Positions 1 through 64,000 of a stretch of DNA of 64,000 bases are shown here, in pieces. Source of the stretch: Candidatus Sumerlaeota bacterium. Its GTDB lineage: Bacteria; Bacillota; SLNR01. The stretch is from assembly GCA_040766585.1 (NCBI GenBank), contig JAXGQE010000010.1:63117-127116 (forward strand), written 5' to 3'. A program made the position numbers and the translations under genes. Below the pieces are notes generated by a model. That model worked only from the letters and a program-made list of their open reading frames with translations, did not search any database and had not been told where the DNA came from. How positions within the stretch are numbered: the stretch's first letter is position 1; each line of letters begins with the position of its first letter.

Positions 1-2
1 TG

Positions 3-161
3 ACCCAGGCTGCCACCAGCGGAGACCGAGTTTGCGGGTACCTGATTACCGGTAAGAACCGGGATGAGGTGGCATCCAAAGAAAGGACGGTTCGCGGAAT
101 TCTCCATATACTCGACCCACAGGGATTGGACCTGTTTCGGAGGGATCTGCTTCCGAACTGA
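3..161 (+). CDS. 3' end of an upstream gene truncated by the window edge; function not recognisable
   Basis: Only frame open from the window edge (52 sense codons, stop TGA 159-161); ends 72 nt before the RBS of the next gene. Too short for a family call. Confidence 0.3.
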   Translation, partial: TQAATSGDRVCGYLITGKNRDEVASKERTVRGILHILDPQGLDLFRRDLLPN

Positions 162-233
162 TCCATCGAGAATGATCCGACTCCAGAATGACCCGACTGG
201 ACTGCAAGGTCCGAGTTGGCAGGGAGGTGCAAC

Positions 234-1346
234 ATGAAAAAAAACATACCGGTTACCCGCAGCTGGATGCCCCCGTTTGACGACTACTGCCGGGAGATTG
301 AAGACCTGTGGGACAGCCGCTGGCTGACCAACATGGGGGATAAACACCGGCGGCTGGAAGAGGCTTTGGCTGAGTATCTGGATGTGCCGTATGTGGCTCT
401 GTTTACCAACGGCCATTTGGCTCTGGAAACGGCGCTTCAGGCTTTGGAGCTTCAGGGGGAAGTGTTGACTACACCCTTTACCTTCGCCTCCACCACCCAC
501 GCCATTGTCCGATGCGGCCTGACTCCAGTGTTTGTGGATATTCGATCGGATGATTATACCCTGGATGCCAAAAAACTGGAAGAGTGCATTACGGACAAAA
601 CCTGCGCCATTGTGCCGGTCCATGTCTACGGACATCTCTGCAATTATGAAGCCATTGCCGATGTGGCCCATCGCTATGGACTGAAAGTGATTTACGATGC
701 CGCCCATACTTTCGGCATGAAAGTTAACGGGAAGGGCGTCGGGCAGCTGGGGGATGTGTCCATGTTCAGTTTTCATGCCACCAAGGTCTTCCACACCATC
801 GAAGGAGGCGCCCTGACCATGAAAGATCCGGATCTGTACCAGAAGGTGGTGCGGTGGCGAAACTTTGGTCTGGGGGGCCCCGAGGAAATTGTGAATCCCG
901 GCGGAAATGGCAAGATGAGTGAGTTTCAGGCCGTTATGGGGCTGTGCTTGCTGCCCCGAGTGGATGACGAGATCGCCCGGCGCAGGGCATTGGTGGATGA
1001 ATACAGAAAGCAGCTGGCATCGGTTCCCGGTGTCCAGCTGAGTCCGGATAGAACCCATGTGGATGCCAACGGGGCCTATTTTCCCATTGTGCTTCGGGAA
1101 TATCCTGTCAGCCGGGATGAGCTGGCCCATATACTGCTATCCGAGGGCATTGTCGCCCGAAAATATTTTTACCCACTGACCAGCGATGCAGTCTGGCATG
1201 GGAAGAGCCTGTTCAAGGATACACCGGTAGCCCGTTCAGTGGCGGACCGGGTGCTCTGTCTGCCTCTGTTCGGGGAGATGGACATGGAAGATGTGGAAAG
1301 GATTGTATCCATTGTTCGCACTCACGGAAGGAGGCATGATGGATGA
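234..1346 (+). CDS. DegT/DnrJ/EryC1/StrS-family PLP-dependent sugar aminotransferase (likely dTDP-4-keto-6-deoxyhexose 4-aminotransferase)
   Basis: ORF 216-1346; start moved to ATG 234 (MKKNIPV) behind AGGGAGG at 221-227. Family-typical N-terminal region and a conserved-looking SxFSFHATK lysine region; stop overlaps rfbA start (ATGA). Confidence 0.85.
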
Positions 1347-2212
1347 AAGGAATTGTGCTGGCTGGCGGACGGGGGACCCGACTGTACCCCATAACCAAGG
1401 CGGTATCCAAACAACTGCTCCCGATCTACGACAAACCATTGATCTATTATCCTCTATCTGTACTGATGTTGGCGGGGATTCGGGAGATTCTGATTATTTC
1501 GACACCGGAAGATCTGTCATCCTACCGTCGACTGCTGGGCGACGGGACTCAATTGGGACTGACTCTTTCCTATACGGTCCAGGATTCTCCCCGGGGGTTG
1601 GCCGATGCATTCATCATCGGTGAAGATTTCATCGCTGGGGATCCGGTCTGCCTGATTTTGGGGGACAATCTGTTTTACGGGCAGAATTTGACTCGGGTGC
1701 TAATGAAAGCCCAAGAAGTACTGGACGGCGCCGTCATTTTCGGGTATCCTGTAAAAGATCCTCGTTCATTCGGGGTGGTGGAATTGGATGAAGACCATCG
1801 GGTGCTTTCCATTGAAGAAAAGCCGGAGAAGCCCCGGTCTCATTACGCAGTGCCCGGGCTGTACTTTTATGATCACTGGGTGGTGGAAAGGGCCAAGTCA
1901 TTGGCTCCGTCTTCCCGAGGTGAACTGGAAATCACGGCTCTGAACAATCTGTATCTGGATGAGAAACGGCTGCAGGTGATGCTTCTGGGTCGCGGCATGG
2001 CCTGGTTGGATACCGGAACCCCGGAAGGGCTGCTGAAAGCGGCCGAGTATGTGGAGGCTATCCAGTCCCGGCAGGGTTTCTATATCTCCTGTCTGGAAGA
2101 AATCGCCTGGCGCCGCGGCTTCATTGACAAGCAGCAGCTGCAGGCCATTGGAGAAAGTTTGGAAATGACGGATTACGGGCAGTATCTGCTGTCTTTGGTG
2201 AATGAACCGTAA
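1343..2212 (+). CDS. rfbA: glucose-1-phosphate thymidylyltransferase
   Basis: N-terminus [32 protein letters not shown] is the RmlA signature; RBS GGAAGGAGG 8 nt upstream; 289 aa. Confidence 0.92.
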
Positions 2213-2223
2213 GGAAAGGATGA

Positions 2224-3291
2224 ATGGCACGCATGAAAAAAGTACTGGTGACCGGCGGAGCCGGTTTCATCGGAAGCAATTTTATTCATTATTGTCTAGA
2301 CCGGCGTCCGGATCTTTCCATCATCAATCTGGATGCCCTAACCTATGCGGGAAATATGGAAAATCTGTCACTGTGCAGCTGCGACCGCCGCTACCGGTTT
2401 ATTCACGGAGACATTCGGGATCGAGAATTGGTGCAGTCGGTTTTTGCGGAATACGACCCGGATGCGGTGATCCATTTTGCGGCGGAGACCCATGTGGACC
2501 GCAGCATCGAGGATCCGGATGTATTTGTCACCACCAATGTGCTGGGGACCCAGATCCTTCTGGATGCAGCCAAGACAGCCTGGAAGAAACACCCCAAAGA
2601 TCACCGCTGCCGCCAGTATCGGAAAGGGGTGCGCTTTATCCACATCTCTACGGATGAGGTCTATGGATCCCTGGACGGGGAGGGGACATTTTCCGAGGAG
2701 TCGCCGCTTCTGCCCAACAGTCCCTACGCGGCATCCAAAGCCGGCGCCGATCTTTTGGTCCGGTCCTATTTCCGTACCTTTGGATTTCCAGCTGTCATTA
2801 CCCGCTGCAGCAACAATTATGGACCGTACCAGTTCCCGGAAAAACTGATCCCCCTGATGGTACGCAATGCCCAGCAGGATCTACCGCTTCCTGTGTACGG
2901 AGACGGGATGCAGGTACGGGACTGGCTCCATGTCAGCGACCACTGTGAGGCGGTGATGGCTGTCTGGGAGAACGGGCGGCTGGGTGAAGTATACAACATC
3001 GGCGGCGGTTTCGAGAAAACCAACCTGGAAATCGTGCAGATCATTTTGGATACTCTGGGAAAACCGGCATCGCTGATCCGCCACATTGCGGACCGGCCGG
3101 GCCACGACCGGCGCTATGCCATGGATTATGGGAAAATATCCAAAGAACTGGGCTGGCAGCCCGCCCACACTGTAGAAGACGGACTCAAGGAGACGGTCCT
3201 CTGGTATGTGGACAATCCCGACTGGCTGGAGCGGGTGGTTTCCGGACAGTACCGCAGCTACTACGCTCGGATGTACCGGGGCATGGAATAA
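2224..3291 (+). CDS. rfbB: dTDP-glucose 4,6-dehydratase
   Basis: Rossmann motif VLVTGGAGFIGSNF, short-chain dehydratase architecture, 355 aa, immediately after rfbA. Start could be ATG 2224 or 2233. Confidence 0.92.
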   Translation: MARMKKVLVTGGAGFIGSNFIHYCLDRRPDLSIINLDALTYAGNMENLSLCSCDRRYRFIHGDIRDRELVQSVFAEYDPDAVIHFAAETHVDRSIEDPDVFVTTNVLGTQILLDAAKTAWKKHPKDHRCRQYRKGVRFIHISTDEVYGSLDGEGTFSEESPLLPNSPYAASKAGADLLVRSYFRTFGFPAVITRCSNNYGPYQFPEKLIPLMVRNAQQDLPLPVYGDGMQVRDWLHVSDHCEAVMAVWENGRLGEVYNIGGGFEKTNLEIVQIILDTLGKPASLIRHIADRPGHDRRYAMDYGKISKELGWQPAHTVEDGLKETVLWYVDNPDWLERVVSGQYRSYYARMYRGME

Positions 3292-3324
3292 CATACAGAC
3301 ACAACAGAAAGCGCAGGAGATAGC

Positions 3325-3813
3325 ATGCTGGAAGGTATGATGGAGTGGATTCAGATTTTTAAAACAGAATTATCGATATTTCTCATGGCCGCGGTTCCTG
3401 TCATTGAACTGCGGGGAGCGATTCCAGCCGGGATCGCCCTGGGAATGTCTCCGTGGCATGCCGCCCTGGTCAGCTACCTGGGCAGCCTGGCGCCGGCACC
3501 CTTGATTCTTAAGTATGTGCGACCGGTCTTTGAGCGACTGCGGAAGACCAAATATCTGAGGGGATGGGCGGATCGCATGGAGGCTCGATCAGTCAAGCGA
3601 GGCAGTCACAATCTCCAGCGCTTCGGCGCTTGGGGTCTGATTCTGTTTGTGGCCATTCCCCTACCGGGAACCGGTGTCTGGACGGGAAGCATGATTGCCG
3701 GATTCCTGGATATTCGCTTTCGCTGGGCCATACCGGCCATTGCCCTGGGCAACCTTTTGGCTGCGCTGGCAGTCCTGATTCTCAGCGGCGGATTTGTGCG
3801 GGTGATTGGGTAG
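3325..3813 (+). CDS. small polytopic membrane protein, 'putative small multidrug export protein' family-like
   Basis: 162 aa, hydrophobic segments, motif VPVIELRGAIPAGIALG; RBS GCAGGAGAT upstream. Family recalled from memory, not searched. Confidence 0.55.
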   Translation: MLEGMMEWIQIFKTELSIFLMAAVPVIELRGAIPAGIALGMSPWHAALVSYLGSLAPAPLILKYVRPVFERLRKTKYLRGWADRMEARSVKRGSHNLQRFGAWGLILFVAIPLPGTGVWTGSMIAGFLDIRFRWAIPAIALGNLLAALAVLILSGGFVRVIG

Positions 3814-4026
3814 GAGAAGTAAACAGTTAGTTGAACACGAAACCGGATGGGGCCAAAAACGGCTTCACTGGTTTTTTCCTGCCCGGGAATTGACAATTTG
3901 TTGAAAGCATCCATGCCATGAACGTCGACCCCTTACAATGGATGTGTGGGCTGTCGGCCAGGGGGCAGGATTCAACGCTGATTTTGTCGAAAGAGAAGAC
4001 CATTACGAAGGAGCCGGGAGGCTGCT

Positions 4027-7000
4027 ATGAATAAATATTCCGATGAGTCGAATTGGGATCATTTGAATAGGGAACCGGAACAGAAACTGGTTCTTCCGGT
4101 CACAGAAGACGGTCTGATGCTGCGGGTCTCGCCGCAGGCGGCAGAGTGTCTGCATTTGAATGTGGCCCCGGGAGAGCTGTTTTCATTTTTTGATCTGTTG
4201 ACTCCTCAGGAGGCGGAAAAATGCCGCTGGCTGATGGATCAGGTGCGCCGGATCCGCCAGGCCGTGCGGACCGACTGCCGCCTGCAACTGGGCCATGGGT
4301 ATCAGCAGGTAAAAATGGTCATTGCCCCGGATGATGCCGGACTGGGGCTGGAACTTCGTCTCTTTTTGCCGGCCCAAACCATCCATGAGGCGGAAACGGA
4401 TGATGACTGCTGCGAGGCTGCGGCCATGCTGGAGTCGCAGCGGATGCTGGCAGATGCCGCCTTTGAAGGGCTGATGCTGGTTTGGGGAACCGAAACCTAC
4501 TGGACCATTACCAGCGCCAACCCGGCAGCCTGCCGATTGACCGGGTACACCGAAGAGGAACTGAGCCGGATGAATCCGGAATCTTTGGTATCGCCGGAAT
4601 ACCGGGGACGCATCCGGCAGATCCTGAAAAGAAAGCCTCTGGATCCAGAGCATTCCTGCGAACTGCAGCTGGTGACCCGCACCGGGGATCGTCTGTGGGT
4701 GGAAATCCGGGGAGCCGATTTAGAAACCCAGACGGGATCGTATCGAGTTTGTGCCTTCCGCGATATATCGGCTCTGGTGGAAAGTCGTGAAAAACTGCAG
4801 GTGAGGGAGAAAGAATTCCGGGCTTTGGCGGAGCATTCTCCGGACATCATTGTGAGATACGACCGGAATTACCAGAGAATATATGTCAATCCTGCGTTTG
4901 AACACCAATTCGGCCAATCGGCCGAGGAAGTTTTGGGTAAAAGCGTGAAGGAAACCGGGGTTCTTTCCCGGCAGACAGACCGATTCGTCGCGCTGCTGGA
5001 TGAGGTCTTTGCCAGCGGTGAGCCGCGGGAATGGGTCTTTGGGGCAGAGCCGGGTGAGCCGGTGCAGGGATATTTCCATACCCGCCTGGTACCGGAAACG
5101 GATGCCGATGGGCAGATTGGATCGATACTTGGCGTGTCTCGTGAGATTACTGAACAAAAAAACACGGAAAAGGCTCTTCGGGAACAAAAAGAACAGTATC
5201 ATCGATTTATGGACAATTTCCACGGAATTGCTTTTATGGGAGACGGAGGGTTTAAACCCCTGTTCATATCCGGTGCGGTGGAAGCCATAACCGGTTACTC
5301 GGATGAAGATTTGCTGTCGGGGCGGCTGACCTGGGAAGATCTGATCCATCCGGATGATTTTCCGGATCTGCTAGAAGCCATTGCCAACGACCGATTGGAT
5401 CAGAACATGCATACCCACCGCTACCGGATGATCCGCAAAGACGGGAAAGTCCGCTGGGTGGAACAGCACATTCGATATTTTCCCGGGCAGGACGGTGATT
5501 CCATGCGAACCCACGGCACCTTGTACGACATTACCGAACGGGTGACCATGGAAAATGCCCTGGAAGTCAGTGAAGCCCGCTACCGGATGCTTCTGGAGAA
5601 CATTTCGGATGTGGTGTATGTTCTGGATAAGCAAGGAAGGATCATCTACATCAGTCCATCGGTGGAAGGGCTCTGCGGCTATGCACCGGATGAGATGGTG
5701 GGGACATTGGTTTTGGATTGGATCTGGCCGGATGATCGAGAAATGGCCCGAAAGAATATGGAACGCAAATTCAACAGGGATATGGTCACCAGCGAACACC
5801 GGATTCGCACCAAAGACGGCGGGTACCGCTATATCCGGGCCTCCAGCCAGCCGCTGCGGGATGAGAACCTCTACGGTCCGGGCCTTTTTGGAATCATGTC
5901 CGATATTCATCTGGAGCGGCAGGCTGCTGAAGAACTGAAAGCCAGCGAAACCCGCTTTCGGACCATTATCAACAATATTCCGGGACTCTTTTACCGGGTG
6001 GACCTGGCATCCCGCACCATTACCTACGCATCCGACAGCAGCGAATCTCTGCTGGGCCTGGAGGCGAAAGATCTGGTGGGAAGGTCATTGGATGAATTTT
6101 CCAATGAACTGGTGCATCCGTCGTTCCATGGTGCTTTGACGGATGTTTTCCAAAAAGCGGTGGAGTCTGTGGGTCCGTACGAAATCGATTGCCGGCTGCA
6201 GCCGCAGAAGGGCCGACCCCTGTGGGTCAATATCCAGGGACAGGCATATCGGGAAGACGGAGTTCCTCTCTACATGGACAGCATCATGAGCGACATTACC
6301 CACCATAAGATGCTGGAAGAAGAACTGCGGAGCCGGGAAGAAGAGTTTCGCTCTTTGGCGGACAATGTCCCGGGAGCGGTCTACAAAATGGATCCGCAGA
6401 CCAATGAATTTGTGTATCTCAGCGACGAATTTGAAACCATTACCGGCTATGCTCCCCCGTTGTTTCTGGGGGATAACCGCCGTACCTATGAAGAAATTAT
6501 TTACGAAAAGGATCGGGAAAAGACGATCGCCAGTTATGATCAGGCCATATCGGAGGAACGGGTATTCAGCAGTGAGTACCGGATTGTTCGGGCGGATGGT
6601 TCACTGCGCTGGGTTCAGGGCCGGGCACAGGGCCGTTTTCAAGATGGCCAATTGCAGTGGGTAGTGGGAATTATCACCGATATCCAAGAACGCAAAGAAG
6701 CAGAAGCCCAGGTGGAATATCTTACGTTCCATGACCGGATGACGGGACTGTACAACCGGAACTTCTTCGATGTGGAACTGAAACGTCTGGATGTGGAGCG
6801 GATGCTGCCCTTAAGCATCATTATTGGAGATGTCAACGGCCTGAAGCTGGTGAATGACTCTCTGGGCCATCACAATGGAGATGAAATGCTGATTCTGGTG
6901 GCCCGTACCATCGCCGACGCCTGCCGGCAGGAAGATATCCTCTGCCGTTGGGGTGGAGACGAATTTGCCATTTTACTGCCGGAGACCTGGCTGCGGGATG

Positions 7001-7743
7001 CCATGGTGATCGTGGATCGAATCAATGAGCGGTGTGCGGAGATTAAAGATTTTCCAGTGCCGGTCAGTGTATCTTTGGGGGCCGCCTCCAAAACCGAACC
7101 GGAACAGCTTATGAATGAAGTGATTGATGAAGCAGAAGCCATGATGTACCGGACCAAATACACCGAAGGCAAGGATTTTCATGCCCGGGTGGTATATGCC
7201 CTGCAAAAGCATTTGCAGCAGCGGTCCGATGAAACACCGGAGCACTCCTTGCGGTTAAAGAGTTACTGCCAGAAACTGGGGACTCATCTGAAACTGAGTC
7301 CGGAAGAGATGCGTCGATTGGATTTGATCTGCGATCTCCACGATGTGGGCAAACTGGTGGTACCGGAAGAGATTCTGATTCGACCGGGTCCCCTGACTTC
7401 TGAAGAACGGGATCTGGTGGAGGCTCACTGCGAGCATGGGGTCAAGATCATTCAGTCCGCCGCCAGTCTGGTGGCGGTGGCCGATGAAATCCTGGCTCAC
7501 CATGAGTGGTATGACGGCAGCGGGTATCCGCGCGGCTTGAAGGGGGAAGAGATTCCTCTGCTTTCTCGAATTTTTGCTATTGTGGACGCTTTCGATGTGA
7601 TGACTCAGGGGCGGGCATACCGCAGAGCGCTGCCTTGCACGGAAGCTTTATCGGAATTGAGAGACTGCAAGGGGATCCAATTTGATCCTGTTTTAGTGGA
7701 CGCATTCATTGCCCTCATGAAGGAGGATCCAGAACGCCAATAA
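4027..7743 (+). CDS. multi-PAS sensor protein with GGDEF (diguanylate cyclase) and HD-GYP (c-di-GMP phosphodiesterase) domains
   Basis: 1238 aa; several PAS/PAC-like repeats; RQEDILCRWGGDEF (GGDEF A-site with RxxD I-site); C-terminal LHDVGK ... HHEWYDGSGYP (HD-GYP). RBS GGGAGG 6-7 nt upstream. Confidence 0.88.
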   Translation: MNKYSDESNWDHLNREPEQKLVLPVTEDGLMLRVSPQAAECLHLNVAPGELFSFFDLLTPQEAEKCRWLMDQVRRIRQAVRTDCRLQLGHGYQQVKMVIAPDDAGLGLELRLFLPAQTIHEAETDDDCCEAAAMLESQRMLADAAFEGLMLVWGTETYWTITSANPAACRLTGYTEEELSRMNPESLVSPEYRGRIRQILKRKPLDPEHSCELQLVTRTGDRLWVEIRGADLETQTGSYRVCAFRDISALVESREKLQVREKEFRALAEHSPDIIVRYDRNYQRIYVNPAFEHQFGQSAEEVLGKSVKETGVLSRQTDRFVALLDEVFASGEPREWVFGAEPGEPVQGYFHTRLVPETDADGQIGSILGVSREITEQKNTEKALREQKEQYHRFMDNFHGIAFMGDGGFKPLFISGAVEAITGYSDEDLLSGRLTWEDLIHPDDFPDLLEAIANDRLDQNMHTHRYRMIRKDGKVRWVEQHIRYFPGQDGDSMRTHGTLYDITERVTMENALEVSEARYRMLLENISDVVYVLDKQGRIIYISPSVEGLCGYAPDEMVGTLVLDWIWPDDREMARKNMERKFNRDMVTSEHRIRTKDGGYRYIRASSQPLRDENLYGPGLFGIMSDIHLERQAAEELKASETRFRTIINNIPGLFYRVDLASRTITYASDSSESLLGLEAKDLVGRSLDEFSNELVHPSFHGALTDVFQKAVESVGPYEIDCRLQPQKGRPLWVNIQGQAYREDGVPLYMDSIMSDITHHKMLEEELRSREEEFRSLADNVPGAVYKMDPQTNEFVYLSDEFETITGYAPPLFLGDNRRTYEEIIYEKDREKTIASYDQAISEERVFSSEYRIVRADGSLRWVQGRAQGRFQDGQLQWVVGIITDIQERKEAEAQVEYLTFHDRMTGLYNRNFFDVELKRLDVERMLPLSIIIGDVNGLKLVNDSLGHHNGDEMLILVARTIADACRQEDILCRWGGDEFAILLPETWLRDAMVIVDRINERCAEIKDFPVPVSVSLGAASKTEPEQLMNEVIDEAEAMMYRTKYTEGKDFHARVVYALQKHLQQRSDETPEHSLRLKSYCQKLGTHLKLSPEEMRRLDLICDLHDVGKLVVPEEILIRPGPLTSEERDLVEAHCEHGVKIIQSAASLVAVADEILAHHEWYDGSGYPRGLKGEEIPLLSRIFAIVDAFDVMTQGRAYRRALPCTEALSELRDCKGIQFDPVLVDAFIALMKEDPERQ

Positions 7744-7861
7744 AGGCACATACATGGACGATGATTCGAAAAACGGCGAATGCCGTTTTTTTCTTGGGCA
7801 GGGTTTTCCGGAAAAAAAACGAATAGGTACGGACAGGGACCTGAAAGTTGAGGTGAGCAGG

Positions 7862-8161
7862 ATGACCCGGTACAACACGTTTCTGCTCTATGCATTTGTC
7901 ATTCTTGTACTGGCCCGATTGATCCTGACGTATGCCCTGGTATTCTCTCGTTCCAGCCAGATACAACCCTGGGCGGAACTGGACGGGCATCGCGTGCTCC
8001 GGGGAAAAGGGGTCACACTATTGGTGAATGACCGCTGGGTGATGGGAGCGGTCTACGGGCATCTGGAAACCGGCGCCATAGTCATCCGCACCGAGGATGG
8101 CGCTTTTATTGAGATTCAGCCGGATGATATTCAGACAACGCGTATTTACGATCTGTCGTGA
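7862..8161 (+). CDS. hypothetical small membrane protein
   Basis: Taken from ORF 7754-8161 with start at ATG 7862 (MTRYNTF...) behind GAGGTGA; N-terminal hydrophobic helix; ends 21 nt before the CapA-like gene. Confidence 0.45.
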   Translation: MTRYNTFLLYAFVILVLARLILTYALVFSRSSQIQPWAELDGHRVLRGKGVTLLVNDRWVMGAVYGHLETGAIVIRTEDGAFIEIQPDDIQTTRIYDLS

Positions 8162-8181
8162 CGACAGAAGGAGGAATAGGG

Positions 8182-9360
8182 ATGAAGGTGGGTAAATGGT
8201 TGACGGTTCTGGCGCTCAGCGCGGCATTGGTAGTGGGGGCAGCCTCTGTGGTGCAGACGCCCACGGACCTTCCGGCCGATGACATGGAACCACGGCCGCC
8301 GGCGGTGCGGCAGGCTCGTCTGGCATCGGTGGGGGATATTATGATGCACAACACCCAGCTCACCGACGGCTACTCGGAGGGCGGGTACAACTTCGATCAT
8401 TTCTTCGCGGATATTTCACCCTACTGGAGCGACTGCGACCTGGTGGTGGGCAATCTGGAAACCACCATGGCCGGAAGCGATCGGGGATACACCGGATACC
8501 CGCGTTTCAACAGCCCGGATGAGCTGGCCGATGCCATACGAAAAGCCGGTTTTGACCTGGTCAGCACCGCCAACAACCATGCCATGGATAAAGGCGAGTC
8601 TGGGGTTCGAAGAACTCTGGATATGCTGGACAGCCAGAATATCCTGAACACCGGAACCGCGCGATCGCCAGAGGAGCGTAGCCAGTGGCCCATGGTGGAT
8701 GTCAACGGGATCCAAATGGCTTTTCTGGCCTACACATACAGCACCAACGGAATCCCTGTTCCGTCGGGAAAGGAGTACCTGGTCAACATGATTGATGAAA
8801 AGCAGATGGCCGAGGACATCGCCCGGGCCCGGGAACAGGGAGCGGATCTGGTGGTGGTATCGCCCCACTACGGCGCGGAATACCGCTGGTCGCCCAACGA
8901 CTACCAGCTGGAAACCGTGGATGCGCTGGTGAGGGCAGGAGCTGATTTGATTCTGGGGAGCCATCCTCATGTGCTTCAGCCGTTTGAAATGGTGTCGGTG
9001 ACCTTAGACGACGGAAGCGTCCGCCAGGCCGGGGTGCTGTACTCTCAGGGGAATTTCATTTCTGCCCAAAAAGGGCTGGACCGGGAAACGGCTGCCGTGT
9101 TCTTTATTGACATTGAAAAGGACCTGTGGGAAGGGACCACCCGGGTTACCGGGATCGAAGCCCTGCCCATTTATACCCATAAATACAGAGAGGGAGGAAA
9201 ACTGCGCTACCGGGTGGTGGCTGTGGAGCCATCCATTCAGCGCTATGAAAACGGCGATGCGGGCCGCTTTACCTCCCAGGACATTTCAATTCTTCGTTCG
9301 GCCTGGGATCATGCGGTGAACATTCTGGGGGACGATCGTCTGGTCAGAATACAACCGTAG
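8182..9360 (+). CDS. CapA/PGA_cap-family metallophosphatase-like protein (secreted or membrane-anchored)
   Basis: ORF 8158-9360, start at ATG 8182 behind GGAGGA; signal/TM segment LTVLALSAALVVGAAS; motifs VGDIMMH, DLVVGNLET, STANNHAMD typical of the CapA family. Confidence 0.8.
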   Translation: MKVGKWLTVLALSAALVVGAASVVQTPTDLPADDMEPRPPAVRQARLASVGDIMMHNTQLTDGYSEGGYNFDHFFADISPYWSDCDLVVGNLETTMAGSDRGYTGYPRFNSPDELADAIRKAGFDLVSTANNHAMDKGESGVRRTLDMLDSQNILNTGTARSPEERSQWPMVDVNGIQMAFLAYTYSTNGIPVPSGKEYLVNMIDEKQMAEDIARAREQGADLVVVSPHYGAEYRWSPNDYQLETVDALVRAGADLILGSHPHVLQPFEMVSVTLDDGSVRQAGVLYSQGNFISAQKGLDRETAAVFFIDIEKDLWEGTTRVTGIEALPIYTHKYREGGKLRYRVVAVEPSIQRYENGDAGRFTSQDISILRSAWDHAVNILGDDRLVRIQP

Positions 9361-9400
9361 AGCCTACAACGAACCAATCGAGGATGCAGGAGGGGAAAGA

Positions 9401-9988
9401 ATGATACCTGAAATTGTGGACATGATTCAAAAATCAGCAGCCATTGCCGTCGGTCTGGCGCTGCTGAATGTGGTGACCGCCTTTTTGATGAGGATGTATC
9501 TGACCTGGGCAGTGATTCGGAAAAAGCAGGTGGACCTGCATGTCAGACCCACCCAGAAGCAGTGGGTGAACTATGTGGCTCCTCTTCAGGATGTGGAATT
9601 CAAAGGACTTGTGGTCATGATCGTGGTGATTGTCCTGATCGCATACTTTATTAAGCAAATTCCAGCCGCCTCCGGGCTGATTGTGATTCTGGTGGGGCTG
9701 TCCTTTTTCACGTTTACACTGGGGCTGGCCCGTCCCTCGTATTATCTGACGCCCGAGGGTCTGGTGGTGTTAAACTGGTACCCGCCCTATATGAATCGGA
9801 ATATGGGGTTTTTCCGCTGGAGCCTTTTTGAGAAGTATGCCGCCACCGATGACGGTGTTGTGGTAGGCAGCCCGAAGCGAATCATTCCCATCATCTGCGA
9901 ACAGAAGGATCTGGATGCAGTACGCCGCTATGTGCGGCGGATGATGAACCGCCTGAGGGCAGAGGCCGGTCTGGAAACACTGGATTAA
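9401..9988 (+). CDS. hypothetical integral membrane protein
   Basis: 195 aa with several hydrophobic helices; RBS AGGAGGGGA upstream; followed by a bidirectional terminator. Confidence 0.6.
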   Translation: MIPEIVDMIQKSAAIAVGLALLNVVTAFLMRMYLTWAVIRKKQVDLHVRPTQKQWVNYVAPLQDVEFKGLVVMIVVIVLIAYFIKQIPAASGLIVILVGLSFFTFTLGLARPSYYLTPEGLVVLNWYPPYMNRNMGFFRWSLFEKYAATDDGVVVGSPKRIIPIICEQKDLDAVRRYVRRMMNRLRAEAGLETLD

Positions 9989-10018
9989 AAAAAGCCCGGT
10001 GAAGACCGGGCTTTTGGC
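9985..10018. terminator. bidirectional intrinsic terminator between convergent genes
   Basis: Perfect 10-bp stem AAAGCCCGGT/ACCGGGCTTT with GAAG loop (9991-10014), A-run on one side and T-run on the other. Confidence 0.7.
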
Positions 10019-10024
10019 AGTGCC

Positions 10025-11104
10025 TTATTGAGGGGGCTGCAGGCGAATGGCTTTGGTGGGGCATTTTTCCTGACAGCAAAAGCAGACAATACACTTTTCT
10101 GAATCCACTCGGGGGTAGCCGTCCATGGTGATGGCACCGGCCGGGCATTCTGCCGCACAGGTACCGCACATGGTGCAGAGATCCTCATCCACCTGGGGAC
10201 GCTGGGCACGGATCCGGGCCCAGAAATCTCCAGAACCGCCGCGTTCCGGTTTCAGATAGCCCTCCGGATGCTTGTAGTCTTGGATGATCGTCAAAGTACC
10301 GTCAACATGGATTTTATCCAGATCTTTTTCACCGAATCCCCGGGCATGGCCCAGTTCGGTGGATCGGATCATGCCGGGGGCGAAGTTCATCATGGCTCCA
10401 ATGACAGCATCCACGGCCACCATGTCGGTACCGGCCAGGATCAGACCCAGGGAGCGTATATCTTCGGAGAAGGGACCGTTCCCTTCCATGGCCAGGATTC
10501 CATCCACAATGGCCAGGTCCGGCGGTCGGATGGAGAATACATCCAGCAAAGCAGCCGGAAAGTCGTACGGGTTTCCGGCGGTAAAATGCAGATTGGCTTT
10601 CTGGGCGCCGGGCAAATACCCGTAGCAGTTTTTGATAGCACCGGACAGGCCGGTAAGGCCATGGGTTTTGAATTTGGGTAAATTGATCACATAATCGGCT
10701 TCCAGAATGGCTTCGGATACTGCCGGATGCGGCAGATACTGAGAATCCAATGTCAGTTCTCGTACCCGGGTACCGAAGTTTTCGTAGTACTCTCCGGCGG
10801 CTTCCAGCAGTCCGGTTTCGGCAAACGATCCCCTATTGGCTCCGTAACTGGATGCTCCGGGGTTATCACCCACGATGATGGAGGCCGGGTGACGGGCTTC
10901 AACCGCTCGCAGTACTGCGGATAAAACGGCCGGGTGGGTTGTAACACCCTCATGGGGTTTGGATCCTCGCAGGACATTGGGCTTTAAGACCACTTTTTTA
11001 CCAGCTAATGGTGGATCGAAACGAGCAAAGATTTCATCCACCACTGCCTGGCAGTTATCGTATTGTGCTGAACGGATCATGACAGTGGGTTTCAACGGTT
11101 TCAT
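10025..11104 (-). CDS. DUF362 domain protein fused to a C-terminal 2x[4Fe-4S] ferredoxin domain
   Basis: ORF 10025-11152; C-terminus CTMCGTCAAECP ... CIVCFCCQEKCP (two CxxCxxCxxxCP motifs). Start ambiguous (ATG 11152, 11104 or 11080; none has an ideal SD). Confidence 0.75.
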   Translation of the reverse strand: MKPLKPTVMIRSAQYDNCQAVVDEIFARFDPPLAGKKVVLKPNVLRGSKPHEGVTTHPAVLSAVLRAVEARHPASIIVGDNPGASSYGANRGSFAETGLLEAAGEYYENFGTRVRELTLDSQYLPHPAVSEAILEADYVINLPKFKTHGLTGLSGAIKNCYGYLPGAQKANLHFTAGNPYDFPAALLDVFSIRPPDLAIVDGILAMEGNGPFSEDIRSLGLILAGTDMVAVDAVIGAMMNFAPGMIRSTELGHARGFGEKDLDKIHVDGTLTIIQDYKHPEGYLKPERGGSGDFWARIRAQRPQVDEDLCTMCGTCAAECPAGAITMDGYPRVDSEKCIVCFCCQEKCPTKAIRLQPPQ

Positions 11105-11188
11105 CCTCTCTCTATGAATTGGTGATATATCATTTCGCGGTGGGAACACCATTTCCTTTTTCAGCCGCTAAGCGGAAGGGGTTGTCGG

Positions 11189-12475
11189 ATGAGCGTATTT
11201 CAAAGCAAGGCACTGCCCAACGGGACCGTGCTGCACGTGTACCCGACCGAACAGTTTAAAGAAACACGGATGGATTTGTTTTTGCACCACAATCTGGGAC
11301 CGGATACGACCCGGACAGCCCTGCTTTCCCAGGTGCTGATGCGGGGATCGGCCGCATTTCCCACCATGAAGGCCATAGAAAAAGAACTGGCAGCCCTTTT
11401 TGGCGCTTCGGTGGGAAGCCGCATGCAAAAAAAAGGCGAGCGCCATCTGCTGGGCATTTCGGTAAGCGGTGTGGGTGAGAAGTATCTGGACGAGGCCATA
11501 CCCGTTTTGGAACGCAGCATCGTTTTGGCTTCGGATCTTCTGCTGCATCCGGTGCTGGAAAACCAGGTATTCCGGACCGATTATGTGCAGCAGGAGAAAA
11601 AATCACTGCGGGAAGCCATTGAAAGCATTTACAACGACAAACGTTCGTATGCGTACAAACGCTGCGTGGAAATCATGTGTGCCGGGGAAGAATACCGCCG
11701 GCATCCATATGGAAATGTGGAGGATCTGGATGCCATCGAAAGCGGCGATCTGTACGCATTCTACCGCAGACTGCTGACAGAAAACCCACTGGAACTGTAT
11801 GTGGTGGGCCGGGTGGACCCGGAAAGACTCTACGATCACTGCGCCCGATATTTTTCCCACCCGAGAACCGGTACCGCTGTAATGAGGGCGACGGAACGGG
11901 TTGCACCGCCTGCGGCGCCCCGCCGTGTGGTGGAAGAAGAACCCGTGCAGCAGGGAAAGCTGGTGGTGGGTTACCGCACAACCTACGGGGTGGAGGATCC
12001 GGAATACTATGCCATGCTTATGTACAATCAGATTCTGGGCGGCAGCGGGAACTCCAAACTGTTTATGAATGTGCGGGAGAAAGCCAGCCTGGCCTATTAT
12101 GTGTCGTCCAACATAGAAGGAGCCAAAGGGGTGATGTTTATCCAGGCGGGAATTGAACCGGATACCCTGGATCAGACCCTGGAGATCATAGACCGGCAGC
12201 TGGAAGATATGAACCAGGGACAGATCAGCGATACTGAATGGCTCCAGAGCCGGGAAACCCTTTTGGAATCCATGCAAAAACTCAGCGATTCTCCGGGCGC
12301 TCTGATTCAACTGGGGCTGTCGGGACGCTTGTACAACCGGACCCAGTCGGCGGCGGAAATCATGGAACGGATCCGGGCGGTGAGCCTGGATGATGTGGTG
12401 CGGGTTGCAGGTTCCATGGTGCAGGATACCGTCTACTTCCTGACCGGAAAGAAAGGAGGGTCCAGTCCATCATGA
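11189..12475 (+). CDS. M16 (pitrilysin)-family peptidase-like protein, probably the non-catalytic partner subunit
   Basis: 428 aa with M16 fold-like sequence but no HxxEH motif seen; stop overlaps the start of the next M16 gene. RBS GGAAGGGG upstream. Confidence 0.75.
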   Translation: MSVFQSKALPNGTVLHVYPTEQFKETRMDLFLHHNLGPDTTRTALLSQVLMRGSAAFPTMKAIEKELAALFGASVGSRMQKKGERHLLGISVSGVGEKYLDEAIPVLERSIVLASDLLLHPVLENQVFRTDYVQQEKKSLREAIESIYNDKRSYAYKRCVEIMCAGEEYRRHPYGNVEDLDAIESGDLYAFYRRLLTENPLELYVVGRVDPERLYDHCARYFSHPRTGTAVMRATERVAPPAAPRRVVEEEPVQQGKLVVGYRTTYGVEDPEYYAMLMYNQILGGSGNSKLFMNVREKASLAYYVSSNIEGAKGVMFIQAGIEPDTLDQTLEIIDRQLEDMNQGQISDTEWLQSRETLLESMQKLSDSPGALIQLGLSGRLYNRTQSAAEIMERIRAVSLDDVVRVAGSMVQDTVYFLTGKKGGSSPS

Positions 12476-13752
12476 ACATCCACCATCACGGTCGTCTGCA
12501 GGAAATGGTCATCAGTGAAAAGCTGGACTGCGGTTTGGAAGTCCATGTGATTCCCAAGAAAGGATTCTCCGAGAAATATGCGGTGCTTACCACCCGATTC
12601 GGTTCGGTGGATCATTCGTTTGTTCACCCGGAGACCGGCACGGTACAAACCGTTCCGGACGGGATCGCTCATTTTCTGGAGCATACTCTGTTTGAAAAAG
12701 AAGACGGGAACATTTCCGACCGGTTTTCCAATCGGGGCGCATACCACAACGCCTATACCAGTTTCACTTCAACTTCGTATCTGTTTTCCTGTGCCCGCGA
12801 CTTTTCGGAAAACCTGACTACCCTGATGGATCTGGCCTACCACCCATATTTCACAGAAGCATCTGTGGAAAAGGAAAAGGGCATCATCGAGCAGGAAATC
12901 ATCATGTACGATGATCTGCCCCACTGGAAAGTGTACCAGAACCTGCTGGAGGCCATGTATCAGGTCCATCCGGTGCGGATCAACATTGCCGGAAGCGTGC
13001 CATCCATCCGTTCCATTACCGCCGAAACGCTGGCTGACTGTCACCGGATTTTTTATCATCCCCAGAATATGGCGCTGTACTGCGCAGGGGATCTGGATGC
13101 CGAGCAGGTTATTCGATCGGCGTCCGGATACATGGAACGAATTCAGCTGCCTCCCTTTGATCCCGTGAAGCGGCAGATCCCGGATGAACCGGCGGCTGTG
13201 GCTCATTCAGAGGTGGTGGAAAAGGGTGCGGTACTGAGGCCGCTGGTGATGATGGGCTGGAAAGAGGCGGATCCATCTGCCGATGCCCGCACGGCACTGA
13301 TGCGGGAACTGGAAAATGAGATCATTATGGAAGCTCTGTTCGGCAAAGGATCGGATCTGTTCAACGATCTCTATGAATCCGGGGTACTGTCCAGCCAACT
13401 GGATCTTGATTACAGCAATGCACCCCATTACGGGTATGCCCTGATCGGAACCGAAACGGAAAAACCGGATGTGCTGATTGAACAAATCGGGAAAACGCTG
13501 CAGCGGGTTCGAAAAAACGGGCTGGATCCCCGTTTGTTTGAAGAATCCAGACGGCGAATCGCCGGAAGCTTTATTCAGACTTTTGATCATATGGAACGGT
13601 TGGTCAATGCCTTTGTGTCCACATACCATCGGGGATTTCTCTTTTTCGATTACGACACAGCCCTGCGAGAAGTGTCCTTATCCGGTGTGCGGGAACGCCT
13701 CAGTGAATTCTGGATTCCGGATGAATGCAGTGTGTCCATCGTCCAGCCGTAA
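12472..13752 (+). CDS. M16-family zinc peptidase (catalytic subunit)
   Basis: Inverted zinc-binding motif HFLEH (HxxEH) near the N-terminus; 426 aa; translationally coupled to the preceding M16-like gene. Confidence 0.8.
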   Translation: MNIHHHGRLQEMVISEKLDCGLEVHVIPKKGFSEKYAVLTTRFGSVDHSFVHPETGTVQTVPDGIAHFLEHTLFEKEDGNISDRFSNRGAYHNAYTSFTSTSYLFSCARDFSENLTTLMDLAYHPYFTEASVEKEKGIIEQEIIMYDDLPHWKVYQNLLEAMYQVHPVRINIAGSVPSIRSITAETLADCHRIFYHPQNMALYCAGDLDAEQVIRSASGYMERIQLPPFDPVKRQIPDEPAAVAHSEVVEKGAVLRPLVMMGWKEADPSADARTALMRELENEIIMEALFGKGSDLFNDLYESGVLSSQLDLDYSNAPHYGYALIGTETEKPDVLIEQIGKTLQRVRKNGLDPRLFEESRRRIAGSFIQTFDHMERLVNAFVSTYHRGFLFFDYDTALREVSLSGVRERLSEFWIPDECSVSIVQP

Positions 13753-13780
13753 CTTATATCCGTAGAATGTTTGAGTATCA

Positions 13781-13811
13781 AACAGCTGTCCCATAGGGGC
13801 AGCTGATTTTT
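13781..13811 (+). terminator. probable intrinsic terminator after the M16 gene pair
   Basis: Imperfect hairpin CAGCTGTCCC/GGGGCAGCTG followed by ATTTTTAT. Confidence 0.5.
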
Positions 13812-14033
13812 ATGAAAATCTACGTGTGCTGCCATCGGTGTTTTCCACGGTCAGAACTGCCGGATAAGTACGGGACTTGTCAGATAATCCATCCGTGGGG
13901 TTTACGATTTCCGGTCAGTTTCGGATGATTCCTGAGAATGTTTTCTGATGAGAAATTATCCGGATACCATGCAGGAATTCCAGAAGATTTATCTAATCAT
14001 TCAGGAATTCTTTCTTTCAGGGGAGTGACAATC

Positions 14034-14888
14034 ATGATGATTCAGATACTGGGCACAGCCCAGGACGGAGGTGTACCGCAAGTGGCATGTCAATGTCCGA
14101 CCTGCACCGATGCTCGACGCCATCCCGAACGGATGCGCAAGGGGCCGTCCATCGGCATCTACGATGAAGTGAACGGGCATGCATATATCGTGGATGCATC
14201 CCCCCATTTTGACATTCAGCTGGAGATGCTGTGGCAGGCGGTTCGCCAGGTTCGCATACCCGGACCGTTTCCGCTGGATGCTCTGTTTTTGACCCACGGT
14301 CATTTTGGCCATTACTGGGGATTGGGCTATCTGGGAAAAGAGGCCTGCAGCAGCCGGGAACTGCCGGTCTACTGTACCCGGGATATGCTGGACTTTCTGA
14401 GTGCAAACAGGCCCTTCGCCGATCTGATCCAGAGGAAAAACATTGTGTTCCATCCCATCGAGGATGGGCTGGAAATTCCGGTTCATCCCGACTTAACGGT
14501 GATTCCTTATGCCGTGGAACACCGCCGGGATGTTACCGATACTGTGGGCTATATCCTGAAAGGAAAGATGAAAACCGCTTTGTATATCCCGGATATGGAC
14601 GATGTCACAGAAGGGATTGTGGGAAAAATTGCTCAGGCGGATATCGCCCTCATTGACGGATGCTTCTACTCCGGAGCGGAGCTGCCGGGAAGGGATATGC
14701 GGGAGGTACCGCACCCGCTGATTCCCGATGCCATGGATCGGCTGCAGGAATTGGCAGCCTCTACCGACATCGTTTTTACTCATTTCAACCACACCAATTT
14801 AGCCATTCGACCGGACAGCGAGGAGAGCCGCAGAGTAATTGACCGGGGCTTTTCCCTGGCCCGGGACGGAGACGAATGGGCGATTTAG
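14034..14888 (+). CDS. PqqB-like metallo-beta-lactamase-fold protein
   Basis: ORF 13938-14888, start at ATG 14034 behind GGGGAG (8-nt spacing); N-terminus MMIQILGTAQDGGVPQVACQCPTC resembles PqqB; HxHxDH-like LTHGHFGHY. Confidence 0.7.
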   Translation: MMIQILGTAQDGGVPQVACQCPTCTDARRHPERMRKGPSIGIYDEVNGHAYIVDASPHFDIQLEMLWQAVRQVRIPGPFPLDALFLTHGHFGHYWGLGYLGKEACSSRELPVYCTRDMLDFLSANRPFADLIQRKNIVFHPIEDGLEIPVHPDLTVIPYAVEHRRDVTDTVGYILKGKMKTALYIPDMDDVTEGIVGKIAQADIALIDGCFYSGAELPGRDMREVPHPLIPDAMDRLQELAASTDIVFTHFNHTNLAIRPDSEESRRVIDRGFSLARDGDEWAI

Positions 14889-14903
14889 AAGCGGCATCGA
14901 AAC

Positions 14904-14937
14904 GAGCAATCTGCTGAGCAGGTTGCTTTTTTTTTTG
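14904..14937 (+). terminator. intrinsic terminator
   Basis: Hairpin GCAATCTGC/GCAGGTTGC followed by a 10-T run (14927-14936). Confidence 0.8.
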
Positions 14938-14962
14938 ATGAAATCATAAAATCTTGAAAACG

Positions 14963-14976
14963 GTAACAATTGTTAC
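14963..14976. promoter_or_regulatory. perfect 14-bp palindrome GTAACAATTGTTAC centred about 41.5 bp upstream of the predicted cupin-hcp transcription start; candidate CRP/FNR-family operator
   Basis: Seen directly; extended -10 TGtTATACT at 14997-15004 puts the start near 15011, so the palindrome centre (14969/14970) sits at about -41.5. Confidence 0.45.
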
Positions 14977-15050
14977 GAACATTTCAGGAGTACGGGTGTA
15001 TACTGAGGGTGAGATCCATAAGATGAACGGGATAGAAGGGAGGCTCTGCA

Positions 15051-15377
15051 ATGATTGAAACGATCTTTCAGTGGGTACAAAAAGATGGCAAACAGGTGGA
15101 CAAGGTGATCCAGGATGAGAATGTCCACTACATTCACATGGTATTTCCTCAAGGGGAAGGATTGCCCCAGCATGTATCGAATTCCAACGTATACATGACT
15201 GTCCTGAGAGGTACACTGTCCATTGGACTGAGTGAACAAGATACCCATGAATACGCACCGGGAAATGTCCTGAAGATCCCCCAGGGAGTAGTAATGAATG
15301 TAGGGAACAAGCATCCGGAAACACTGGAACTGATTGTGGTCAAAGCCCCGGCGCCCAAAAGCTCTGGACAGGCATAA
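15051..15377 (+). CDS. cupin-domain protein
   Basis: 108 aa, small beta-barrel-like sequence; RBS GGGAGG 7 nt upstream; immediately precedes hcp. Confidence 0.6.
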   Translation: MIETIFQWVQKDGKQVDKVIQDENVHYIHMVFPQGEGLPQHVSNSNVYMTVLRGTLSIGLSEQDTHEYAPGNVLKIPQGVVMNVGNKHPETLELIVVKAPAPKSSGQA

Positions 15378-15398
15378 AAATATGAGGAGGTATGATCC

Positions 15399-17027
15399 AT
15401 GAGTATGTTTTGTTTTCAATGCCAGGAGACAGCCAACAATACCGGCTGCACCATTCGCGGTGTGTGCGGCAAGAAAGAAGAAGTAGCCAAACTCCAGGAT
15501 CTGTTGGTATACACAACCAAAGGATTAGCTGATATCGTAGTAAAAGGGAAAATGGACGCCAAAGATATTCCCCAGGTTAACTATCAGATGTTCAACAGTC
15601 TCTTTATGACCATTACCAACGCCAACTTCGACGATGGATCCCTGGAAAAACAGATTATGAAGATGATGGGGGTTCGGGATGAAATGAGAGCCAAGGTCAG
15701 CGGTGTGGACCTTCATGATGCCGCTACATTCACCGTGGATACCCGGGACAGCATGCTGGAGAAAGCGTCCCAGGTGGGAGTGCTCTCTGAAGAAAACGAA
15801 GATATTCGATCTTTGAAAGAAACCGTAACCTATGGACTGAAAGGGATGGCGGCCTATACGGAGCATGCGGTGAATATTGGTATGGATGCATCGGAAATTG
15901 CTGATTTCATGTACGATACTCTGGCCAAACTGCTGACACCCATGGGTGCCGATGAGCTGGTGGCTCTGGTACTGAAAACCGGCGAATACGGTGTCAAGTC
16001 CATGGCTCTGCTGGATGAAGCCAACACCTCCCGCTACGGGCATCCGGAAATCACCCAGGTGGATATCGGAGTTCGAAACAATCCGGCCATCCTGATTACC
16101 GGGCATGACCTGGTGGATCTGGAACAGCTGTTGGAACAGACCCGAGGAACCGGCGTGGATGTCTACACCCATGGAGAAATGCTTCCGGCCCAGTACTATC
16201 CATTCTTTAAGAAGTATGATCATTTTGCCGGCAACTACGGGAATTCCTGGTGGAAACAGCTGGAAGAGTTTGTCACCTTCAAGGGACCGATTCTTTTCAC
16301 CACCAACTGCATAGTTCCGCCGAAAAGCGAAGAAGTACGGCAGAGGATTTTCACAACCGGTTCCACCGGATATCCGGGCTGCACCCATATTGTGCCGGAT
16401 GAAAACGGCAAGAAAGATTTCAGTGCGGTCATCGAAATGGCTAAAAAACTTCCGGCTCCGGAAGCCATTGAACACGGTTCCATCGTGGGGGGCTTTGCCC
16501 GCAACCAGGTGCTGGCTCTGGCTGACAAGGTCATTGACGCCGTCAAATCCGGCGCCATCAAGAAATTCTTTGTCATGGCCGGCTGCGACGGTCGGATGAA
16601 ATCCCGGGAGTACTACACGGAATTTGCCGCTAAACTGCCCAAAGATACCGTAATCCTGACGGCAGGCTGCGCCAAGTACCGCTACAATAAACTGGATCTG
16701 GGCGATATCGGCGGGATTCCCCGAGTGCTGGATGCCGGTCAGTGCAACGACTGCTATTCTTTGGCTGTGATTGCCATGAAACTGAAGGAAGCATTCGCTC
16801 TGGATGATATCAATGATCTCCCCATTGCCTATAATATCTCCTGGTACGAACAGAAAGCCGTCATTGTGTTGCTGGCGCTGCTGTACCTGGGAGTGAAGAA
16901 CATTCATTTGGGACCCACACTGCCGGGCTTTTTGTCCCCCAATGTAGCCAAGGTGCTGGTGGACAATTTCAATATCGGCGGGATCACTACTGTGGACCAA
17001 GACATGGCCATGTTTTTGGCAGAATAG
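15399..17027 (+). CDS. hcp: hydroxylamine reductase (hybrid-cluster protein)
   Basis: N-terminus [25 protein letters not shown] is the Hcp cysteine motif; 542 aa; RBS GAGGAGG 8 nt upstream. Confidence 0.93.
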
Positions 17028-17060
17028 AGGAGAAGTAGACAACTTTATGAGAGAAGGCAA

Positions 17061-17097
17061 AAAACACCCGGAAGCGTGAGCTTCCGGGTGTTTTTCT
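17061..17097. terminator. bidirectional intrinsic terminator between hcp and the convergent amidohydrolase gene
   Basis: Stem CACCCGGAAGC/GCTTCCGGGTG with GTGA loop, flanked by an A-run and a T-run. Confidence 0.75.
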
Positions 17098-17110
17098 GCG
17101 GTTGGCTGGA

Positions 17111-18367
17111 TTAAGCCAGCCAGGGTTTGCTTCTCAGTTCTTCCGGTGGATGCGGGTTGGGCACAAAATCGCTGGTGTCCACATCATGTTTCATAACATG
17201 AAGGGTATAGGCGATGGTGGCCATCACTCCCAGAGGAAGCACTTCCTCGTCCACTTCGAAATGGGGATTGTGGTGAGCAGCACCGGTTCCTTTTTCTTCA
17301 TTGGCTATGCCGACGAAGGCAAAGACGCCGGGAGCATACTTCAGGTAAAAAGCCATGGATTCCGAAGCCATCCAGGTGGGTTCGTTCATCAGGTATTCTC
17401 CGCCCATGGCCGTACGGATGGCATCTTCTGCAGCCTTGGACAGCCCAGGGTGATTCATGACAATCATACCGCTGGGATTCAGTCCGGATTTTACATCATA
17501 GGTGCAGTGATGCAGGGCGCAGCAGTGATCCAGGATCTCTTTGGTCCGGGCAGCAGACTTCTTGGATTCTTCCAGATCGGTAACTCGGAAGGACCCGGCA
17601 AATGTCAGTGTTTCCGGAATGATATTGGGAGCGCTGCCGGCGTTGATTTTCCCTACGCTCATGGTGGTGGCTTTAAAGGGATCCAGTGTGGTCATCCGCA
17701 TGGCGTTCATGTTCTGATAGACATCCACGAAGCAGTCTAGGGGGCTATGGGAAAGATCCGGCCGGGATCCGTGGCCGCCCTGGCCTTTGATTTCCACTTC
17801 GAAGAATACACCGGCGGCCATACGGGGACCGGGGTCGACAGAAATCTTTCCGGAAGGCATTCCGGCGTACAGATGGATTCCCCAAATGGCATCCGGCTTT
17901 TCTTCCAGGACCATATTGGAGATCGCCAACGCGCCGTAGCCCATTTCTTCGCCCTGTTCAAACATCAGGACCACTTCGCCATCCAGTTCATCCGCATGTT
18001 CCTTCATGATTTTGGCAGCGGTCAAGAGCATGGATGTGTGGCCATCGTGACCGCAGGCGTGCATGGCGGCATCGGTTTTGGAGCAATATTTTCGCGGGCC
18101 TTTCAGGTTGTCTTCGGCTTCTTTCATGGGCAGTGCGTCGATGTCTGCCCGCAGTCCGATTTTTTTGCCCTTTTTGCCTTTGTTGATCCAGCCGATAATT
18201 CCGCCATCGCGGTCTTCCGCTTCGATGCCCATTTTTTTAAGTTCTTCCATCACCACTTTTTTGGTGTTGGTTTCCTTGCCGCCCACTTCCGGATTTTCAT
18301 GGAAGTAGACATACATCTTCTGCAGGTATTCGGCTTCCTGCTGTACTGCTTTTTTCAGATCCAGCAT
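17111..18367 (-). CDS. M20-family amidohydrolase (N-acyl-amino-acid amidohydrolase / hippurate hydrolase type)
   Basis: 418 aa; metal-binding region MHACGHDGHTSMLL typical of M20D; RBS AAAGGAGGT 7 nt upstream. Confidence 0.88.
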   Translation of the reverse strand: MLDLKKAVQQEAEYLQKMYVYFHENPEVGGKETNTKKVVMEELKKMGIEAEDRDGGIIGWINKGKKGKKIGLRADIDALPMKEAEDNLKGPRKYCSKTDAAMHACGHDGHTSMLLTAAKIMKEHADELDGEVVLMFEQGEEMGYGALAISNMVLEEKPDAIWGIHLYAGMPSGKISVDPGPRMAAGVFFEVEIKGQGGHGSRPDLSHSPLDCFVDVYQNMNAMRMTTLDPFKATTMSVGKINAGSAPNIIPETLTFAGSFRVTDLEESKKSAARTKEILDHCCALHHCTYDVKSGLNPSGMIVMNHPGLSKAAEDAIRTAMGGEYLMNEPTWMASESMAFYLKYAPGVFAFVGIANEEKGTGAAHHNPHFEVDEEVLPLGVMATIAYTLHVMKHDVDTSDFVPNPHPPEELRSKPWLA

Positions 18368-18442
18368 AGAATAACCTCCTTTTGACTTAGCCTGATGCCA
18401 GACCGTGCGCCCGCAGCCCGGGACGCATGTCGTTCATTCAGG

Positions 18443-19855
18443 TTAATAACCGATCCAGTTGATGCTGAAGAGGACATAGATCCAGACAAAGGACAGCAGA
18501 ATCATCCCCACCACAATGGGGAGAGCCCACTTGAACCATTTGTCGAAGGGAACCCCTGCCGCTGCACAAGATCCTACTGTCCAGCCCAGAGCCGGGGAAA
18601 TGATGTTGGTGAAACCGTCGCCGAACTGGAACGCCTGGACCGCCAGCTGAGGATTCATGCCCAATACTTCGGTAATGGGTTTGATGATGGGCATAAGAAT
18701 GGCTGCTTTGCTGGAGGCCGATGGGATGATGGGGTTGATGATGGCGATGATCCCTGTCAGACCAATGGCGGCAATGCCCTGGTCCAGACCCCGCAGCGGG
18801 AGTGTCAGAACGTACACGATGGTATGAGTAATGTTCCCTTCGTTCATGACCAGGGAAACAACACGGGCCATCCCGATGATGAAGCCGACAAATGCCATTC
18901 CGCCCAGTCCTTTGGCGTAGGCATCCCCGATTTCATCGGCCGACAATCCGGCGATGACGCCGCAGAGGACGGCATTGACGGTGGTAACCGCGGTCAGGAA
19001 GTTATATACGCTGCCGCCTTGTCGGGCATAGGTCAGAGAATACCAGACAATCAGCCCGTACTGGCCGAAGAAAAGCAGCAGGATAACGATGTCCCGCCAT
19101 GAAATGTGGGCTTCATGGATGGCACTTTCGCCGCTGTCATCAATGACCTTCAGCCAATCCGTATTGCCCATGGCCGATTTGCTGGGATCTTTCAGAATCC
19201 GGTTGGCGTACCAGAGAACATAGAGGATGGCGATGATTCCGAAGAAGAACATGATGACCATACGCATGCCGAACCCGGAATAGATGGGTACTTCCATCAT
19301 GGACTGGGGAATCAGCAGTTTGTTGGGCCCGGTGCCGAACCCCACCAATGTGGCAAAAGTGGTAACGGCAATGGCCATAATGGGATCCAGCCTCAGTTTT
19401 CTGGCAAAGACCAGACCCACCGGGACCAGTGCAATCAGGTAGTCGCCGCCTCCGAAAGCGCTGAGGATGATCAGCATGCTCATCAGAAGAACGATCAATG
19501 TGTTGGGTCCTTTATCCTTGAGCTTGAAGGTGGCCCAGCTCAAGAAGTTGTCGATGGCCTTGGTGGCCAAAATGACCCCGATGGAGGCTCCTCCGACCAG
19601 TACCACCATGATGATGAATGCAGACTGGACCAAGCCGTCCTGGAACAGGTAAATGGCCCGGAACGGGCTGACCGGTGTCTGTTCATCCCGATAAATGAAG
19701 TTGGATCCATCCACCACTCCATTTTCGTCCACTGCGAAATTTCCTGCGGGGATCACATAGGTCAGCGCGCTCATGATGAGGATCAAACCGATCAGGATCC
19801 ACATCAGATGAGGCATTTTAAAGCCTTTCTTTTTTTCCTTCTTTTCGTCGGCCAT
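18443..19855 (-). CDS. YfcC/DcuC-family membrane transporter
   Basis: ORF 18443-19999, start at ATG 19855 (MADEKKEKKKGF...) behind AGGAGGAGG; many TM helices; 75 nt upstream of the M20 gene on the same strand. Confidence 0.8.
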   Translation of the reverse strand: MADEKKEKKKGFKMPHLMWILIGLILIMSALTYVIPAGNFAVDENGVVDGSNFIYRDEQTPVSPFRAIYLFQDGLVQSAFIIMVVLVGGASIGVILATKAIDNFLSWATFKLKDKGPNTLIVLLMSMLIILSAFGGGDYLIALVPVGLVFARKLRLDPIMAIAVTTFATLVGFGTGPNKLLIPQSMMEVPIYSGFGMRMVIMFFFGIIAILYVLWYANRILKDPSKSAMGNTDWLKVIDDSGESAIHEAHISWRDIVILLLFFGQYGLIVWYSLTYARQGGSVYNFLTAVTTVNAVLCGVIAGLSADEIGDAYAKGLGGMAFVGFIIGMARVVSLVMNEGNITHTIVYVLTLPLRGLDQGIAAIGLTGIIAIINPIIPSASSKAAILMPIIKPITEVLGMNPQLAVQAFQFGDGFTNIISPALGWTVGSCAAAGVPFDKWFKWALPIVVGMILLSFVWIYVLFSINWIGY

Positions 19856-20162
19856 ACTGAGAGACCTCCTCCTTGTATAATGATTGCTGAGTGTCCAGAC
19901 AGCATACAGTGCGCATGCTGTACCGATCCAGCCTGTCTGTTGGCTGCGGACCGTTTGACTGTGGCTGCAAGTCGTGCATCCCCTGATTCCCTTTGTCAAT
20001 ATACGAACGAAAAGACCTTTGTGGGATTAAAGGATTACAGCGGATATTCACGAATCTAACATAAACACGGCAAAGGTCTGAACAGACAGATATTGATACT
20101 TTCATTATATCCAAAGTGTTGTGAAAAAGTGCATATTCATGCAATATGGCAATGCCAACCTC

Positions 20163-20183
20163 ATTGTCACAAAACGTGACAAT
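20163..20183. promoter_or_regulatory. perfect inverted repeat ATTGTCAC-N5-GTGACAAT (core TGTCA-N7-TGACA) just upstream of the HTH gene RBS; candidate operator
   Basis: Seen directly; core fits the TGTNA-N7-TNACA shape of GlnR/TnrA boxes; possible promoter TTGTGA(20119-20124)-17-CAATAT(20142-20147) lies just upstream. Confidence 0.45.
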
Positions 20184-20200
20184 CGGACGGGGGTGCAAAG

Positions 20201-21697
20201 ATGGTCTTTGCACAGAAATTAGATCTTTTAATGACCATTACCCGGACTACCAACCGGGAGCTGGGAGAATACCTGGTCATCGACCCTTCCCAGGTCAGCC
20301 GAGTCCGCAACGGACGCAGAAGACCCGGCGGCTGTTTTCTGGAAGGATTGAAACTCTGCTTATTCTTTGCGGAGCGCCTGAAGGATGACTATCAGAAAAA
20401 GGCCGTTCAGAATGCGCTGGGGCTTCCGTATGTCCTGCCTGATGACCTGGAAGAGGCGGCTTCCATTCTAGCGGGAGTGATGCGCCTGCGGGATTTTTCT
20501 GAGCCAGTGATCCCTGAGCCCATCCCTGAACACCCTCATGCCACCGTTGGAACGAGCCGTTTTGGCGTCGAAATTCCGGTCCAGGTGTATACCGGTACCG
20601 AAGGGAACAATGCGGCCAAAGTGCATTTCCTGGAGGAAGTTCTCAAAGAAAGTATCCCCCGGACCATTTGCCTGTTCAACAACGATGATATGGTCTGGAT
20701 GAAGGACGACACTCCTTTTGCCCATACGATTAATCGCTTAGCCAGAGAAATGTACGCCCGGGGGCACCGGCATATCGCCATATTTACTCCGGAACGCAAT
20801 TTTTCTCAGCTCAGCTCCATGGTGGATGAATGGATGCCGCAGATTCTCAGCCAGTCTTTGAAAGTATTCTATTATCCCGGAAAGGTAGACGGTATTTTCC
20901 GACGCCATATCAGCATCATGAGCGGCGGTCTGGCTTTGACCACTTCTGCGGTGGGGGACATGAGCGAAGACAAAATGACCATGATTACCCGGGACAAGCA
21001 GATAATCCGTTCTCTGCAAAAAGAGTTTGACCAGCTGCTGTATCTGTCCAAGCCGCTGTTTAATGTGTACCAGTCCAGCAATGAAAAGCAGATGCTGCAG
21101 GATATTACCAATATATCCAAAGATGAAGCTCCCACATTCCGTTATGCCGACCCGCTTCCGGGGAACACCATGCCGGAGTCGGTTTTTAATTCGGCCTATG
21201 AACGGATGGAATACCGCTTTAAAGAAAGGGTAGCCCGCCATTATCACGAAATCTACCGCTACAACGAATGGAATCTCAACCGCGTTCCCACCATGGAAAT
21301 GATCCACCTGCCGGATCCGGCCGATGTAAAAACCGGGCGCATCCCGGTGGAGCAATCCCTCTATTTCCCCATGGAGACCATCTACTATACGCCGCAGGAG
21401 TATGCCGACCATTTGCGTCATATCCTTTTCCTGCTGGAAAAACACCCCTTTTACCACCTGGCTTTGACAGAACGTGAAGGCCCCGAGAACCATTTGCTGC
21501 TGATCAAAAAAGGCACCCATGTGCTGGTGTCCAACAAGAATTACCCGCCGGTTATACTGACTAGCCGGGAACCTCTGATCGTGGATATATTTTGGCATCA
21601 TTATGTGGAAAAATCCGGACTGGACAAAATCACCACCGTACAGAAACGCCGGGTGATGAATATTCTGGAACAGTATCTGGCCGATCTGACACGATAA
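20201..21697 (+). CDS. hypothetical protein with N-terminal XRE-like helix-turn-helix; putative transcriptional regulator
   Basis: 498 aa; N-terminal TNRELGEYLVIDPSQVSRVRNGRR resembles an HTH; divergent from the yfcC-M20 operon; large C-terminal domain not recognised. Confidence 0.6.
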   Translation: MVFAQKLDLLMTITRTTNRELGEYLVIDPSQVSRVRNGRRRPGGCFLEGLKLCLFFAERLKDDYQKKAVQNALGLPYVLPDDLEEAASILAGVMRLRDFSEPVIPEPIPEHPHATVGTSRFGVEIPVQVYTGTEGNNAAKVHFLEEVLKESIPRTICLFNNDDMVWMKDDTPFAHTINRLAREMYARGHRHIAIFTPERNFSQLSSMVDEWMPQILSQSLKVFYYPGKVDGIFRRHISIMSGGLALTTSAVGDMSEDKMTMITRDKQIIRSLQKEFDQLLYLSKPLFNVYQSSNEKQMLQDITNISKDEAPTFRYADPLPGNTMPESVFNSAYERMEYRFKERVARHYHEIYRYNEWNLNRVPTMEMIHLPDPADVKTGRIPVEQSLYFPMETIYYTPQEYADHLRHILFLLEKHPFYHLALTEREGPENHLLLIKKGTHVLVSNKNYPPVILTSREPLIVDIFWHHYVEKSGLDKITTVQKRRVMNILEQYLADLTR

Positions 21698-21728
21698 GGG
21701 GATGGGAGTTTCACTGTAAGCTCGCTTG

Positions 21729-21757
21729 TTGACACGGCAGGGAGTTCATGGTATACT
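21729..21757 (+). promoter_or_regulatory. sigma-A-type promoter of copA-copZ
   Basis: TTGACA (21729-21734), 17-nt spacer, TATACT (21752-21757). Confidence 0.7.
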
Positions 21758-21761
21758 TAAT

Positions 21762-21778
21762 ATACCCCCATAGGGTAT
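21762..21778. promoter_or_regulatory. CsoR-type operator (GC-rich pseudo-palindrome ATACCCCCATAGGGTAT) over the copA transcription start
   Basis: Arms ATACCC/GGGTAT seen directly; closely resembles the Bacillus subtilis copZA CsoR box as I recall it; sits between the -10 and the copA RBS. Confidence 0.65.
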
Positions 21779-21795
21779 AAGTGAGGAGGGTAACC

Positions 21796-24204
21796 ATGAC
21801 AAAGCAAAATCAGTCATCCAATCATAAAGCAACCATCGGCATTACCGGAATGACTTGTGCCGCCTGTTCCGCCCGTGTGGAACGGGGATTGAAAGACACT
21901 CCCGGAGTAACGGATGCAGCCGTCAATCTGGCAACAGAGAAAGCCGTGGTGTCTTACGATCCTGAGGCCGTTTCACTGTCTGATTTGGTGCAGCGGGTGG
22001 AAGACATCGGGTACGGAGTCGTCCGGGATCGGATTTCTCTGGCAGTGGGCGGTATGACTTGTGCGGCCTGTTCCGCCCGAATTGGCACCCAGCTGGAGAA
22101 GGTTCCCGGTGTCCTGTCATCCCATGTGAATCTGGCTACAGAAAAAGCCGTAGTGGAATATCTTCCCGATATGGCCTCTGTATCCGATTTTCGGCGTGTC
22201 ATCCGCGATCTGGGATACACCATCATTGAAAGCGGTCCAGGGCGCGACGCTTCCGATGCGGAACGGGAAGCCCGTGAAGCGGAGATTCGCAAATTGAAAA
22301 ACCGATTCATATTTTCAGCGGTCCTGACACTGCCGCTGGTCAGCATGATGCTCCATGACCTGGGCATTCACATGCCGGCCTGGCTTATGGATATGCGTCT
22401 TCATTTTGTCCTGGCTACCATGGTGCAGATTGTAGCCGGTTCCACCTTTTACCGGGGAGCCTACCACAGTCTGAGAAGCGGTGCAGCCAATATGGATGTC
22501 CTGGTATCCATTGGAACAACGGCAGCCTACCTGTACAGCGTAGCGTCTACCTTTTTCATCGACGGCTTCATCTATTACGAAGCGGCGGCTGTAATCCTTA
22601 CTCTGGTGCTTTTGGGTAAATTGCTGGAGGCCAATGCCAAAGGTCGTACCTCAGAAGCCATCAAGAAGCTGATGGGTCTCCAGCCCAAAACAGCCCATGT
22701 GATAAAAAATGGAGAAGAAGTGGTGGTCCCCATTGAAGAACTGGAAGTGGGGGATCGGATTGTAGTTCGGCCGGGTGAGAAGATCCCGGTGGATGGGCAT
22801 ATGCTGGAAGGATTCAGTTCAGTGGATGAATCCATGCTCACCGGAGAAAGCATCCCGGTGGATAAGCACCCTGGAGATGAAGTCGTGGGTGCAACCATCA
22901 ATCTGCAGGGAATGATCCAGATGGAAGCCACCCGGGTGGGTCGAGATACGGCGTTGGCCCAGATTATCCGGATGGTGGAAGAAGCCCAGGGATCCAAAGC
23001 TCCGATTCAGCGACTGGCCGACCGGGTGGCTGGAGTCTTTGTACCCGTGGTCTTACTGATTGCATTGGGAACTTTTGCTGGATGGATGCTGGTATCGGGC
23101 AGTTTCACAGATGCCCTGATCCATGCCACGGCGGTCCTGGTCATCGCCTGTCCCTGCAGCCTGGGGTTGGCCACCCCCACAGCCATCATGGTGGGAACCG
23201 GACGGGGAGCTGAATCCGGTATACTGATCAAGGGCGGAGAATATCTGGAAAAAGCCCACAGTGTGAATGTGGTGGTCCTGGATAAAACCGGTACATTAAC
23301 CCGCGGTCAGCCGGAACTGACGGGAGTGTGGCCACTTTCGGGAGATGAAAATGAACTGCTGCGGATCGCGGCATCCGCCGAACAGGGATCCGAACATCCC
23401 CTGGGACAGGCCATTGTGGCCGGGGCCCGGGCGCGGGAACTGAAACTGGATACCCCGCAACAGTTTGCCGCTGTTGCCGGGCATGGAATTGAAGCCCAGA
23501 TCAACGGCCGGGCAGTCCTTTTGGGCAACCGGAAGATGATGACAGAGAAAAACATTGAATATCTGCCTGGAGAAGGGCTTTTGACAGAAGCAGAAAACCG
23601 CGGGGAGACGGCCATGTTGGCGGCCATCGACGGAAAACTGGCCGGGGTAATCTCGGTTGCGGATACGGTCAAGGATACCTCCCGGCAGGCGGTGGCCGAA
23701 CTGAAAAAGATGGGCATGGATGTGGTTATGATCACCGGAGACAACCGCCGTACTGCTCAAGCCATCGGGGATCTGGTGGGAATCAGCCATATACTGGCAG
23801 AAGTCCTGCCGCAGGATAAAGCCAAGGAAGTGGAGAAACTGAAAGGAGAAGGGAAAGTGGTGGCTATGGTGGGGGACGGAATCAACGATGCTCCCGCCCT
23901 GGCGACAGCAGACCTGGGCCTGGCGATTGGCACAGGAACCGATGTAGCCATTGAAACCGCCGGCATTACCCTGATGAGCGGAGACCTGATGGGAGTAGTG
24001 TCCGCCATCCGACTGAGCCGACGGACCATGCGCACCATCCGCCAGAATCTTTTTTGGGCCTTCTTCTACAATATCCTGGGAATACCATTGGCGGCGGCCG
24101 GGTACCTGAATCCCATGATTGCCGGAGCAGCCATGGCATTTAGTTCAGTATCCGTGGTAACCAACTCACTGCTGCTGAAGCGATACAATCCCCGCAGCAA
24201 CTGA
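21796..24204 (+). CDS. copA: copper-translocating P1B-type ATPase
   Basis: ORF 21781-24204, start at ATG 21796 behind GAGGAGGG; two N-terminal HMA domains ([10 protein letters not shown] twice), CPC, DKTGTLT and GDGINDAP motifs. Confidence 0.93.
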
Positions 24205-24231
24205 TTTCAATATAAGGGAGGTGAATATCCA

Positions 24232-24459
24232 ATGGCAGAAGATAAAAAGTCCATGAAATTTGATTTGAATGTAGAAGGAATGACTTGCGGGCACTGTGTT
24301 TCCACCATAGAAAAGGCGGTGGGAAATGTGTCCGGTGTGGAATCAGTTAGCGTGGATTTGGCAAAAAAACTAGTGTCTGTTGTTTGTGAGAATGATCCTC
24401 TGACTCATGAAGCCATAAAGCGGGCTGTCACCAGCGCCGGCTATCAGCTAGCCGATTGA
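24232..24459 (+). CDS. copZ: copper chaperone (HMA domain)
   Basis: 75 aa with GMTCGHC metal-binding motif; RBS GGGAGGTG 9 nt upstream; directly after copA. Confidence 0.88.
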   Translation: MAEDKKSMKFDLNVEGMTCGHCVSTIEKAVGNVSGVESVSVDLAKKLVSVVCENDPLTHEAIKRAVTSAGYQLAD

Positions 24460-24510
24460 CGAGGCAGGAAATGTGTAAACGGCATTGGGGAATTCATCGT
24501 CGATGTCAGT

Positions 24511-24546
24511 CAGGGCAGCCGGGATCCGGATTTCGGCTGCCCTGGT
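24511..24546 (+). terminator. stem-loop after copZ (possible terminator or attenuator)
   Basis: Perfect 11-bp stem CAGGGCAGCCG/CGGCTGCCCTG with 12-nt loop, followed by GTTCTTTCT (weak T-tract). Confidence 0.4.
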
Positions 24547-24580
24547 TCTTTCTGGCAACCTATGGAAAAGGAGGGATCCT

Positions 24581-25363
24581 ATGCTGAGCGATCGGGAACG
24601 AATGCGCTATTCTCGCCAGATTCTTCTGGATGAGGTGGGTGAAAGCGGGCAGTTGAAATTGAAAGAAGCCAGTGTACTGATCGTGGGCTGCGGAGGCTTG
24701 GGATCGCCTGTCGCCATGTATCTGGCGGCAGCCGGAGTCGGCACCATCGCGGTTTTGGATAAAGATGTGGTGGAACTGTCCAATCTTCAGCGCCAGATCA
24801 TGCACAGCATGGACCGTTTGGGTGTACCCAAAGCGATGTCAGCCCGGATGACCTTGGAATCCATGAATCCTGAAATACAAATCCGGGAGTATATCCGGGA
24901 ACTGGTGCCTGAAAATGTTCAGGAATTCATTCGAGACTTTGATGTTGTCATTAACGGTGTCGACAATTTTGAGACCCGTTTTCTTCTGAATGATGCCTGT
25001 TATCTGGAAAAGAAGCCGCTGATCGAGGCTGGGGTACTGCGGTACGATGGATTGGTGATGACCATCCTTCCGGACCAGGGACCCTGTTATCGCTGTCTTT
25101 TTCCGCATATACCTGAGGAAGGAACCGTATCCTCCACTCAAACACTGGGTCTGTTGGCCACCATTCCCGGAATTGCCGGGACAATCCAGGCAACTGAAGC
25201 ACTGAAGGTAATCCTGGGAATCGGCAAACCCTTGACCGGGAGGGTTTTGGCATTCAACGCACTGGAGGGGCATTATGATGTGATTGACTGGCCTCGGGAT
25301 CCCCACTGCCCTCTGTGCGGAGAGCATCCCACCATCCACACTCCGGGAGAAGATTTTGAGTAA
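24581..25363 (+). CDS. ThiF/MoeB/HesA-family E1-like adenylyltransferase
   Basis: ORF 24485-25363, start at ATG 24581 behind AAAGGAGGG; nucleotide-binding GCGGLGSP; C-terminal CxxC...CxxC (CYRC...CPLC). Confidence 0.85.
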   Translation: MLSDRERMRYSRQILLDEVGESGQLKLKEASVLIVGCGGLGSPVAMYLAAAGVGTIAVLDKDVVELSNLQRQIMHSMDRLGVPKAMSARMTLESMNPEIQIREYIRELVPENVQEFIRDFDVVINGVDNFETRFLLNDACYLEKKPLIEAGVLRYDGLVMTILPDQGPCYRCLFPHIPEEGTVSSTQTLGLLATIPGIAGTIQATEALKVILGIGKPLTGRVLAFNALEGHYDVIDWPRDPHCPLCGEHPTIHTPGEDFE

Positions 25364-25374
25364 GAAAGAGTAAT

Positions 25375-25399
25375 CAAAAAACCTCCTAGGAGGTTTTTT
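25375..25399. terminator. bidirectional intrinsic terminator
   Basis: AAAAAACCTCC-TA-GGAGGTTTTTT: perfect palindromic hairpin flanked by A- and T-runs. Confidence 0.75.
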
Positions 25400-25456
25400 G
25401 ATTTCTGGCTAAAAATCTCAGGGAATCCGGAGGAGTTTCCTTTTGTGTGTCGGTGG

Positions 25457-25792
25457 CTATTTCCCCAGCCACTGGATGAAGAAGAGAAATACAGCCAGTA
25501 TGAACAGCACAGACAGAATCAGAACCGCCAGTCCCAAATTCATACCCAGGGTGGCTTCCCGGAATCCGGGAGAAGACGGTCCCTCCATCTGGCGCCGAAC
25601 CGATCGGGCTGAAAGATAGGCCAAAATGGCCAGGGGGATCACCAGTGGAAGCAGCAGTCCGTTGATCCCGATTGAATCCACGGTGATGCCCAAAAAGATA
25701 GAAAGAACGAAGGCTGCAGCTGATGCCTGTCCCAGCCGAAGGGCTGTCCAGGCGCTGCGGGGAATGGGATCGGATGAGTCTGGATGGGCCAT
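25457..25792 (-). CDS. hypothetical small membrane protein
   Basis: 111 aa, hydrophobic; strong RBS AGAGGAGGGA 6 nt upstream; last gene of a minus-strand operon with the AI-2E transporter. Confidence 0.55.
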   Translation of the reverse strand: MAHPDSSDPIPRSAWTALRLGQASAAAFVLSIFLGITVDSIGINGLLLPLVIPLAILAYLSARSVRRQMEGPSSPGFREATLGMNLGLAVLILSVLFILAVFLFFIQWLGK

Positions 25793-25823
25793 TAAAATCC
25801 CTCCTCTGCGAAGTAGTCTTCCT

Positions 25824-26876
25824 TTAGAAGAACTGCAGGTACTCGGGTTTCATGTAGTGGTGGATCAAAACGCGGATCGTACCGGCCAGGGGTATAGCAA
25901 AAACGACTCCGGCAAAGCCGAAAAAGCGAGCACCGATCAATACAGCCAGGATAATGATCAGAGGGTGCAGATTAATACTTTCTGCCCCAATGATCCAGGG
26001 GCGTATGACATAAGCTTCGAACATCTTCACGACAAATACCAGGAATATGACGACATAGACCAGTTCCCGAGCCTGAAATGATGCAATGATCATGGGAAGC
26101 AGCATACCCAGCAGCGGTCCCAGGTACGGCACAATGTTTGCAAAGCCGGCGAAAATACCCAAAACCAGAGCATAGCGAATGCCTACGAATGCAAAAAAAG
26201 CGGTGTACATGATCGAGACAATGATTATGATCAGAAACTGACCTCGGAAAAACTGGCGCATGATGGTGTTCAAATCGGTCATGACCGGCCGGGTTCGAGT
26301 GCGGCCTTCTTCGGTGAACAGATTATAGAATGTATCGGAAACCAGAGAAATATCTTTTAAGAGATAGAAAGTGAATATGGGGGCTATGAGAAAATTGATC
26401 ACATGACGGTAGATACCAAAGAAATTCTCAATAATGCTGTTGACCGTGGTGATAATGCCAACCTCAAATTGACGGATTTGCTGGTCAATGACAACCCGCA
26501 TGCTTTGAGGCAGTGATATTTGCTCATAGCTGGATTCCATCAACGCAATGAAGCTTTGAATCTGGGCGTTGTATTCCGGGAGGGCTTCGACAAAACGGTA
26601 AATCTGGCTGATGGCAATGGGGATCAGAAAAGCCAGACTAATACCGAGTGTGCCAAACACCAGCAAAAAGATGATCAGAATCGCCATCGATCGCCCGACT
26701 TTCAACCGCTCCAGACGGTTGACCAGGGGCAGGATCATGAATGCGAATATCGCCGACAAAACAAACGGGAAGAGCATGTTGCGAATCTGGTAGAAAACGA
26801 CAGCCACAACAATCCCCATGACAGCGCGAACGACGGGTATACGGTAGGAACCAATGGTAATATACAACGAATTCAC
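25824..26876 (-). CDS. AI-2E-family (PerM/UPF0118) membrane transporter
   Basis: 350 aa, about 8 TM helices, AI-2E-like sequence; annotated start is GTG 26876, alternative starts downstream possible. Confidence 0.82.
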   Translation of the reverse strand: MNSLYITIGSYRIPVVRAVMGIVVAVVFYQIRNMLFPFVLSAIFAFMILPLVNRLERLKVGRSMAILIIFLLVFGTLGISLAFLIPIAISQIYRFVEALPEYNAQIQSFIALMESSYEQISLPQSMRVVIDQQIRQFEVGIITTVNSIIENFFGIYRHVINFLIAPIFTFYLLKDISLVSDTFYNLFTEEGRTRTRPVMTDLNTIMRQFFRGQFLIIIIVSIMYTAFFAFVGIRYALVLGIFAGFANIVPYLGPLLGMLLPMIIASFQARELVYVVIFLVFVVKMFEAYVIRPWIIGAESINLHPLIIILAVLIGARFFGFAGVVFAIPLAGTIRVLIHHYMKPEYLQFF

Positions 26877-26879
26877 TCC

Positions 26880-27083
26880 CTAGATAGAGTATCGCTGCAA
26901 GCGAATTTCTTCGCGGGTGTCAGCGGGAATCTCGAACATTGTGTAGAATTCTTCGGGCGTGTAGTGGAATTTGCGCCCTTTTTCCTCATCGAAGTACCGG
27001 AAACCGTAAGGATAGAGGTTTTCTTTGTTTAAGGCGGCCAGGAAAATAAAAATCTGAACGGTAACCGTTCGTCCGGTGGCCAT
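26880..27083 (-). CDS. hypothetical small protein (start uncertain; could extend to 27323)
   Basis: C-terminal part of ORF 26880-27722; the N-terminal part overlaps the divergent MFS gene. Stop lies 3 nt before the AI-2E start; no convincing SD at either ATG. Confidence 0.3.
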   Translation of the reverse strand: MATGRTVTVQIFIFLAALNKENLYPYGFRYFDEEKGRKFHYTPEEFYTMFEIPADTREEIRLQRYSI

Positions 27084-27398
27084 CTCGACGGCATCGGTTT
27101 CAAATGATTTGCCGCCGTGGGAATACTTGAAATTGCGCAGCACAGAATCACCTTCTATATGGAATTCGACTGAAATTGGGAAATCACAGATGATTTCGGT
27201 TTTCTTGTCATTTCTCCTTCTTTTCCCGCCATGCTGGAAAAGAATCTGCAGGAGATTTGCTGCTGAATCGGGAATCGATTGCGGAGTTTGCACACAAAAG
27301 AAAACAATGGCTGGTCCCGCCATGAAGCGGGGGAAAAAGAGTCCGCTGTGTCTGAAGCTGGCTTTTGATGGGACAGCTATTGAAAAGGGGAGAATCCG

Positions 27399-28622
27399 TT
27401 GTCTGAGCGATCCTACATTTTCCGAACGGTGGTGCTTTTCAGTTTGGGGTGGGCGATTTTGTATGCCGACCGGACAGTGCTCTATCCAATGCTTTCCATC
27501 ATTGCTGATGATTTTCAGCTCAGCGGGGCTGAGACCGGTCTGATTACCAGCGCATATTTTTCTTTGTATGTTCTGATGCAGATTCCCACAGGCATTCTGG
27601 GGGATCGTCTGGGGTTGAAAAGGATCCTGGTGGTCTCCTATTTTCTGGCCGGGCTGGGGATGCTGGCGGTGGGTTTGTTTGCTACGGAGTATCGCCTGCT
27701 TCTGCTTCTGGTGGGACTGCACGGACTGGGAGCCGGCTCGTTTTACCCAGCAGTGTATGGAATGACCATGGCAACCGTGCCAGCCGCCATGAGAGGGATC
27801 AGTTCAGCACTGGTCAACTGCGGTATGTCTCTGGGCCTGGCATTGGGTCTGGTGATTAGTGGACCGCTCTACCTGGCTGCTCAAAACTGGCGCATTCCGT
27901 TTTTGGTATTGGCTGTGCCGACTCTGCTGATGCCGATACTGTTTGCCCGGTATCTGCGAGATACACGCCCTGTTGTCTCACTGACGCCGGTGGCTTTTCG
28001 CGCCATTCTCAAGGATGCACGCCTGATGCGGATCAATGCGGCCTTGTTTTGTTCTATGTACGGGTTTTGGGTGGTGGTAACCTGGGGTCCTACCTTTTTC
28101 CAAACTGAACGGGGACTGGGACTGACCTTGTCCGGTCTGTATCTGGGAGTGGTGGCTGTTTCTGCAATCCCTGCCGCCCTTTATCTTGGAAGACTCTCGG
28201 ATCGTATCGGGCGGCGAAAGATCAGCACCATCCTTCTGCCACTGTCTGCACTGACAGTGCTCATGCTGGCAGGAGTGCGTTCCCAGCCGCTTCTGGTGGG
28301 ACTGCTGATCATCTACGGACTAGTAGGGAAACTGGCTTGGGATCCGGTGGTGGTGGCCTGGACCGGTGATTATGCACTGCGCGACTATCCCGACAGCCTG
28401 GGAACAGTCATCGGTATCTACAATTTCAGCGGGATGCTTTCTGCTGTGGTGGCACCCCTGATCAGCGGTCTCATCCGTGACTATACCGGATCGCTGTTGG
28501 CAGCCTTTTACATGGGGGCGGTGCTCATTTTTATCGGTTTTTTGCTGATTCGTACGGTTCCGGAGGCCGCTGCAGCCCGCACGGGGCAAGAAAACCTTCT
28601 GTCCAAGGTCCATAGCGACTGA
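27399..28622 (+). CDS. MFS-family transporter
   Basis: 407 aa, about 12 TM helices, MFS-like loop GDRLGLKR; TTG start with RBS AAAAGGGGAG 6 nt upstream. Confidence 0.82.
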   Translation: MSERSYIFRTVVLFSLGWAILYADRTVLYPMLSIIADDFQLSGAETGLITSAYFSLYVLMQIPTGILGDRLGLKRILVVSYFLAGLGMLAVGLFATEYRLLLLLVGLHGLGAGSFYPAVYGMTMATVPAAMRGISSALVNCGMSLGLALGLVISGPLYLAAQNWRIPFLVLAVPTLLMPILFARYLRDTRPVVSLTPVAFRAILKDARLMRINAALFCSMYGFWVVVTWGPTFFQTERGLGLTLSGLYLGVVAVSAIPAALYLGRLSDRIGRRKISTILLPLSALTVLMLAGVRSQPLLVGLLIIYGLVGKLAWDPVVVAWTGDYALRDYPDSLGTVIGIYNFSGMLSAVVAPLISGLIRDYTGSLLAAFYMGAVLIFIGFLLIRTVPEAAAARTGQENLLSKVHSD

Positions 28623-28730
28623 GAATATTTCCAAGGAAGTGGAGACATCGGGTAGGGAATTGACTGTCGCAGGCGAATATGAATAGGAATAGACCAGCCG
28701 GTTCGAACCGGCAAAGAGGAGTGATCCGGT

Positions 28731-29063
28731 ATGATGCTGTTGACGGTGTCGTTTGACAGCCGACAGGTTCAGGAAGAGGAGATTGCCCGCATAGAAGAGC
28801 GGATCTGGAATACGCTGAAGCTTTCCGGAGAATACAATCGTACCCTGGAGGACAATCTGTGGGTAATCCATTATGTGATTGAAAAGAAAATCCGGGAAGA
28901 TTCTCTGCAAAAGGTGGTCGGTCTGGAAAAGGCAAAAGAAGTGAGTTTACGTGAATATACAGAAGATGACCGCCGTTCTCGCAGGAAAAAAGGCCGTGAT
29001 ACCCAGGACAATGACGAAGATGACGACGGAATGGACCTGGATGATGACGAGGACGATGAATAG
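28731..29063 (+). CDS. hypothetical protein with highly acidic C-terminal tail
   Basis: 110 aa; RBS AAAGAGGAG upstream; basic RRSRRKKGR patch followed by DEDDDGMDLDDDEDDE tail. Confidence 0.5.
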   Translation: MMLLTVSFDSRQVQEEEIARIEERIWNTLKLSGEYNRTLEDNLWVIHYVIEKKIREDSLQKVVGLEKAKEVSLREYTEDDRRSRRKKGRDTQDNDEDDDGMDLDDDEDDE

Positions 29064-29074
29064 GAGGCGGACCG

Positions 29075-29263
29075 ATGGAATACGATGATCAGTACCCTTC
29101 GAAACTGAAAGCGTTGGAAAACCATCAATTGGCCAAAGAGTACGAGCAGGTCAAAAATACCTTGTACAAGGGTTATCGCTATGGTCTTTGGGATATTCCG
29201 GAAAGGACGCTCTTTTCGATGATTGAAGCCATTGAAGCAGAGCTGGCCAGTCGTAAAGAATAG
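29075..29263 (+). CDS. hypothetical small protein
   Basis: 62 aa; RBS TAGGAGG 6 nt upstream; 11 nt after the preceding small gene. Confidence 0.45.
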   Translation: MEYDDQYPSKLKALENHQLAKEYEQVKNTLYKGYRYGLWDIPERTLFSMIEAIEAELASRKE

Positions 29264-29306
29264 AATCTTCTGAGCAATAAATGGAATGAAAGGGGGACAG
29301 ATACAC

Positions 29307-29435
29307 ATGGCACAGTGGGTATGTGAAAAGTGCGGACACAGCCAAGAAGGGCGCTGCAAACCGAAAAAGTGTCCGGCGTGCGGTGAAAGCGGCACTTTTG
29401 TTAAAGATGCAGCTGCCGAAGAGAAGAAGAAATAG
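29307..29435 (+). CDS. rubredoxin-like zinc-ribbon mini-protein (RCKP-type)
   Basis: 42-aa ORF below the track cutoff: MAQWVCEKCGHSQEGRCKPKKCPACGESG... with CxxC-x12-CxxC; RBS AAAGGGGGA 9 nt upstream; ends 16 nt before the aldo/keto reductase start. Confidence 0.55.
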   Translation: MAQWVCEKCGHSQEGRCKPKKCPACGESGTFVKDAAAEEKKK

Positions 29436-29451
29436 CGGGGGAGGGATCCAT

Positions 29452-30411
29452 ATGGAAATGAGAAAGCTGGGCAACAGCGGTCTGGAAGTGACGGAGCTTT
29501 GCTTTGGCGTACTGCCTATGGGGCCTCTGCAGGCGGATATTTCCCGAGAGGAAGCCGTGTCCCTCCTGGTAGAAGGGATGAAAAAAGGGATAACTTTTTT
29601 TGATACAGCCGAAAGCTACCGGACCCAGGAATACCTGGGTGAGGCGATTCGAAAGGCTGGTCTCAGCGAAGAATCCCTGGTGGTAGCCACAAAATCAGCT
29701 GCCGTCAGCTACGAAGAGATGGAAATCAGCATTCAAAAATCTTTGAAAGAACTGGGACTGCCCTACATCCATATTTATCATCTGCATGCTGCCCGGGTTA
29801 CCGCTGCTGTGTTTGAAGAACGAGCAGGGGCTCTGCAGTGTCTGAAAGACTACCAGGCAAAAGGGTTGATTAAGGCAGTGGGAATTTCAACTCATGCTGT
29901 GGATGTGGTTGAAAAAGCAGCTACCCATCCTGACATTGATGTAATCTTTCCATTGATCAACCGGACCGGAATGGGCATCCTGGCTGGAACCAAAGAAGAT
30001 ATGATCGCCGCCATCAGCAAAGCGGCCGATGCCGGGAAAGGGATATATGCCATGAAAGCGCTGTCTGGAGGCCATCTGATTGATGATCTAAAAGGCGCTT
30101 TCGGCTATGTGCGGGACTTAAAGGGGGTCGAGGCTGTAGCGGTGGGGATGGTCCATCCCAATGAACTGGAAGTTAACTTCAAAATTTTTGACGATCCCTC
30201 CTATGAACCGGGACCGGATGCAGTATCTCACCGCAAGAAAAAGAGACTGATGGTCATGGGTTTTTGCATCGGCTGTGGCCGCTGTGTGGAAGCCTGCCCC
30301 AATCACGCGCTGCACCTGGAGAACAAAAAAGCGATGGTGGATCATGAAAAATGCATACTTTGCGGCTACTGCAGCGGAGTATGTCCCATGTTTGCCCTGC
30401 GTCTGATTTAA
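29452..30411 (+). CDS. aldo/keto reductase fused to a C-terminal 2x[4Fe-4S] ferredoxin domain
   Basis: ORF 29323-30411 reads through the preceding mini-gene in another frame; start reset to ATG 29452 behind GGGAGGG. C-terminus CIGCGRCVEACP ... CILCGYCSGVCP. Confidence 0.85.
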   Translation: MEMRKLGNSGLEVTELCFGVLPMGPLQADISREEAVSLLVEGMKKGITFFDTAESYRTQEYLGEAIRKAGLSEESLVVATKSAAVSYEEMEISIQKSLKELGLPYIHIYHLHAARVTAAVFEERAGALQCLKDYQAKGLIKAVGISTHAVDVVEKAATHPDIDVIFPLINRTGMGILAGTKEDMIAAISKAADAGKGIYAMKALSGGHLIDDLKGAFGYVRDLKGVEAVAVGMVHPNELEVNFKIFDDPSYEPGPDAVSHRKKKRLMVMGFCIGCGRCVEACPNHALHLENKKAMVDHEKCILCGYCSGVCPMFALRLI

Positions 30412-30491
30412 TCTGGAATTTCGCGGCGGGATCTTTGCCGTATGAATCTGTGATCGGATACGACCCATTACAAATATAGGAGGAGATGTGG

Positions 30492-30989
30492 ATGAAAACC
30501 AAAGAGAATCTGATGGCTGCTTTTGGCGGAGAGTCCCAGGCCAACCGCAAATACCTGGCTTTTTCAAAAAAAGCAGAAAAAGAAGGCTACAAGAATGTGT
30601 CCAGGATCTTTGCGGCCATTGCGGAAGCTGAAACAATCCATGCTTTGAAACATTTCGAAATCGCTGGCAAAGTCGGAAGTACACTGGAGAATCTGAAAGC
30701 TGCCTCCGAGGGTGAAGAGTATGAATTCACGGAAATGTATCCAGAGTTTATCGAAACGGCCAAAGCCGAAGACGACAAAAAGGCGCTCCAAACATTGGAA
30801 TATGCCAATGCAGCGGAGAAAGTTCACGGAGGTATATTTGCCGACCTGGAAAAACAGGTGGCTGGTGGAAGCGACGCAGAAGCAGGAGAAGTCCATCTTT
30901 GCCCGGTATGCGGATGGGTAGGTTTTGAACCGATTCCGGAACGGTGCCCCATATGCAATACAGTCAAGTCAGTATTTCGGATCTTCTAA
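30492..30989 (+). CDS. rubrerythrin
   Basis: Start at ATG 30492 behind AGGAGGAG (7-nt spacing); di-iron ExxH motifs (AEAETIHALKH, AEKVHGG) and C-terminal rubredoxin motif CPVCG...CPICN. Confidence 0.88.
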   Translation: MKTKENLMAAFGGESQANRKYLAFSKKAEKEGYKNVSRIFAAIAEAETIHALKHFEIAGKVGSTLENLKAASEGEEYEFTEMYPEFIETAKAEDDKKALQTLEYANAAEKVHGGIFADLEKQVAGGSDAEAGEVHLCPVCGWVGFEPIPERCPICNTVKSVFRIF

Positions 30990-31110
30990 GACACATAAAT
31001 TGAATACACGGCATGGTTTCTTGAGCCAATGGCAGGATTCAGATCAATTTTGCTGAGCCGGCTGGTGAAACCAAAGGACATCTTTGCCGCGGTTTTCATC
31101 GGACGCAATA

Positions 31111-31139
31111 TTGACATCCGAATGAGAATTCGATACAAT
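31111..31139 (+). promoter_or_regulatory. sigma-A-type promoter driving the riboswitch-ATPase transcript
   Basis: TTGACA (31111-31116), 17-nt spacer, TACAAT (31134-31139). Confidence 0.7.
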
Positions 31140-31147
31140 AATTTTGT

Positions 31148-31290
31148 CGAAATGAAGGGGAGTAGCTCACAGTAGTCACTGTCCGTCAGGGCGTCAATCC
31201 GGCGAAAGCCCGCTCTGCCGGCCAAGAAGTTTTGGCGAGCAAGACCTTTGTTCCGGTTCCAAAGAACCGGAATAGGGGTCTTTTTTTTGA
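31148..31290 (+). promoter_or_regulatory. candidate yybP-ykoY (Mn2+-sensing) riboswitch with terminator-type expression platform
   Basis: Contains GGGGAGTAGC (31157-31166), GGGCGTCAA, CCGGCGAAAGCCCG and GCAAGACC, which I recognise as yybP-ykoY core segments; ends in a hairpin plus T8 (31252-31288), 39 nt before the ATPase start. Confidence 0.65.
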
Positions 31291-31326
31291 GCAAAGACCC
31301 TGCACTACTATCCGGGAGGTCTTACC

Positions 31327-34089
31327 ATGGAAAGTGAAAAATGCTGGTCGTTAGAGGAATCGGAAGCAGTATGTCATCGTCTGCAGACCAATCTGGAATC
31401 AGGATTAACTTCGGAAGCCGTGCAGCGGAAGATCAAAGAATACGGAATGAATGAGCTGGAGGAAAGGGAGAAAATATCACCCTGGGCCATTTTTGCTGCC
31501 CAGTTCAAGGATTTTATGGTACTGGTCCTTCTGGGAGCGGCGCTGTTGTCCGGCGTACTGGGGGAACTGGTGGACACTTTTGCGATTGCTGCCATCATTC
31601 TGATCAATGCAGTTTTGGGATTCGTTCAGGAATATCGGGCGGAGCAGTCCATGGCGGCTTTGAGGGAAATGTCAGCCCCCACAGCGCAGGTGGTGAGAGA
31701 AGGCCGGATCCAGGTGATTCCTGCCCGCCAGCTGGTACCCGGGGATCTGGTGGTCCTGGAATCCGGCGATAAAGTACCGGCAGATGGACGACTGGTGGAG
31801 GTCAGTAATTTGCGCATTGATGAGTCCATGCTGACGGGGGAATCCAAACCATCCAAAAAAATCGCTGTTCCTCTGGAACAGGAGGCGGCTGGCCCTGCCG
31901 ATAAGAAGAACATGTCGTTTATGGGAACCATCGTCACGGATGGGCGGGGGCACATGATTGTTACAGAAACCGGCATGAAAACAGAAATGGGCCGTATAGC
32001 CCATATGATCCAGTCCGTACAAGAGGAACAAACACCCCTGCAGAAGAAACTGGATCATCTGGGGAAGCTTCTGGTGGTGGGGTGTCTGCTGATTTGTGTA
32101 GTTGTAGCAGTTACAGGGATTCTTCGCGGTGAAGATCCACTGATGATGCTAATGGTGGGAATCAGTCTTGCCGTGGCGGCGATTCCGGAAGGACTGCCGG
32201 CCATTGTAACTGTATCTTTGGCCATTGGTGTTCAGAAAATGATAAAGCGCCACGCTTTGATCCGCAGCCTGCCGGCCGTTGAGACACTGGGATGCACCAA
32301 TTTCATCTGTTCGGATAAAACCGGTACACTGACAGAAAACAAGATGACCCTTAGAAAGATATATACCAACGGCCAGATCTTTGATATTACCGGAGTCGGT
32401 TACAGTCCAGTGGGTGAGTTCCGCCATCAGGAGCGACCGGTTACTGAAGAGGAATTTGAACAGCTGCGTCGGCTGCTGCAAATCGGAACGCTGGCATCCA
32501 ATGCCAACCTGATCGAAGCAGGAACGCATCTGGATGAAGCCACCACCGATACCGGAAATGGAGACTGGACCATCAGCGGAGACCCCACCGAAGGGGCCAT
32601 TGTTGTGGCAGCTGCCAAAGCCGGTGTCTGGAAGGAGCAGTTGAAAACCGAATGCACCCGGGTACTGGAACTTCCCTTTGATTCAGACCGCAAGCGAATG
32701 TCCACGGTCTGCCACACTCCCGCGGACAATGGCATTGTCAGCGTCAAAGGGGCTGCAGAATCGCTTTTGGATTTGTGCGACGGAATTTGGGAAGCGGGAT
32801 ATATTAAGAAAATGACACCGGAAGATCGGGTCCGGGTGACTCGCATGAACGAGGAAATGGCATCCATGGCCCTGCGAGTCCTGGGGATAGCTTACAAAGA
32901 TGTGGGCAGCCCTGGGGAGGTGACTCCGGAAACGGCCGAGTCCGGCCTGATATTTGCCGGGCTGGTGGGCATGATTGATCCGCCCCGGGAAGAAGCCCGG
33001 GCAGCCATTGCCCGTTGTGACCGGGCAGGCATCAAGACAGTCATGATCACCGGAGATCATCGCCTGACGGCTGAGGCTATCGGCAAAGAGCTGGAAATAC
33101 TCAAAGACGGAGACTCCATTTTAACTGGGGAAGACTTGAACCGAATGTCCGTGGAAGAGCTGTCTCACAATGCAGAGAAAGTGTCCGTTTACGCTCGGGT
33201 GGCACCGCATCACAAACTGAATATTGTCAAAGCACTGGAAGAAAGAGGCCATATCGTGGCCATGACCGGAGACGGGGTCAACGATGCTCCGGCCGTAAAA
33301 GAAGCGGGTATCGGGGTGGCCATGGGAATCACCGGGACCGATGTGACCAAGGAAGCTTCATCGATGATTTTGATGGATGACAACTTTGCTACCATCGTAG
33401 CTGCGGTGGAAGAAGGAAGAGCCATCTATGACAATATTCGAAAATTTATCCGGTATCTGCTGTCCTGCAATGTGGGTGAAGTATTAACGATGTTTATTGC
33501 ATCCCTCATGGGGATGCCACTGCCGCTGCTGCCCATCCAGATTCTTTGGGTGAATCTGGCTACTGACGGTCTGCCGGCCATTGCTCTGGGGCTGGATCCT
33601 TCAGATTCCGGCATTATGGAACGGGCTCCTCGAGGATCCAACGAAACGGTCTTTTCCAGAGGATTGAGTCGGATCATCATTTTGAGGGGTGTGGTCATCA
33701 GTGTCATCACTTTGCTGGCTTTTGCCCTATCCCTGGAGCAGTTTCCCGGGAATCTGACGCTGGCCCGGACAACGGCATTTTCCGTTCTGGTTATATCTCA
33801 GCTGATGCATGTGTTTGAGTGCCGGTCAGAAACAAAGAACATCTGGGAAATCGGATTTTTTACGAATCTGTACCTGGTGGGGGCCGTATGCATATCCCTG
33901 TTGATGCTGCTGCTGGTTATTTATGTGCCGGCTATGCAGCCGGTTTTCAGAACCATACCGCTGGATACAGGACATTGGCTGTTTGCTTTGGGGCTGGGAG
34001 CGGCCGGATCATTGTTGATGAGGGTTCTGCTGTGGGCCGCCGGATACATTTTAGGACCGGTATCTCTGCCCGATGTAAAGAAGGTGTAA
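31327..34089 (+). CDS. P2-type (SERCA/PMCA-like) cation-transporting ATPase; probably a Mn2+/Ca2+ efflux pump
   Basis: 920 aa; DKTGTLT phosphorylation motif, [10 protein letters not shown], 10-TM architecture; RBS GGGAGG 6 nt upstream; riboswitch-like leader. Confidence 0.92.
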
Positions 34090-34092
34090 GGA

Positions 34093-34121
34093 TTGCCAGG
34101 GCATTTAATATTGGTTATAAT
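34093..34121 (+). promoter_or_regulatory. sigma-A-type promoter of csoR
   Basis: TTGCCA (34093-34098), 17-nt spacer, TATAAT (34116-34121); about 150-nt leader to csoR. Confidence 0.6.
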
Positions 34122-34275
34122 AATGAAAAGGATACTGTAAATGGTCCATATTTCCCCTTCCGGATGATGGGGAACAGAAATGGGTATTCTTCAGCCGGAG
34201 TCTGACAAGAGCAGTCCGAAAAAATGGAAGTCAGCCTTCATTCCGTGGCAATGATGCATGAAGGGGGCGTCGAAC

Positions 34276-34563
34276 ATGAAAAAGCCGGATCAGCCGCAGA
34301 ACAGTTTCGATAAAAAGAAACTGCAGGCACGATTGCGCAGGATTGAAGGACAAATACGCGGTCTGCAGAAGATGATTGACGAGGATCGGTATTGTGTGGA
34401 TGTACTGGTGCAGATTGCCGCTGCCCGGGCAGCATTAAACCGGGTTGGCATGGCTGTGCTGGAAAAACACACTCGAGGGTGTGTGGTAAATGCCATTGCT
34501 CACGATCGGGGTGACGAAGCGGTGGATGAGCTGATGGATGTATTGATGCGGTTTATTCAATAA
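34276..34563 (+). CDS. csoR: CsoR/RcnR-family metal-sensing transcriptional repressor (copper-sensing CsoR type)
   Basis: ORF 34258-34563, start at ATG 34276; RLRRIEGQIRGLQKMIDEDRYCVDVLVQIAAARAAL with the family's Cys/His positions. Confidence 0.85.
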   Translation: MKKPDQPQNSFDKKKLQARLRRIEGQIRGLQKMIDEDRYCVDVLVQIAAARAALNRVGMAVLEKHTRGCVVNAIAHDRGDEAVDELMDVLMRFIQ

Positions 34564-34564
34564 A

Positions 34565-34597
34565 AACAAAGTCCCGGTGATATTTCACCGGGACTTT
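34565..34597. terminator. bidirectional intrinsic terminator
   Basis: Perfect 9-bp stem GTCCCGGTG/CACCGGGAC with ATATTT loop, flanked by A-rich and T-rich tracts. Confidence 0.75.
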
Positions 34598-34639
34598 GAT
34601 ATAAGCTGACTATCTCGATAGATGCAGAGCGGCTCTTTC

Positions 34640-34942
34640 TTAGAGGATGCCGCCTCCCTTGACATAATCGATTCCTGTTTCACCAATCATGCTTTCCGAC
34701 TCACGGATCAGCTGAGACATGTTCAAATCGGCATAGGTGCCGTATTGGGCCAAGAGTGCTTCCATTTCGTCCAGCACGTTCTCCTCGGCTGTTGCATCGA
34801 CGCGAATGCAGTATTTCCCGATCCGTCTGTAGAGGCCTACGGTGTTGCAGAATGATCCGTACTTTTCATCCAGGGCAAGAACGGCTTCTTTGAGAGTCTC
34901 GAATTCTTTCATCTGATAGACCATTATACGCTGTTTGGCCAT
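34640..34942 (-). CDS. hypothetical protein
   Basis: ORF 34640-34957, start at ATG 34942 (MAKQRIMVYQ...) behind GGGGGGAA; 100 aa; no family recognised. Confidence 0.45.
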   Translation of the reverse strand: MAKQRIMVYQMKEFETLKEAVLALDEKYGSFCNTVGLYRRIGKYCIRVDATAEENVLDEMEALLAQYGTYADLNMSQLIRESESMIGETGIDYVKGGGIL

Positions 34943-35033
34943 GTACATTCCCCCCAAAAAGATTTTCTGGGCATATTATATCATATTGGAGCGGCATCTG
35001 TCATAAAAAGACTGTTTGAGAGGGGTAGTTTGT

Positions 35034-35768
35034 ATGCGGAATCGACTCTATACTGATTTGGCAAACCTGTTTCCCGTCATTACACCCCGAGAGCATTATC
35101 GGGAAGAAGCAAAGTTTTGGTCGAGTATTCTCCGTTCAGCTTTGGGTGCAGGGGCCCACCGGATCCTGGAGATGGGAGTGGGGGGAGGGCACCTGCTTTC
35201 ATACCTGAGAGACGATTTTTCTGCTACTGCAGTTGATCTTTCGGCCACCATGCTGGCTTTGTCGAAAAAGCTGAATCCCACCGTACGCCATATTCAGGGG
35301 GATATGCGCTCTTTGGACCTGGACGAGAAGTTCGATGCAGTTTTAATCCACGATGCTGTCAGTTATCTGCTCTCGGAGAACGATATCCGAGCGACAGCTC
35401 AAACAGCCCTTACCCATCTGCGAGCCGGAGGATTGCTGGTGATGGCACCGGACTACTTCAAAGAGACTTTCATTCCGGATCGCATTTCTTCATTTACGAA
35501 TATCCTGGATGATCAGACAGTTACATTTATTGAGCATACCTGGGATCCGAATCCCGATGATACGGAAATTGAAGTCAACATGTTCTTCCTGATCAAGAAA
35601 AACGGGAAGATGATCATCGAAGAGGATATTCATCATCTGGGATTGTTTCAGCGTGATGTCTGGGAAAGAATCCTGCAGGAAACCGGGTTTTCTGTGAAAT
35701 GGATTCCCAGTCCCCACAAAGAACCTGGGACTGGCGGATATCTGATCTCGGCCTATGCTGATACTTGA
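35034..35768 (+). CDS. class I SAM-dependent methyltransferase
   Basis: SAM-binding motif ILEMGVGGGHLLSYL and downstream acidic residue typical of Rossmann-fold methyltransferases; start at ATG 35034. Confidence 0.75.
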   Translation: MRNRLYTDLANLFPVITPREHYREEAKFWSSILRSALGAGAHRILEMGVGGGHLLSYLRDDFSATAVDLSATMLALSKKLNPTVRHIQGDMRSLDLDEKFDAVLIHDAVSYLLSENDIRATAQTALTHLRAGGLLVMAPDYFKETFIPDRISSFTNILDDQTVTFIEHTWDPNPDDTEIEVNMFFLIKKNGKMIIEEDIHHLGLFQRDVWERILQETGFSVKWIPSPHKEPGTGGYLISAYADT

Positions 35769-35842
35769 AGTCAAGGACGCAATCATGTATAATGAATGAC
35801 AGATTCATATCGAATTGAAAGGTCTTAAAGGAGGTAGATTGC

Positions 35843-36322
35843 GTGAGGCCAAGTTTTCTAATGAACAGGACCCCCACAAAGTTCGGTCCTCCTCCGAAAG
35901 AGGAGTTGGAAGGCGGTTTGAAGGACTTGCTGGAAGCGAGTCTGGAGGAAGGGGAAAAGGTGTTGGTCTGCACTCCGGGCGGTATGGGTGAGGCGTTGGT
36001 GGGCACAGACAACCGTGTCATGGCGCTGAAATGTGGTTTCATGGCTGGAGCCTACAAAGAACCGATTTGCTTTTCATTCCCCTATGAGGAGATCTATCTG
36101 TTTGAGTGGGGTCGTAAGCGCCGCATTTTGGAGATTATTCCCTACGACGATATCAAGAAGAAAAAAGCAGTCATTACGTTCTTGCCTTTCCATGACAAAG
36201 CATTCGGGAATGCTGTGAATTTCATGGCAAAGAAAGTAGTGGAAACCCGCAAAAAGAACCCGGAAATAGCCGATAAAGCATTGCGTCAGGCTCAGGAAGA
36301 AGCCAAGAAAATGCGCTGGTAA
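35843..36322 (+). CDS. hypothetical protein
   Basis: 159 aa; GTG start behind AAAGGAGGT (7-nt spacing); followed by a terminator. Confidence 0.5.
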   Translation: MRPSFLMNRTPTKFGPPPKEELEGGLKDLLEASLEEGEKVLVCTPGGMGEALVGTDNRVMALKCGFMAGAYKEPICFSFPYEEIYLFEWGRKRRILEIIPYDDIKKKKAVITFLPFHDKAFGNAVNFMAKKVVETRKKNPEIADKALRQAQEEAKKMRW

Positions 36323-36335
36323 GTTCGATTTTTAC

Positions 36336-36360
36336 TGCCCGACTGCTGTCGGGTTTTTTA
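36336..36360 (+). terminator. intrinsic terminator
   Basis: Hairpin CCCGAC-TGCT-GTCGGG followed by TTTTTT. Confidence 0.7.
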
Positions 36361-36489
36361 CTGTAAGGGAAAATTTTACAGCAGAAGGAAAGCGGAGATA
36401 AAATCGCGAATCTTTACAGGAAAGGTTTTTAATAAACCGGCTGCTGATACAGCTGCATGCCGGACATTATACACAAGGAGCGTGACAGT

Positions 36490-37242
36490 ATGAAACCGTT
36501 AATTGGGATTACTGGGAATGTAATGTTTTCTATGGACCTGGGGATCGATCCCCGTATGGCACATATAGTGCCTGAGTTTAATTCGTCACCGCGGGATTAT
36601 ACCGAAGCAGTCAAGGCTGCCGGTGGGATTCCGGTGGTTATTCCGCTGTGCACTGATGAGGATCTGTTGAAAGAAACTCTGGATAAGCTGGATGGAGTCC
36701 TGTTGACCGGTGGAGAAGATGTAGATCCGCTTAATTATGGTGAGGATTACAATCATCGAATTGAACTGGTCAGCCCGATTCGGGACAAATTTGATATGAC
36801 CGTGGCCAGGCTGGCAATGGATCGAGATATGCCGATTCTCGGGATCTGCCGCGGATGCCAGATTATCAATGTCACGGAAGGTGGGACATTGTATCAGGAT
36901 ATCAGTTCGCAGGTGAAAGACTCACTGCGTCATCCTTTGGTAGGTATTACCCCCAAATGGCACAAATCCCATCTGGTTACCCTGGATCCCGAATCCAAAC
37001 TGGCAGGCATCTACGGGACCCGTGAAATGTGGACCAACGGTTTCCATCATCAGGCAGTCAAAGATGTGGCAGAGACCATGAAAGCCGTGGGGCATACCAA
37101 AGACGGCATGGTGGAAGCCATTGAAAGCAAAAAGCATACGTTCGTTGTCGGTGTTCAATGGCATCCGGAAATGATGCTGGAAAAACACCAGGATGTACTG
37201 CCTTTGTTTGAATCATTCGTGAAAGCGGCTCAAAGCAAATAG
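36490..37242 (+). CDS. class I glutamine amidotransferase-like / peptidase C26 hydrolase (gamma-glutamyl-GABA hydrolase PuuD-like)
   Basis: ORF 36457-37242, start at ATG 36490 behind AAGGAG; catalytic-Cys region ILGICRGCQ and HPE near the C-terminus. Confidence 0.82.
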   Translation: MKPLIGITGNVMFSMDLGIDPRMAHIVPEFNSSPRDYTEAVKAAGGIPVVIPLCTDEDLLKETLDKLDGVLLTGGEDVDPLNYGEDYNHRIELVSPIRDKFDMTVARLAMDRDMPILGICRGCQIINVTEGGTLYQDISSQVKDSLRHPLVGITPKWHKSHLVTLDPESKLAGIYGTREMWTNGFHHQAVKDVAETMKAVGHTKDGMVEAIESKKHTFVVGVQWHPEMMLEKHQDVLPLFESFVKAAQSK

Positions 37243-37264
37243 CAAATAAACGGGAGGTATGTTC

Positions 37265-38599
37265 ATGAGTAAAGGTGGAATCGAGATTAAGACTTCAATT
37301 CCGGGACCCCGATCCACATCTTTGCAGGAACGACGGCAAAAAGTAGTCCCTCGCGGCGCAGCCAGTGCAACCCCTTTGGTAGTTGAAAAAGGACGAGGCG
37401 CCCTTCTGGAAGATGTGGATGGAAACAAGTATCTGGATTTTGCCGGTGGTATCGGTGTGCTGAATGTAGGCTACAGTCATCCGAAGGTAGTGGCCGCGGT
37501 GAAAGACCAGGCGGAAAAGATGTTCCATACCTGTTCGGCTGTTAGCATGTACGAACCGTATATCGATCTGGCTGAAAAACTCACAGCACTGATCCCCGGG
37601 GATTATCCCAAGAAAACGGTTTTCCTCAACAGCGGAGCAGAAGCTGTAGAGAATGCTGTGAAGATTGCCCGCAGCTATAGCAAACGGCCTGCCATCGTTG
37701 TATTCGAAAATGCATTCCACGGACGGACTTTGCTGACCATGTCCATGACAGCAAAGATTGTACCATACAAAGCCAACTTCGGACCTTTTGCTCCTGAAAT
37801 ATATCGTCTGCCTTACCCATATTGCTATCGCTGCCCGTTCGGACTGGAATACGGCAGCTGTGGCATGCGCTGTCTGGAATATATTGAAGAAAGTTTTACC
37901 ACCCATATTGCTCCCGAAGATGTGGCAGCCCTGGTTATCGAAACGGTAGTTGGAGAAGGCGGCTTCCTGGTACCACCTAAAGAATTCCTGCCCGGACTGC
38001 GCAAAATCTGTGAAAAGTACAACATCCTCTTTGTCGCAGACGAGATCCAGTGCGGATACGGACGAACCGGCAAGATGTTTGCCTTTGAACATTATGGAAT
38101 CGTACCGGACCTGGTTACCGTGGCCAAATCCCTGGCAGCCGGACTGCCACTCAGTGCCGTGGTAGGAAAGGCCGATGTGATGGATACAACAGTGATCGGC
38201 GGGCTGGGAGGCACATACAGCGGGAATCCGGTGGCCTTGGCGGCAGGGAATGCGGTCCTGGATGTCATGGAGGAAGAAAAACTGCTGGAAAAAGCCAAAG
38301 TGTTGGGCGATCTGATGATGAAACGATTCAAAGAGATGCAGGAGCGCTATCCGGTTATCGGCGATGTTCGCGGACTGGGAGCCATGGTGGCCATCGAGTT
38401 GGTGGAAGATCGGGAAAGTAAAAAGCCGGCTGCGGATGCAACCAAAAAAATCATGAAATACTGTTACGAACACGGCTTAATCCTGGTAAAAGCTGGGATG
38501 TTTGATAATGTTGTCAGGATGCTTCCTCCTCTGGTAACCACTCCGGAGCAGATGGAGATCGGTCTCGATCTGATTGAAGAAGCACTGAAAACTCTGTAA
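37265..38599 (+). CDS. gabT: 4-aminobutyrate (omega-amino acid) aminotransferase, class III
   Basis: Strong resemblance to E. coli GabT as I recall it (LDFAGGIGVLNVGYSHPKVVAAV, GAEAVENAVKIAR, GDVRGLGAMVAIEL); start at ATG 37265 (7 nt after GGGAGG). Confidence 0.88.
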   Translation: MSKGGIEIKTSIPGPRSTSLQERRQKVVPRGAASATPLVVEKGRGALLEDVDGNKYLDFAGGIGVLNVGYSHPKVVAAVKDQAEKMFHTCSAVSMYEPYIDLAEKLTALIPGDYPKKTVFLNSGAEAVENAVKIARSYSKRPAIVVFENAFHGRTLLTMSMTAKIVPYKANFGPFAPEIYRLPYPYCYRCPFGLEYGSCGMRCLEYIEESFTTHIAPEDVAALVIETVVGEGGFLVPPKEFLPGLRKICEKYNILFVADEIQCGYGRTGKMFAFEHYGIVPDLVTVAKSLAAGLPLSAVVGKADVMDTTVIGGLGGTYSGNPVALAAGNAVLDVMEEEKLLEKAKVLGDLMMKRFKEMQERYPVIGDVRGLGAMVAIELVEDRESKKPAADATKKIMKYCYEHGLILVKAGMFDNVVRMLPPLVTTPEQMEIGLDLIEEALKTL

Positions 38600-38671
38600 T
38601 ACAAAGGACTGCATAAAGACAGATAGGGACGCAGGTCCCTATCTGTTTGACTCTGAAGGCGGGGTGATTGC

Positions 38672-40513
38672 ATGATGAAAGGATACATGGGAAAAATTCT
38701 CCATGTGGATTTGACCACTGAAACAATCCATACAGATTTTTATGATGAAGCCCACTTACGCAAATACATCGGCGGCAGCGGGCTGGGGGCCCGTATTCTC
38801 TATGACGAAACGGATGAATCCACCGATCCGCTGGGGCCTGATAATGTGCTGATCTTTATGACCGGTCCTCTCGTCGGGACAAAAATTCCTATGACCGGAC
38901 GGCATGCCGTGGTGGCAAAATCACCATTGACAGGCATTTGGGGTGAATCCGATTCGGGGGGGCACTGGGGATACATGCTCAAACGAGCTGGATTCGACGG
39001 CATAGTGTTTCGAGGTGCAGCGTCGAAACCGGTATATTTGTGGATTCACGAAGGAGAAGTGGAAATTCGCCCAGCCGATTCGATTTGGGGGCAGGACTCA
39101 TTTGTCACCGAAGAGATGATTCAAAAAGAAACCCATTCAAAAGCCGCCGTTGCCTGCATTGGCCCGGCTGGTGAGAATCTGGTCCGCATGGCTGCCATTA
39201 TGAATGACGGGAAAGACAGTCGTGCGGCAGGACGCTGCGGATTGGGCGCTGTCATGGGTTCCAAAATGCTTAAAGCAGTGGCTGTGTTTGGCGCAGAAGA
39301 GACACCGGTGGCAGACCCAGAAAAACTGGCTCAGATGGGGCGTACCATCGCCAAGCAAATAGCGGAGCGGACAAAAAGCTTCAGTGCTTTCGGAACATCC
39401 GGTGGACTGCAGACGGCAGAAAAAGTGGGCGATTTACCCATTCAGAACTGGCGAACCGGAACCTGGGAAAGCGGTGCTGCGAAAATATCAGGCCAAGCTA
39501 TGGCCGATTCCATATTGACCGGTAAATTTTTCTGTCAGGGTTGTGTAATTGGATGCGGACGAGTGGTTAAGCAGTATTATCAACCGTTTGCCGGCCTTGC
39601 CGGTGGCGGACCGGAATATGAAACGTTGGGTATGATTGGCAGCAACGCGCTGGTGGACGACCTGGAGACCATTGCTCGGGCCAATGAGTTGTGCAACCGC
39701 TACGGTGTTGATACTATTTCATGCGGTTCTGCAGCTGCCTTTGCTATAGAATGCTTCGAGCGCGGGTTAATCACCAAAGATGATACGAATGGCCTGGAAT
39801 TGGCCTGGGGTGATGGGAAAACACTGTTGGCACTCATTGAGATGATTGTTAAAAAGGAAGGGATCGGCGAGATTCTCAGTCAGGGAACTCGACGGGCAGC
39901 CGAAGCAATCGGAGGCATAGCATCCGAATTTGCGATTCATGTCAAAGGACTGGAACTTCCGGCTCATGACCCACGCGCCTACATCAGTCTGGGTGTAGGG
40001 TATGCAACCTCCAATCGGGGGGCATGCCATCTGCAGGGCTACAGCTATGCATTCGAACGAGGATTAACCTCCCCGGATATGGGATTTCCTGAGGTTTTGG
40101 ATCGTTTCTCTATGGACCGGAAAGGAGAACTGGCCGCAAAAACCCAGAATCTGATGAGCATGTTTGATTCCCTGAAAGTATGCAAGTTTATCCTCAGCGG
40201 GGGCGTGGATGTGCATAATCTGGTGGAATGGCTCAATGCTTCCACCGGCTGGGATATGACCGATGAGGAGTTTATGCGGACCGGAGAACGTTTATATAAT
40301 CTGAAACGAATGTACAATGTCCGCTGCGGGATCAGTCGAAAAGACGATGTCTTGCCCATGCGTATTCTGACGCAGCCCCGACGGGAAGGCGGTGCCGGAT
40401 ACAATCTGCCGCCTCTGGGGCCGATGCTGCACGAATACTATGCAATACGGGGTTGGTCCGATGAAGGGATTCCCCGTCCAGAAAAACTCAGCGAGCTGGA
40501 ATTACACATCTAA
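38672..40513 (+). CDS. aldehyde:ferredoxin oxidoreductase (tungsten/molybdopterin AOR family)
   Basis: 613 aa; N-terminal AOR domain (KILHVDLTT...YIGGSGLGARIL) and AOR-family length and architecture. Confidence 0.9.
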   Translation: MMKGYMGKILHVDLTTETIHTDFYDEAHLRKYIGGSGLGARILYDETDESTDPLGPDNVLIFMTGPLVGTKIPMTGRHAVVAKSPLTGIWGESDSGGHWGYMLKRAGFDGIVFRGAASKPVYLWIHEGEVEIRPADSIWGQDSFVTEEMIQKETHSKAAVACIGPAGENLVRMAAIMNDGKDSRAAGRCGLGAVMGSKMLKAVAVFGAEETPVADPEKLAQMGRTIAKQIAERTKSFSAFGTSGGLQTAEKVGDLPIQNWRTGTWESGAAKISGQAMADSILTGKFFCQGCVIGCGRVVKQYYQPFAGLAGGGPEYETLGMIGSNALVDDLETIARANELCNRYGVDTISCGSAAAFAIECFERGLITKDDTNGLELAWGDGKTLLALIEMIVKKEGIGEILSQGTRRAAEAIGGIASEFAIHVKGLELPAHDPRAYISLGVGYATSNRGACHLQGYSYAFERGLTSPDMGFPEVLDRFSMDRKGELAAKTQNLMSMFDSLKVCKFILSGGVDVHNLVEWLNASTGWDMTDEEFMRTGERLYNLKRMYNVRCGISRKDDVLPMRILTQPRREGGAGYNLPPLGPMLHEYYAIRGWSDEGIPRPEKLSELELHI

Positions 40514-40527
40514 CAGGGAGTGAGTAT

Positions 40528-42045
40528 ATGTCATTGGAACGGATCCGTCATGCAGGGCTGCGGGAGAAGGTTGTCTCTGCGAAAGATGCTGCTGCTTTGA
40601 TTCAGGATGGCATGAATATTGCCATCAGTGGATTTGCTCTTGCCGGAAATCCCAAGGAAGTACTGCCGGCCATGGTCAAAGAGATACAGAACAGCGGAAT
40701 CAGAAAAAAAATCAATCTGTGGACAGGTGCTTCCACGGGTTTTGAGGTAGACGGCCTGCTGGCTGAAAACGATGTTGTGATGAGACGATTCCCGTATCAG
40801 AGCAGCAAAGAAATGCGGCAGAGGATCAATCAGGGGGATGTTCAATATACAGATATGCATTTGAGCATGTCGCCCCAGTCTGTCCGGTATGGCTGGTGGG
40901 GTCATCTGGATTTGGCCATAATTGAGGCGGCTGCCATTACAGAAGAAGGGGAAATCGTTCTGACGACTGCGGTGGGAAACAGCCCGACTTTTGTGGAAGT
41001 TGCGGATCGGGTAATCATTGAAATCAATGAAACATTTCCGGAGAACCTGGAGGGAATTCACGACATTTTCCAGATAGCTGATCCTCCCGAAAGGATGTCG
41101 ATTCCGCTAACCCATCCAGATCAGCGTATCGGTTCACCGTTCCTTCATGTGCCTTTGGAAAAAGTGAAGGCCATTGTGTTTTCCAATGTACCGGAGAAGG
41201 GGCCTGTGTTTTCACCGGTGGAGGATGTTCACCAGAAGATTGCAGGGCATCTTATCGACTTTTTGGAGGGAGAGGTGGCCATCGGGCGAATGCCGCCTAA
41301 CCTGCTCCCTCTGCAGTCCGGTGTTGGCAATGTCGCCAATGCAGTACTGGCTGGTCTGGCCGATTCCAAGTTCAGTCATCTGCGTGTCTATTCTGAAGTG
41401 CTGCAGGATTCGATACTGACTCTTTTGGAAAGCGGTAAACTGGATTTTGCCTCCGGGTGTGCCATTAACCTGTCCCGAGATGCCATGCAAAAACTGTATT
41501 CCAATCTGGACTGGTACAAAGGAAAATTGATGCTCAGGCCTCTGGAAATCAGCAACCATCCGGAAGTGATCCGCCGCCTGGGGTTAATATCCATGAACAC
41601 GGCATTGGAAGCGGATATTTACGGCAATGTCAATTCAACTCATGTTCTGGGCAGCAAAATCATGAATGGTATTGGCGGTTCCGGTGACTTCACTCGAAAT
41701 GCCTTCCTATCATTTTTCTTTACTGAATCGATTGCAAAGCAAGGTAGTGTTTCATCCATTGTGCCGTATGTATCGCATACTGACCATACAGAACACGATG
41801 TAGATGTGATTATTACGGAACAGGGAGCGGCTGATTTGCGGGGATTATCTCCCCGGGAAAGAGCGCTGCGGATTATTCATCAATGTGCTCATCCGGATTA
41901 CCGTGATGCGCTGCAGGACTATTTTGATCGGGCCTGCCGCATGTCAGGAGGGCAAACACCGCATATTCTGGATCAGTGTTTCTCCTGGCACACCCGTTTC
42001 CAGAAAACGGGCAGCATGAAAGAGAATGAGAGTGATGCATTATGA
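40528..42045 (+). CDS. acetyl-CoA hydrolase/transferase-family CoA-transferase (succinate or 4-hydroxybutyrate CoA-transferase-like)
   Basis: 505 aa with family-typical N- and C-terminal domains (GNPKEVL..., GIGGSGDF); RBS CAGGGAG 7 nt upstream. Confidence 0.88.
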   Translation: MSLERIRHAGLREKVVSAKDAAALIQDGMNIAISGFALAGNPKEVLPAMVKEIQNSGIRKKINLWTGASTGFEVDGLLAENDVVMRRFPYQSSKEMRQRINQGDVQYTDMHLSMSPQSVRYGWWGHLDLAIIEAAAITEEGEIVLTTAVGNSPTFVEVADRVIIEINETFPENLEGIHDIFQIADPPERMSIPLTHPDQRIGSPFLHVPLEKVKAIVFSNVPEKGPVFSPVEDVHQKIAGHLIDFLEGEVAIGRMPPNLLPLQSGVGNVANAVLAGLADSKFSHLRVYSEVLQDSILTLLESGKLDFASGCAINLSRDAMQKLYSNLDWYKGKLMLRPLEISNHPEVIRRLGLISMNTALEADIYGNVNSTHVLGSKIMNGIGGSGDFTRNAFLSFFFTESIAKQGSVSSIVPYVSHTDHTEHDVDVIITEQGAADLRGLSPRERALRIIHQCAHPDYRDALQDYFDRACRMSGGQTPHILDQCFSWHTRFQKTGSMKENESDAL

Positions 42046-43271
42046 TCCGTCATCTTGAAAAAGGAGTGGGATTCCGCCAAAGTATCGCCGGGATCCCTTC
42101 CAGGATTCATGCGGATAATGTCAGTGCCGGCATTGTTGCCGGCATTTTCAATATTGGCACTCTGCTTTTAATCACAAAAATTCTTCAGGATGCTGGGCTG
42201 CCCCAACCGGTTATTCTGTCCTGGATTCTGGTCGTATTCACGGGCGGGGGTTTCCTATCTCTGATCATGTCGCTGTATTACCAAAAGCCCATTGCCGGCG
42301 CATGGAGCATTGCTGGGCTGGTTCTGGTCAGCGGCTCCCTGCCGTATTATTCTCTGCCCCAGCTTACGGGTGGTTTTTTTATGGCGGGTGCAATTGTTGC
42401 CTTGTTGGGTTTTACCGGCGTCATCAGCCGCATCGTCCGATGGCTGCCACGGCCGGTCATGATGGCCATGATTGCAGGAATTTTGCTGCGCTTTGGGGTG
42501 GGCATTATTGTGGCTCTGGAACAGGATCCGCTTTTAGCCGGAATTCCCCTTATTCTTTTTATGGTCTCCCAGCGGCTTTTCCCCCGATTTCCAGCGGTAC
42601 TGTCTGCTCTGGTGGGCGGTGGCCTGATGGTTTTTTTCAGCCACACCATCACCTGGAGCCCGATTGTACTGGGAGTGGCACGGCCGGTTTTTGTGGTCCC
42701 GGAATTTACTCTTCCTGCATTGGTGGGAATCAGTTTGCCATTGGCTCTGACCATCATCGGGGCTGAAAATATGCAGGCTATGGGTATTCTGATGGCGGAA
42801 GGGTACGATCAGCATCCTCCGGGGACTACGGTACCGATGAATGCCATGACAGCAGCCTCCGGGCTGGGCATCATGATTGTTTCTTTCTTTGCCGGCCACA
42901 GCCTTACCATGGCCGGGGTGCTGACGGCAATTTGCAGTGGTGAAAGTGCTGGAGAAGATCGTGATGGACGGTATATAGCCGCTCTGGTTGCTGGGCTTAT
43001 TACCATGATGTTTGGGATTTTGGGGGCTACGCTGGTTCATGTACTGGAATCCATGCCAGAGTCTTTGATTAATGCTGTCGCAGGCCTGGCCATGGCGGGA
43101 GCGTTGATTGCTTCATTCCGCAGTGCATTTTCAGGCCGATTTAGTTACGGGGCCTTTTTTGCATTTGTCACTGCTGTATCCGGAATTCGTGTTCTCGGTA
43201 TCGGGGCTCCATTTTGGGCGCTTCTTCTGGGACTTGCGGCTGCAGCGATGCTGGATGGGAAGGATTGGTAA
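42042..43271 (+). CDS. BenE-family (benzoate/organic-acid:H+ symporter-like) membrane transporter
   Basis: 409 aa polytopic membrane protein; start overlaps the CoA-transferase stop (ATGA), indicating translational coupling. Confidence 0.78.
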   Translation: MIRHLEKGVGFRQSIAGIPSRIHADNVSAGIVAGIFNIGTLLLITKILQDAGLPQPVILSWILVVFTGGGFLSLIMSLYYQKPIAGAWSIAGLVLVSGSLPYYSLPQLTGGFFMAGAIVALLGFTGVISRIVRWLPRPVMMAMIAGILLRFGVGIIVALEQDPLLAGIPLILFMVSQRLFPRFPAVLSALVGGGLMVFFSHTITWSPIVLGVARPVFVVPEFTLPALVGISLPLALTIIGAENMQAMGILMAEGYDQHPPGTTVPMNAMTAASGLGIMIVSFFAGHSLTMAGVLTAICSGESAGEDRDGRYIAALVAGLITMMFGILGATLVHVLESMPESLINAVAGLAMAGALIASFRSAFSGRFSYGAFFAFVTAVSGIRVLGIGAPFWALLLGLAAAAMLDGKDW

Positions 43272-43391
43272 TATCCGAAAAATTACTTACATTTAATCAT
43301 TGCGATGAATAAATGTTCGGGTAATTTTTCTTTTTAAGGGGAGAAATCAGAAAAAATGCTCGTTTAGTTTGTGTTTATTATCACTAAAGCC

Positions 43392-43420
43392 CTTGACAAC
43401 TTGCAGTGACAATGCTACTA
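43392..43420 (+). promoter_or_regulatory. sigma-A-type promoter of glnA (leader about 300 nt)
   Basis: TTGACA (43392-43397), 17-nt spacer, TACTAT (43415-43420). Confidence 0.6.
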
Positions 43421-43724
43421 TAACGACATTATAGATTGCATCCGAACCAGTTGGATGTGGTGGACGGATACAGAAGGAGGTGGAAGATGGGTAAGGGAAG
43501 AGATCCGATCGGGAACACGGCATGGAGTCTTCTCGGTTGTCAAAGCGCCAGAACTTGACTTCGGTCAAGTTGACGAGGGAGAGGTTAATCGAATCTTCGG
43601 CGGGTGCCTCTCGGTGCAGTCACCATCGTAGAAATGCTACAAATCCCGGAAGTGATTTCGGTGACAAAAGGCATTGCAGTGACAATTGTAGTTTGATATA
43701 TGAATATTGGGGGAGGAATCGTTT

Positions 43725-45071
43725 ATGTCGGCTTCTTTTAGGCCTGACTATACAAAGGAAGACGTCCTGGCTAAGGCAAAGGAAGAGGGCGTTGAATTCG
43801 TTCGGCTTCAGTTTTCTGATATCCTTGGCATCGCAAAGAATGTAGCCATTCCGGTTAGAGAACTGGGACATGCACTGGACGGCAAGGTTATGTTTGACGG
43901 CTCATCCATTTCCGGATTTGTCCGGATTGAGGAATCAGATATGTACCTGCGTCCAGATCCAGGTAGTTTCGAAGTGTATCCCTGGACACGGGGAGAGGGA
44001 ACCAGTGCTCGACTGATCTGCGATGTGTATAACCCGGATGGGACTCCGTTTGCCGGATGCCCTCGCGGTATTTTGAAACGGGTTATGCAGGAAGCAAAAG
44101 ATCTTGGATACACTTTCTACACAGGCACGGAGGCGGAATTTTTCCTCTTCCCAAAAGATGGGAATGGTCATATAATTGCGACCACTCATGACAATGGAGG
44201 GTATTTTGATTTTCCACCCACGGATTTGGGTGAAAATGCCCGACGGGACATGATCGTAGCCCTGGAAAAGATGGGATTTGAAGTGGAAGCTTCTCATCAC
44301 GAGACTGCCCATGGCCAGCATGAGATTGATTTTCGCTATGCGGATGCGCTCCTGACTTCAGATAATGTACTAACCTTTAAACTGGTGGTCAAGACCATCG
44401 CTATGCAGCATGGACTGCATGCTACATTTATGCCGAAACCGGTTTGCGGTATCAACGGTTCAGGTATGCATACTCACCAGTCGCTGTACAAAAACGGCAG
44501 GAACGCTTTCGAAGACCCGAGCAAACCCCACGGATTGAGTGACGAGGCAATGCATTACATGGGAGGATTGCTCAAGCATGCCCGTAGTTTTGCAGCCATT
44601 ACCAATCCATTGGTCAATTCGTACAAACGATTGGTTCCGGGGTATGAAGCACCGGTGTACATCGCCTGGTCTGAACGGAACCGGAGTCCGCTGATTCGGA
44701 TTCCCGCGATGCGGGGTGCCGGGACGCGTATTGAACTGCGTTTTCCGGATCCCACATGCAATCCATATCTGGCGATGGCTGTTATGCTGAAGTCAGGTCT
44801 GGATGGGATTAAAAATAAGATTGATCCCGGAGAACCAACCAATATCAATATCTATAAGATGACTGAAGAGGAAAAGGATTCAATGGGCATTATCAGTTTG
44901 CCAGGCAGCCTGGAAGAGGCGCTGGATGAATTGGAAGCCAGTGAACTGATGCGGGAGGCTCTGGGAGATCATACTTATGAACACTTCCTGGCGGCAAAAC
45001 GCAGAGAATGGGATTCGTACCGCATTCAGGTTCATCAGTGGGAAATTGATAAGTATATGAGCACATTTTAA
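43725..45071 (+). CDS. glnA: glutamine synthetase, type I (Bacillus-like)
   Basis: ORF 43707-45071, start at ATG 43725 behind GGGGGAGG; near-identical blocks to B. subtilis GlnA as I recall it ([20 protein letters not shown], KPxxGxNGSGMH, [13 protein letters not shown]). Confidence 0.93.
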
Positions 45072-45078
45072 TAAGTAC

Positions 45079-45107
45079 AGGCTGCATTTCGGTGCAGCCT
45101 TTTTTTT
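45079..45107 (+). terminator. intrinsic terminator after glnA
   Basis: Perfect 8-bp stem AGGCTGCA/TGCAGCCT with TTTCGG loop followed by T7. Confidence 0.85.
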
Positions 45108-45324
45108 GTGTACACGATTCAGTTTAGAACATGGGTAGGACTTCGTATGGAGTTGAAGTTTGTTCTTTGCTTTAATCAAAAGAGGAAATTGCAGTTTGAA
45201 GGAAATATACAATATTTAGATAATCTAATCAATATTGAATCGACCTGTTCAGGTAGGCAGCTTCAAAAGAGATCGTATGAACCATTTCTGATTTTGTTTT
45301 CTGCAGATTGAAAGGGGAATGGGT

Positions 45325-46272
45325 ATGGGCGTATCGTACCGAAATATGAATGATGATGATCTGCGGCAAGTGCAAAAGCTGATTCCCATCGTGTTTGCCG
45401 ATCTTTTTACCAAAGAGACCGGACGGCCTCATTATCTTCCGCAGCGAACAAAAGAAGAAATGACCAGCTACCTGGAGAAGGACCCGGATGGGGCTTTTGT
45501 AGCCGTTACGGAAAGAAAAAAAATCATTGGCTGTGTTTTCTGCCACCGGTGGGGTGATACTGGCTGGCTGGGACCACTGGTTGTGTTGTCATCCTATCAG
45601 GGCAGAGGAATTGGAAGCAGCCTCTTGAAGTTGGCAACGGAGCATCTGGTAAAAGCACAGTGCAAAGTAATCGGACTGGAGACTATGCCGCAGACAACGG
45701 CCAATGTGGGCTTGTATCTGAGGCACGGATACTTTCCTGAAAATCTTCGAATCCGATTGGGGAAGGAGATTGGGTTTGAACCGGAATCCATCGATGATCG
45801 CTTGATTGACTGCCTGGACAGGAGCGATGTGATTCCTTTCCTTCCGGAAGCAGCCCGGATCAGCCGCTCTGTAGATCCGTGCATTGATTATGCCCGGGAG
45901 ATCGAGGCAACATACCGGTTCAACCTGGGGCGCTGTTTATTCTGGAAAAACCAAAGCCGAATTTCTGGGTTCATGCTGGTGCACTGGATTCCAGCCAGTA
46001 CCCGGGTCATGGTGAAGGCTATGGTTGGGGATCCTGAACAGAATGCTCTGGAACATTTTCACGATTTCTTGTCCGCCTGCGAACAGGTACTGGCGCAAGA
46101 AGGTATGAGGCAGCTGATTGTGCCGGTCTATGGAGGCCATCATCGTGTACTGGAGATCCTGACTCACTCCGGCTATCGCGTGCAGCATGTCGGTGTCCGT
46201 ATGCTTTACCGTAAAGATAAGTCGCCTGTAAGTGTTGAAAACCTGGTTCATCTGGCTCAGTGGTCCGGTTAG
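45325..46272 (+). CDS. GNAT-family N-acetyltransferase (two-domain)
   Basis: GNAT acetyl-CoA-binding motif QGRGIGSSLL; start at ATG 45325 (second of two ATGs after AAAGGGGAA). Confidence 0.7.
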   Translation: MGVSYRNMNDDDLRQVQKLIPIVFADLFTKETGRPHYLPQRTKEEMTSYLEKDPDGAFVAVTERKKIIGCVFCHRWGDTGWLGPLVVLSSYQGRGIGSSLLKLATEHLVKAQCKVIGLETMPQTTANVGLYLRHGYFPENLRIRLGKEIGFEPESIDDRLIDCLDRSDVIPFLPEAARISRSVDPCIDYAREIEATYRFNLGRCLFWKNQSRISGFMLVHWIPASTRVMVKAMVGDPEQNALEHFHDFLSACEQVLAQEGMRQLIVPVYGGHHRVLEILTHSGYRVQHVGVRMLYRKDKSPVSVENLVHLAQWSG

Positions 46273-46293
46273 CGTAAAAATATAGAAATGGAA

Positions 46294-46319
46294 AAAGAGT
46301 GGATATCCACTCTTTTTTT
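46294..46319 (+). terminator. intrinsic terminator
   Basis: AAAAGAGTGGATATCCACTCTTTTTTT: palindromic hairpin plus T-run. Confidence 0.8.
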
Positions 46320-46437
46320 ATTTTGCCCGGGAGTCTGTGAGTCTGAACAGGCGGGCATTTAAAAAAAGTTGAAAAATTTTGAAAAAAAATTGAAAAGCCA
46401 GCAGGAATCCTCGTACAGTACGAGAATAACTACCCTC

Positions 46438-46466
46438 AAGTGGGTGATTGTGGAGGAAAGTGGTAG
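46438..46466 (+). promoter_or_regulatory. MraZ-box-like direct repeats (three GTGG units at 10-bp phasing) upstream of mraZ
   Basis: GTGGGT at 46440, GTGGAG at 46450, GTGGTA at 46460 (AAGTGG / AAAGTGG contexts), about 30 nt upstream of the mraZ start. Confidence 0.55.
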
Positions 46467-46494
46467 ATTATACACAGACGGTGGGGGAAATATC

Positions 46495-46926
46495 ATGTTT
46501 ATGGGTGAATACAGACACTCAATTGATGGGAAAAACCGCATGATAATTCCGGCAAAATTCCGGGACGACCTGGGTGATCACTTTGTGATGACCAAGGGGT
46601 TGGACGGCTGTCTGTTTTTATATCCCCTGTCTGAGTGGTCCATTCTGGAAGATAAGCTCAAATCCCTGCCGTTTACCAAGTCCGATGCGCGATCTTTTGT
46701 CAGGTTCTTCTTCTCCGGGGCTACAGAGTGTGAAGTGGACAAGCAGGGAAGGATTCTGCTTCCTCAGAATCTGAAGGATTTCTGCAAAATATCCAAAGAT
46801 GTGGTAATTATCGGCGTATCGACACGAGTAGAAATCTGGGCGGAGGAAGTCTGGACAACCTACAGCCAGGAAGCTGAAGAAACATACGAGGAAATTGCGG
46901 AGAACATGGTGGATCTGGGAATATAG
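46495..46926 (+). CDS. mraZ: transcriptional regulator MraZ
   Basis: ORF 46369-46926, start at ATG 46495 ([15 protein letters not shown]...) behind GGTGGGGGAAA; two DXXXR-type MraZ repeats. Confidence 0.9.
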
Positions 46927-46934
46927 CATAACAG

Positions 46935-47888
46935 ATGCAGGCGGTGGTAACCTTGGATTTTCAACATATTCCGGTTCTACTGAAAGAAATCATGCAAGGT
47001 CTGAAACCGGATCCGGGGGATATCATTGTCGACGGGACTGTGGGTGGAGCGGGTCATGCCCACGCAATTATCCCTCATATCCTGCCGGGTGGACGATATA
47101 TCGGGATTGATAAAGATCCGGCGGCCATTGCTGCAGCCACACATATTCTTTCCGAATTTGGTTCTTCGGTTACATTGGTACGAAGCAGCTATGCGCTGGT
47201 GCCGGAAGTGCTGGCCGATTTGGGAATTGAAAGGATCGATGGGATCCTTTTTGATCTAGGGGTTTCTTCCCACCAGCTGGATCAGCCGGAACGTGGTTTC
47301 AGCTACATGGCGGATGCACCTTTGGATATGCGTATGGATCCGGATGGATCGCTGACTGCGAAAGACATTGTCAATCAGTACAGTCATGAGGAACTGACCC
47401 GTATTCTTCGCACTTACGGAGAAGAACGATGGGCCAGCCGCATTGCATCATACATAGTTCAGGAGCGGGAACGTTCGGTTATTTCAACGACGGAACAATT
47501 GGTGGCTGTGATCAAAAAAGCAATTCCAGCATCTGCACGCAGAACCGGGCCTCATCCTGCCCGAAGAACATTCCAGGCATTGAGAATCGCCGTGAACGAC
47601 GAACTAACGGAACTGGAAAATACTCTGCAGCGGGTCATTCCTCTACTGAATGATAAGGGTCGAATCTGTGTCATTTCGTTTCATTCTCTGGAAGATAGAA
47701 TTGTAAAGCAAGCATTCCAGGAATTTGCCAAAGGATGTATTTGTCCACCGGAATTGCCAGTCTGTGTCTGCAGCAGGAAGCCGCAGATTCGAATCATTAC
47801 AAGAAGGCCGATTGAAGCAAGTCAACAGGAACTGGAAGTGAATTTGCGAGCACGGAGTGCGAAACTGCGCATCGCAGAAAAAATATGA
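46935..47888 (+). CDS. rsmH: 16S rRNA (cytosine1402-N4)-methyltransferase
   Basis: HIPVLL, DGTVGGAGH and DLGVSSHQLD motifs typical of RsmH/MraW; 317 aa. Confidence 0.93.
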   Translation: MQAVVTLDFQHIPVLLKEIMQGLKPDPGDIIVDGTVGGAGHAHAIIPHILPGGRYIGIDKDPAAIAAATHILSEFGSSVTLVRSSYALVPEVLADLGIERIDGILFDLGVSSHQLDQPERGFSYMADAPLDMRMDPDGSLTAKDIVNQYSHEELTRILRTYGEERWASRIASYIVQERERSVISTTEQLVAVIKKAIPASARRTGPHPARRTFQALRIAVNDELTELENTLQRVIPLLNDKGRICVISFHSLEDRIVKQAFQEFAKGCICPPELPVCVCSRKPQIRIITRRPIEASQQELEVNLRARSAKLRIAEKI

Positions 47889-47903
47889 AGCGAGGTGACA
47901 AGA

Positions 47904-48416
47904 ATGGGACTTCAACAGCGGGCGTATGACTATGACTATGAATATCCTGTGCATCATCGGACCCGGCACGCTGTTGAGGCGCAGCCGGTACGGCGTGAAA
48001 AAAAGCGTATTAAGGCTGAAAAGCATTCTGTTCCAGCATCCCGATATGTTATAATAATTGTGGCTGTAGTACTGATTAATGTCCTTTTGGTTTGCCGGCA
48101 GAATATTGTTTTGCAGAGGGGATATGAATTATCTCACCTGAACAACGAATTAACGGCTTTGCAAGAAGAGAATCAGCGATTAACTCTAGCTGTGGGAAAG
48201 CTGGAGTCATTGGATCGCATCGAAAATATTGCATTATCCCGTCTGGGTATGGTCCACAGTGATCAGATCAGGCTGGTATCATTCCAACCGACAGAACCTT
48301 TGGAAGGGGATTCGGTGACCATTGCCGGAAGTACCCAAGAATCCTGGTTTGGCAGAATTGCAGCTGCCATTCGCGGTGATTCAGCCCGTGCTGAGGCCAG
48401 CGGTACACAGCCGTAA
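47904..48416 (+). CDS. ftsL: cell division protein FtsL-like (septum formation initiator)
   Basis: ORF 47895-48416, start at ATG 47904; single TM helix followed by a leucine-zipper-like coiled coil; conserved position between rsmH and the PBP gene. Confidence 0.65.
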   Translation: MGLQQRAYDYDYEYPVHHRTRHAVEAQPVRREKKRIKAEKHSVPASRYVIIIVAVVLINVLLVCRQNIVLQRGYELSHLNNELTALQEENQRLTLAVGKLESLDRIENIALSRLGMVHSDQIRLVSFQPTEPLEGDSVTIAGSTQESWFGRIAAAIRGDSARAEASGTQP

Positions 48417-48446
48417 GTCAATTGTTTTCTGAGAGGAGAATGGCAT

Positions 48447-50528
48447 GTGGCTGGTTCACGATCCGCTGACAGCAAACATCGAATAGTGGTGCTTTTTTTC
48501 ATTATTCTCTTTCTGTTTGCCCTATTGGGAGTCCGGCTGGTCTGGATACAGGTTGTCCGGGGGTCTTACTATGCTGAACTGGCGGTGGGAACCCGCACCC
48601 GGGGAGTGGAAATTGAAGCTAAACGAGGAGATATTGTGGACCGAAACGGCAAAGTGCTGGCAGTCAGCATTGTGACCGATTCGGTCTATGCTATTCCGGG
48701 AGAAATTGAAGACAGCGAAACGACAGCCGCTGTATTGAGCGATATTTTGGGTGTGCCCAAAGGAGATGTACTAAAAAGCATTACCCGGCAGCAGTTTCAT
48801 GTTTATGTCAAACACAAGATTACGAAAGAACAGTCGGATAAAATCCGTGAAGCTCGTCTGACGGGCATTGGTCTTGAGCCCCGCAGCCAGCGCTTCTACC
48901 CTCTGGATAACCGGGCTTCTCATGTTCTGGGTTTTGCCGGAACAGACAACCAGGGGCTCTATGGTTTGGAAGTGGCCTATGAAGATGAACTCGTAGGAGA
49001 GAACGGCAGCATTACAGCCGAGTATGATGCCCGTCACCAGGAAATACCTGGCGGCACCCACGTTTATACGGCACCAAAAGACGGGCATACTTTGCACCTG
49101 ACCTTGGATGAAACGATTCAATACATGGTGGAACGAGAATTGCAGGATGCAGTGAAAGAACACAAAGTGAAACAAGGAACAGCGATTGTGATGGACATTC
49201 AGACCGGCGGGATTCTTGCTATGGCCAGCTATCCGGATTTCAATCCCAACACTCCCTTCGAAGTACCCGTGGAGCGTTGGAGAAATCCCGCTGTATCCGA
49301 TATGTTTGAACCGGGTTCGATCTTCAAAATCGTGACCCTTTCAGCTGCACTGGCGGAAGATGCGGTGTCCATGTCGGAAACATTCACCTGTACCGGATCT
49401 CTGACCATACCGGGTGCAACCATCGGGTGTACCCGAACTCATGGCAAGCAGACCTTGCAGGAGGGGGTCAACAACTCCTGCAACGCGGTTTTCATTACAT
49501 TGAGCCAGCGCTTGGGCATGGAAACTATGTATCAATATATCCGGGCTTTTTCCTTCGGCCAGAAAACCGGGATTGATTATCCCGGTGAAGCAACCGGACT
49601 GGTGATCGATGAATCCCGGCTGCGGCAGGTGGATTTGGCCAGGGTATCTTTTGGCCAGGCAATTTCAGTTACCCCGCTGCAGATGGTATCCGCAGCGGCT
49701 ACCATCGCCAACGGAGGGCTTTTCCAGACACCGCATTTCGTAGACCATGTGACGGACAGCAGTGGGAATCTGATTGATAATTGGAAAAACCACAGCGAAT
49801 TTCGCCAAATCATCAGCGGTGAGGATTCGGAACGTATCCGGGATATGCTGGAAAAAGTAGTCTCGGAAGGTACGGGCCGCAATGCCTATATTCCCGGATA
49901 TAAGGTTGCAGGGAAAACCGGGACTGCTCAAAAGGTTGTGGACGGCGTGTACGCAGAAGGAAAGTATGTAGCTTCTTTCCTTGGATTTGCGCCGGCTGAT
50001 AATCCGCGGTTGGCCATGATTGTGGTGATGGATGAGCCTTCAGGAAAAGTATATTACGGAGGTCAGGTGGCAGCTCCCGTATTCAAAAATGTTATTCATG
50101 AGGCGCTGCAGTACCTGGAAATCATGCCCAATACTGCAGATGGAGAAGATGCAGAAAATGCAAATCAGAATGGAATCACCGTGCCTGACCTGGCGGGGCG
50201 CACAATAGAAAGTGCTGAGGCCAAACTGACGAAAGCGGAATTGAGAGTCAGTGTTCAGGGGACCGGTTCCCAAGTGCTGCGCCAATTTCCTGAAGCTGGA
50301 GTAAAAGTATCGGTGAATAGTGCAGTCAGGATTTTCACCGGTTCTGCCGGGTCCGATCGGATTGTGGTGCCGGATATCCGTGGAATGACCATGCGCGGAT
50401 GTGCTGAAATCCTGGAAATGTATGGACTTTGCATGACCACCGGCGGTTCGGGGACAGCTGTGTCCCAGAATCCGGCTCCTGGAACGGAAGTTGACAAAAA
50501 TTCATCGGTTCATGTACAATTCCAATAA
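48447..50528 (+). CDS. class B penicillin-binding protein (FtsI/SpoVD/PBP2B type) with C-terminal PASTA domains
   Basis: 693 aa; N-terminal TM anchor, dimerisation and transpeptidase domains, two C-terminal PASTA-like repeats; GTG start behind GAGAGGAGAA. Confidence 0.9.
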   Translation: MAGSRSADSKHRIVVLFFIILFLFALLGVRLVWIQVVRGSYYAELAVGTRTRGVEIEAKRGDIVDRNGKVLAVSIVTDSVYAIPGEIEDSETTAAVLSDILGVPKGDVLKSITRQQFHVYVKHKITKEQSDKIREARLTGIGLEPRSQRFYPLDNRASHVLGFAGTDNQGLYGLEVAYEDELVGENGSITAEYDARHQEIPGGTHVYTAPKDGHTLHLTLDETIQYMVERELQDAVKEHKVKQGTAIVMDIQTGGILAMASYPDFNPNTPFEVPVERWRNPAVSDMFEPGSIFKIVTLSAALAEDAVSMSETFTCTGSLTIPGATIGCTRTHGKQTLQEGVNNSCNAVFITLSQRLGMETMYQYIRAFSFGQKTGIDYPGEATGLVIDESRLRQVDLARVSFGQAISVTPLQMVSAAATIANGGLFQTPHFVDHVTDSSGNLIDNWKNHSEFRQIISGEDSERIRDMLEKVVSEGTGRNAYIPGYKVAGKTGTAQKVVDGVYAEGKYVASFLGFAPADNPRLAMIVVMDEPSGKVYYGGQVAAPVFKNVIHEALQYLEIMPNTADGEDAENANQNGITVPDLAGRTIESAEAKLTKAELRVSVQGTGSQVLRQFPEAGVKVSVNSAVRIFTGSAGSDRIVVPDIRGMTMRGCAEILEMYGLCMTTGGSGTAVSQNPAPGTEVDKNSSVHVQFQ

Positions 50529-50548
50529 ATTAGAAAAGAGTGGGGAAA

Positions 50549-52045
50549 ATGTCGGACACGAAAACGCTGCTGGATCTGGCTGCATCCATTAATATTCTGA
50601 ATCGGGATCGTTTGCTGGACAATCCGGTTATCCATGGAATCCAATACGATTCCAGAAAGATCGAACCCGGGGATCTGTTTGTATGCATTCAAGGTGAAAA
50701 AACAGACGGGCATATGTATATTGACCAAGCAGTGGAAAAGGGGGCGGCAGCCCTCATTACTCAGCACGAAGTCGAAACCGGCATTCCTTTTGCCATTGTG
50801 GATGACTCTAGGGAAGCAGCCGGATTGCTGGCGGACGTGTTTTACGATCATCCAACCCAGAAGTTACGAGCCATTGGGGTTACAGGTACCAATGGGAAAA
50901 CAACAACGACCTATCTTCTGGAAAGCATTTTGAACAGTGCGGGACGGCCGGTGGGACTGACCGGAACCAATCGTACCCGTATTGGCGGCATGGATTATCC
51001 AGTGGAACGGACGACCCCTGAGGGGATTGATTTGCAGAAAATGGCGTACCAGATGGTACAGGCTCATGATCAATATCTGGTGATGGAGGTATCTTCACAT
51101 GCCCTGGCTCTTCATAGGGTGGCAGGATGTGAATTTGACATTGGGGTATTTACCAACCTGACAAGGGATCATCTTGATTTTCATAAAACAGAAGAAGAGT
51201 ATCTGAATGCAAAGATTAAACTCTTTACTGGACTGGGTATGTACGAGAAAAAGAATTCTTTGAAAGCAAACAAATATGCCATCATCAATGTGGATGATCC
51301 GGCAGCATCCAGAATTATTGAGAAGACGGAAGTGCCGGTAATAACCTATGGTTGCAGCGAAAAAGCTGATGTGCGGGCCGTGAACATTCGTATTCACAGC
51401 AAGGGAACCGCTTATGACTTGCTGCTGGAGGGACAGCGACATGAAATGGATATGCGCATCACGGGGTTATTCAATGTCTACAACAGCCTGGCTGCGATTG
51501 CCGCATCTCGGGCTGAAGGGCTGTCCATCGAGGCGATTGGAAAAGCTTTATCTGTATTTCCGGGAGTACCGGGGCGATTTCAACTGGTAGAGGCTGGGCA
51601 GCCGTTTGCAGTAATCGTTGACTATGCCCACACTCCGGATGGACTGGAGAATATTCTGAAAGCGGCCAGGGCGATTACCAAAGGACGGGTGATAACTGTT
51701 TTTGGATGCGGCGGTGATCGGGATCGGACCAAACGCCCGATTATGGGAGAGATTGCGGGCAGACTCAGTGATCTGGCTGTGATTACCTCGGACAATCCCC
51801 GCAGCGAAGATCCCGAAGAGATCATTACGGCGGTGGAAGCGGGCGTACGTTCGGCTACATCGCTCTACAAGAAGTTTACAGACCGCAGGGAAGCGATTCG
51901 TTATGCCATATCACAGGCACAGCCGGAAGATGCTGTGATTATCGCAGGCAAAGGACATGAGACTTACCAGATTTTAAAAGACAAGACCATTCATTTTGAT
52001 GATACGGAAGAAGCCATGAAAGCCATTGGGGGTGAGAAGCGTTGA
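50549..52045 (+). CDS. murE: UDP-N-acetylmuramoyl-L-alanyl-D-glutamate--2,6-diaminopimelate ligase
   Basis: ATP-binding GVTGTNGKTTTTYLL; DNPR motif (meso-DAP type); start taken at ATG 50549 (ORF opens at GTG 50540). Confidence 0.93.
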   Translation: MSDTKTLLDLAASINILNRDRLLDNPVIHGIQYDSRKIEPGDLFVCIQGEKTDGHMYIDQAVEKGAAALITQHEVETGIPFAIVDDSREAAGLLADVFYDHPTQKLRAIGVTGTNGKTTTTYLLESILNSAGRPVGLTGTNRTRIGGMDYPVERTTPEGIDLQKMAYQMVQAHDQYLVMEVSSHALALHRVAGCEFDIGVFTNLTRDHLDFHKTEEEYLNAKIKLFTGLGMYEKKNSLKANKYAIINVDDPAASRIIEKTEVPVITYGCSEKADVRAVNIRIHSKGTAYDLLLEGQRHEMDMRITGLFNVYNSLAAIAASRAEGLSIEAIGKALSVFPGVPGRFQLVEAGQPFAVIVDYAHTPDGLENILKAARAITKGRVITVFGCGGDRDRTKRPIMGEIAGRLSDLAVITSDNPRSEDPEEIITAVEAGVRSATSLYKKFTDRREAIRYAISQAQPEDAVIIAGKGHETYQILKDKTIHFDDTEEAMKAIGGEKR

Positions 52046-53454
52046 AACCGATGACACTGCAGGAAATGGCTCAATACACGGGAGCCGATTACTGGAAGGG
52101 CAGTATCGATACAGCGATTCGTGGAGTTGCAGTCGATTCACGTGCCGTCTTACCCGGCGATGTTTTCTTTGCTATGGTGGGAGCGGAAATGGACGGCCAT
52201 ACTTTCATTCCTCATGCTTTGAACAAGGGAGCAGCGGCTGTGGTAGTCAGCCGGCCGCCGGATGATTTGCATATACCGCCCGATGTGCCGGTGATTGTTG
52301 TTCAAAATACCCTGTATGCTCTTTGGAATCTGGCCAGAAATTACAGGCGGCTGATGGGCCCCACAGTGGTGGGGATCACAGGAAGTGTGGGCAAGACCAC
52401 CACCAAAGACATGACAGCAGCTGTTTTGGAGAAGGCCTTTTCTGTCTTGAAAAACGAAGGCAATCTGAATACAGAAGTCGGTCTGCCCATGACCATCTTG
52501 AAACTGGAAGACCACCATCGAATAGCGGTGCTGGAGATGGGTATGCGCGGAATGGGGCAAATTGCCGAATTGGCTGCAGTAGCAGAACCGACTGTGGGGA
52601 TTATCACCAACATTGGAGAAACCCATATCGAGCTGCTGGGTTCCATCGAGAACATAGCCAAAGCCAAAGGTGAGCTTCTGGAGGCACTTCCTGACGATGG
52701 TGTAGCCATTCTAAACGGAGATGACCCTTGGTGCCGACGCCTGGCTGAGAACCTGAACTGCAAAATATACTTTTTCAGTGCCCGCGGAGAAGGGGACGTG
52801 AATGCCAGCAATGTGCGCAATGACAAGGATCAGGGCTTTACTTTTACTGTCGCTGCCGAAGAGCGCCATTTTGATGTACACGTGCAGTTGCCCGGATTGC
52901 ACAATCTGGATAATGCCCTGGCTGCAGTCACTACCGGACTGGTCTTTGGGGTTGAGCCTGAAGCCATAGCCGATGGTCTGGCAGCGTTTAAACCCAGCAA
53001 AATGAGGATGGATATCATTCGGCGAAATGACTTTACAATCATCAATGATACATATAATGCCAGCCCCCGGTCCTTGGCTGCCGCCCTGGATGTACTGGTG
53101 GACATGAAAAACCAAGGACGTATGGTCGCGGTACTGGGAGATATGCTGGAGTTAGGCATTCTGGAAGAATCCGGTCATCGTGAAGTAGGGGGTAAAGTGG
53201 CTGCAGCAGGTGTGGATTTCCTGCTGACGGTTGGCAAACGGGCCGCTGTCATTGCAGCTGCAGCGGAAGAAGCGGGTATGGATCCGGAAAAAATTATGAC
53301 CTGCACGGATAATGGAGAGGCAGAACGGCTTTTACGACAGAAAATCCTCCCGGGTGATACCGTTTTGGTGAAAGGATCGCGGGGAATGAAGATGGAGGAA
53401 ATCGTCTCCGTGTTGACGAATATACCTCCTTTGGTTAACGAAGGGGGAGAATAA
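52042..53454 (+). CDS. murF: UDP-N-acetylmuramoyl-tripeptide--D-alanyl-D-alanine ligase
   Basis: ATP-binding GITGSVGKTTTKD; 470 aa; TTG 52042 overlaps the murE stop (ATG 52051 is the alternative start). Confidence 0.92.
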   Translation: MKPMTLQEMAQYTGADYWKGSIDTAIRGVAVDSRAVLPGDVFFAMVGAEMDGHTFIPHALNKGAAAVVVSRPPDDLHIPPDVPVIVVQNTLYALWNLARNYRRLMGPTVVGITGSVGKTTTKDMTAAVLEKAFSVLKNEGNLNTEVGLPMTILKLEDHHRIAVLEMGMRGMGQIAELAAVAEPTVGIITNIGETHIELLGSIENIAKAKGELLEALPDDGVAILNGDDPWCRRLAENLNCKIYFFSARGEGDVNASNVRNDKDQGFTFTVAAEERHFDVHVQLPGLHNLDNALAAVTTGLVFGVEPEAIADGLAAFKPSKMRMDIIRRNDFTIINDTYNASPRSLAAALDVLVDMKNQGRMVAVLGDMLELGILEESGHREVGGKVAAAGVDFLLTVGKRAAVIAAAAEEAGMDPEKIMTCTDNGEAERLLRQKILPGDTVLVKGSRGMKMEEIVSVLTNIPPLVNEGGE

Positions 53455-54414
53455 ATGGCCGGAGGATGGATGGCTTTGATCCTGGCCTTTGCGGGTGTAT
53501 GGATCACCGGGCCGCTGGTAATACCCTTGCTGCACAAGCTGAAGTTTGGGCAGCAGGTGCGTGATGACGGGCCCCAGAACCATCTGAAAAAGATGGGGAC
53601 TCCTACTATGGGAGGCATACTGATTATCGGGGCGGTGGTTCTGGCATCACTGCTGACAGGATCCCGTACCCTTTTTTTAACCGTAGCACTCATGGCCGTG
53701 GTCGGATTCAGCAGTATTGGCTTTGCAGATGATTATCTGAAAGTGGTGTTGAAAAGACCCTTGGGTCTGAAAGCCCGAGCAAAACTGGCTGCCCAGATAG
53801 CCGGAGGATTTCTGCTGGTCTATGCAACATCCTTCCTGCTGCAATTGGGTACCGATGTCCAGATTCCATTTGCAGAAATTTCGATGGATCTGGGCTGGCT
53901 GTATGTACCGTTTGGTCTGGTGTTGGTTTTGGGTGCTGTCAATGGGGTCAATCTGTCTGATGGCCTGGATGGACTGGCGGCAGGGACCATGATTTTCCCT
54001 CTGGCACTGCTGGGGTGGATTGGGATGGTTCAAAGCCAGCCGGATGTGGTTGTGCTCGCCTTATCCGGCGTGGGAGCCTGTGTCGGGTTTCTTGTGTACA
54101 ATATCCATCCCGCTCGGATTTTCATGGGAGATACCGGTTCTTTTGCTTTGGGGGCTCTGTTGGCCGCTTTGGTGCTGATGACAAAAACTGAGCTTCTGCT
54201 TCCCATTCTGGGTGGAGTGTATGTGATTGAATCGATTTCGGTGATTCTGCAGGTAGTGTATCTGCGCCTGACCGGCCGCCGTGTATTTAAGATGGCACCG
54301 CTGCATCACCATTATGAATTATCCGGTTGGAGCGAACAGAAGGTCGTCCAATTATTCTGGTCGCTATCAGCGCTGTGTTCGATTCTGGCCTACCTGGTGT
54401 ACCGGTTCATGTAA
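53455..54414 (+). CDS. mraY: phospho-N-acetylmuramoyl-pentapeptide transferase
   Basis: 319 aa polytopic membrane protein with MraY-typical sequence; RBS AAGGGGGAG upstream; directly after murF. Confidence 0.93.
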   Translation: MAGGWMALILAFAGVWITGPLVIPLLHKLKFGQQVRDDGPQNHLKKMGTPTMGGILIIGAVVLASLLTGSRTLFLTVALMAVVGFSSIGFADDYLKVVLKRPLGLKARAKLAAQIAGGFLLVYATSFLLQLGTDVQIPFAEISMDLGWLYVPFGLVLVLGAVNGVNLSDGLDGLAAGTMIFPLALLGWIGMVQSQPDVVVLALSGVGACVGFLVYNIHPARIFMGDTGSFALGALLAALVLMTKTELLLPILGGVYVIESISVILQVVYLRLTGRRVFKMAPLHHHYELSGWSEQKVVQLFWSLSALCSILAYLVYRFM

Positions 54415-54434
54415 TGGGCCTTGGAGGGAATACT

Positions 54435-55550
54435 ATGGCAAAGCGACCCAATCAAAGAACTATGGATATTTTTTTGGTAATTGCAGTCTTGGCTTTGCTG
54501 GGGATTGGGCTGGTTATGGTGCATAGCGCCAGCTCGGTGGCCACATTGACTGATTATGGCGATAGTTTCTTTTATCTGAAAAGACAAAGCATGTGGGCTG
54601 CTTTCGGTTTGATTGGGCTGCTCATTGCCAGTCGTATTGATTATCACCGCTGGAATGAATACGCAGTTATTCTAATGGGGATCAGCATTCTGATTTTGCT
54701 GGCTGTTCTTCATCCAAGCATAGGGGTTGTTGTAAATGGAGCTCGACGCTGGATAGAGATTGCAGGACAACGATTTCAACCATCTGAGTTTGCCAAGCTG
54801 GGCCTTATTTTCTTTACTGCATCGGGATTGGCCTACAATCAGAATCGAATTAAGCGTCTGGTTACTGCAGCACCGTATGTGGTGATTGCTGCTGCAGTGT
54901 GCGGGCTGGTGCTTCTGCAGCCGGACCTGGGTACTGCTGTAGCCATTGGGGGAACAGCATTCATTATGTGGTTTGCAGCTGGATTCCACTGGTTTCACTT
55001 AACCTTCCTGGTGGCAATAGCAGCACCGGCCACATGGAAAGCCATAATGATGGAAGAATACCGACGGGACCGGTTCATGGCGTTTTTAAATCCATGGGCG
55101 GATCCCCTTGGGGATGGGTATCACATCATTCAGTCTCTGTTGGCTTTGGGTTCAGGAGGGCTGTTTGGTTTGGGACTGGGAAACAGCCGCCAGAAACTCT
55201 TCTATCTGCCGGAGCGGCATACCGATTTTATTTTTGCCATTATCGGTGAGGAGTTGGGCCTCATAGGTGCACTTTTGGTGATTGGTTTGTTTGGAATGCT
55301 TGCCTACCGGGGATTTCGAATTGCGCTTCATGCCCCCGATACGTTTGGGCGTCTGCTGGCAGCAGGGATTACCAGCATGATTATTTTACAGGCACTGATC
55401 AATATCGGTGTGGTGACCGGATCCCTTCCGGTAACGGGAATTACGCTGCCGCTGATCAGTTCCGGAGGTTCATCTTTGATCCCAACTCTGGGATCCATAG
55501 GAATATTGCTGAATATTTCCCGCCATAGCAGTGAAAACCAGTCAGGATAA
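54435..55550 (+). CDS. ftsW: SEDS-family peptidoglycan polymerase FtsW/SpoVE
   Basis: ORF 54327-55550, start at ATG 54435 behind GGAGGGAA; about 10 TM helices, SEDS-like sequence. Confidence 0.9.
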   Translation: MAKRPNQRTMDIFLVIAVLALLGIGLVMVHSASSVATLTDYGDSFFYLKRQSMWAAFGLIGLLIASRIDYHRWNEYAVILMGISILILLAVLHPSIGVVVNGARRWIEIAGQRFQPSEFAKLGLIFFTASGLAYNQNRIKRLVTAAPYVVIAAAVCGLVLLQPDLGTAVAIGGTAFIMWFAAGFHWFHLTFLVAIAAPATWKAIMMEEYRRDRFMAFLNPWADPLGDGYHIIQSLLALGSGGLFGLGLGNSRQKLFYLPERHTDFIFAIIGEELGLIGALLVIGLFGMLAYRGFRIALHAPDTFGRLLAAGITSMIILQALINIGVVTGSLPVTGITLPLISSGGSSLIPTLGSIGILLNISRHSSENQSG

Positions 55551-55552
55551 AC

Positions 55553-56716
55553 ATGAATAAGGATGTGTGCGGATTGCGGATAATGATTGCAGGGGGCGGC
55601 ACCGGAGGCCATGTATACCCGGGAATTTCAGTTGCCAATGAATTCCGAGATCAGAATATGGATCATCGGATTTTGTTCGTGGGAACCGAACGGGGGATGG
55701 AAGCCAGCTTGATCCCTAAGGCCGGATATGAACTCAAGACCATTGTTGTGAGTGGGTTTCAAAGAAGAATATCGCTGGGTATCATCAAAAGTGCTTTGGA
55801 TGCAGTACGGGGATTCTTCCAGGCTGGAACACTCATCCGACGATTCCAACCTGATATAGTCATTGGAACTGGAGGGTATGTCTGCGGTCCTGTGGTAACA
55901 GTGGCTCGGCTGCGCAAAATTCCCACCATGATTTTGGAACAGAATGTGATACCGGGTGCGACCAATCGGATCTTGGGACGATTTGTGCAGGGTGTTGCCG
56001 TCACCTACGAAGCGTCGAAGAAATATTTTCCGGCTAAGCAGGACGTTAGAGTGACAGGCAATCCCATTCGCCGGGAGATAATGGCTGCGGATCCCATCCA
56101 GGGCAGGAAATCCCTGGAGATTGGCATGGATAAGAAAGTCATCATGAGTTTTGGAGGCAGCATCGGAGCGCAAACCATCAACCAAGCTATGGTTGATTTA
56201 GCCGAGCATTATATCAGTCGATCAGACATACACATACTGATTATCACTGGAAACAATAAGCTGGATGAGACTGTCCAAGCACTGCGAGAAAAAGGGATTC
56301 CACATAATGATGCAGGAAATGTCACGGTAAAACCGTATCTATACAATATTCAGGATGCTTACGCGGCGGCGGACATCATTGTCGGTCGTGCGGGAGGGAT
56401 TTCACTATCCGAGTTAACGGCGTTGGGGAAGGCAGCCATTGTTGTTCCCTATCCTCATGCCACCAACCAGCATCAGCTTCATAATGCGGAGGTGCTAGGT
56501 ACAGCCGGAGCAGCGGTGGTGATTGATGATCAGAGCCTGGATGGTGCAAGGCTGGTGGATGAAGTCAACAAGCTGCTGCTACAACCACAGAAGTTGATAG
56601 ATATGGCCAGAAACAGTAAACTGCTGGGCCGACCCAATGCAGCAGCCGATATTGTTGAATGGGCCGGGCAGTTGGTGTATAATTCGAAGCGGAGTCATAA
56701 CAAGGAGTTGAAATGA
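55553..56716 (+). CDS. murG: UDP-N-acetylglucosamine--N-acetylmuramyl-(pentapeptide) pyrophosphoryl-undecaprenol N-acetylglucosamine transferase
   Basis: N-terminal GGGTGGHVYP motif; 387 aa; conserved dcw position. Confidence 0.9.
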   Translation: MNKDVCGLRIMIAGGGTGGHVYPGISVANEFRDQNMDHRILFVGTERGMEASLIPKAGYELKTIVVSGFQRRISLGIIKSALDAVRGFFQAGTLIRRFQPDIVIGTGGYVCGPVVTVARLRKIPTMILEQNVIPGATNRILGRFVQGVAVTYEASKKYFPAKQDVRVTGNPIRREIMAADPIQGRKSLEIGMDKKVIMSFGGSIGAQTINQAMVDLAEHYISRSDIHILIITGNNKLDETVQALREKGIPHNDAGNVTVKPYLYNIQDAYAAADIIVGRAGGISLSELTALGKAAIVVPYPHATNQHQLHNAEVLGTAGAAVVIDDQSLDGARLVDEVNKLLLQPQKLIDMARNSKLLGRPNAAADIVEWAGQLVYNSKRSHNKELK

Positions 56717-58108
56717 ATGCTGGATGGGATTCGACATGTACATTTTATTGGTGTAGGCGGTGCCGGGATGAGCGGAATCGCCAGAGTTTTGTGTGAGTTG
56801 GGGTTTGAGGTCACCGGATCGGATCTGCAGAATTCCGAAACCGTTCGTCGTTTGCAGGATCTGGGGGCAGTGATTCATATTGGCCATAAATTCGGCCAAA
56901 TCGGAGATGCCCAGATTGTTGTGGTTTCTACCGCCATACCGGCAGATAATGAGGAATTGAGAGAAGCCATGGAAAGGGATGTGGAAATCTGGCCTCGGGC
57001 CAAGATGCTGGGGGCCATTATGGGTCGTCAAAAAGGTATCGCTGTGGCAGGAGCCCATGGGAAGACCACCACAACATCCATGATCTCCATGATTTTGGAG
57101 AGAACCGGCAAAGATCCGTCTGTGGTGGTGGGTGGAGAGCTGCACGCCATTGGCGGAAATGCTAAACTGGGCTACGGGGATTATCTGGTTGCTGAGGCGG
57201 ATGAAAGCGACGGGTCTTTTCTGCACCTGGATCCGCAGATTCTGGTGGTGACCAACATCGAAGATGATCATCTGGATTACTACGGCTCTATCGATAACAT
57301 TGTCACTGCTTTTCGCGACATGATTGATAAAGTTCCGGATGACGGTTTGGCCGTACTGTGTGCAGATGATGACCGCATACGGGGGATGCAAAATGAGTTT
57401 GACTGTCCGATTGCTACCTACGGACTGAATCCTGCAGCTGATTATCGGGCTGAAGAGATTCAGTGGCGGCCTTTGGGATCAACTTTTACTCTGATGCACC
57501 GGGATGAACGGGTTGGAACTGTGACACTTCATGTGCCGGGTTTGCACAATATTAAAAATGCACTGGCAGCCATTGCCGTATGCCTGCGAACCGGATTGGA
57601 ATTTGAACAGATTGCTGCTGCCATTGAACAGTTTCGGGGCGCGGGGCGTCGATTTCAGTTGGTGGGAGATGTACACGGAATTCGAATATTCGATGATTAT
57701 GCCCATCACCCATCGGAACTGAAAGCGACCCTGAGTGCGGCAAAATTGGAGCACCCAGGACGGTTGATCGCCATATTCCAGCCGCATCGGTATACCCGAA
57801 CCAAGTTTTTGCACAAAGAATTCGGAAGTGCATTTGCTGACGCGGACTATGTCATTTTAACCGATATATACAGTGCCGGAGAGACTCCGCTGGAAGGTGT
57901 TCATACAGAGTTGATCTTGAAGGAGCTGCTGAACACAGGTCATGACCATGTCGAATACATTGCAGAGATGAAGCAGATTGCTAGTAAATTGGTGAAAGAT
58001 CTGAGACCCGATGATCTGGTCCTGACTATGGGGGCCGGGAATATATGGCAAGTGGGTCCCGAACTGGTGGCAAAACTCAAGCAGGCAGCTGATGAATGTA
58101 TCAATTGA
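56717..58108 (+). CDS. murC: UDP-N-acetylmuramate--L-alanine ligase
   Basis: N-terminal HFIGVGGAGMSGIARVL and GAHGKTTTTSMI ATP-binding loop; RBS AAGGAG 9 nt upstream. Confidence 0.93.
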   Translation: MLDGIRHVHFIGVGGAGMSGIARVLCELGFEVTGSDLQNSETVRRLQDLGAVIHIGHKFGQIGDAQIVVVSTAIPADNEELREAMERDVEIWPRAKMLGAIMGRQKGIAVAGAHGKTTTTSMISMILERTGKDPSVVVGGELHAIGGNAKLGYGDYLVAEADESDGSFLHLDPQILVVTNIEDDHLDYYGSIDNIVTAFRDMIDKVPDDGLAVLCADDDRIRGMQNEFDCPIATYGLNPAADYRAEEIQWRPLGSTFTLMHRDERVGTVTLHVPGLHNIKNALAAIAVCLRTGLEFEQIAAAIEQFRGAGRRFQLVGDVHGIRIFDDYAHHPSELKATLSAAKLEHPGRLIAIFQPHRYTRTKFLHKEFGSAFADADYVILTDIYSAGETPLEGVHTELILKELLNTGHDHVEYIAEMKQIASKLVKDLRPDDLVLTMGAGNIWQVGPELVAKLKQAADECIN

Positions 58109-58194
58109 TCGGTTGCTCCGAATCCACAGTCACGGGCTGATGCAGTGGATTGATGCTGCGGGTTGCTCTGGATATGATATACTGAGTTGAGGTG

Positions 58195-58980
58195 ATGAAG
58201 GTGGATAAACCAAAAAAACGGCTGTCCCCGCGGCCGCCGGTTTTGCGGGATCCGCCGCGTGTCATCAAGAGCAAATGGAGGTTTTTCATCACCCTGATTT
58301 TGATTTTTGCTGCAGCTGGAAGCATTTATTGGTTTTTTCGCTCGGAATATTTTGCAGTAACGGAGATTGAGGTCCGGGGGCAAGAGCGTCTTTTAGGAGA
58401 GAGTATCGTGGACAGCACCGGTCTGGGCCTCGGGGTCAATATATGGCAGATCGACATTCTGCGAGTGGAGGAACATCTTCTGAACAATCCACGGATTCGA
58501 TCGGTGTATGTGCAGAAATATCTGCCCAACAAAATTGTCATCCAGGTTGATGAATACGGTCCCCTGGCCCTGATTCCCACAGAAAGCGGATTTGCCGAGA
58601 TCGATGAGAATTCCACTGTGATGTCCTTTACAGATACGATTGCTCAGATTGATCTGCCGATTGTTACCGGAATTACTTTGACAGAGCCGGTGTCGGGACT
58701 GAAAGCGGAGGGACTCTATTTAGATGAAGTACTAGAGTGCGTCATCGTCGCCCAGGAGCTGGACCATTTGGGACTGGTGGAATTCAATGTGGATGAGAAC
58801 GGCGGCATCACCCTGGTTACATTGGAAGGGATTCGTATTTTATTAGGGAGTTCTGATGAGGGATTTCAAAAGGCTTTTGATGTACTTCGGCCGATTCTGG
58901 TTGATATTCGTGAGACCCGGGCATCGGTTGCATACATTGATATGCGAGCACCGGACAAGCCGGTTGTTAAGCTGAAGTAG
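58195..58980 (+). CDS. ftsQ: cell division protein FtsQ/DivIB (POTRA domain)
   Basis: ORF 58192-58980; N-terminal TM helix, POTRA-like region (FAVTEIEVRGQERL), FtsQ-type length and position after murC. Confidence 0.8.
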   Translation: MKVDKPKKRLSPRPPVLRDPPRVIKSKWRFFITLILIFAAAGSIYWFFRSEYFAVTEIEVRGQERLLGESIVDSTGLGLGVNIWQIDILRVEEHLLNNPRIRSVYVQKYLPNKIVIQVDEYGPLALIPTESGFAEIDENSTVMSFTDTIAQIDLPIVTGITLTEPVSGLKAEGLYLDEVLECVIVAQELDHLGLVEFNVDENGGITLVTLEGIRILLGSSDEGFQKAFDVLRPILVDIRETRASVAYIDMRAPDKPVVKLK

Positions 58981-59012
58981 CGGGGTAAACGAAAGAACGT
59001 GGAGGGATTGGT

Positions 59013-59390
59013 ATGTGGCTTCCGATATTGGGTCTTTTAGCGGGAATATTTATTGGGTTGAATTTTCCCATCTTGCTGGCTCCCTTTTATGCCCGTTATC
59101 TTTCTGTGGCCATTTTAGCTGCTTTGGATTCTGTGTTCGGCGGTGTGAAAGCCGGACTGGAAGGTGTTTTTGACAACAGTGTATTTTTGACCGGTTTTTT
59201 TGGCAATATGCTCCTGGCTGCGGTTCTCACCTATATCGGAGACCGGTTGGGTGTGGAACTGTATATGGCTGCGCTGTTTGCATTTGGTGTCCGATTGTTT
59301 CAGAATCTGGGGATTATCCGAAGAATTATTCTGGGTCACTATATGCAGAATCTGGCAGCCAGGAAGCGAGCCAAAGAAGGGCAGGTTTAG
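59013..59390 (+). CDS. small basic membrane protein (Sbp-like)
   Basis: 125 aa, hydrophobic, between ftsQ and ftsA as sbp is in Bacillus; RBS GGAGGGA 7 nt upstream. Confidence 0.6.
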   Translation: MWLPILGLLAGIFIGLNFPILLAPFYARYLSVAILAALDSVFGGVKAGLEGVFDNSVFLTGFFGNMLLAAVLTYIGDRLGVELYMAALFAFGVRLFQNLGIIRRIILGHYMQNLAARKRAKEGQV

Positions 59391-59546
59391 TCCTCGAAGA
59401 GACAGCCTTGATGGAGGATTCATACCGAGGAATCCAATTGCCCCTGTACGATATGGAATTGAACTAGTGCTACCTGGAGGATCGTGGATGATCCTTTGAT
59501 ATTGCATTTCAATCTGCGCGGAACGCAGCGGGCAGGAGGTGCCGTG

Positions 59547-60104
59547 GTGAAAATCGGTTTTTTGTCGGATACGCATGGATATTATGAGCACACGAAAAGA
59601 GCGTTGGATATTCTGGAAGGGTGCGATGTAGTGTTGCATTTGGGAGACATTCTGGCTCCGGGTCCCAAAAACGGAATTCAACCGGGATATGACCCCATGG
59701 CATTGGCAGATCTTCTGGCCAATAGGGATACCATCATGATGGTGAAAGGGAACTGCGATGCCGATGTCGATGAAGATGTCATGCAGAAGAAGTTTTTATC
59801 GAATACAGAGCTATTCGTTGAAGCCGGTGAATTGAAAATCTTTGCCAGTCATGGTTACCGGGGAACGATCAGCCAACGGATTGAGAAGGCCAGAAGGCAG
59901 GGGGCCAATGCAGTAGCTGTCGGACACACCCATGTCAAGCAATGGGATCTTGTCGATGAGATGGTCTATCTGTGTCCGGGGAGCGCTGCGATCCCCAAGG
60001 ATGGAACGCGATCTTGCATTGTCTATGAAGATGGGGTTTTTAATTTTTACGATGTGGATACCCACGCGATCTTGAGAACTGTATCTTTGCCCAAAGGCTT
60101 CTGA
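59547..60104 (+). CDS. YfcE/MJ0936-type metallophosphoesterase
   Basis: ORF 59484-60104; probable GTG start behind GGAGGTG; calcineurin-like motifs GFLSDTHG, HLGDI, GNCD, GHTH. Confidence 0.75.
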   Translation: MKIGFLSDTHGYYEHTKRALDILEGCDVVLHLGDILAPGPKNGIQPGYDPMALADLLANRDTIMMVKGNCDADVDEDVMQKKFLSNTELFVEAGELKIFASHGYRGTISQRIEKARRQGANAVAVGHTHVKQWDLVDEMVYLCPGSAAIPKDGTRSCIVYEDGVFNFYDVDTHAILRTVSLPKGF

Positions 60105-60176
60105 CGGGTTCTCCCCTTATGAGCTGTGCAGATAATGGCATGTGACCTGAGGGATGGAGCAGACAGGAGGTTCGTC

Positions 60177-61418
60177 ATGTCAAAACACATGATAGGTGCG
60201 CTGGATTTGGGTACAGCCCACACCACGGCACTGATCGCCGAGATTTATGAGGATCATCAGGCAGTGATTACAGGGATGGGGATGACCAAAACCCAGGGAG
60301 TGGTACGAGGGGCTGTCAACGATCTGGATTTGGCAGCAGCTTCGGTTATTGCGGCTGTTCAGGAAGCAGAGCGGTCATCGGGAAGTACTTTCCCGGCCGC
60401 TTTTCTCAATATCTCCGGAGGGCATATCCGCTCTGAGGAGGGGTATGCTTCAGAGTCGATCTCCGGGGATCCTCCAGATATCAGGCCCAGCGATATTGAC
60501 CGGCTGATCCAGAGAATGAAAGAGATGCCGGTGGCACCGGAGGAAGATATGGTGCATCTGATTCCCAACGAGTTTGCTCTGGATGGAATCGGAGGGGTTC
60601 ACCATCCTGTGGGGATGGCGGCACGAAAAGTGGAAGTGAAAGCCTGCCGGATACTGGTGCAGCATGCACCCTTGCAGAATTTGCTTCGCAGCATGGATCG
60701 GGCCCAAGTCGATGTGGCCGGGTTGATGGTGCATCCTGTGGCTTCGGCAGAAGCTGTTCTGACCGATGAGGAGAAGCAGGAAGGAGTCCTGCTTTTGGAT
60801 TTTGGGGAGGGCACTACCGATCTGGCTTTTTATGCCCACGGTTCTGTTCAGCATGTTTCAGTTGTCCCTATCGGTGGATTCTATTTTACTCGCGACATTG
60901 CACTCGGTCTTCAAATCGGCTGGGATCAGGCAGAAGAGCTGAAGAAGGACAACGGAACATTGCTCCGCAGCATCACCGAAACTCCGCCGCCCATTATGAT
61001 TCCGGTGCTGGGAGGGAAAGAACTGCGTAAAGTCTCTGCAGCGACTGTCAGCGATATTCTGGAAGCCCGGATGCAGGAACTGTGCAGCCGCATCAAGAGG
61101 AACCTGACCCATGTGGATATGATCGATCTGTTTCCCCGGGGTATGGTGGTCAGCGGCGGCGGAGCGTCCATGAAGGGCCTTGCCGACTATCTTTCCAGAG
61201 AGTTCAGGCTGCCGGTGCGGCATGGTCTTCCTCTGAATCCAGACAACCTGCCGGAACGGCTGCAAAAAGATGCAGGAGCAGCTGCCGTGGGATTGATCCG
61301 CTTCGGGGCCCGGCAGCCTCACAGCATAGAAAAGGATGTGGCAGGGAGTGCAGGCAGAGCAAAAAATGTAAATATTTTGTCGGCAATTCGAAGAAGTTTG
61401 CAGGACTTTTTCCGATAG
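60177..61418 (+). CDS. ftsA: cell division protein FtsA
   Basis: ORF 60126-61418, start at ATG 60177 behind AGGAGG; actin-like ATPase motifs (GALDLGT, DFGEGTTD); directly upstream of ftsZ. Confidence 0.9.
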   Translation: MSKHMIGALDLGTAHTTALIAEIYEDHQAVITGMGMTKTQGVVRGAVNDLDLAAASVIAAVQEAERSSGSTFPAAFLNISGGHIRSEEGYASESISGDPPDIRPSDIDRLIQRMKEMPVAPEEDMVHLIPNEFALDGIGGVHHPVGMAARKVEVKACRILVQHAPLQNLLRSMDRAQVDVAGLMVHPVASAEAVLTDEEKQEGVLLLDFGEGTTDLAFYAHGSVQHVSVVPIGGFYFTRDIALGLQIGWDQAEELKKDNGTLLRSITETPPPIMIPVLGGKELRKVSAATVSDILEARMQELCSRIKRNLTHVDMIDLFPRGMVVSGGGASMKGLADYLSREFRLPVRHGLPLNPDNLPERLQKDAGAAAVGLIRFGARQPHSIEKDVAGSAGRAKNVNILSAIRRSLQDFFR

Positions 61419-61469
61419 ATACGAAATATGCTAGCAGGTTTGAAATGAGAATGCAGGATGAAGGAGGTC

Positions 61470-62531
61470 ATGATTTTGCTGGAACTGGATATCGATTCTG
61501 ATCAGTTCGCTCAGATTAAAGTGATCGGTGTAGGCGGCGGCGGCAGCAATGCTGTGAACCGCATGATTACAGCCGGCCTTCGCGGTGTTGAGTTTATTGC
61601 CATCAACACAGACGGCCAGGCACTGTTCCTGTCAGAGGCAGAACAGAAAATACAGATTGGCGAAAAACTGACCAAGGGTTTGGGAGCGGGTGCAGATCCC
61701 GATATCGGCCTGCGGGCGGCAGAAGAAAGTCGTGAAGAAATAAAGCAAGTGCTCAAAGGCGCCGATATGGTATTCATTACCGCCGGAATGGGTGGGGGTA
61801 CCGGAACAGGAGCGACTCCCATAGTCGCTGAAATCGCCAAAGAAATAGGGGCCTTAACGGTGGGGGTTGTCACAAAGCCCTTTTCATTTGAAGGACGAAA
61901 GAGAATGAGTCAGGCGGAAAAGGGAATCCAGAATTTGCGGGAGAAAGTGGATACGTTAATCACCATTCCCAATGACCGTCTTCTCCAGGTTGTGGAACGG
62001 AAAACATCCATTACCGAAGCATTCCGGGTGGCGGATGATGTTCTGAGACAGGGTGTTCAAGGCATATCAGATTTGATTGCGGTCCCTGGCCTGATCAACC
62101 TGGACTTTGCCGATGTAAAAACCATTATGGTGGGGACCGGTTCGGCCCTGATGGGAATTGGTGTCGGAAGCGGCGAAAACCGTGCGGCAGCAGCGGCAGA
62201 AGCAGCCATATCCAGTCCTCTGTTGGAAACATCCATTGAAGGGGCTCATGGTGTCCTCCTGAATATTACCGGGGGTGCTACCTTGGGTCTGTACGAAGTG
62301 AATGAAGCTGCCGAAATCATTGCCAAATCGGCCGATCCTGAAGCCAACATTATCTTCGGGGCTGTCATTGATGAAGAACTGGACGATGAAGTTCGCGTAA
62401 CGGTTATTGCCACCGGCTTCGGGGGACTGCCCTTTAAAGCAACCATAGACAGAGAAAAAGAAGATCCAATGAATGTGAAACCTTTCAGTGAAGAGGATTT
62501 GGATATCCCGGCATTCTTGCGCCGGAAATGA
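61470..62531 (+). CDS. ftsZ: cell division GTPase FtsZ
   Basis: Tubulin signature GGGTGTG and [14 protein letters not shown]; start at ATG 61470 behind GAAGGAGGT. Confidence 0.95.
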
Positions 62532-62603
62532 GGCAGATCCATAAGAGCGCTCCTGATAAGGGCGCTCTTGCTGTAACAGGTCGGAATTCGGGAGGTGTCC
62601 AAC

Positions 62604-63053
62604 TTGCGGTGCCCATATTGTAATTATCCCGAAAGCCGGGTTTTGGATTCAAGACCGGCCGAAGAAGGGACTGCGGTACGCCGTCGAAGGGAATGTGTGC
62701 AGTGCCTGAAGCGTTTTACCACTTATGAGAAGATCGAAGAGATACCGTTGGTTGTGGTAAAAAAAGACGGACGCAGAGAGCCGTTTAACCGAAATAAAAT
62801 GATCAACGGATTATTGAAAGCATGTGAAAAGAGACCTGTATCGGTGGATGTTCTGGAAAAAGCGGCAGACGATATCGAGCGGGATCTGCGAAATACCCTG
62901 GACCGGGAAGTGGACAGCAAAGTCATCGGAGAAATGGTGATGGAAAAACTGAAAACCATCGATGAAGTAGCCTATGTCCGCTTTGCCTCCGTGTACCGAC
63001 AATTTAAAGACATTAACCGGTTCATGGAGGAATTGGAAAAACTACTGAACTAG
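62604..63053 (+). CDS. nrdR: transcriptional repressor NrdR
   Basis: ORF 62595-63053; TTG start at 62604 ([17 protein letters not shown]..., zinc ribbon plus ATP-cone) behind GGGAGGTG. Confidence 0.9.
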
Positions 63054-63065
63054 CTGGGAGCTGCG

Positions 63066-63905
63066 ATGATCGAGAAAATGGATGATATTATCTGGTACAA
63101 ATCCGAAAATGGACTGACACTGATTCAGTTTGACCATTTTAACCGCACGGGATTGGTCGAGCATGGACTGACAACGCGTATTGGAGGATTCAGCAAAGGA
63201 TCCTGGACAGCGTTGAATGCAGGATACATGGCCGGGGATCAGGATGAGCATGTGAGAGAGAACCGGCGGATGATCAGTGAATCCATGGGGATGTCATTGA
63301 ATGACTGGATCAACGGGGGACAAAGACACACCGACTGCATTGAACAGGTGGGTGTATTGGACCGGGGACGAGGTGCCTATTCTGCCAAAACCTGTTTTCC
63401 AGCCACCGACGGATTGATGACCAATGAAGCGGGTGTTTTACTGGCTGTGTTTTACGCGGATTGTGTACCGCTGTTGTTTCTAGATCCCAAAAAGAGAGCC
63501 ATTGCGGCAGTCCATGCCGGTTGGAAAGGAACTGCAAAGCACATTGGCATGAAGACTGTGGATAAGATGAAAAATGCCTACGGGGCGGATCCCGGGGACA
63601 TTCTGGTGGGAATTGGCCCGGCTATCGGACCGTGTTGTTATGAAGTGGATGATCCGGTAATTCGCTCCTTTGAGGATGGTTTCTCCGGGCCGTGCCTCCA
63701 CCCTGCCCAGGATCCCGGTAAAGCATTTTTGGATTTGTGGGCTGCCAATTATCAACAGTTGGTTTGTGCCGGGGTATTGCCGGAGCATATTCAGACTGTC
63801 AGACTGTGTACTTCCTGTCATACCGAATGGTTTTACTCGCATCGAAAAGAAAAAGGCAGAACTGGAAGGCTGGCTGGCGTCATTGCATTGAAGAAAGAAG
63901 CATAG
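63066..63905 (+). CDS. pgeF: YfiH/PgeF (YlmD-like) laccase-domain protein / purine nucleoside phosphorylase
   Basis: 279 aa; conserved His/Cys region (ADCVPLLF, AVHAGWKGT); YlmD homologues follow the ftsZ region in Bacillus. Confidence 0.85.
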   Translation: MIEKMDDIIWYKSENGLTLIQFDHFNRTGLVEHGLTTRIGGFSKGSWTALNAGYMAGDQDEHVRENRRMISESMGMSLNDWINGGQRHTDCIEQVGVLDRGRGAYSAKTCFPATDGLMTNEAGVLLAVFYADCVPLLFLDPKKRAIAAVHAGWKGTAKHIGMKTVDKMKNAYGADPGDILVGIGPAIGPCCYEVDDPVIRSFEDGFSGPCLHPAQDPGKAFLDLWAANYQQLVCAGVLPEHIQTVRLCTSCHTEWFYSHRKEKGRTGRLAGVIALKKEA

Positions 63906-63949
63906 AAGATTGATATTCAAACGGAACCATACTATGGCTAGAAGGGAGG

Positions 63950-64000
63950 ATGAACCAAAAGAGTGATGGATCGTCTTCTAGGTCTGATGGCCATGAAGAT
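63950..64000 (+). CDS. possible 5' end of a downstream gene, truncated by the window edge
   Basis: ATG directly after GAAGGGAGG and open to the window edge (17 codons); start ambiguous (alternatives GTG 63963 / ATG 63966); no function inferable. Confidence 0.2.
   Translation, partial: MNQKSDGSSSRSDGHED

Follow-up and report, generated by a model that had tools for sequence, protein, structure and literature searches.

A seven-PAS protein of Candidatus Sumerlaeota with intact GGDEF and HD-GYP output domains

The gene at positions 4027..7743 (+ strand) of the window, i.e. the entire 64-kb stretch of DNA analyzed here, encodes a protein in which a long PAS array is followed by a GGDEF domain and an HD-GYP domain. 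Its features point to a gene product that is probably a cytoplasmic, signal-integrating enzyme of c-di-GMP turnover, presumably homodimeric, and an ordinary member of the PAS-GGDEF-HD-GYP class. An earlier note on this DNA had allowed that the catalytic residues might turn out to be degenerate on closer inspection; upon close alignment to PleD and PmGH, neither output domain is degenerate.

Gene and domain architecture

The ORF begins with ATG, ends with TAA and specifies 1238 amino acids. A Shine-Dalgarno-like element, GGGAGG (4016..4021, +), can be read from the sequence 5 nt before the start codon. An identical protein is present in NCBI (P0001). The ORF described in the earlier note, along with the strings quoted from it, was found at 4027..7743 with each string in its place, and the domain annotation proposed there gave GGDEF, HD-GYP and PAS matches far above the curated cut-offs of Pfam-A and NCBIfam. 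From the N-terminus, the order is a divergent PAS fold, six further PAS domains, GGDEF and HD-GYP. No transmembrane segment was detected anywhere in the protein, the Kyte-Doolittle maximum being 1.4 (19-residue window, whole protein), and this seven-PAS/GGDEF/HD-GYP polypeptide is predicted to be soluble and cytoplasmic.

The claim of multiple PAS repeats is well supported, as Pfam and TIGR00229 each call PAS stretches far over cut-off. Six tandem PAS domains (4429..6705, +) were delimited with Pfam, TIGR00229 and a PAS HMM of our own making. They cover residues 135–256, 257–382, 383–509, 510–636, 637–766 and 767–893, each comprising ∼125 residues with a short coiled linker at its start. In Pfam-A, the scores are 264.7 bits for PAS_3, 189.7 for PAS, 184.9 for PAS_9 and 150.6 for PAS_4, with five to six stretches each; the NCBIfam model TIGR00229 (sensory_box) identifies six stretches (370 bits), and our HMM identifies six domains (E = 1e-39 to 1e-52). 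The N-terminal domain (4078..4371, +; residues 18–115) was missed by sequence profiles, with our HMM giving only E = 0.056, and was recognized from an AF2 model and Foldseek. Its core (pLDDT 83–93) shows the β-β-α-α-α-β-β-β order of PAS elements, and the top 50 Foldseek matches in the PDB are all PAS domains, with target-normalised TM-scores of up to 0.78.

A motif scan of the protein showed that the LOV motif NC[RK]F is absent, and a PDB sequence search with residues 1–893 returned a single match, 3mr0, which is an unliganded PAS structure from structural genomics. The sequence supports no assignment of cofactor class, heme and FAD included.

The GGDEF domain and its link to HD-GYP

The two output domains lie within a contiguous 358-residue cassette (residues 881–1238), which is present in all 150 of the listed 50%-identity cluster representatives (E ≤ 1e-100). 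We used these listed relatives to gauge the conservation of individual positions; the few named members among them are mostly from Bacillota.

The GGDEF diguanylate-cyclase domain (6727..7164, +; residues 901–1046) was identified by Pfam, phmmer and Foldseek. It scores 111.5 bits with PF00990 (Pfam-A cut-off 23.8) and 113.1 bits with TIGR00254 (NCBIfam cut-off 37.4). Matches in the PDB include TmDGC (4urs, 3.8e-21) and PleD (1.9e-16) by phmmer, and SiaD, DgcR, WspR and PleD by Foldseek. Residue equivalences to PleD were taken from a HMMER alignment to 1w25, and the roles of PleD residues in contacting Mg, guanine and phosphate from PMC12943098. The stretch RQEDILCRWGGDEF, at residues 967–980, spans both RxxD and GGDEF. 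The A-site GGDEF motif itself (6952..6966, +; residues 976–980) was located by the PleD alignment and a motif scan. D935 and D978 correspond to the Mg ligands D327 and E370 of PleD, and N943 and D952 to the guanine-binding pair N335 and D344. The transition-state residues K332 and R366 have counterparts in K940 and R974, and K1044 is equivalent to K442. The inhibitory-site motif R967-Q-E-D970 (6925..6936, +) corresponds to PleD R359/D362, is separated from GGDEF by five residues exactly as in PleD (R359xxD362...G368), and is accompanied by R998, the equivalent of I-site residue R390. Thus, the alignment agrees with the earlier description of an intact A-site plus an RxxD motif at canonical I-site spacing. 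As judged by these residues, the Mg and guanine ligands of the cyclase and its product-inhibition I-site are intact, and the occurrence of GGDEF with RxxD so spaced is not due to chance.

Conservation of these positions is high. Among the listed relatives, G, G, D and E of the motif are each kept in 149–150/150 and F in 147/150; the K332, N335, D344 and R366 positions are kept in 149–150/150, the K442 position in 148/150, RxxD in 145/150 and the R390 position in 137/150. The domain nonetheless departs from PleD in several respects. D329 of PleD is replaced by N937, and N is found in 148 of the 150 listed relatives, making it a family signature. The β4-β5 hairpin is shortened. The KxxGRN end and β7 are missing, with a helix in their stead, and nothing aligns with PleD R446; the sole candidate is K1049, a basic residue at +5 from the K442 equivalent (K/R in 118/150 listed relatives).

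The helix in question (7111..7224, +; residues 1029–1066, or module positions 149–186) is continuous in the AF2 model, with a mean pLDDT of 89.7, and contains neither the GRN turn nor β7. It joins the last GGDEF helix (AEAMMYRTK) to the stalk helix of HD-GYP. The cassette model as a whole has a pLDDT of 89.7 and a pTM of 0.80. The junction from M1040 to H1073 measures 34 residues in every one of the 150 listed relatives, with no indels.

The altered GGDEF end, the shortened hairpin and the D329 replacement would suit a protein that is only a phosphodiesterase, with the GGDEF domain acting as a nucleotide sensor (A-site for GTP, I-site for c-di-GMP, or both) that steers HD-GYP via the rigid helix. 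An indel-free connection is well suited to allosteric transmission, and one activity is usually dominant in GGDEF-EAL hybrids (PMC6205966), so true bifunctionality is not the default expectation. There is also a precedent in Caulobacter CC3396/PdeA, whose degenerate GGDEF domain senses GTP for an EAL domain (cited in PMC12943098). However, sensor domains of the CC3396 type have degenerate A-sites, whereas the A-site here is intact, and an active diguanylate cyclase of T. maritima also lacks D329, having Ala at that position. GGDEF, the Mg ligands, K332, N335, D344 and R366 are each retained in 147–150 of the 150 listed relatives, and because such conservation of the A-site is hard to explain without catalysis, a role for GGDEF solely as a sensor is disfavored. 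We regard this reading as unlikely.

The HD-GYP domain

The putative phosphodiesterase domain (7213..7692, +; residues 1063–1222) was identified by Pfam HD_5, phmmer and Foldseek. The earlier note placed an HD-GYP domain with LHDVGK and HHEWYDGSGYP at the C-terminus, and both the score of 125 bits with PF13487 (HD_5, the HD-GYP model of Pfam-A; cut-off 27.2) and the alignment to PmGH bear this out. Matches found by phmmer in the PDB include V-cGAP3 (5z7c, 4.5e-37), PmGH (4mcw, 1.3e-33) and PA4781 (4r8z, 1.2e-25), and Foldseek recovered 4mcw, 4r8z and 9rbz, each at E of about 1e-11 and probability 1.00.

The metal site, for which a check of ligands had been proposed, is complete: all eight PmGH ligands (E185, H189, H221, D222, H250, H276, H277 and D305) are matched, by E1069, H1073, H1105, D1106, H1134, H1158, H1159 and D1187, and the GYP motif is intact. 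E1069 and H1073 lie in E1069-T-P-E-H1073 (7231..7245, +) and are kept in 150/150 and 149/150 listed relatives. The HD motif, H1105 and D1106 (7339..7344, +), is part of LHDVGK at residues 1104–1109 and is followed by K1109, the equivalent of PmGH K225. HHEWYDGSGYP (7498..7530, +; residues 1158–1168) provides the HH ligands corresponding to H276/H277, as well as GYP at 1166–1168. The carboxylate of PmGH E185 is a mark of the trinuclear-iron subfamily, and the ligand list is that of Bellini 2014 (PMC4159591). On this evidence, the HD-GYP domain is assigned to the E185 (trinuclear-metal) subfamily. D1190 and R1196 correspond to D308 and R314 of PmGH, and R1199 replaces K317, a position occupied by K in 89 and by R in 43 of the 150 listed relatives. 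One further position differs: D183, which is essential in PmGH (Bellini 2014, PMC4159591), is S1067 here, with D1068 adjoining. S/T is found at this position in 126/150 listed relatives, and by alignment the active enzyme V-cGAP3 likewise has Ser.

Could the protein be a cyclase only, with HD-GYP as a non-catalytic c-di-GMP receptor or interaction module, comparable to DvhD or to the GYP contacts of RpfG with GGDEF proteins? Some degenerate HD-GYP domains do serve as high-affinity c-di-GMP receptors, as in DvhD (PMC13090378). DvhD (9rbz) also came up in both the sequence and the fold searches, and the D183 residue is not conserved. Yet DvhD has SQ for HD and MN for HH, whereas our protein and its relatives keep the eight ligands, K225 and D308, and we consider this possibility very improbable. 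Identity as a degenerate receptor of the DvhD type was rejected, as HD (1105–1106) and HH (1158–1159) are intact. Hardly credible at all is action of the cassette on another cyclic dinucleotide such as 3′3′-cGAMP: the top PDB sequence match of HD-GYP is indeed the V. cholerae cGAMP phosphodiesterase V-cGAP3, and cGAMP-producing Hypr GGDEF enzymes, with a signature Ser at PleD D344, do exist (PMC12943098), but D952 is Asp, as in 149/150 listed relatives, where PmGH has E185 our protein also has Glu but V-cGAP3 has Tyr, and PmGH scores nearly as well. At the residue level, Hypr (cGAMP synthase) identity of the GGDEF domain was rejected, D952 not being Ser.

Overall, the catalytic, I-site and metal residues that our protein shares with PleD or PmGH are kept in 131–150 of the 150 listed relatives, as distinct from the K317 position, and both predicted active sites are nearly invariant across diverse members of the family.

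Genomic setting

Full-length orthologues with 46–59% identity and conserved synteny are found in Candidatus Sumerlaeota MAGs. Genes for cell-surface polysaccharides adjoin the sensor gene, and the cluster upstream varies between relatives. A consensus scan revealed a terminator-like hairpin plus T-run (3848..3877, +) 3′ of the upstream Sm_multidrug_ex gene, which hints that the sensor gene may start its own transcription unit. The scan gave no sigma-70 site upstream of the sensor gene, the consensus being uninformative for this phylum. Small downstream ORFs had no Pfam match. When the 64-kb window was scanned for motifs in six frames, no further GGDEF, HD-GYP or PilZ-like motif turned up, and the only other match was a loose EAL-like EVLDR at nt 40091. 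No c-di-GMP riboswitch was detected with Rfam at the gathering threshold, which returned only a glmS ribozyme.

Comparison with known systems

The pairing of GGDEF with HD-GYP is not new, and the protein, though real, is one ordinary example of a large, previously described architecture. In a purely computational survey, Seshasayee et al. 2010 (NAR 38:5970, PMC2952852) counted 74 hybrids of GGDEF with HD-GYP; PAS was the commonest partner domain, present in 32. The GGDEF motif was intact in nearly all hybrids, and nearly all were considered to have probably retained both activities. Our protein resembles these hybrids in its PAS sensors, intact GGDEF A-site and HD-GYP with HHExxDGxxGYP, and differs in the unusual length of its array, seven PAS domains, and in its Candidatus Sumerlaeota-like genome. 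The earlier note held that this pairing is less common than GGDEF+EAL. In relative terms this stands, as hybrids make up 7% of HD-GYP proteins versus 68% of EAL proteins (PMC2952852); the implied rarity was overstated, as all 150 listed clusters contain the cassette. In public databases, ‘diguanylate cyclase / PAS domain S-box protein’ is the routine label for such proteins.

With PleD, WspR and TmDGC, the protein shares the A-site, Mg ligands, N/D pair, K332, R366, K442, RxxD and R390; it differs in having N for D329, a short β4-β5 hairpin and a helix replacing GRN/β7. With PmGH (Persephonella marina GAF-HD-GYP; 4mcw/4mdz), it shares the eight tri-iron ligands, K225, D308, GYP, R314, the E185-type carboxylate and a stalk helix before HD-GYP, but it has Ser for D183, and a GGDEF rather than a GAF partner is fused to the stalk. 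Bifunctional GGDEF-EAL enzymes (M. smegmatis MSDGC-1, A. baldaniorum CdgB and V. cholerae MbaA) also combine synthesis and degradation domains in one polypeptide under sensory control, whereas here the metal-dependent HD-GYP fold is unrelated and the link is a rigid helix of invariant length. In DvhD, a D. vulgaris PAS/HD-GYP receptor (9rbz/9rc0), the PAS-stalk-HD-GYP dimer arrangement is similar and the moving element is the stalk helix (PMC13090378); unlike our protein, which keeps every ligand, it is catalytically dead and has no GGDEF. In the searchable literature, the GGDEF-HD-GYP cassette class came up only in surveys or brief remarks (Seshasayee 2010; the introduction of Al-Bassam 2018), alongside PAS/HD-GYP work on DvhD; we found no characterized member, nor any solved structure in which both domains are present.

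Proposed mechanism

As a turnover enzyme, the protein would relay signals from its seven PAS domains through a coiled linker to the two-enzyme GGDEF/HD-GYP cassette. A PAS-driven change in dimer register would bring two GGDEF A-sites together for synthesis, and an alternative register would favor the stalk-dimer state of HD-GYP and hydrolysis. Binding of c-di-GMP at the I-site would stop synthesis, so that the protein would set the c-di-GMP level rather than merely move it up or down. The switch between synthesis and hydrolysis proposed in the earlier note is plausible on sequence grounds, and was already drawn class-wide by Seshasayee et al. 2010 (PMC2952852). A bolder version, which we put forward tentatively, has the cassette as a self-contained c-di-GMP set-point controller: I-site occupancy would mechanically flip the dimer from a cyclase- to a phosphodiesterase-competent state, and the PAS domains would shift the set-point. 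This idea stems from the single GGDEF/stalk helix, its identical length in 150/150 listed relatives and the almost invariant I-site. The likely output would be an envelope or exopolysaccharide behavior, given the conserved position, and position only, beside cell-surface polysaccharide genes.

The significance of the protein is modest: it is a fully intact example of a large, experimentally neglected cyclase-HD-GYP class, from the poorly studied phylum Candidatus Sumerlaeota. Its 358-residue cassette is a reasonable target for studying rigid-helix coupling or for a first two-domain structure, although relatives from Bacillota would serve equally well. For the organism, the genome suggests the use of c-di-GMP signaling with a complex cytoplasmic sensor, maybe tied to genes for cell-surface polysaccharides.

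Domain architecture of the sensor protein

The gene for the sensor protein (4027–7743, + strand) extends over 1238 codons from an ATG to a TAA, with a Shine-Dalgarno sequence (GGGAGG) 5 nt 5' of the ATG. The earlier note had described the product as carrying several PAS repeats followed by GGDEF and HD-GYP domains, and the ORF and quoted strings are real and in place: RQEDILCRWGGDEF at residues 967–980, LHDVGK at 1104–1109 and HHEWYDGSGYP at 1158–1168. Pfam-A finds PAS families at 264.7, 189.7, 184.9 and 150.6 bits (5–6 stretches each), GGDEF at residues 901–1046 (111.5 bits, cut-off 23.8) and the HD-GYP model HD_5 at 1063–1222 (125 bits, cut-off 27.2). NCBIfam agrees, and a chance origin of these domain features can be considered excluded.

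A PAS HMM trained on the repeats of this protein resolves the PAS region into six domains in strict tandem (135–256, 257–382, 383–509, 510–636, 637–766 and 767–893), each with E = 1e-39 to 1e-52. The N-terminal 134 residues reached only E = 0.056 with this self-built HMM. An AlphaFold2 model of residues 1–140, based on an alignment of three orthologues, has a core (21–110; pLDDT 83–93) with the strand/helix order of a PAS domain, and all of its top-50 Foldseek matches in the PDB are PAS domains. These predictions identify the N-terminal region as a seventh, cryptic PAS domain. By sequence, the sole PDB relative of the PAS region is 3mr0, an unliganded structural-genomics PAS domain that matches PAS6; the LOV motif NC[RK]F is absent from the protein. 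No hydrophobic segment was seen (Kyte-Doolittle values over 19-residue windows peak at 1.4), which argues that the sensor protein is cytoplasmic and soluble.

We modeled the GGDEF + HD-GYP cassette (residues 881–1238) with AlphaFold2 from a 9-sequence alignment, obtaining a mean pLDDT of 89.7 and a pTM of 0.80. Residues 1029–1066 form one unbroken helix in this model, predicted to serve both as the final GGDEF helix and as the N-terminal stalk of HD-GYP. Foldseek matched the model to HD-GYP structures (4mcw, 4r8z, 9rbz) and to GGDEF structures (SiaD, DgcR, WspR, IsPadC, PleD) in the PDB. Each match is confined to one half of the model (query-normalised TM-score ≤ 0.47), and no solved structure with both domains was found by this search.

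Active-site residues

The GGDEF domain was aligned to PleD (1w25) with HMMER, with residue roles taken from PMC12943098. Kept are the Mg ligands D935 and D978 (PleD D327 and E370), K940 (K332), the guanine-binding pair N943 and D952 (N335 and D344), R974 (R366) and the GGDEF motif at 976–980 (368–372). The I-site is represented by R967 and D970 (R359 and D362), with identical five-residue spacing, and by R998 (R390). K1044 corresponds to PleD K442, based on the match of AEAMMYRTK to ADEGVYQAK and an alignment to the T. maritima DGC. At the PleD D329 position lies N937, a substitution that would not be disabling, since Ala occupies this position in the T. maritima cyclase 4urs, which is enzymatically active. 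The Asp (D952) at the PleD D344 position rules out a Hypr cGAMP synthase.

The domain lacks beta7 and the usual K-x-x-G-R-N terminus, and PleD R446 has no aligned residue, the closest candidate being K1049, at +5 from K442. Because this region is missing, and because one activity is often dominant in hybrids, we give some weight to a phosphodiesterase with a regulatory GGDEF domain, although we regard this as unlikely.

The HD-GYP domain was aligned with HMMER to PmGH (4mcw), with chain versus published numbering checked via H221/D222 and residue roles following Bellini et al. 2014 (PMC4159591). All eight PmGH metal ligands are present, namely E1069 (PmGH E185), H1073 (H189), H1105/D1106 (H221/D222), H1134 (H250), H1158/H1159 (H276/H277) and D1187 (D305). 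K1109, D1190 and R1196 correspond to K225, D308 and R314, G-Y-P lies at 1166–1168, and R1199 occupies the K317 position. A carboxylate at the E185 position is associated with the trinuclear-centre subfamily (Bellini et al. 2014, PMC4159591), to which this residue assigns the domain. The sole mismatch is S1067 at PmGH D183, with D1068 adjoining; the active enzyme V-cGAP3 likewise has Ser at this position. The earlier note's intact A-site and canonical I-site spacing are upheld residue by residue, and the metal ligands, which it had proposed to check, are complete. In the non-catalytic receptor DvhD, SQ replaces HD and MN replaces HH (PMC13090378); a receptor of this type is ruled out, as the sensor protein keeps both HD and HH.

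Distribution and conservation of the cassette

The 358-aa cassette was searched exhaustively with phmmer against 1.84 billion 50%-identity cluster representatives, of which 17,477 matched at E ≤ 1e-30. Each of the 150 matches listed (E ≤ 1e-100, 37–63% identity) contains the whole cassette (about 1–350 of 358) in one stretch, C-terminal in each case, in proteins of 392–1737 aa. Named matches among these include Bacillota such as Syntrophomonas wolfei and Clostridiaceae, and databases routinely label them 'diguanylate cyclase', 'PAS domain S-box protein' or 'HD domain-containing phosphohydrolase'. When species-representative genomes were scanned, the domain pair was also found in Actinomycetota, Clostridium peptidivorans, Aminivibrio, Vallitaleaceae and Catellatospora. 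The reverse order, HD-GYP then GGDEF, is seen at two loci of Nitrospirae MAGs (L023, 1943–4531; L028, 4837–7440), and hence the pairing arose or was rearranged more than once.

GGDEF occurs in 74 of 1034 HD-GYP proteins (7%), compared to 68% of EAL proteins (Seshasayee et al. 2010, PMC2952852). The pairing is thus the less common one, as had been claimed, but its rarity was overstated given the abundance of the cassette. Among the 74 hybrids, 46 have partner domains and 32 have PAS; the GGDEF site is intact in all but two, and the survey's explicit conclusion is that nearly all probably retain both activities, with the balance set by the partner domain (PMC2952852). GGDEF-HD-GYP tandems are named as a standard architecture by Al-Bassam et al. 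2018 (PMC6205966), and GGDEF is one of the partner domains of HD-GYP named by Bellini et al. 2014 (PMC4159591). With both the hybrid class and its dual activity already proposed in print, the inference of a synthesis/hydrolysis switch is the textbook one. No biochemical study of a GGDEF-HD-GYP protein was found in the literature searched.

Among the 150 matches listed, the GGDEF residues (PleD numbering) are kept as follows: D327, K332 and D344 in 149 each, N335 and R366 in 150, R359 and D362 in 145, R390 in 137, K442 in 148, and the motif itself in 149–150 (G/G/D/E, each) and 147 (F). For HD-GYP (PmGH numbering), the counts are 150 for E185 and H250, 149 for H189, 149 and 150 for HD, 143 for K225, 144 and 149 for HH, 149–150 for GYP and 147 for D305. 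With 148 of these matches carrying it, the D-x-N form of the first motif is a cassette signature. Every match listed has exactly 34 residues from M1040 to H1073. This near-invariance of key residues and fixed spacing argue that purifying selection maintains the two active sites, the I-site where product binds and the length of the helix between the domains.

Genomic neighborhood

NCBI contains an identical protein, encoded on a 128-kb contig. Candidatus Sumerlaeota MAGs supply the full-length orthologues (59, 48 and 46% identity) as well as the best genome matches. Gene order is kept in these relatives: a cell-surface polysaccharide cluster, a small PF06695 membrane protein gene, the sensor gene, a conserved single-helix ORF (~99 aa), a PGA_cap gene (in two of three genomes compared), a conserved 195-aa membrane ORF, a DUF362/4Fe-4S gene on the opposite strand, and two M16 peptidase genes. 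A terminator-like hairpin lies 3' of the gene upstream of the sensor gene.

The upstream cluster here comprises dTDP-sugar pathway genes (216–3291, +) for a DegT-type aminotransferase, an RmlA-like nucleotidyltransferase and an RmlB-like 4,6-dehydratase; the equivalent position in the relative L065 holds other polysaccharide genes (glycosyltransferases, Polysacc_synt, Glyphos_transf). Just 3' of the sensor gene, a 135-aa ORF (7754–8161, +) without a Pfam match is conserved with L065 (10850–11146) and a second relative, L067 (4060–4332), only from an internal ATG at 7862 (MTRYNTF...), so its real product is probably ~99 aa with one hydrophobic helix. The CapA-like PGA_cap gene (8158–9360, +; poly-gamma-glutamate capsule synthesis) is shared with L067 and absent from the otherwise syntenic L065/L066 locus. 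The 195-aa ORF (9401–9988, +) encodes a predicted membrane protein without a Pfam match; in each of the three Sumerlaeota relatives examined it is well conserved and keeps its syntenic place, which lies between the sensor gene and the DUF362/4Fe-4S gene every time.

A motif scan of the window found no second GGDEF, HD-GYP or PilZ-like motif, its only other match being a loose EAL-like EVLDR at nt 40091. Rfam detected no c-di-GMP riboswitch in the window; its only match is a full-model glmS ribozyme (RF00234; 43533–43687, +; 102.8 bits versus a gathering threshold of 37). The neighborhood hints at envelope or polysaccharide control.

Functional interpretation

On these data, the sensor protein is probably an ordinary c-di-GMP turnover enzyme under PAS control, competent at both of its active sites. 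The earlier note's interpretation is partly supported, holding at the level of sequence; a switch between synthesis and hydrolysis would be plausible. It is highly improbable that the protein is a cyclase with a receptor HD-GYP domain or that the cassette acts on another dinucleotide.

Because two A-sites must come together in the GGDEF enzymes known so far, and HD-GYP domains form dimers through their stalk helices (PMC13090378, PMC12943098), a turnover enzyme of this kind would be a dimer. PAS-driven changes of register would set whether the GGDEF pair is productive, and the rigid shared helix would pass the same movement on to the HD-GYP pair, with synthesis shut off by c-di-GMP at the I-site.

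The class is abundant, although the literature and PDB searched yielded no characterised or structurally solved member. The sensor protein belongs to the already known PAS-GGDEF-HD-GYP kind, with the seventh, cryptic PAS domain and the invariant 34-residue helical junction as points of mild interest.

Follow-up and report, generated by a model that had tools for sequence, protein, structure and literature searches.

A cupin-hcp operon in an uncultured anaerobe, preceded by a predicted HcpR2-type operator at a probable class II position

A site centred at -41.5 defines the class II geometry of CRP/FNR promoters, a model that was established from E. coli CRP and FNR through the work of Busby, Ebright and others. 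Among the described systems closest to the locus that we report here, the HcpR2 regulon is curated in RegPrecise as well as described in print. In the original description (Rodionov et al., 2005, PLoS Comput Biol 1:e55; PMC1274295), GTAACnnnnGTTAC is the HcpR2 consensus for the hcp upstream regions of Clostridium, Bacteroides, Thermotogales and Treponema, and the residue at CRP position 181 co-varies with the type of operator. Regulation by HcpR2 through this motif is mostly a comparative prediction, and we found no direct binding experiment on the GTAAC-type motif in the papers that we consulted. The HcpRs that have been studied are the haem- and NO-sensing protein of P. gingivalis, the regulator of frdX-hcp in C. 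difficile, and HcpR1 and HcpR2 of Desulfovibrio. In C. difficile, hcp expression drops in an hcpR mutant (PMC12915319), and NO binding by the P. gingivalis protein is reported to result in hcp transcription (PMC12750200).

We analysed a 64-kb window, by which we mean the whole stretch of 64,000 nucleotides, and examined a cupin-hcp locus within it against these systems (Table 1). Reading promoter and genes together, the interval from 14963 to 17095 most probably constitutes a self-contained two-gene nitrosative-stress operon, with a class II promoter predicted to depend on an activator of the HcpR2 type. The upstream neighbour, a metallo-beta-lactamase-fold gene (13938-14888; Lactamase_B_2), has its own intrinsic terminator, which shields the cupin-hcp promoter from read-through. 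The cupin and hcp genes are co-oriented and separated by a gap of 21 nt that holds no terminator. Hcp belongs to its class over its full length, scoring 589.7 bits against Prismane, 831 against the NF003658 equivalog (cut-off 367) and 733 against TIGR01703 (cut-off 361), and it carries the N-terminal cysteine motif C-x2-C-x8-C-x5-C (C5, C8, C17 and C23); the best identity among the contig-scan matches listed is 78%. A sequence-only reading of the locus had placed a small cupin gene before hcp, and both assignments are borne out by domain and structure matches. No NCBIfam model matches the cupin or the 498-aa ORF of the window. Downstream of hcp, a strong terminator hairpin (-32.1 kcal/mol; z = -6.0) closes the operon and is shared with the convergent M20 peptidase gene. 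This hairpin is overlapped by weak His_leader matches at 16981-17099 (+) and 17059-17096 (-), and no credible Rfam match was found for an RNA element in the 5' UTR.

Table 1. Features of the cupin-hcp locus, in coordinates of the 64-kb window.
Feature	Position	Strand	Basis or remark
Intrinsic terminator of upstream metallo-beta-lactamase-fold gene	14904..14937	+	11-pair stem, then T run; terminator scan
GTAAC-AATT-GTTAC, predicted operator of an HcpR2-type (Pro-181) CRP/FNR activator	14963..14976	.	Centre 14969.5; published consensus and synteny
-10 hexamer TATACT	14999..15004	+	22 nt past palindrome; 5/6 match; without canonical TGn extension
Predicted transcription start	15011	+	7 nt past -10; promoter geometry only
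Ribosome-binding site GGGAGG	15038..15043	+	7 nt before cupin ATG
MJ0764-like monocupin gene, 108 aa, first in operon	15051..15377	+	Cupin_2 and PDB 2B8M similarity
Ribosome-binding site GAGGAGG	15384..15390	+	8 nt before hcp ATG
hcp, hybrid cluster protein (hydroxylamine/NO reductase), 542 aa	15399..17027	+	Prismane, NF003658
Bidirectional intrinsic terminator	17060..17095	.	A5, stem 17065-17075/17080-17090, T5

The predicted operator, GTAACAATTGTTAC, is a 14-bp palindrome that proved perfect base by base, as had been proposed; its symmetry breaks off at the flanking bases, G14962 and G14977, and 74 nt separate it from the cupin ATG. It fits the HcpR2 consensus at 10 of the 10 specified positions, and the GTAAC/GTTAC half-site that had been suggested for some HcpR groups turns out to be exactly the published one (PMC1274295). 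The exact pattern GTAAC-N4-GTTAC occurs once in the window, against 0.00 copies expected from 100 dinucleotide-preserving shuffles. Matches with up to two mismatches are at chance level (12 seen, 9.7 expected), and the sole other copy with one mismatch (55431-55444) lies within a coding region. The motif scan of the window found no HcpR site at the rubrerythrin gene (30486-30989).

The distance from this palindrome to the -10 hexamer points to a class II arrangement. From the centre of the palindrome to the start of the hexamer is 29.5 bp, and the 22-nt gap, combined with a transcription start 7 nt past the hexamer, would place that centre at -41.5. A start near 15011 with the centre at -41.5 had been suggested before; the 22-nt gap behind it held up, while the start position itself, 7 nt past the hexamer, is a prediction. 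The -35 position reads CGAACA, a 3/6 match that is not usable, and a promoter scan of the + strand came up without a -35/-10 pair of the sigma-70 type, both of which fit dependence on an activator. A site overlapping the -35 position could in principle repress. An extended -10 element (TGnTATAAT), previously read as TGtTATACT at 14997-15004, was rejected. These coordinates span eight bases, TGTATACT, in which TG directly abuts the hexamer (GGTG-TATACT) and positions -15/-14 are GT, and the TG is not kept in the corresponding sequences of relatives (GATATACT, AAGTATACT and AATTATACT). This misreading leaves the -41.5 geometry unchanged. Like E. coli class II promoters, the locus combines a 5-N4-5 palindrome of FNR-type spacing with a missing -35 that the palindrome overlaps and a fixed distance to the -10. 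It differs from them in its half-site, which is GTAAC rather than TTGAT, and in its host, which is probably a Gram-positive anaerobe; its start and RNA polymerase contacts are putative.

The arrangement recurs in related DNA. Our comparison set comprised the surroundings of 80 related hcp genes, 912 kb in all, together with three syntenic loci (L081, L082 and L083) that were fetched separately. All ten exact copies of GTAAC-N4-GTTAC in the 912 kb lie upstream of an hcp operon, at the operon head and 106-1617 bp before hcp, where about 0.87 copies would be expected by chance anywhere in that DNA. The order of site, cupin and hcp seen in the window was also found in L035, L042, L048, L049, L072, L081 and L083. 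With the syntenic loci included, a TAnnnT sequence stands exactly 22 nt downstream of 11 of the 13 GTAAC sites; chance would give 1.9% per position and the binomial P is ~1e-17, although L081 and L082 are near-duplicates and the 13 sites are not all independent. The 22-nt gap in these 11 of 13 sites, together with the position of 10/10 exact sites upstream of hcp, supports both the site and the class II placement that the sequence-only reading had proposed. The same 22-nt rule holds in 36 of the 42 sites of a sister motif, GTTGN-N4-NCAAC. In the three syntenic loci, whose cupins are 79-82% identical, the half-sites, the TATACT hexamer and the spacing are conserved, whereas the 4-nt spacer (AATT, TAAG or AAAT) and the 22 nt between site and -10 have diverged. 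The palindrome is real and looks functional; it is predicted to be a textbook site of the HcpR branch and to stand at an activating position.

The related loci also indicate which regulators accompany such sites. A regulator gene is adjacent to five of the ten GTAAC sites (L020, L035, L048, L049 and L072), and the other five sites are unlinked to one. All five adjacent regulators are encoded by divergent genes that abut the site, combine cNMP_binding and HTH_Crp_2 domains, and have the recognition helix (A/T)RPS(V/L)SR, with Pro at CRP position 181. Where the regulator has R-S-A at these positions, the accompanying motif is GTTGN-N4-NCAAC, in 11 of 11 loci. The 22-nt distance from operator to -10 is common to three operator flavours, each of which pairs with a regulator having its own residue at position 181 (Pro, Ser or Thr). 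In the window, no Crp/Fnr protein was detected when a profile built from 29 hcp-linked Crp/Fnr proteins was run against six-frame translated segments of at least 60 aa (best E 1.2), and Pfam scans of 36 window ORFs revealed no Crp/Fnr gene and no Rrf2/NsrR-like regulator. These searches are consistent with the proposal of an HcpR-like activator that is encoded outside the 64 kb.

We propose that a CRP/FNR dimer of the HcpR2 branch, supplied by a gene outside the window, would bind GTAAC-N4-GTTAC; regulators of this branch read R-P-S-x-S-R in the recognition helix and have Pro where E. coli CRP has Glu-181. At -41.5 from the predicted start, the palindrome would overlap the position of the missing -35, and the bound regulator may recruit RNA polymerase to the TATACT hexamer upon sensing NO or nitrite-derived stress. 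In this scheme we infer where transcription starts, that the regulator activates and does not repress, that NO is the signal, and that the source genome encodes such a regulator.

Could such a palindrome arise without any regulatory role, or serve as a restriction or methylation target? Chance does produce short palindromes, and copies with as many as two mismatches are as frequent in the window as it predicts. The exact match, on the other hand, did not appear in any of the 100 shuffles, the palindrome is kept in the three syntenic loci despite their divergent flanks, and in the 912 kb of related DNA the motif occurs nowhere but upstream of hcp; these conservation data effectively refute a chance or non-regulatory origin, which we consider exceedingly improbable. 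A regulatory site could instead be the operator of a repressor, of the CRP/FNR or another family, that occludes the -35 region and is released under stress. Overlap with the -35 position is a common placement for repressors, and NsrR-type repression of hcp occurs in proteobacteria (PMC1274295). At this promoter, however, there is no recognisable -35 to occlude, and strict 22-nt phasing (11/13 and 36/42 sites) is what activation demands, whereas repression tolerates variable positions. Since the characterised HcpRs activate, and the scans of 36 window ORFs turned up no candidate repressor of the Rrf2/NsrR or another type, we regard repression as very unlikely.

An activator other than an NO-responsive HcpR is the remaining alternative, in which a CRP/FNR paralogue that does not sense NO, such as an FNR-like redox or oxygen sensor or a protein with another effector, binds the palindrome and the cue is anaerobiosis or something else. 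Several Crp/Fnr paralogues with RP, RT, RS and RPSLF helices do stand side by side in related loci, our literature search found no established signal for clostridial HcpR2, and hcp of enterobacteria is also under FNR (PMC1274295). Against this, each of the five regulators next to a GTAAC site is a member of the Pro-181 group, which co-occurs with hcp and was named HcpR2 by Rodionov et al. Two of them (those of L049 and L035) have only two Cys and lack the N-terminal four-Cys cluster of the FNR type, and the regulated genes are NO-detoxification genes. We therefore judge a paralogue that does not sense NO unlikely, and an HcpR2-type activator responding to nitrosative stress remains our preferred reading.

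With that reading, the locus adds one more ordinary case to a regulon already predicted in 2005, and current understanding is not overturned by it. It shares with the HcpR2 regulon an identical operator consensus upstream of hcp, the Pro at CRP position 181 in the adjacent regulators of related loci, and a host that is an anaerobe related to Clostridia. It differs in that the paper of Rodionov et al. stresses co-localisation of the regulator, whereas none is found within the 64 kb here, and in that the operon starts with an MJ0764-like cupin gene and not with frdX; a cupin is not mentioned in that paper. Similarly, the studied HcpRs are CRP/FNR-family activators of hcp tied to nitrosative stress, but their operators are of the TTGTGA or TTGAC type or species-specific variants with Ser or Gln at position 181, and it is solely for them that the sensing chemistry is known. 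Its value is mainly for annotation: cupin-hcp of an uncultured anaerobe can be labelled a probable nitrosative-stress operon with a remote activator, predicted to be of the HcpR2 type, and the promoter is clean and testable, defined by its site, -10 and spacing.

Beyond this operon the related loci are of modest general value, through the 22-nt rule, the pairing of operator flavours with the residue at position 181, and a widespread cupin that travels with NO-detoxifying enzymes. The cupin of the window scores 25.6 bits against Cupin_2 (PF07883), just under the gathering score of 27.2, and its assignment as a Cupin_2, MJ0764-like monocupin comes through similarity to PDB 2B8M (MJ0764; E 1.2e-20 over residues 1-104). 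MJ0764 of Methanocaldococcus jannaschii is, like the window protein, a single-domain cupin of ~105-115 aa with no assigned function; it differs in being archaeal, and neither function nor metal is reported for it. Its neighbour MJ0765, which we take to be hcp, yielded no paper in our literature search. The 2B8M structure is listed without metal, and an 'MJ0764-like' monocupin group has been described (PMC2684688). A protein search returned 1932 homologues of the window cupin, and in 25 of the 80 related loci a homologue 47-67% identical to it lies just upstream of hcp. Such cupins also head a rubredoxin-hcp operon and a flavodiiron-protein gene, usually behind an HcpR-type class II site among the loci checked. 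In D. desulfuricans a cupin gene adjoining hcp is NO-induced (Ddes_1828/1829; PMC5701242), and in D. gigas a cupin gene is HcpR1-dependent (DGI_2602; PMC4534486), although the cupin family in either case possibly differs from that of the window.

We compared the protein with the canonical cupin metal site (His/His/Glu/His; G-x5-H-x-H-x3,4-E and G-x5-P-x-G-x2-H-x3-N) and found the canonical motifs absent: motif 1 reads H41-V-S43 and lacks the Glu, and the His of motif 2 is replaced by the invariant Met82. MJ0764-like cupins head hcp operons, a rubredoxin-hcp operon and a flavodiiron-protein gene, usually stand behind HcpR-type sites among the loci checked, and keep invariant residues; it is possible, and we suggest it tentatively, that they are dedicated components of NO-detoxification modules rather than passengers. 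Such a cupin could work with Hcp and flavodiiron proteins as a partner that binds NO, nitrite or hydroxylamine or that delivers metal. The canonical metal ligands are lost, yet His29, His41, Asn44, Met82 and Asn86 are invariant, and the full set of positions invariant in 26 cupin homologues is H29, H41, N44, Y48, M49, R53, Y68, M82, N86 and E93.

The palindrome that the sequence-only reading described was borne out when bases 14700-15460 were read: it is perfect over 14 bp (GTAACAATTGTTAC), and neither flanking base, G14962 or G14977, lengthens it. The same reading had proposed an extended -10, given as TGtTATACT, at 14997-15004, but the eight bases there are TGTATACT, which means that TG directly abuts the hexamer and that -15/-14 are GT; the extended -10 (TGnTATAAT) was therefore rejected. 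The -35 position is occupied by CGAACA (3/6 matches), and a sigma-70 consensus scan of the + strand returned no promoter.

Rodionov et al. (2005; PMC1274295) described HcpR2, a branch of CRP/FNR regulators that in Clostridium, Bacteroides, Thermotogales and Treponema co-localises with hcp, the hybrid cluster protein gene. The consensus GTAACnnnnGTTAC was derived from hcp upstream regions and tied to Pro in place of CRP Glu-181, and species with Ser or Gln at position 181 have different motifs (PMC1274295). The window site matches this consensus at 10/10 specified positions, and the GTAAC/GTTAC half-site given for some HcpR groups in the sequence-only reading proved to be the same published motif. 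The sole other near match in the window, GTAACGGGAATTAC at 55431-55444 (1 mismatch), sits in a coding region of the cell-division/cell-wall gene cluster, most likely by chance.

A small cupin gene had been placed ahead of hcp, and we found both genes where that reading put them. With the terminator of the preceding gene ahead of it, and its promoter, two genes and strong terminator, 14963-17095 is a self-contained two-gene operon. The downstream terminator, which folds at -32.1 kcal/mol (z = -6.0), serves both hcp and the M20 peptidase gene that converges on it (17111-18367); a simple terminator scan overlooked it, giving a weaker hairpin at 17102-17123.

Features of the cupin-hcp operon and its upstream neighbour in the window
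Feature	Position	Detail
MBL-fold (metallo-beta-lactamase fold) gene	13938-14888	upstream neighbour; ends in intrinsic terminator
Intrinsic terminator of MBL-fold gene	14904-14928 (stem)	11-pair stem, then T run; from terminator scan
Palindrome	14963-14976	GTAAC-N4-GTTAC
-10 hexamer	14999-15004	TATACT; 22 nt 3' of palindrome
Ribosome-binding site	15038-15043	GGGAGG; ahead of cupin ATG at 15051
Cupin gene	15051-15377	
GAGGAGG	15384-15390	ahead of hcp
hcp	15399-17027	
Bidirectional terminator	17060-17095	A5, GC-rich 11-bp stem (17065-17075 paired with 17080-17090), T5

Searching genome contigs with the window Hcp gave at least 80 loci, most of them from MAGs and isolates of Clostridia, at 68-78% Hcp identity. 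Among the matches listed, one of three 5-N4-5 palindromes occurs within 1.8 kb upstream of hcp. A TAnnnT element lies exactly 22 nt downstream of 11/13 sites of class a (GTAAC-N4-GTTAC), counted among the matches listed plus three syntenic loci (L081, L082 and L083), and, among the matches listed, of 36/42 sites of class b (GTTGN-N4-NCAAC) and 4/7 of class c (GTGAN-N4-NTCAC). Against a background TAnnnT rate of 1.9% per position, the class a result has a binomial P of ~1e-17, with the near-duplicates L081 and L082 both included. Assuming the usual 7 nt from -10 to start, a palindrome at this distance from the hexamer spans -48 to -35 and is centred at -41.5. The commonest hcp or cupin-hcp operator is GTTG(T/G/C)-N4-(A/C/G)CAAC rather than the GTAAC type (40 Clostridia loci among the matches listed; for example at -409, -410, -660 and -113 relative to hcp in L011, L021, L016 and L063, respectively), and class b is probably the "other motif" class noted by Rodionov et al. 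for Ser-181 HcpR2 proteins.

In each of the three syntenic loci the MBL-fold gene is followed in order by the cupin gene, hcp and the M20 peptidase gene (with DcuC also in L081), and their cupins are 79-82% identical. The loci give a clear footprint: the two half-sites, TATACT and the distance of 22 nt are conserved, and the central 4 nt (AATT, TAAG, AAAT) and most of the 22-nt interval diverge. Directly 5' of the palindrome, TTGAAAACG at 14954-14962 is also kept in the three loci, as GTGAAAACG in L083; this type of flank is not conserved in more distant GTAAC loci, and it may be an operator extension, an alpha-CTD contact or simply a trace of recent common ancestry.

We also clustered the 170-300-aa ORFs of the related loci. 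One family dominated (30 proteins in 24 loci among the matches listed), with Pfam cNMP_binding and HTH_Crp_2 domains. In five loci (L020, L035, L048, L049, L072) the Crp/Fnr gene and the operon are transcribed divergently, with the GTAAC site between them, and 5/5 of these regulators carry the recognition helix (A/T)-R-P-S-(V/L)-S-R, the Pro-181 signature. Among the matches listed, R-S-A-(M/L)-S regulators (Ser group) pair with class b sites in 11/11 loci, and R-T-S-L-S-R regulators (Thr group) adjoin a swapped palindrome, GTTAC-N4-GTAAC, in 7/7 (locus coordinates: L002 9669; L009 2047; L020 12614; L035 9922; L038 3597; L048 1531; L076 5915, the last with one mismatch), placed just upstream of either the Thr-group gene or a divergent gene. 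The window has no copy of the swapped palindrome. An HMM of 29 of the clustered Crp/Fnr proteins found nothing in any reading frame of the window (best E 1.2), nor did Pfam scans of 36 window ORFs reveal a Crp/Fnr or Rrf2 regulator; any cognate regulator would thus be encoded elsewhere, as the sequence-only reading had supposed. Likewise, in 5/10 GTAAC loci among the matches listed, no Crp/Fnr gene lies within ~6 kb in either direction. The RP-type regulators of L049 and L035 contain only two cysteines, which makes FNR-like [4Fe-4S] sensing by these relatives unlikely and haem-type sensing plausible, as judged from their sequences.

Class II activation of the cupin-hcp promoter is the best-supported reading. 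A predicted HcpR2-type dimer on GTAAC-N4-GTTAC would stand in for the missing -35 and recruit RNA polymerase to TATACT, and the transcript from the inferred start at ~15011 would span cupin and hcp. Activation as the direction, and NO or nitrite stress as the signal, are proposed by analogy with characterised systems. A C. difficile hcpR mutant shows lowered hcp and frdX expression and is NO-sensitive (PMC12915319), and in P. gingivalis NO on the haem of HcpR is reported to switch hcp on (PMC12750200). One of the most strongly NO-induced genes of D. desulfuricans is Ddes_1828, which encodes a cupin fold and lies beside hcp (Ddes_1829) (PMC5701242), and GSNO induction of the D. gigas cupin DGI_2602 is HcpR1-dependent (PMC4534486).

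We consider it unlikely that another CRP/FNR paralogue, one that does not sense NO, binds the site. The site could instead be a repressor operator, which is quite improbable; its strict phasing to the -10 favours activation over repression. A chance palindrome is exceedingly improbable: the exact motif occurs once in 64 kb and 0 times in 100 dinucleotide-preserving shuffles, and 10/10 exact sites in the 912 kb of the matches listed lie 106-1617 bp upstream of hcp, with ~0.87 expected anywhere in those 912 kb. When up to two mismatches are allowed, matches in the window are about as frequent as chance predicts (12 found, 9.7 expected), and nothing points to further sites there.

The hcp product is a full-length hybrid cluster protein/hydroxylamine reductase (Prismane 590 bits; NCBIfam NF003658 831 bits, cut-off 367; TIGR01703 733 bits) with the N-terminal C-x2-C-x8-C-x5-C. 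The cupin, the least-explored element of the operon, has 108 aa, scores 25.6 bits for Cupin_2, slightly below the gathering score of 27.2, and matched no NCBIfam model. It aligns end to end (E 1.2e-20) with the structural-genomics protein MJ0764 (PDB 2B8M), listed as a metal-free dimeric monocupin of the "MJ0764-like" group (PMC2684688), and its 1932 homologues at E ≤1e-5 bear the generic name "cupin domain-containing protein". The canonical metal ligands are replaced (H-x-S for H-x-H, Glu absent, Met82 for the motif 2 His), and H29, H41, N44, Y48, M49, R53, Y68, M82, N86 and E93 are invariant in 26 homologues. Among the matches listed, 25/80 loci hold a cupin homologue (47-67% identical), co-oriented and within ~550 nt upstream of hcp in 21; it lies 1.1-2.9 kb upstream in L002, L007 and L048 and ~6.7 kb downstream in L020. 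Beyond these, a homologue heads a cupin-rubredoxin-hcp operon in Macellibacteroides (L084, 131-2294), where a class b site stands 22 nt ahead of TAAAAT, and another precedes a flavodiiron protein in a Muiribacteriaceae MAG (L086, 3359-4881), so that the cupin accompanies several NO- or O2-detoxifying enzymes, not Hcp alone. In Thermobrachium celere (L085, 4001-4315) it is separate from hcp; there it follows a CRP-like TGTGA-N6-TCATA and precedes unrelated genes. Given its gene company, replaced ligands and invariant residues, the cupin can reasonably be proposed as a candidate uncharacterised accessory to enzymes that detoxify NO.

Site, target gene and regulator class are alike here and in the HcpR2 regulon predicted in 2005, to which the cupin-hcp site adds, and a cupin was already noted as an HcpR regulon member in Desulfovibrio, as proposed here. 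Two local details differ: the operon is cupin-hcp, in contrast to frdX-hcp in the known HcpR2 regulon, and the regulator is unlinked to it, as in half of the related GTAAC loci among the matches listed. A gene for rubrerythrin, which serves in oxidative-stress defence, is located 13 kb downstream at 30486-30989 (+), with no HcpR-type site ahead of it. The window also contains a 498-aa ORF at 20201-21697 (+) that neither Pfam nor NCBIfam matches; in L081 the equivalent syntenic position (from 11071), after a DcuC-type transporter gene, is taken by a 505-aa gene that likewise lacks Pfam hits.

Follow-up and report, generated by a model that had tools for sequence, protein, structure and literature searches.

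A predicted CsoR-type operator at copA-copZ and a csoR gene encoded about 10 kb away in an uncultured Bacillota lineage

In the 64-kb stretch of DNA analysed here, which we refer to as the window, a strong promoter and a palindromic box precede the copper-efflux genes copA and copZ, and a gene for a CsoR-family repressor is encoded farther downstream on the same strand, with 9.8 kb between the end of copZ and the start of csoR and 12.5 kb between the copA promoter and csoR. In B. subtilis csoR reportedly adjoins copZA, whereas in the window it is 9.8 kb off. The locus raises the question of whether the box is a genuine CsoR operator, and whether it is served by a repressor made at such a distance. 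An earlier note on this DNA had put the separation at about 10 kb and had proposed that copper derepression acts here in trans from a separate locus. Our analysis favours, at a probability of roughly 0.8, a standard CsoR-controlled copper-efflux switch, in which the product of the gene at 34276-34563 would act on the box in front of copA-copZ.

The copA promoter, its box and the copA-copZ operon

The promoter TTGACA-17-TATACT, reported previously at 21729-21757, can be read directly from the sequence (Table 1). In a promoter scan it gives 11 of 12 matches and the top score within 21400-25600, and it is the only strong plus-strand promoter located 5' of copA. The pseudo-palindrome at 21762-21778 also lies as described: it starts 4 nt past the -10 hexamer and overlaps the predicted +1. 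Its perfect palindromic arms reach one base farther on each side than had been noted (TATACCC/GGGTATA, 21761-21779), and the region from the copA promoter through the box reads gcTTGACAcggcagggagttcaTGgTATACTtaatATACCCCCATAGGGTATaagtgaGGAGGgtaaccATG. The ATG of copA, formerly placed at 21797, is at 21796.

The published type-2 CsoR consensus, ATATACCCCTNAGGGGTATAT, was derived for streptomycetes, and its positions 3-8 and 14-19 are the most conserved (PMC3902906). In the corresponding 21-nt frame (21760-21780, ATATACCCCCATAGGGTATAA), the copA box matches this streptomycete consensus at 16 of the 20 specified positions, including all 12 of the most conserved ones, and the X9 spacing is exact. 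The TAC-X9-GTA dyad, which is needed for binding and is common to the sites of S. lividans, S. aureus, L. monocytogenes and B. subtilis (PMC3902906), is represented by TAC at 21763-21765, nine bases, and GTA at 21775-21777. The tracts of the box are asymmetric (C5 versus G3), and this asymmetry could make CsoR binding weaker.

The scan for further ATACCC-N5-GGGTAT boxes that the earlier note had suggested was run on the 64 kb and returned, at up to one mismatch, the copA box and no second site, against 0.07 sites expected; in a shuffle control, 6 of 100 shuffled sequences contained at least one such site. The looser pattern TACCC-N3-8-GGGTA likewise occurs once in the 64 kb, against 0.12 expected. 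Boxes with two mismatches (at 10443, 10944, 21387, 25879 and 48234) were ruled out as members of a regulon, as all five are located within ORFs.

Table 1. Features of the copA-copZ and csoR loci (coordinates are those of the window)
Feature	Coordinates	Strand	Basis and remarks
-35 hexamer of the copA promoter, TTGACA	21729..21734	+	sequence and promoter scan; TTGAC invariant in four lineages
TG-extended -10 of the copA promoter, TGgTATACT (TG 21749-21750, TATACT 21752-21757)	21749..21757	+	17-nt spacer; TATA.T invariant
Predicted type-2 CsoR operator, ATACCC-CCATA-GGGTAT (ATACCCCCATAGGGTAT)	21762..21778		predicted from sequence; unique in the window
RBS of copA, GGAGG	21785..21789	+	sequence reading; 6 nt 5' of the copA ATG
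copA, P1B-1 Cu(I)-exporting ATPase, 802 aa	21796..24204	+	domain and family models
copZ, copper chaperone, 75 aa	24232..24459	+	one HMA domain, MTCGHC; TIGR00003 73.8 bits, cut-off 62
16-bp G+C-rich hairpin and U-rich tract	24510..24545	+	-33.7 kcal/mol, z -4.3
csoR promoter, TTGCCA-17-TATAAT	34093..34121	+	11/12 matches in promoter scan; without CsoR box
csoR leader, about 150 nt, where relatives carry GDT1/UPF0016	34122..34275	+	RBS/ATG remnant at ~34128-34145 alone recognisable
csoR, CsoR-family repressor, 95 aa, predicted to sense Cu(I)	34276..34563	+	PF02583, E 1.9e-32
14-bp hairpin between csoR and the convergent ORF	34567..34598		scan scored the minus strand

Analysis of the domain content of the operon bears out the earlier description of a copA with two HMA domains followed by copZ. 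CopA comprises two N-terminal HMA domains (each with GMTCAAC), followed by E1-E2 ATPase and HAD domains, with the CPC motif within ACPCSLG, and scores 634 bits against the family model of copper-translocating P-type ATPases (TIGR01511, cut-off 397); the copper chaperone model TIGR00003 identifies CopZ. The hairpin located 3' of copZ is a probable terminator of copA-copZ, possibly a leaky one. Beyond it lies a gene for a ThiF/MoeB-like E1 protein (24581-25363, with its ATG at 24581), which is found 3' of copZ in all relatives; two of these, L089 and L092, have an extra 88-aa ORF between copZ and the ThiF gene, for which no Pfam match was detected at E values up to 1.

Directly 5' of copA, in the window and in every relative, we found a gene for a 498-aa protein (20201-21697, plus strand), and no terminator was detected in the 31 nt that separate its stop codon from the copA -35 hexamer. 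The one family match of the protein in Pfam and NCBIfam is a weak N-terminal hit to HTH_3 (PF01381, E 0.1). In all lineages its gene is divergent from a pair of genes, located on the minus strand of the window, for a DcuC/AbgT transporter (18443-19999) and for an M20 peptidase (17111-18367), and the protein is probably an uncharacterised regulator of this pair; owing to this divergent pairing, it is a less likely candidate for the regulator of copA. Elsewhere in the window, a glmS ribozyme (RF00234, 102.8 bits) is located at 43533-43687 on the plus strand, which fits an origin from Bacillota.

The csoR gene, its product and its neighbourhood

The earlier note had described a CsoR-family gene at 34276-34563, tail-to-tail with a hypothetical gene and following a P-type ATPase, and all three elements of this description stand. 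The product matches PF02583 (Trns_repr_metal) with 111.9 bits (cut-off 22.8) over positions 1-77 of the 78 in the profile, and a search of the window in six frames revealed no other PF02583-like ORF. Its best match in the PDB is CsoR of Geobacillus thermodenitrificans (4M1P, E 1.3e-25), followed by S. lividans CsoR, InrS, and M. tuberculosis CsoR. In the alignment to the M. tuberculosis protein (2HH7), Cys40, His65 and Cys69 fall on Cys36, His61 and Cys65, and the second-shell residues Tyr39 and Glu85 on Tyr35 and Glu81. The x-C-H-C pattern defines the Cu(I) sensors of the CsoR family, CstR proteins are devoid of the Y-position His, and the second-shell pair of Tyr and Glu couples Cu(I) binding to the release of DNA (PMC8643695). 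The N-terminus, MKKPDQPQNSFD, is free of His and Cys and hence of a "W" metal ligand. Two elements highlighted for DNA binding, an RLXR motif on helix alpha-1 and a conserved Gln on alpha-2 (PMC3902906), are represented here by RLRR at 19-22 and by Gln46. Among eight homologues, down to 54% identity, Tyr39, Cys40, His65, Cys69, Glu85, Arg19-Leu20 and Gln46 are invariant. Other identities were considered and found unlikely: the presence of His65 speaks against CstR (a persulfide sensor), and the scores against the models of RcnR, FrmR and RicR are 59.5, 55.4 and 84.3 bits, versus NCBIfam cut-offs of 138, 133 and 175, respectively.

The csoR gene is located 3' of a gene for a P-type ATPase of 920 aa (31327-34089, plus strand) and is convergent with a minus-strand ORF of 105 aa (34640-34957) that has no family match; the hairpin between csoR and this ORF is a probable terminator. 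The ATPase possesses the Cation_ATPase_N and Cation_ATPase_C domains and scores 524 bits against TIGR01517 (cut-off 507). It is a Ca2+-type P2 pump, not a P1B metal-efflux or copper pump, and its adjacency to csoR provides no copper linkage. The setting of csoR is a Ca2+-ATPase/GDT1 neighbourhood instead of a copper one, which counts against the reading as a copper switch.

The promoter of csoR, TTGCCA-17-TATAAT, is kept in five lineages. Motif searches of the csoR upstream region (34090-34275) found no CsoR box, as had been reported before, and a loose ATAC...CCCC...GGGG...GTAT symmetry at 34131-34188 was rejected as a CsoR site; csoR of the window is probably not autoregulated. In all relatives, this promoter precedes a gene of 101-105 aa from the GDT1/UPF0016 family (Mn2+/Ca2+ transporters), which is located between the Ca-ATPase gene and csoR (L082, 1906-2211; L085, 4726-5040; L090, 22056-22373; L093, 9658-9969) and is apparently co-transcribed with csoR. 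Searches of the window with tblastn and blastn recovered nothing of GDT1 beyond its RBS and ATG. The gene has been lost here, while the promoter and the RBS/ATG remnant have been kept, and csoR is now preceded by a leader of some 150 nt. In this leader (34122-34275) no unusual fold was found (z +1.2), nor any Rfam family at gathering scores.

Comparison with relatives and alternative explanations

A single search of genome contigs with CopA returned distant relatives only, at most 58% identical; the close relatives, all of them metagenome assemblies, were reached via a search for homologous proteins and then for the contigs that encode them. Exact look-ups of the window CsoR, as a protein of 95 or of 101 aa, and of P0001 matched no contig, and the exact look-up of copZ matched a 1.2-kb Logan contig only. 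The CopA proteins of the close relatives are identical to that of the window at 77% (L089, GCA_964503545.1), 76% (L092) and 72% of positions (L090 and L091). We aligned the regions upstream of copA from the window, L089, L090 and L092 (mean column identity 63%). The alignment contains the invariant blocks TTGAC, TATA.T, ATACCCC and GGGTATA and is diverged otherwise; the arms of the box are invariant in L089, L090 and L092, while its spacer differs in L090 (CCATGGG). As read from these sequences, the promoter hexamers and the arms of the box constitute a classic regulatory footprint.

In L090, as well as in L093/L094, which were reached by way of their CsoR (68% identical), the genes follow one another in the order HTH-like gene, copA, copZ, ThiF, AI-2E transporter, more genes, Ca-ATPase, GDT1 and csoR. 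This order is that of the window, GDT1 aside, and csoR starts about 10 kb past the end of copA. The shared order and spacing show that the separation of csoR and copA is old and stable in this clade, with the spacing of about 10 kb maintained over species-to-genus-level divergence. In GCA_964503545.1 copA and csoR are located on separate contigs. Among 80 distant copA loci, a csoR-like ORF is present in the flanks of 21, in 19 of which it is directly adjacent; linkage of csoR to copA is the common state and no rule. Among the distant loci with linked csoR, the same type of box occurs in the copA or csoR-copA promoter of L034, L042 and L079, the latter two having one box each in the operon promoter. 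In L034, from a Peptostreptococcaceae MAG, two tandem boxes 30 nt apart are found at the copA promoter (9914-9975), one between the -35 and -10 elements and the other downstream, and csoR is immediately 3' of copA. In L021, from a Bacillota MAG, a long GAAACAAGACA-like tandem-repeat array (9700-10000) lies immediately 5' of copA.

A box in the GDT1-csoR promoter is found only in L090 and L093 and is absent from the window, L082 and L085. This CsoR-type box, GATACCCGATTGGGGTATAAT, located at 22019-22033 in L090 and in identical form at ~9615-9635 in L093, occupies the spacer of the GDT1-csoR promoter and overlaps its -10; if functional, it implies autoregulation of csoR and copper control of the UPF0016 transporter in that lineage. 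The same site bears on an alternative in which the copA box is a real CsoR-type operator, but is served by a CsoR paralogue encoded outside the window, while the gene at 34276 controls, e.g., the former GDT1 module. Genomes with several CsoRs do exist (S. lividans has two; PMC3902906), csoR of the window resides in the conserved Ca-ATPase/GDT1 context, and in L090 and L093 the box is found in the GDT1-csoR promoter itself. However, the GDT1-csoR promoter of L090 carries a box of the type found at copA, and this favours a single protein acting at both sites. Furthermore, no second PF02583 ORF was detected in the 64 kb or, in L089-L092, within the 10 kb flanking copA, and the gene order from copA to csoR is conserved. 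We therefore regard a paralogue as an unlikely reader of the copA box.

It is less probable still that the product of the gene at 34276 has another specificity (CstR, the Ni/Co sensors RcnR/InrS, or the formaldehyde sensor FrmR) and that the copA box is read by another protein, such as the 498-aa HTH-like one. The CsoR family is indeed functionally diverse, its W-X-Y-Z motifs are acknowledged to be imperfect predictors of specificity (PMC8643695), and the synteny of the 498-aa gene with copA extends to all relatives. On the other hand, the Y-position His that is missing in CstR is present together with the Tyr/Glu second shell, the N-terminus offers neither a His nor a Cys as ligand, the RcnR and FrmR scores are below their cut-offs, the 498-aa gene is divergently paired with the transporter-peptidase operon, and the box fits the CsoR consensus.

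Equally remote is the explanation of the palindrome as a 5' stem-loop that acts on the RNA level, by stabilisation or attenuation of the copA mRNA, or as a product of chance: an inverted repeat of 6-7 bp with a 5-nt loop could fold, and conserved arms with a variable loop are also expected of an RNA hairpin (the arms being invariant, there is no covariation, and conservation alone cannot tell the two kinds of site apart), but with a start 6-8 nt past the -10 the transcript would begin within the left arm and lack the full stem, and the fold predicted from 21764 (-6.9 kcal/mol, z +0.7) leaves the palindrome unused; chance is opposed by the expectation of 0.07 sites and by the exact match to the consensus at its conserved positions.

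The proposed copper switch and known CsoR systems

The preferred reading is thus that of a copper-efflux switch controlled by the CsoR of the window. At low copper, a copper-free CsoR tetramer encoded at 34276-34563 would bind the box at 21762-21778; since the box starts 4 nt past the -10 and extends over the predicted start, the bound repressor would block initiation at the strong copA promoter, and it would also block read-through from the upstream gene. Binding of Cu(I) to Cys40, His65' and Cys69', coupled via Tyr39 and Glu85, would lower the affinity for DNA. The derepressed copA-copZ would then be transcribed, CopZ would pass Cu(I) on to CopA, and CopA would export it. Because the csoR promoter carries no box and is located 9.8 kb past copZ, csoR is probably expressed constitutively from its own sigma-A-type promoter, and CsoR probably acts by diffusion. 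We infer the binding of CsoR, the response to copper, the transcription start and the absence of autoregulation from the sequence comparisons described above.

Every diffusible repressor acts in trans. The trans-acting CsoR of the earlier note is supported by the match of the box to the consensus, by the footprint in the relatives and by the Cu(I)-sensor residues, while the oddity implied for such an arrangement was overstated, given the precedents in S. aureus and S. lividans. The split layout of csoR and copA is already documented in these two species, and the finding is real but ordinary; unlinked csoR genes and CsoR regulons of several operons being on record, it leaves the understanding of CsoR systems unchanged. 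For an uncultured lineage of Bacillota that is represented solely by metagenome assemblies, the analysis provides a checkable annotation of copper regulation that comprises operator, promoter and regulator as well as the probable lack of autoregulation.

We also put forward, only tentatively and with low confidence, that in this clade csoR was recruited into the Ca2+-ATPase/GDT1 module instead of the cop operon, and that the window represents a derived state in which GDT1 and the box were lost and csoR became constitutive. If this were true, the UPF0016 transporter of the L090/L093 lineage would be copper-induced together with csoR, which would amount to cross-talk between copper and manganese/calcium. 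A literature search for co-occurring terms matched only two papers, and we are aware of no published link between CsoR and GDT1/UPF0016.

Among the characterised systems, those of B. subtilis and Listeria monocytogenes resemble the predicted one in the repressor family, in the efflux pair and in the regulatory logic, in which the apo-repressor occupies a pseudo-palindromic, G/C-rich site at the promoter (PMC8424229, PMC10233261). In L. monocytogenes, csoR is adjacent to, or within, the operon (csoR-copA-copZ; PMC10233261), in contrast to the 9.8 kb found here. According to titles cited in PMC8424229, B. subtilis CsoR regulates ycnKJI besides copZA.

CsoR of S. lividans (SLI4375) controls the copZA operons SLI1317/1318 and SLI3079/3080 as well as its own gene (PMC3902906). 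This system shares with the window the TAC-X9-GTA operator and a repressor with an RLXR motif and the conserved Gln; its two copZA operons bear gene numbers different from that of csoR. It differs in that S. lividans csoR is autoregulated through a box of its own, whereas the csoR promoter of the window carries none, in that the G-tracts of the window box are shorter and asymmetric, and in the host, which belongs to Actinomycetota and not to an uncultured Bacillota lineage.

In S. aureus, csoR is likewise located away from copAZ (PMC10233261); apo-CsoR binds fragments of the copA and copX promoters in EMSA, and its release by Cu(I) has been shown at the copA promoter (PMC5947656). Unlike the S. 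aureus system, that of the window is predicted from sequence, its csoR is located only some 10 kb downstream on the same strand, in the neighbourhood of a Ca-ATPase gene, and the ATACCC/GGGTAT arms of its box are perfectly symmetric. The S. aureus sites at copA, ATACCtataGGGGGTAC, and at copX, ATACCctggGTGGGTAT, belong to the same operator type as the window box. In both systems copA is followed by copZ, and in both the gene for an x-C-H-C CsoR lies outside the copper operons that its product represses (copAZ, copXL and copB-mco in S. aureus) or, in the window, is predicted to repress.

Follow-up and report, generated by a model that had tools for sequence, protein, structure and literature searches.

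The locus described here lies on the forward strand of a 64,000-nt stretch of DNA (the window). It comprises a string of five genes, p110 (28731..29063), p62 (29075..29263), a mini gene (29307..29435), the gene for an aldo/keto reductase-ferredoxin fusion (AKR-Fd; 29452..30411) and a rubrerythrin gene (30492..30989), separated by gaps of 11, 43, 16 and 80 nt, respectively. No terminator-like site was predicted on this strand from 28800 to 31240, the first one occurring at 31241, and promoter scans in front of p110 and of the mini gene came up without a sigma-70-like site; the string is probably co-transcribed, as judged from this layout. The window carries no Fur/PerR regulator gene, no flavoprotein reductase gene occurs in it near the string, and PerR/Fur-box-like palindromes are likewise absent from the vicinity, three-mismatch matches being found only far from the genes. 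The products of the last three genes all appear to be iron-based redox proteins typical of anaerobes. The original prediction had proposed these three as a compact redox module, and its gene assignments proved correct in all three cases: the cysteine-rich ORF of 42 codons with a good ribosome-binding site 16 nt before the reductase, the reductase with its C-terminal 2x[4Fe-4S] domain, and the rubrerythrin.

The mini gene runs from the ATG at 29307 to the TAG at 29433-29435 and specifies a protein of 42 amino acids, MAQWVCEKCGHSQEGRCKPKKCPACGESGTFVKDAAAEEKKK. We read its ribosome-binding site, AAGGGGGA, at 29291..29298 (forward strand), 8 nt from the ATG. The product is an RCKP-type rubredoxin-like protein with the pattern CxxC-x12-CxxC (Cys6, Cys9, Cys22 and Cys25), a fifth cysteine (Cys17) inside the R-C-K-P motif and a Lys-rich tail. 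Residues 1-33 align with positions 1-33 of the 34-position NCBIfam profile NF045720, scoring 64.3 bits (cut-off 45; E 5.4e-18). In all four orthologues examined (L001, L002, L006 and L096), the gene has its own ribosome-binding site, AGGAGG or GGGAGG, 6-9 nt before the ATG. Codon changes are mostly synonymous, 13 against three non-synonymous in the comparison with L001 and 12 against four with L096. By its family score, its own ribosome-binding site and this mostly synonymous change, the mini ORF is a true gene.

The program-made ORF list nevertheless merges it with the reductase gene, as the original prediction had pointed out: the listed ORF of 362 codons (29323-30411, starting with GTG) is the reductase frame extended upstream across the mini ORF. 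This extension is interrupted by stop codons in three of the four orthologous loci, and we regard the merged ORF as an artefact. Both the 42-aa and a 49-aa version of the mini product are absent from a collection of 15 billion proteins, while p62, the reductase and the rubrerythrin of the source NCBI contig are present there (for p62, the exact product is recorded for that contig); apparently, the gene caller missed the mini gene in this genome. At 50% identity, the RCKP mini-protein family falls into 119 clusters, almost all with 31-94 amino acids, and its members are easily missed by gene callers.

Across 19 homologues of the mini-protein, M1, C6, E7, K8, C9, G10, R16, C17, K18, P19, C22, C25 and K33 are invariant. 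The RCKP motif is present throughout 80 metagenomic copies; in a more distant relative (P0277), it is replaced by RCRP. After NF045720, the top matches in NCBIfam and Pfam are rubrerythrin models, including PF21349, for which the mini-protein scores 25.0 bits (gathering score, 26.5). The AlphaFold2 (AF2) model (pLDDT 79.5) has a structured core of 33 residues and superposes most tightly, among PDB structures, on the C-terminal domains of rubrerythrins (9FJ2, 1RYT and 1B71; rmsd 0.9-1.3 A over 32-34 residues, 32-41% identity), with Foldseek E values of 0.18-0.33, which are non-significant for so small a query; against MCM ribbons, the rmsd is approximately 3.2 A. Searching the sequences of the PDB with the mini profile yielded nothing significant, zinc fingers matching as weakly as rubrerythrin. 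We also considered the mini-protein as a classical rubredoxin and rejected this assignment: the Pfam scan yielded no match to PF00301 at E<=0.01, and matches to rubredoxins in the PDB are weak and partial (E 0.2-1.4). The mini-protein would in effect be a free-standing version of the rubredoxin-like domain found at the C-terminus of rubrerythrin, with an additional invariant cysteine in a basic R-C-K-P-K-K loop.

AKR-Fd (319 amino acids) joins an aldo/keto reductase barrel (approximately residues 1-255) to a ferredoxin domain of the 2x[4Fe-4S] type (residues 266-319; DNA 30247-30408). The protein scores 94.9 bits against Pfam Aldo_ket_red (PF00248; cut-off 24), with the profile aligning only up to position 197 of 291. 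Two CxxCxxCxxxCP motifs of the Fer4 families are located at residues 272-283 and 301-312, and their cysteines, C272, C275, C278 and C282-P plus C301, C304, C307 and C311-P, are all invariant in the family. So is the catalytic tetrad (D51, Y56, K81 and H112; 25 family members), which matches the tetrad positions of solved aldo/keto reductases (AKRs), and the family alignment reveals Cys17 and Cys130 as additional invariant residues. The AF2 model (pLDDT 87.9, pTM 0.85) shows eight strand-helix units, and its top fold matches in the PDB are all AKRs. The model is of low confidence at an invariant KALxGGHL loop, and the loop at residues 203-209, the equivalent of the cofactor-clamping loop, is invariant with a pLDDT below 50. 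The closest solved relatives in this comparison, L-galactose dehydrogenases, align over about the first 150-170 residues, which leaves the C-terminal portion of the barrel uncovered, and thus speak neither for nor against NAD(P)H binding by AKR-Fd.

Homologues of AKR-Fd number 1711 at E<=1e-10; the best 120 of these 1711 are mostly of approximately 316 amino acids. The nearest are from metagenome-assembled genomes labelled Candidatus Sumerlaeota, and the source labels of the relatives read only "predicted aldo/keto reductase-like oxidoreductase". Neither the PDB nor the literature searched yielded a solved or characterised member. AKR-Fd thus belongs, on the evidence of these alignments, to a large, uniform and uncharacterised family of strict anaerobes in which every barrel carries a two-cluster ferredoxin domain. 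Most likely, AKR-Fd would reduce a carbonyl compound, and its clusters would connect the barrel with low-potential ferredoxin.

The rubrerythrin (165 amino acids) combines a diiron four-helix bundle with a C-terminal rubredoxin-like domain, CPVC...CPIC (DNA 30894-30986). It scores 80.1 bits against Pfam Rubrerythrin (PF02915) and 23.2 bits against RUBY_RBDX, and its translation shows E14, E47xxH50, GEEYE (E76/E79), E110xxH113 and C137xxC140...C152xxC155. The scores for the NCBIfam equivalogs stay below the cut-offs (104.4 versus 200 bits for rubrerythrin; 108.6 versus 340 for nigerythrin), and we consider the protein a short member of the family rather than an equivalog of the characterised proteins. 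It is an ordinary rubrerythrin, equipped with a rubredoxin domain of its own besides the diiron site, and would reduce H2O2.

The two genes that open the conserved local string encode orphans. The 110-aa product of p110 has an acidic C-terminal tail and no Pfam family, its NCBIfam match being sub-threshold, and only four homologues were found in 5.8 billion clusters; p110 occurs upstream of the reductase in every clade locus that reaches that far (L001, L002, L005, L006, L096 and L097). In the same six loci, p62 (62 amino acids; without a family match in NCBIfam or Pfam) is kept at 38-71% identity. At the other end of the string, the stretch from 31111 to 31282 (forward strand) includes a promoter-like site, TTGACA-17-TACAAT (31111-31139), a conserved leader and a strong terminator, a 19-bp hairpin with a U-run (31241-31282), by which the P-type ATPase gene that follows (31327-34089) is marked as a separate unit. 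The leader is conserved upstream of the orthologous ATPase gene in L002, L005 and L101 and has no match in Rfam, even at E<=10. This downstream ATPase is of the Ca/Mn type; a Cu-type ATPase is encoded 5 kb upstream of the string.

We searched for the gene arrangement elsewhere (tblastn, HMM and regular expressions). The mini gene occurs upstream of the reductase in three of 80 reductase-bearing species loci, all three from the nearest relatives; the other 77 have no RCKP gene there, nor any convincing rubredoxin-like small ORF. Conversely, the reductase gene adjoins one of 80 mini-bearing metagenomic loci. The order mini gene, AKR-Fd, rubrerythrin was found in the window, L001 and L101, which are also the only loci with a rubrerythrin at the position after the reductase. 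Even within the clade, L005 has the reductase and lacks the mini gene, and L002, L005 and L006 retain the reductase without a rubrerythrin at the site. No neighbour recurs in the reductase family, whose largest neighbour clusters (ABC ATPase, MFS) cover 12-13 of 77 loci; the reductase would normally work without any RCKP protein. The mini, reductase and rubrerythrin families are distributed independently, and the string is therefore not a conserved module. Of the module originally proposed, three real, co-directional genes stand, set 16 and 80 nt apart without a terminator predicted in either gap; a dedicated unit in which the mini-protein feeds the reductase is not supported. A rubrerythrin follows the reductase in one of 80 species. 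By all indications from these comparisons, the three redox genes adjoin only within one small clade, where known families have come to lie together locally, and do not make up a conserved machine. On the other hand, the mini gene and the reductase gene remain 15-19 nt apart in the window, L001, L002, L096 and L101, and a functional coupling specific to the clade could still underlie it.

Mini genes also occur elsewhere, in other neighbourhoods. In four loci (L108, L116, L136 and L152), a diiron protein of the rubrerythrin family that lacks CxxC altogether is encoded on the same strand, 20-72 nt downstream of the mini gene, and in L169 and L172, a canonical rubrerythrin follows at 54-64 nt. A rubredoxin-reductase-like flavoprotein (two rubredoxin-like domains plus Pyr_redox_2 and Rubredoxin_C) neighbours the mini gene in eight loci, AhpC in four and cytochrome c peroxidase in two. 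Fur-family regulator genes overlap the mini gene or lie 2-17 nt upstream in four loci, and a single ORF joins such a regulator to the RCKP domain in P0216 and P0231, which represent both orders. In L092-L095, DUF4492-cydAB (cytochrome bd) begins with a 4-nt overlap of the mini gene. Overall, 23 of 265 neighbours of mini genes are of peroxide- or oxygen-defence types versus one of 411 for the reductases, in a test in which the query families were picked from the mini neighbourhoods and the loci are phylogenetically non-independent; approximately 55 of the 80 mini loci are without any such neighbour. Further contexts include Lon/ACPS, ANTAR response regulators, Sir2 and HMA-type P-type ATPases, the latter transcribed divergently from a mini subfamily with C-terminal CxCxC tails (six loci). 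These neighbourhoods suggest a link of the mini family with peroxide and oxygen defence. Of the peroxide detoxification foreseen in the original prediction, the part played by the mini family is supported by these neighbourhoods. The literature searched holds no experiment on the RCKP or AKR-Fd families, only proteomics tables listing COG1453 AKRs, and functional statements about both rest on guilt by association.

From the sequences and their neighbourhoods, the mini-protein most likely serves peroxide defence as a small carrier with an Fe(Cys)4 centre. It would bind one Fe by way of Cys6, Cys9, Cys22 and Cys25 and carry single electrons in the defence against oxygen and peroxide, delivering them to rubrerythrin-type diiron peroxidases or related scavengers. 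Within the clade, the three redox genes would be expressed together in a general stress and detoxification neighbourhood. All considered, we favour, with reasonable though by no means full confidence, the explanation that the locus is a lineage-specific, probably co-transcribed string of independent families, encoding a peroxide-defence carrier, a carbonyl reductase (AKR-Fd) and an ordinary rubrerythrin. If any two of the three products interact, the mini-protein and the rubrerythrin are more plausible partners than the mini-protein and the reductase.

The coupling originally predicted, in which the mini-protein feeds the ferredoxin domain and thence the AKR site for the reduction of aldehydes, with rubrerythrin removing peroxide alongside in one detoxification unit, appears very improbable. 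The tight spacing on a shared strand, the adjacency of mini gene and reductase in five clade members and the intact catalytic tetrad speak for it, but 77 of 80 reductase loci do without the RCKP gene upstream and 79 of 80 mini loci without the reductase, and L005 shows that the mini gene can be missing in the clade itself. Moreover, the potentials of rubredoxin-type Fe(Cys)4 centres are several hundred mV above those of 2x[4Fe-4S] ferredoxin clusters, so that electron flow from the mini-protein through the ferredoxin domain to a carbonyl would be uphill; any exchange with AKR-Fd would run in the reverse direction. Such a reverse chain, from an alcohol, aldehyde hydrate or NAD(P)H oxidised by AKR-Fd through the clusters and the mini-protein to rubrerythrin, would take the place of NADH:rubredoxin oxidoreductase in peroxide reduction without the use of a flavin. 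It is thermodynamically downhill, matches the gene order in the window, L001 and L101, and would place AKR-Fd in the slot occupied by the rubredoxin-reductase-like flavoprotein beside the mini family elsewhere. We give it little credence, however: to our knowledge, no flavin-free AKR barrel is known to split a hydride into single electrons, three loci (L002, L005 and L006) keep the reductase without the downstream rubrerythrin, and the reductase family otherwise shows no association with genes for oxidative stress.

Alternatively, the mini-protein could be a non-redox zinc ribbon (a metal buffer, chaperone, regulatory protein or Cys17 thiol switch) in a region that handles metal ions. Indeed, the sequence by itself cannot distinguish Fe from Zn. 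Weak matches to zinc fingers and to the zinc ribbons of RNA polymerase and MCM equal those to rubrerythrin; the CxCxC-tailed subfamily lies divergent to HMA-type ATPases; Cu-type and Ca/Mn-type ATPase genes flank the string in the window; Fur-family regulators of metal and peroxide responses adjoin some members or are fused to them; and the tail is Lys-rich. Nonetheless, the best geometry is that of the Fe-binding rubrerythrin domain and not of the MCM ribbons, the top secondary profile matches are rubrerythrin models, and the pairing with diiron proteins without a rubredoxin domain of their own is most simply understood as a split rubrerythrin, by which we deem the zinc ribbon rather unlikely. 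Taking the Fe(Cys)4 carrier further, one may speculate that RCKP mini-proteins are detachable, trans-acting rubredoxin modules that complete split rubrerythrins and other scavengers, with the fifth cysteine providing an extra function (thiol switch, docking or ligand swap), and that they became wired in this clade to the AKR-Fd clusters as a flavin-free route from substrate to H2O2; we see only a slim chance that this full scheme applies.

The locus itself is ordinary: in a few related, uncultured anaerobes, three catalogued families happen to be neighbours. It is of value because it draws attention to two sizeable families without an assigned function, the RCKP mini-proteins and the AKR-ferredoxin fusions, although it establishes by itself neither of the two roles considered below for them. 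Within NF045720, a named family without a described function, the mini-protein is unexceptional. It shares 93% identity with P0121 and, with the family, the small stand-alone size, the 33-residue core, MAxWxCEKCG....GRCKPKKCPxC, and the five cysteines; we found no difference of note. Its modelled three-stranded fold superposes on the rubrerythrin C-terminal domain (PF21349; 1RYT, 1B71 and 9FJ2) as given above, and with this domain it shares a Pro three residues before the second knuckle and nearly the same knuckle spacing (x12, versus x11 in the rubrerythrin of the window), but it is free-standing instead of fused to a diiron domain and features the extra invariant cysteine in the RCKPKK loop and the Lys-rich tail. 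The neighbourhoods of RCKP genes hint at a rubredoxin module that acts in trans to defend against peroxide.

In clostridia and Desulfovibrio, peroxide is reduced by a chain of NADH:rubredoxin oxidoreductase, rubredoxin and rubrerythrin. The locus resembles this system in that a gene for a small putative Fe(Cys)4 carrier lies near a rubrerythrin gene, and RCKP genes elsewhere lie near those for rubredoxin-reductase-like flavoproteins, peroxiredoxin and PerR/Fur-type regulators; it differs in that the carrier is no classical rubredoxin and no flavoprotein reductase is encoded near the window genes. AKR-Fd has the (alpha/beta)8 barrel and the Asp-Tyr-Lys-His tetrad of the AKR superfamily, in which its nearest solved relatives are L-galactose dehydrogenase (7SMI/7SVQ) and the compact AKR PA4992 (4EXA); with the latter, it superposes at a TM-score of 0.84 (normalised to PA4992) and an rmsd of 2.4 A. 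It differs from the solved AKRs by the invariant Cys17 and Cys130 and by its obligate fusion to the 2x[4Fe-4S] domain; in strict anaerobes, such fusions (approximately 316 amino acids, >1700 relatives) would drive AKR chemistry in an unusual manner, from iron-sulfur clusters.

The five co-directional genes at 28731-30989 on the + strand begin with two orphan genes that have no family assignment, p110 (28731-29063), with an acidic tail, and p62 (29075-29263). They are followed by a 42-codon ORF (29307-29435; the mini gene), a 319-codon aldo/keto reductase gene with a C-terminal ferredoxin domain (29452-30411; AKRFd) and a 165-codon rubrerythrin gene (30492-30989; Rbr), all on the + strand and separated, in order, by 11, 43, 16 and 80 nt. 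The original prediction of a 42-aa ORF with its ribosome-binding site, 16 nt before an AKR-ferredoxin fusion and then a rubrerythrin, agrees with the coordinates, with Pfam and with NCBIfam NF045720. On the + strand, 28800-31240 is free of predicted terminator-like sites; next comes a 19-bp hairpin with a U-run (31241-31282), and 5′ of it a promoter-like TTGACA-17-TACAAT (31111-31139). Between the MFS transporter gene and p110, which are 108 nt apart, lies a perfect 14-nt palindrome, CCGGTTCGAACCGG (28698-28711); it has no T-run behind it and may serve as an operator or form a weak hairpin.

Several sequence features mark the mini ORF as a real gene. Its product, MAQWVCEKCGHSQEGRCKPKKCPACGESGTFVKDAAAEEKKK, matches NF045720 (“RCKP-type rubredoxin-like domain-containing protein”) with 64.3 bits (cut-off 45, E 5e-18), the next-best profile matches being rubrerythrin models over their C-terminal rubredoxin-like part. 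The ribosome-binding site AAGGGGGA lies 8 nt 5′ of the ATG. Orthologues occur in five fetched loci of other genomes or metagenomes (L001, L002, L006, L096 and L101), and the four with upstream sequence examined (all but L101) each have their own ribosome-binding site. Over 33 core codons, the comparison with L001 gives 3, 1 and 15 base differences at codon positions 1, 2 and 3; 13 codon changes are synonymous and three non-synonymous (12 and four, respectively, for L096). The merged call in the ORF track is, as had been suspected, a read-through across the mini gene in another frame: mechanical ORF 29323-30411 (GTG start, 362 aa) is the reductase frame prolonged upstream. In L002, L006 and L096, stops 6-51 nt 5′ of the reductase start interrupt this prolonged N-terminus, and the public record has an identical 319-aa reductase (P0001). 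The mini product, in a 42-aa or 49-aa version, is absent from a 15-billion-protein collection that does include p62, the reductase and the rubrerythrin from the very same 128-kb NCBI contig; automatic annotation of the source genome evidently overlooked the mini gene, a case of a small gene left uncalled.

In the reductase, Pfam recognises Aldo_ket_red (94.9 bits, residues 15-209) and several Fer4 families (residues 266-316). At E ≤ 1e-10, it has 1711 relatives; the best 120 of these, from Bacillota, Atribacterota, Desulfobacterota and MAGs labelled Sumerlaeota, are 297-367 aa long (mostly ~316 aa) and all carry both AKR and Fer4 domains. Across 25 diverse family members, mean column identity is 67%, and the AKR tetrad (D51, Y56, K81, H112), the eight ferredoxin cysteines, C17, C130 and the KALxGGHL loop are invariant. 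The AlphaFold model (pLDDT 87.9, pTM 0.85) is confident save for the invariant loop 203-209. The best listed matches among solved structures are all AKRs: L-galactose dehydrogenases and the compact PA4992 (TM 0.84 on target); we found no AKR-ferredoxin fusion among solved structures and no paper characterising one, COG1453 “aldo/keto reductase” appearing only in proteomics lists. The enzyme probably reduces a carbonyl substrate, and the two clusters would tie it to low-potential ferredoxin. Rbr (Pfam Rubrerythrin, 80.1 bits) has the diiron ligand motifs (E14, E47xxH50, GEEYE, E110xxH113) and a C-terminal CPVC...CPIC; since it scores under the NCBIfam equivalog cut-offs for rubrerythrin and nigerythrin, it is a short family member and not an orthologue of the characterised enzymes.

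Whether the trio forms a module was assessed in 80 loci from 80 species, each encoding a reductase relative, with up to 5 kb per flank, using tblastn, an HMM built from 19 RCKP proteins (the mini-protein family, NF045720) and a regex for small upstream CxxC..CxxC ORFs. By tblastn and HMM concordantly, an RCKP gene occurs in three of the 80 loci (L001, L002 and L006), which are the nearest reductase relatives (75, 67 and 59% identity), all labelled Candidatus Sumerlaeota; among the three, L001 alone has a rubrerythrin gene. The sole extra regex match, a small ORF 5′ of the reductase in L042, is unrelated and of low complexity. Clustering of three genes on each side in 77 loci yielded no recurrent reductase partner, the largest clusters (ABC ATPase and MFS transporter) reaching 12-13 loci. 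Conversely, one of 80 metagenomic RCKP loci includes the reductase: L101, a clade member (72% identity) on a short contig with the order p62-mini-AKRFd-Rbr-ATPase as in the window. The full window order, MFS-p110-p62-mini-AKRFd-Rbr-leader-ATPase, is matched up to Rbr in L001 and reads MFS-p110-p62-mini-AKRFd in L096, where the locus sequence stops. L002 has p110-p62-mini-AKRFd-glycosyltransferase-leader-ATPase, L005 has MFS-p110-p62-AKRFd-leader-ATPase, without mini and Rbr, and L006 has p110-(insert)-p62-mini-AKRFd followed by unrelated genes. p110-p62-AKRFd is the constant core among the seven clade loci; p110 (four homologues) and p62 accompany the reductase upstream most constantly and persist in L005 without the mini gene. 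As the mini and rubrerythrin genes come and go within the clade, this is a local, evolutionarily fluid string rather than a conserved system; the arrangement is lineage-specific, and each part is a further member of a catalogued family.

The downstream Ca/Mn-type P-type ATPase gene (31327-34089) scores 767.5 bits with the NCBIfam PMR1-type Ca-ATPase model, just below the cut-off of 798. A promoter-like site of its own and a conserved ~100-nt leader together occupy 31111-31326; the leader recurs in L002, L005 and L101, its hairpins showing compensatory changes. The leader blocks, AAGGGGAGUAGC ... GGCGUCAAUCC ... GAGCAAGACCUUUG, overlap the 5′ arm of the strong terminator and presumably resemble the yybP-ykoY Mn2+ riboswitch; Rfam gave no match at the leader, even at E ≤ 10. 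In Streptococcus, the yybP-ykoY Mn2+ riboswitch controls a Mn2+/Ca2+ P-type ATPase (PMC6649816). At gathering thresholds, the only Rfam match in the whole window is a glmS ribozyme/riboswitch (43533-43687, + strand; 102.8 bits, gathering score 37). Upstream of the string, 21781-24204 encodes an HMA-domain heavy-metal P-type ATPase, 24485-25363 a ThiF-family protein and 25824-26876 (minus strand) an AI-2E family transporter, in an order shared with L002, so that the redox genes have a conserved setting with many metal-ion transporters. The AI-2E and MFS genes are 520 nt apart, and between them the last ~100 residues of minus-strand mechanical ORF 26880-27722, ...YPYGFRYFDEEKGRKFHYTPEEFYTMFEIPADTREEIRLQRYSI (26880-27200), resemble a real small protein.

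Elsewhere, RCKP genes keep other company. A ~165-aa rubrerythrin/ferritin-like diiron protein without CxxC is encoded 20-72 nt 3′ on the same strand in four loci (L108, 2656-3317; L116, 1730-2389; L136, 511-1169; L152, 420-1100), and a canonical rubrerythrin 54-64 nt 3′ in L169 and L172. Further neighbours are a flavoprotein with two rubredoxin-like domains, Pyr_redox_2 and Rubredoxin_C (eight loci), AhpC-cupin 5′ (four loci), a Fur-family regulator overlapping or 2-17 nt 5′ (four loci), a di-haem cytochrome c peroxidase 30 nt 3′ (L167), DUF4492-cydAB with a 4-nt start overlap (L092-L095), HSP20-Lon ... ACPS (Desulfobaccales-type loci) and ANTAR response regulators (13-20 loci). The Fur-family and RCKP genes overlap by 14 nt in L168 (323-830), and a PerR-like Fur-family regulator and an RCKP domain share a single predicted ORF, in both orders, in proteins P0216 (155 aa) and P0231 (92 aa), which could be genuine fusions or products of read-through gene calling. 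In six loci (L111, L159, L160, L177, L178, L180), an HMA-type (Cu-type) P-type ATPase gene lies divergently at ~280 nt (example pair, L178 1522-4413); these RCKP proteins form a subfamily with C-terminal Cys-rich CxCxC tails, e.g., SSGCGCACSAKK, and their placement hints at a metal-handling role for that subfamily. Six oxidative-stress gene types account for 23 of 265 RCKP neighbours versus one of 411 reductase neighbours (odds ratio 39, Fisher p 4e-9), with the serious caveats that RCKP neighbourhoods supplied the query families and that the loci lack independence; we recognise some eight distinct arrangements and do not take each of the 23 genes for an event of its own.

The interpretation of the trio as one aldehyde/peroxide detoxification unit is supported in part: the genes are co-directional and the RCKP family does sit beside oxidative-stress genes, but the trio is not conserved. 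The proposed electron path from the mini-protein via the ferredoxin domain to the reductase is not supported. Rubredoxin-type centres are much more positive than ferredoxin-type [4Fe-4S] clusters, so that flow in this direction is unfavourable, and 77 of the 80 species have no RCKP gene near the reductase. Any exchange among these neighbours would run from the reductase via the mini-protein to the rubrerythrin, but this route needs a flavin-free hydride-to-electron conversion on an AKR barrel, for which we know of no precedent. The locus mainly flags two uncharacterised families, RCKP and AKR-ferredoxin, worth biochemistry.

RCKP proteins are small and nearly always stand-alone. Among 1.84 billion representatives, they make up 119 clusters (50% identity), with few exceptions 31-94 aa long; homologues from a word search have 34-72 aa. 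M1, C6, E7, K8, C9, G10, R16, C17, K18, P19, C22, C25 and K33 are invariant across 19 homologues; for the fifth Cys, in the R-C-K-P-K-K loop, a low-pKa reactive thiol is one possibility. Sequence matches of the mini-protein in the PDB are weak throughout. Modelled at pLDDT 79.5, it adopts a three-stranded knuckle fold, which superposes most tightly on the rubredoxin-like domains of rubrerythrins (9FJ2, 1RYT, 1B71; rmsd 0.9-1.3 Å over 32-34 residues, 32-41% identity) and less closely on MCM zinc ribbons (~3.2 Å), the E-values being non-significant for so tiny a query. As in the similar rubrerythrin domain, the two knuckles would hold one Fe, and the mini-protein would serve peroxide and oxygen defence as a small carrier of single electrons. 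An RCKP protein paired with a diiron protein that lacks its own rubredoxin domain would most simply be read as a split rubrerythrin.
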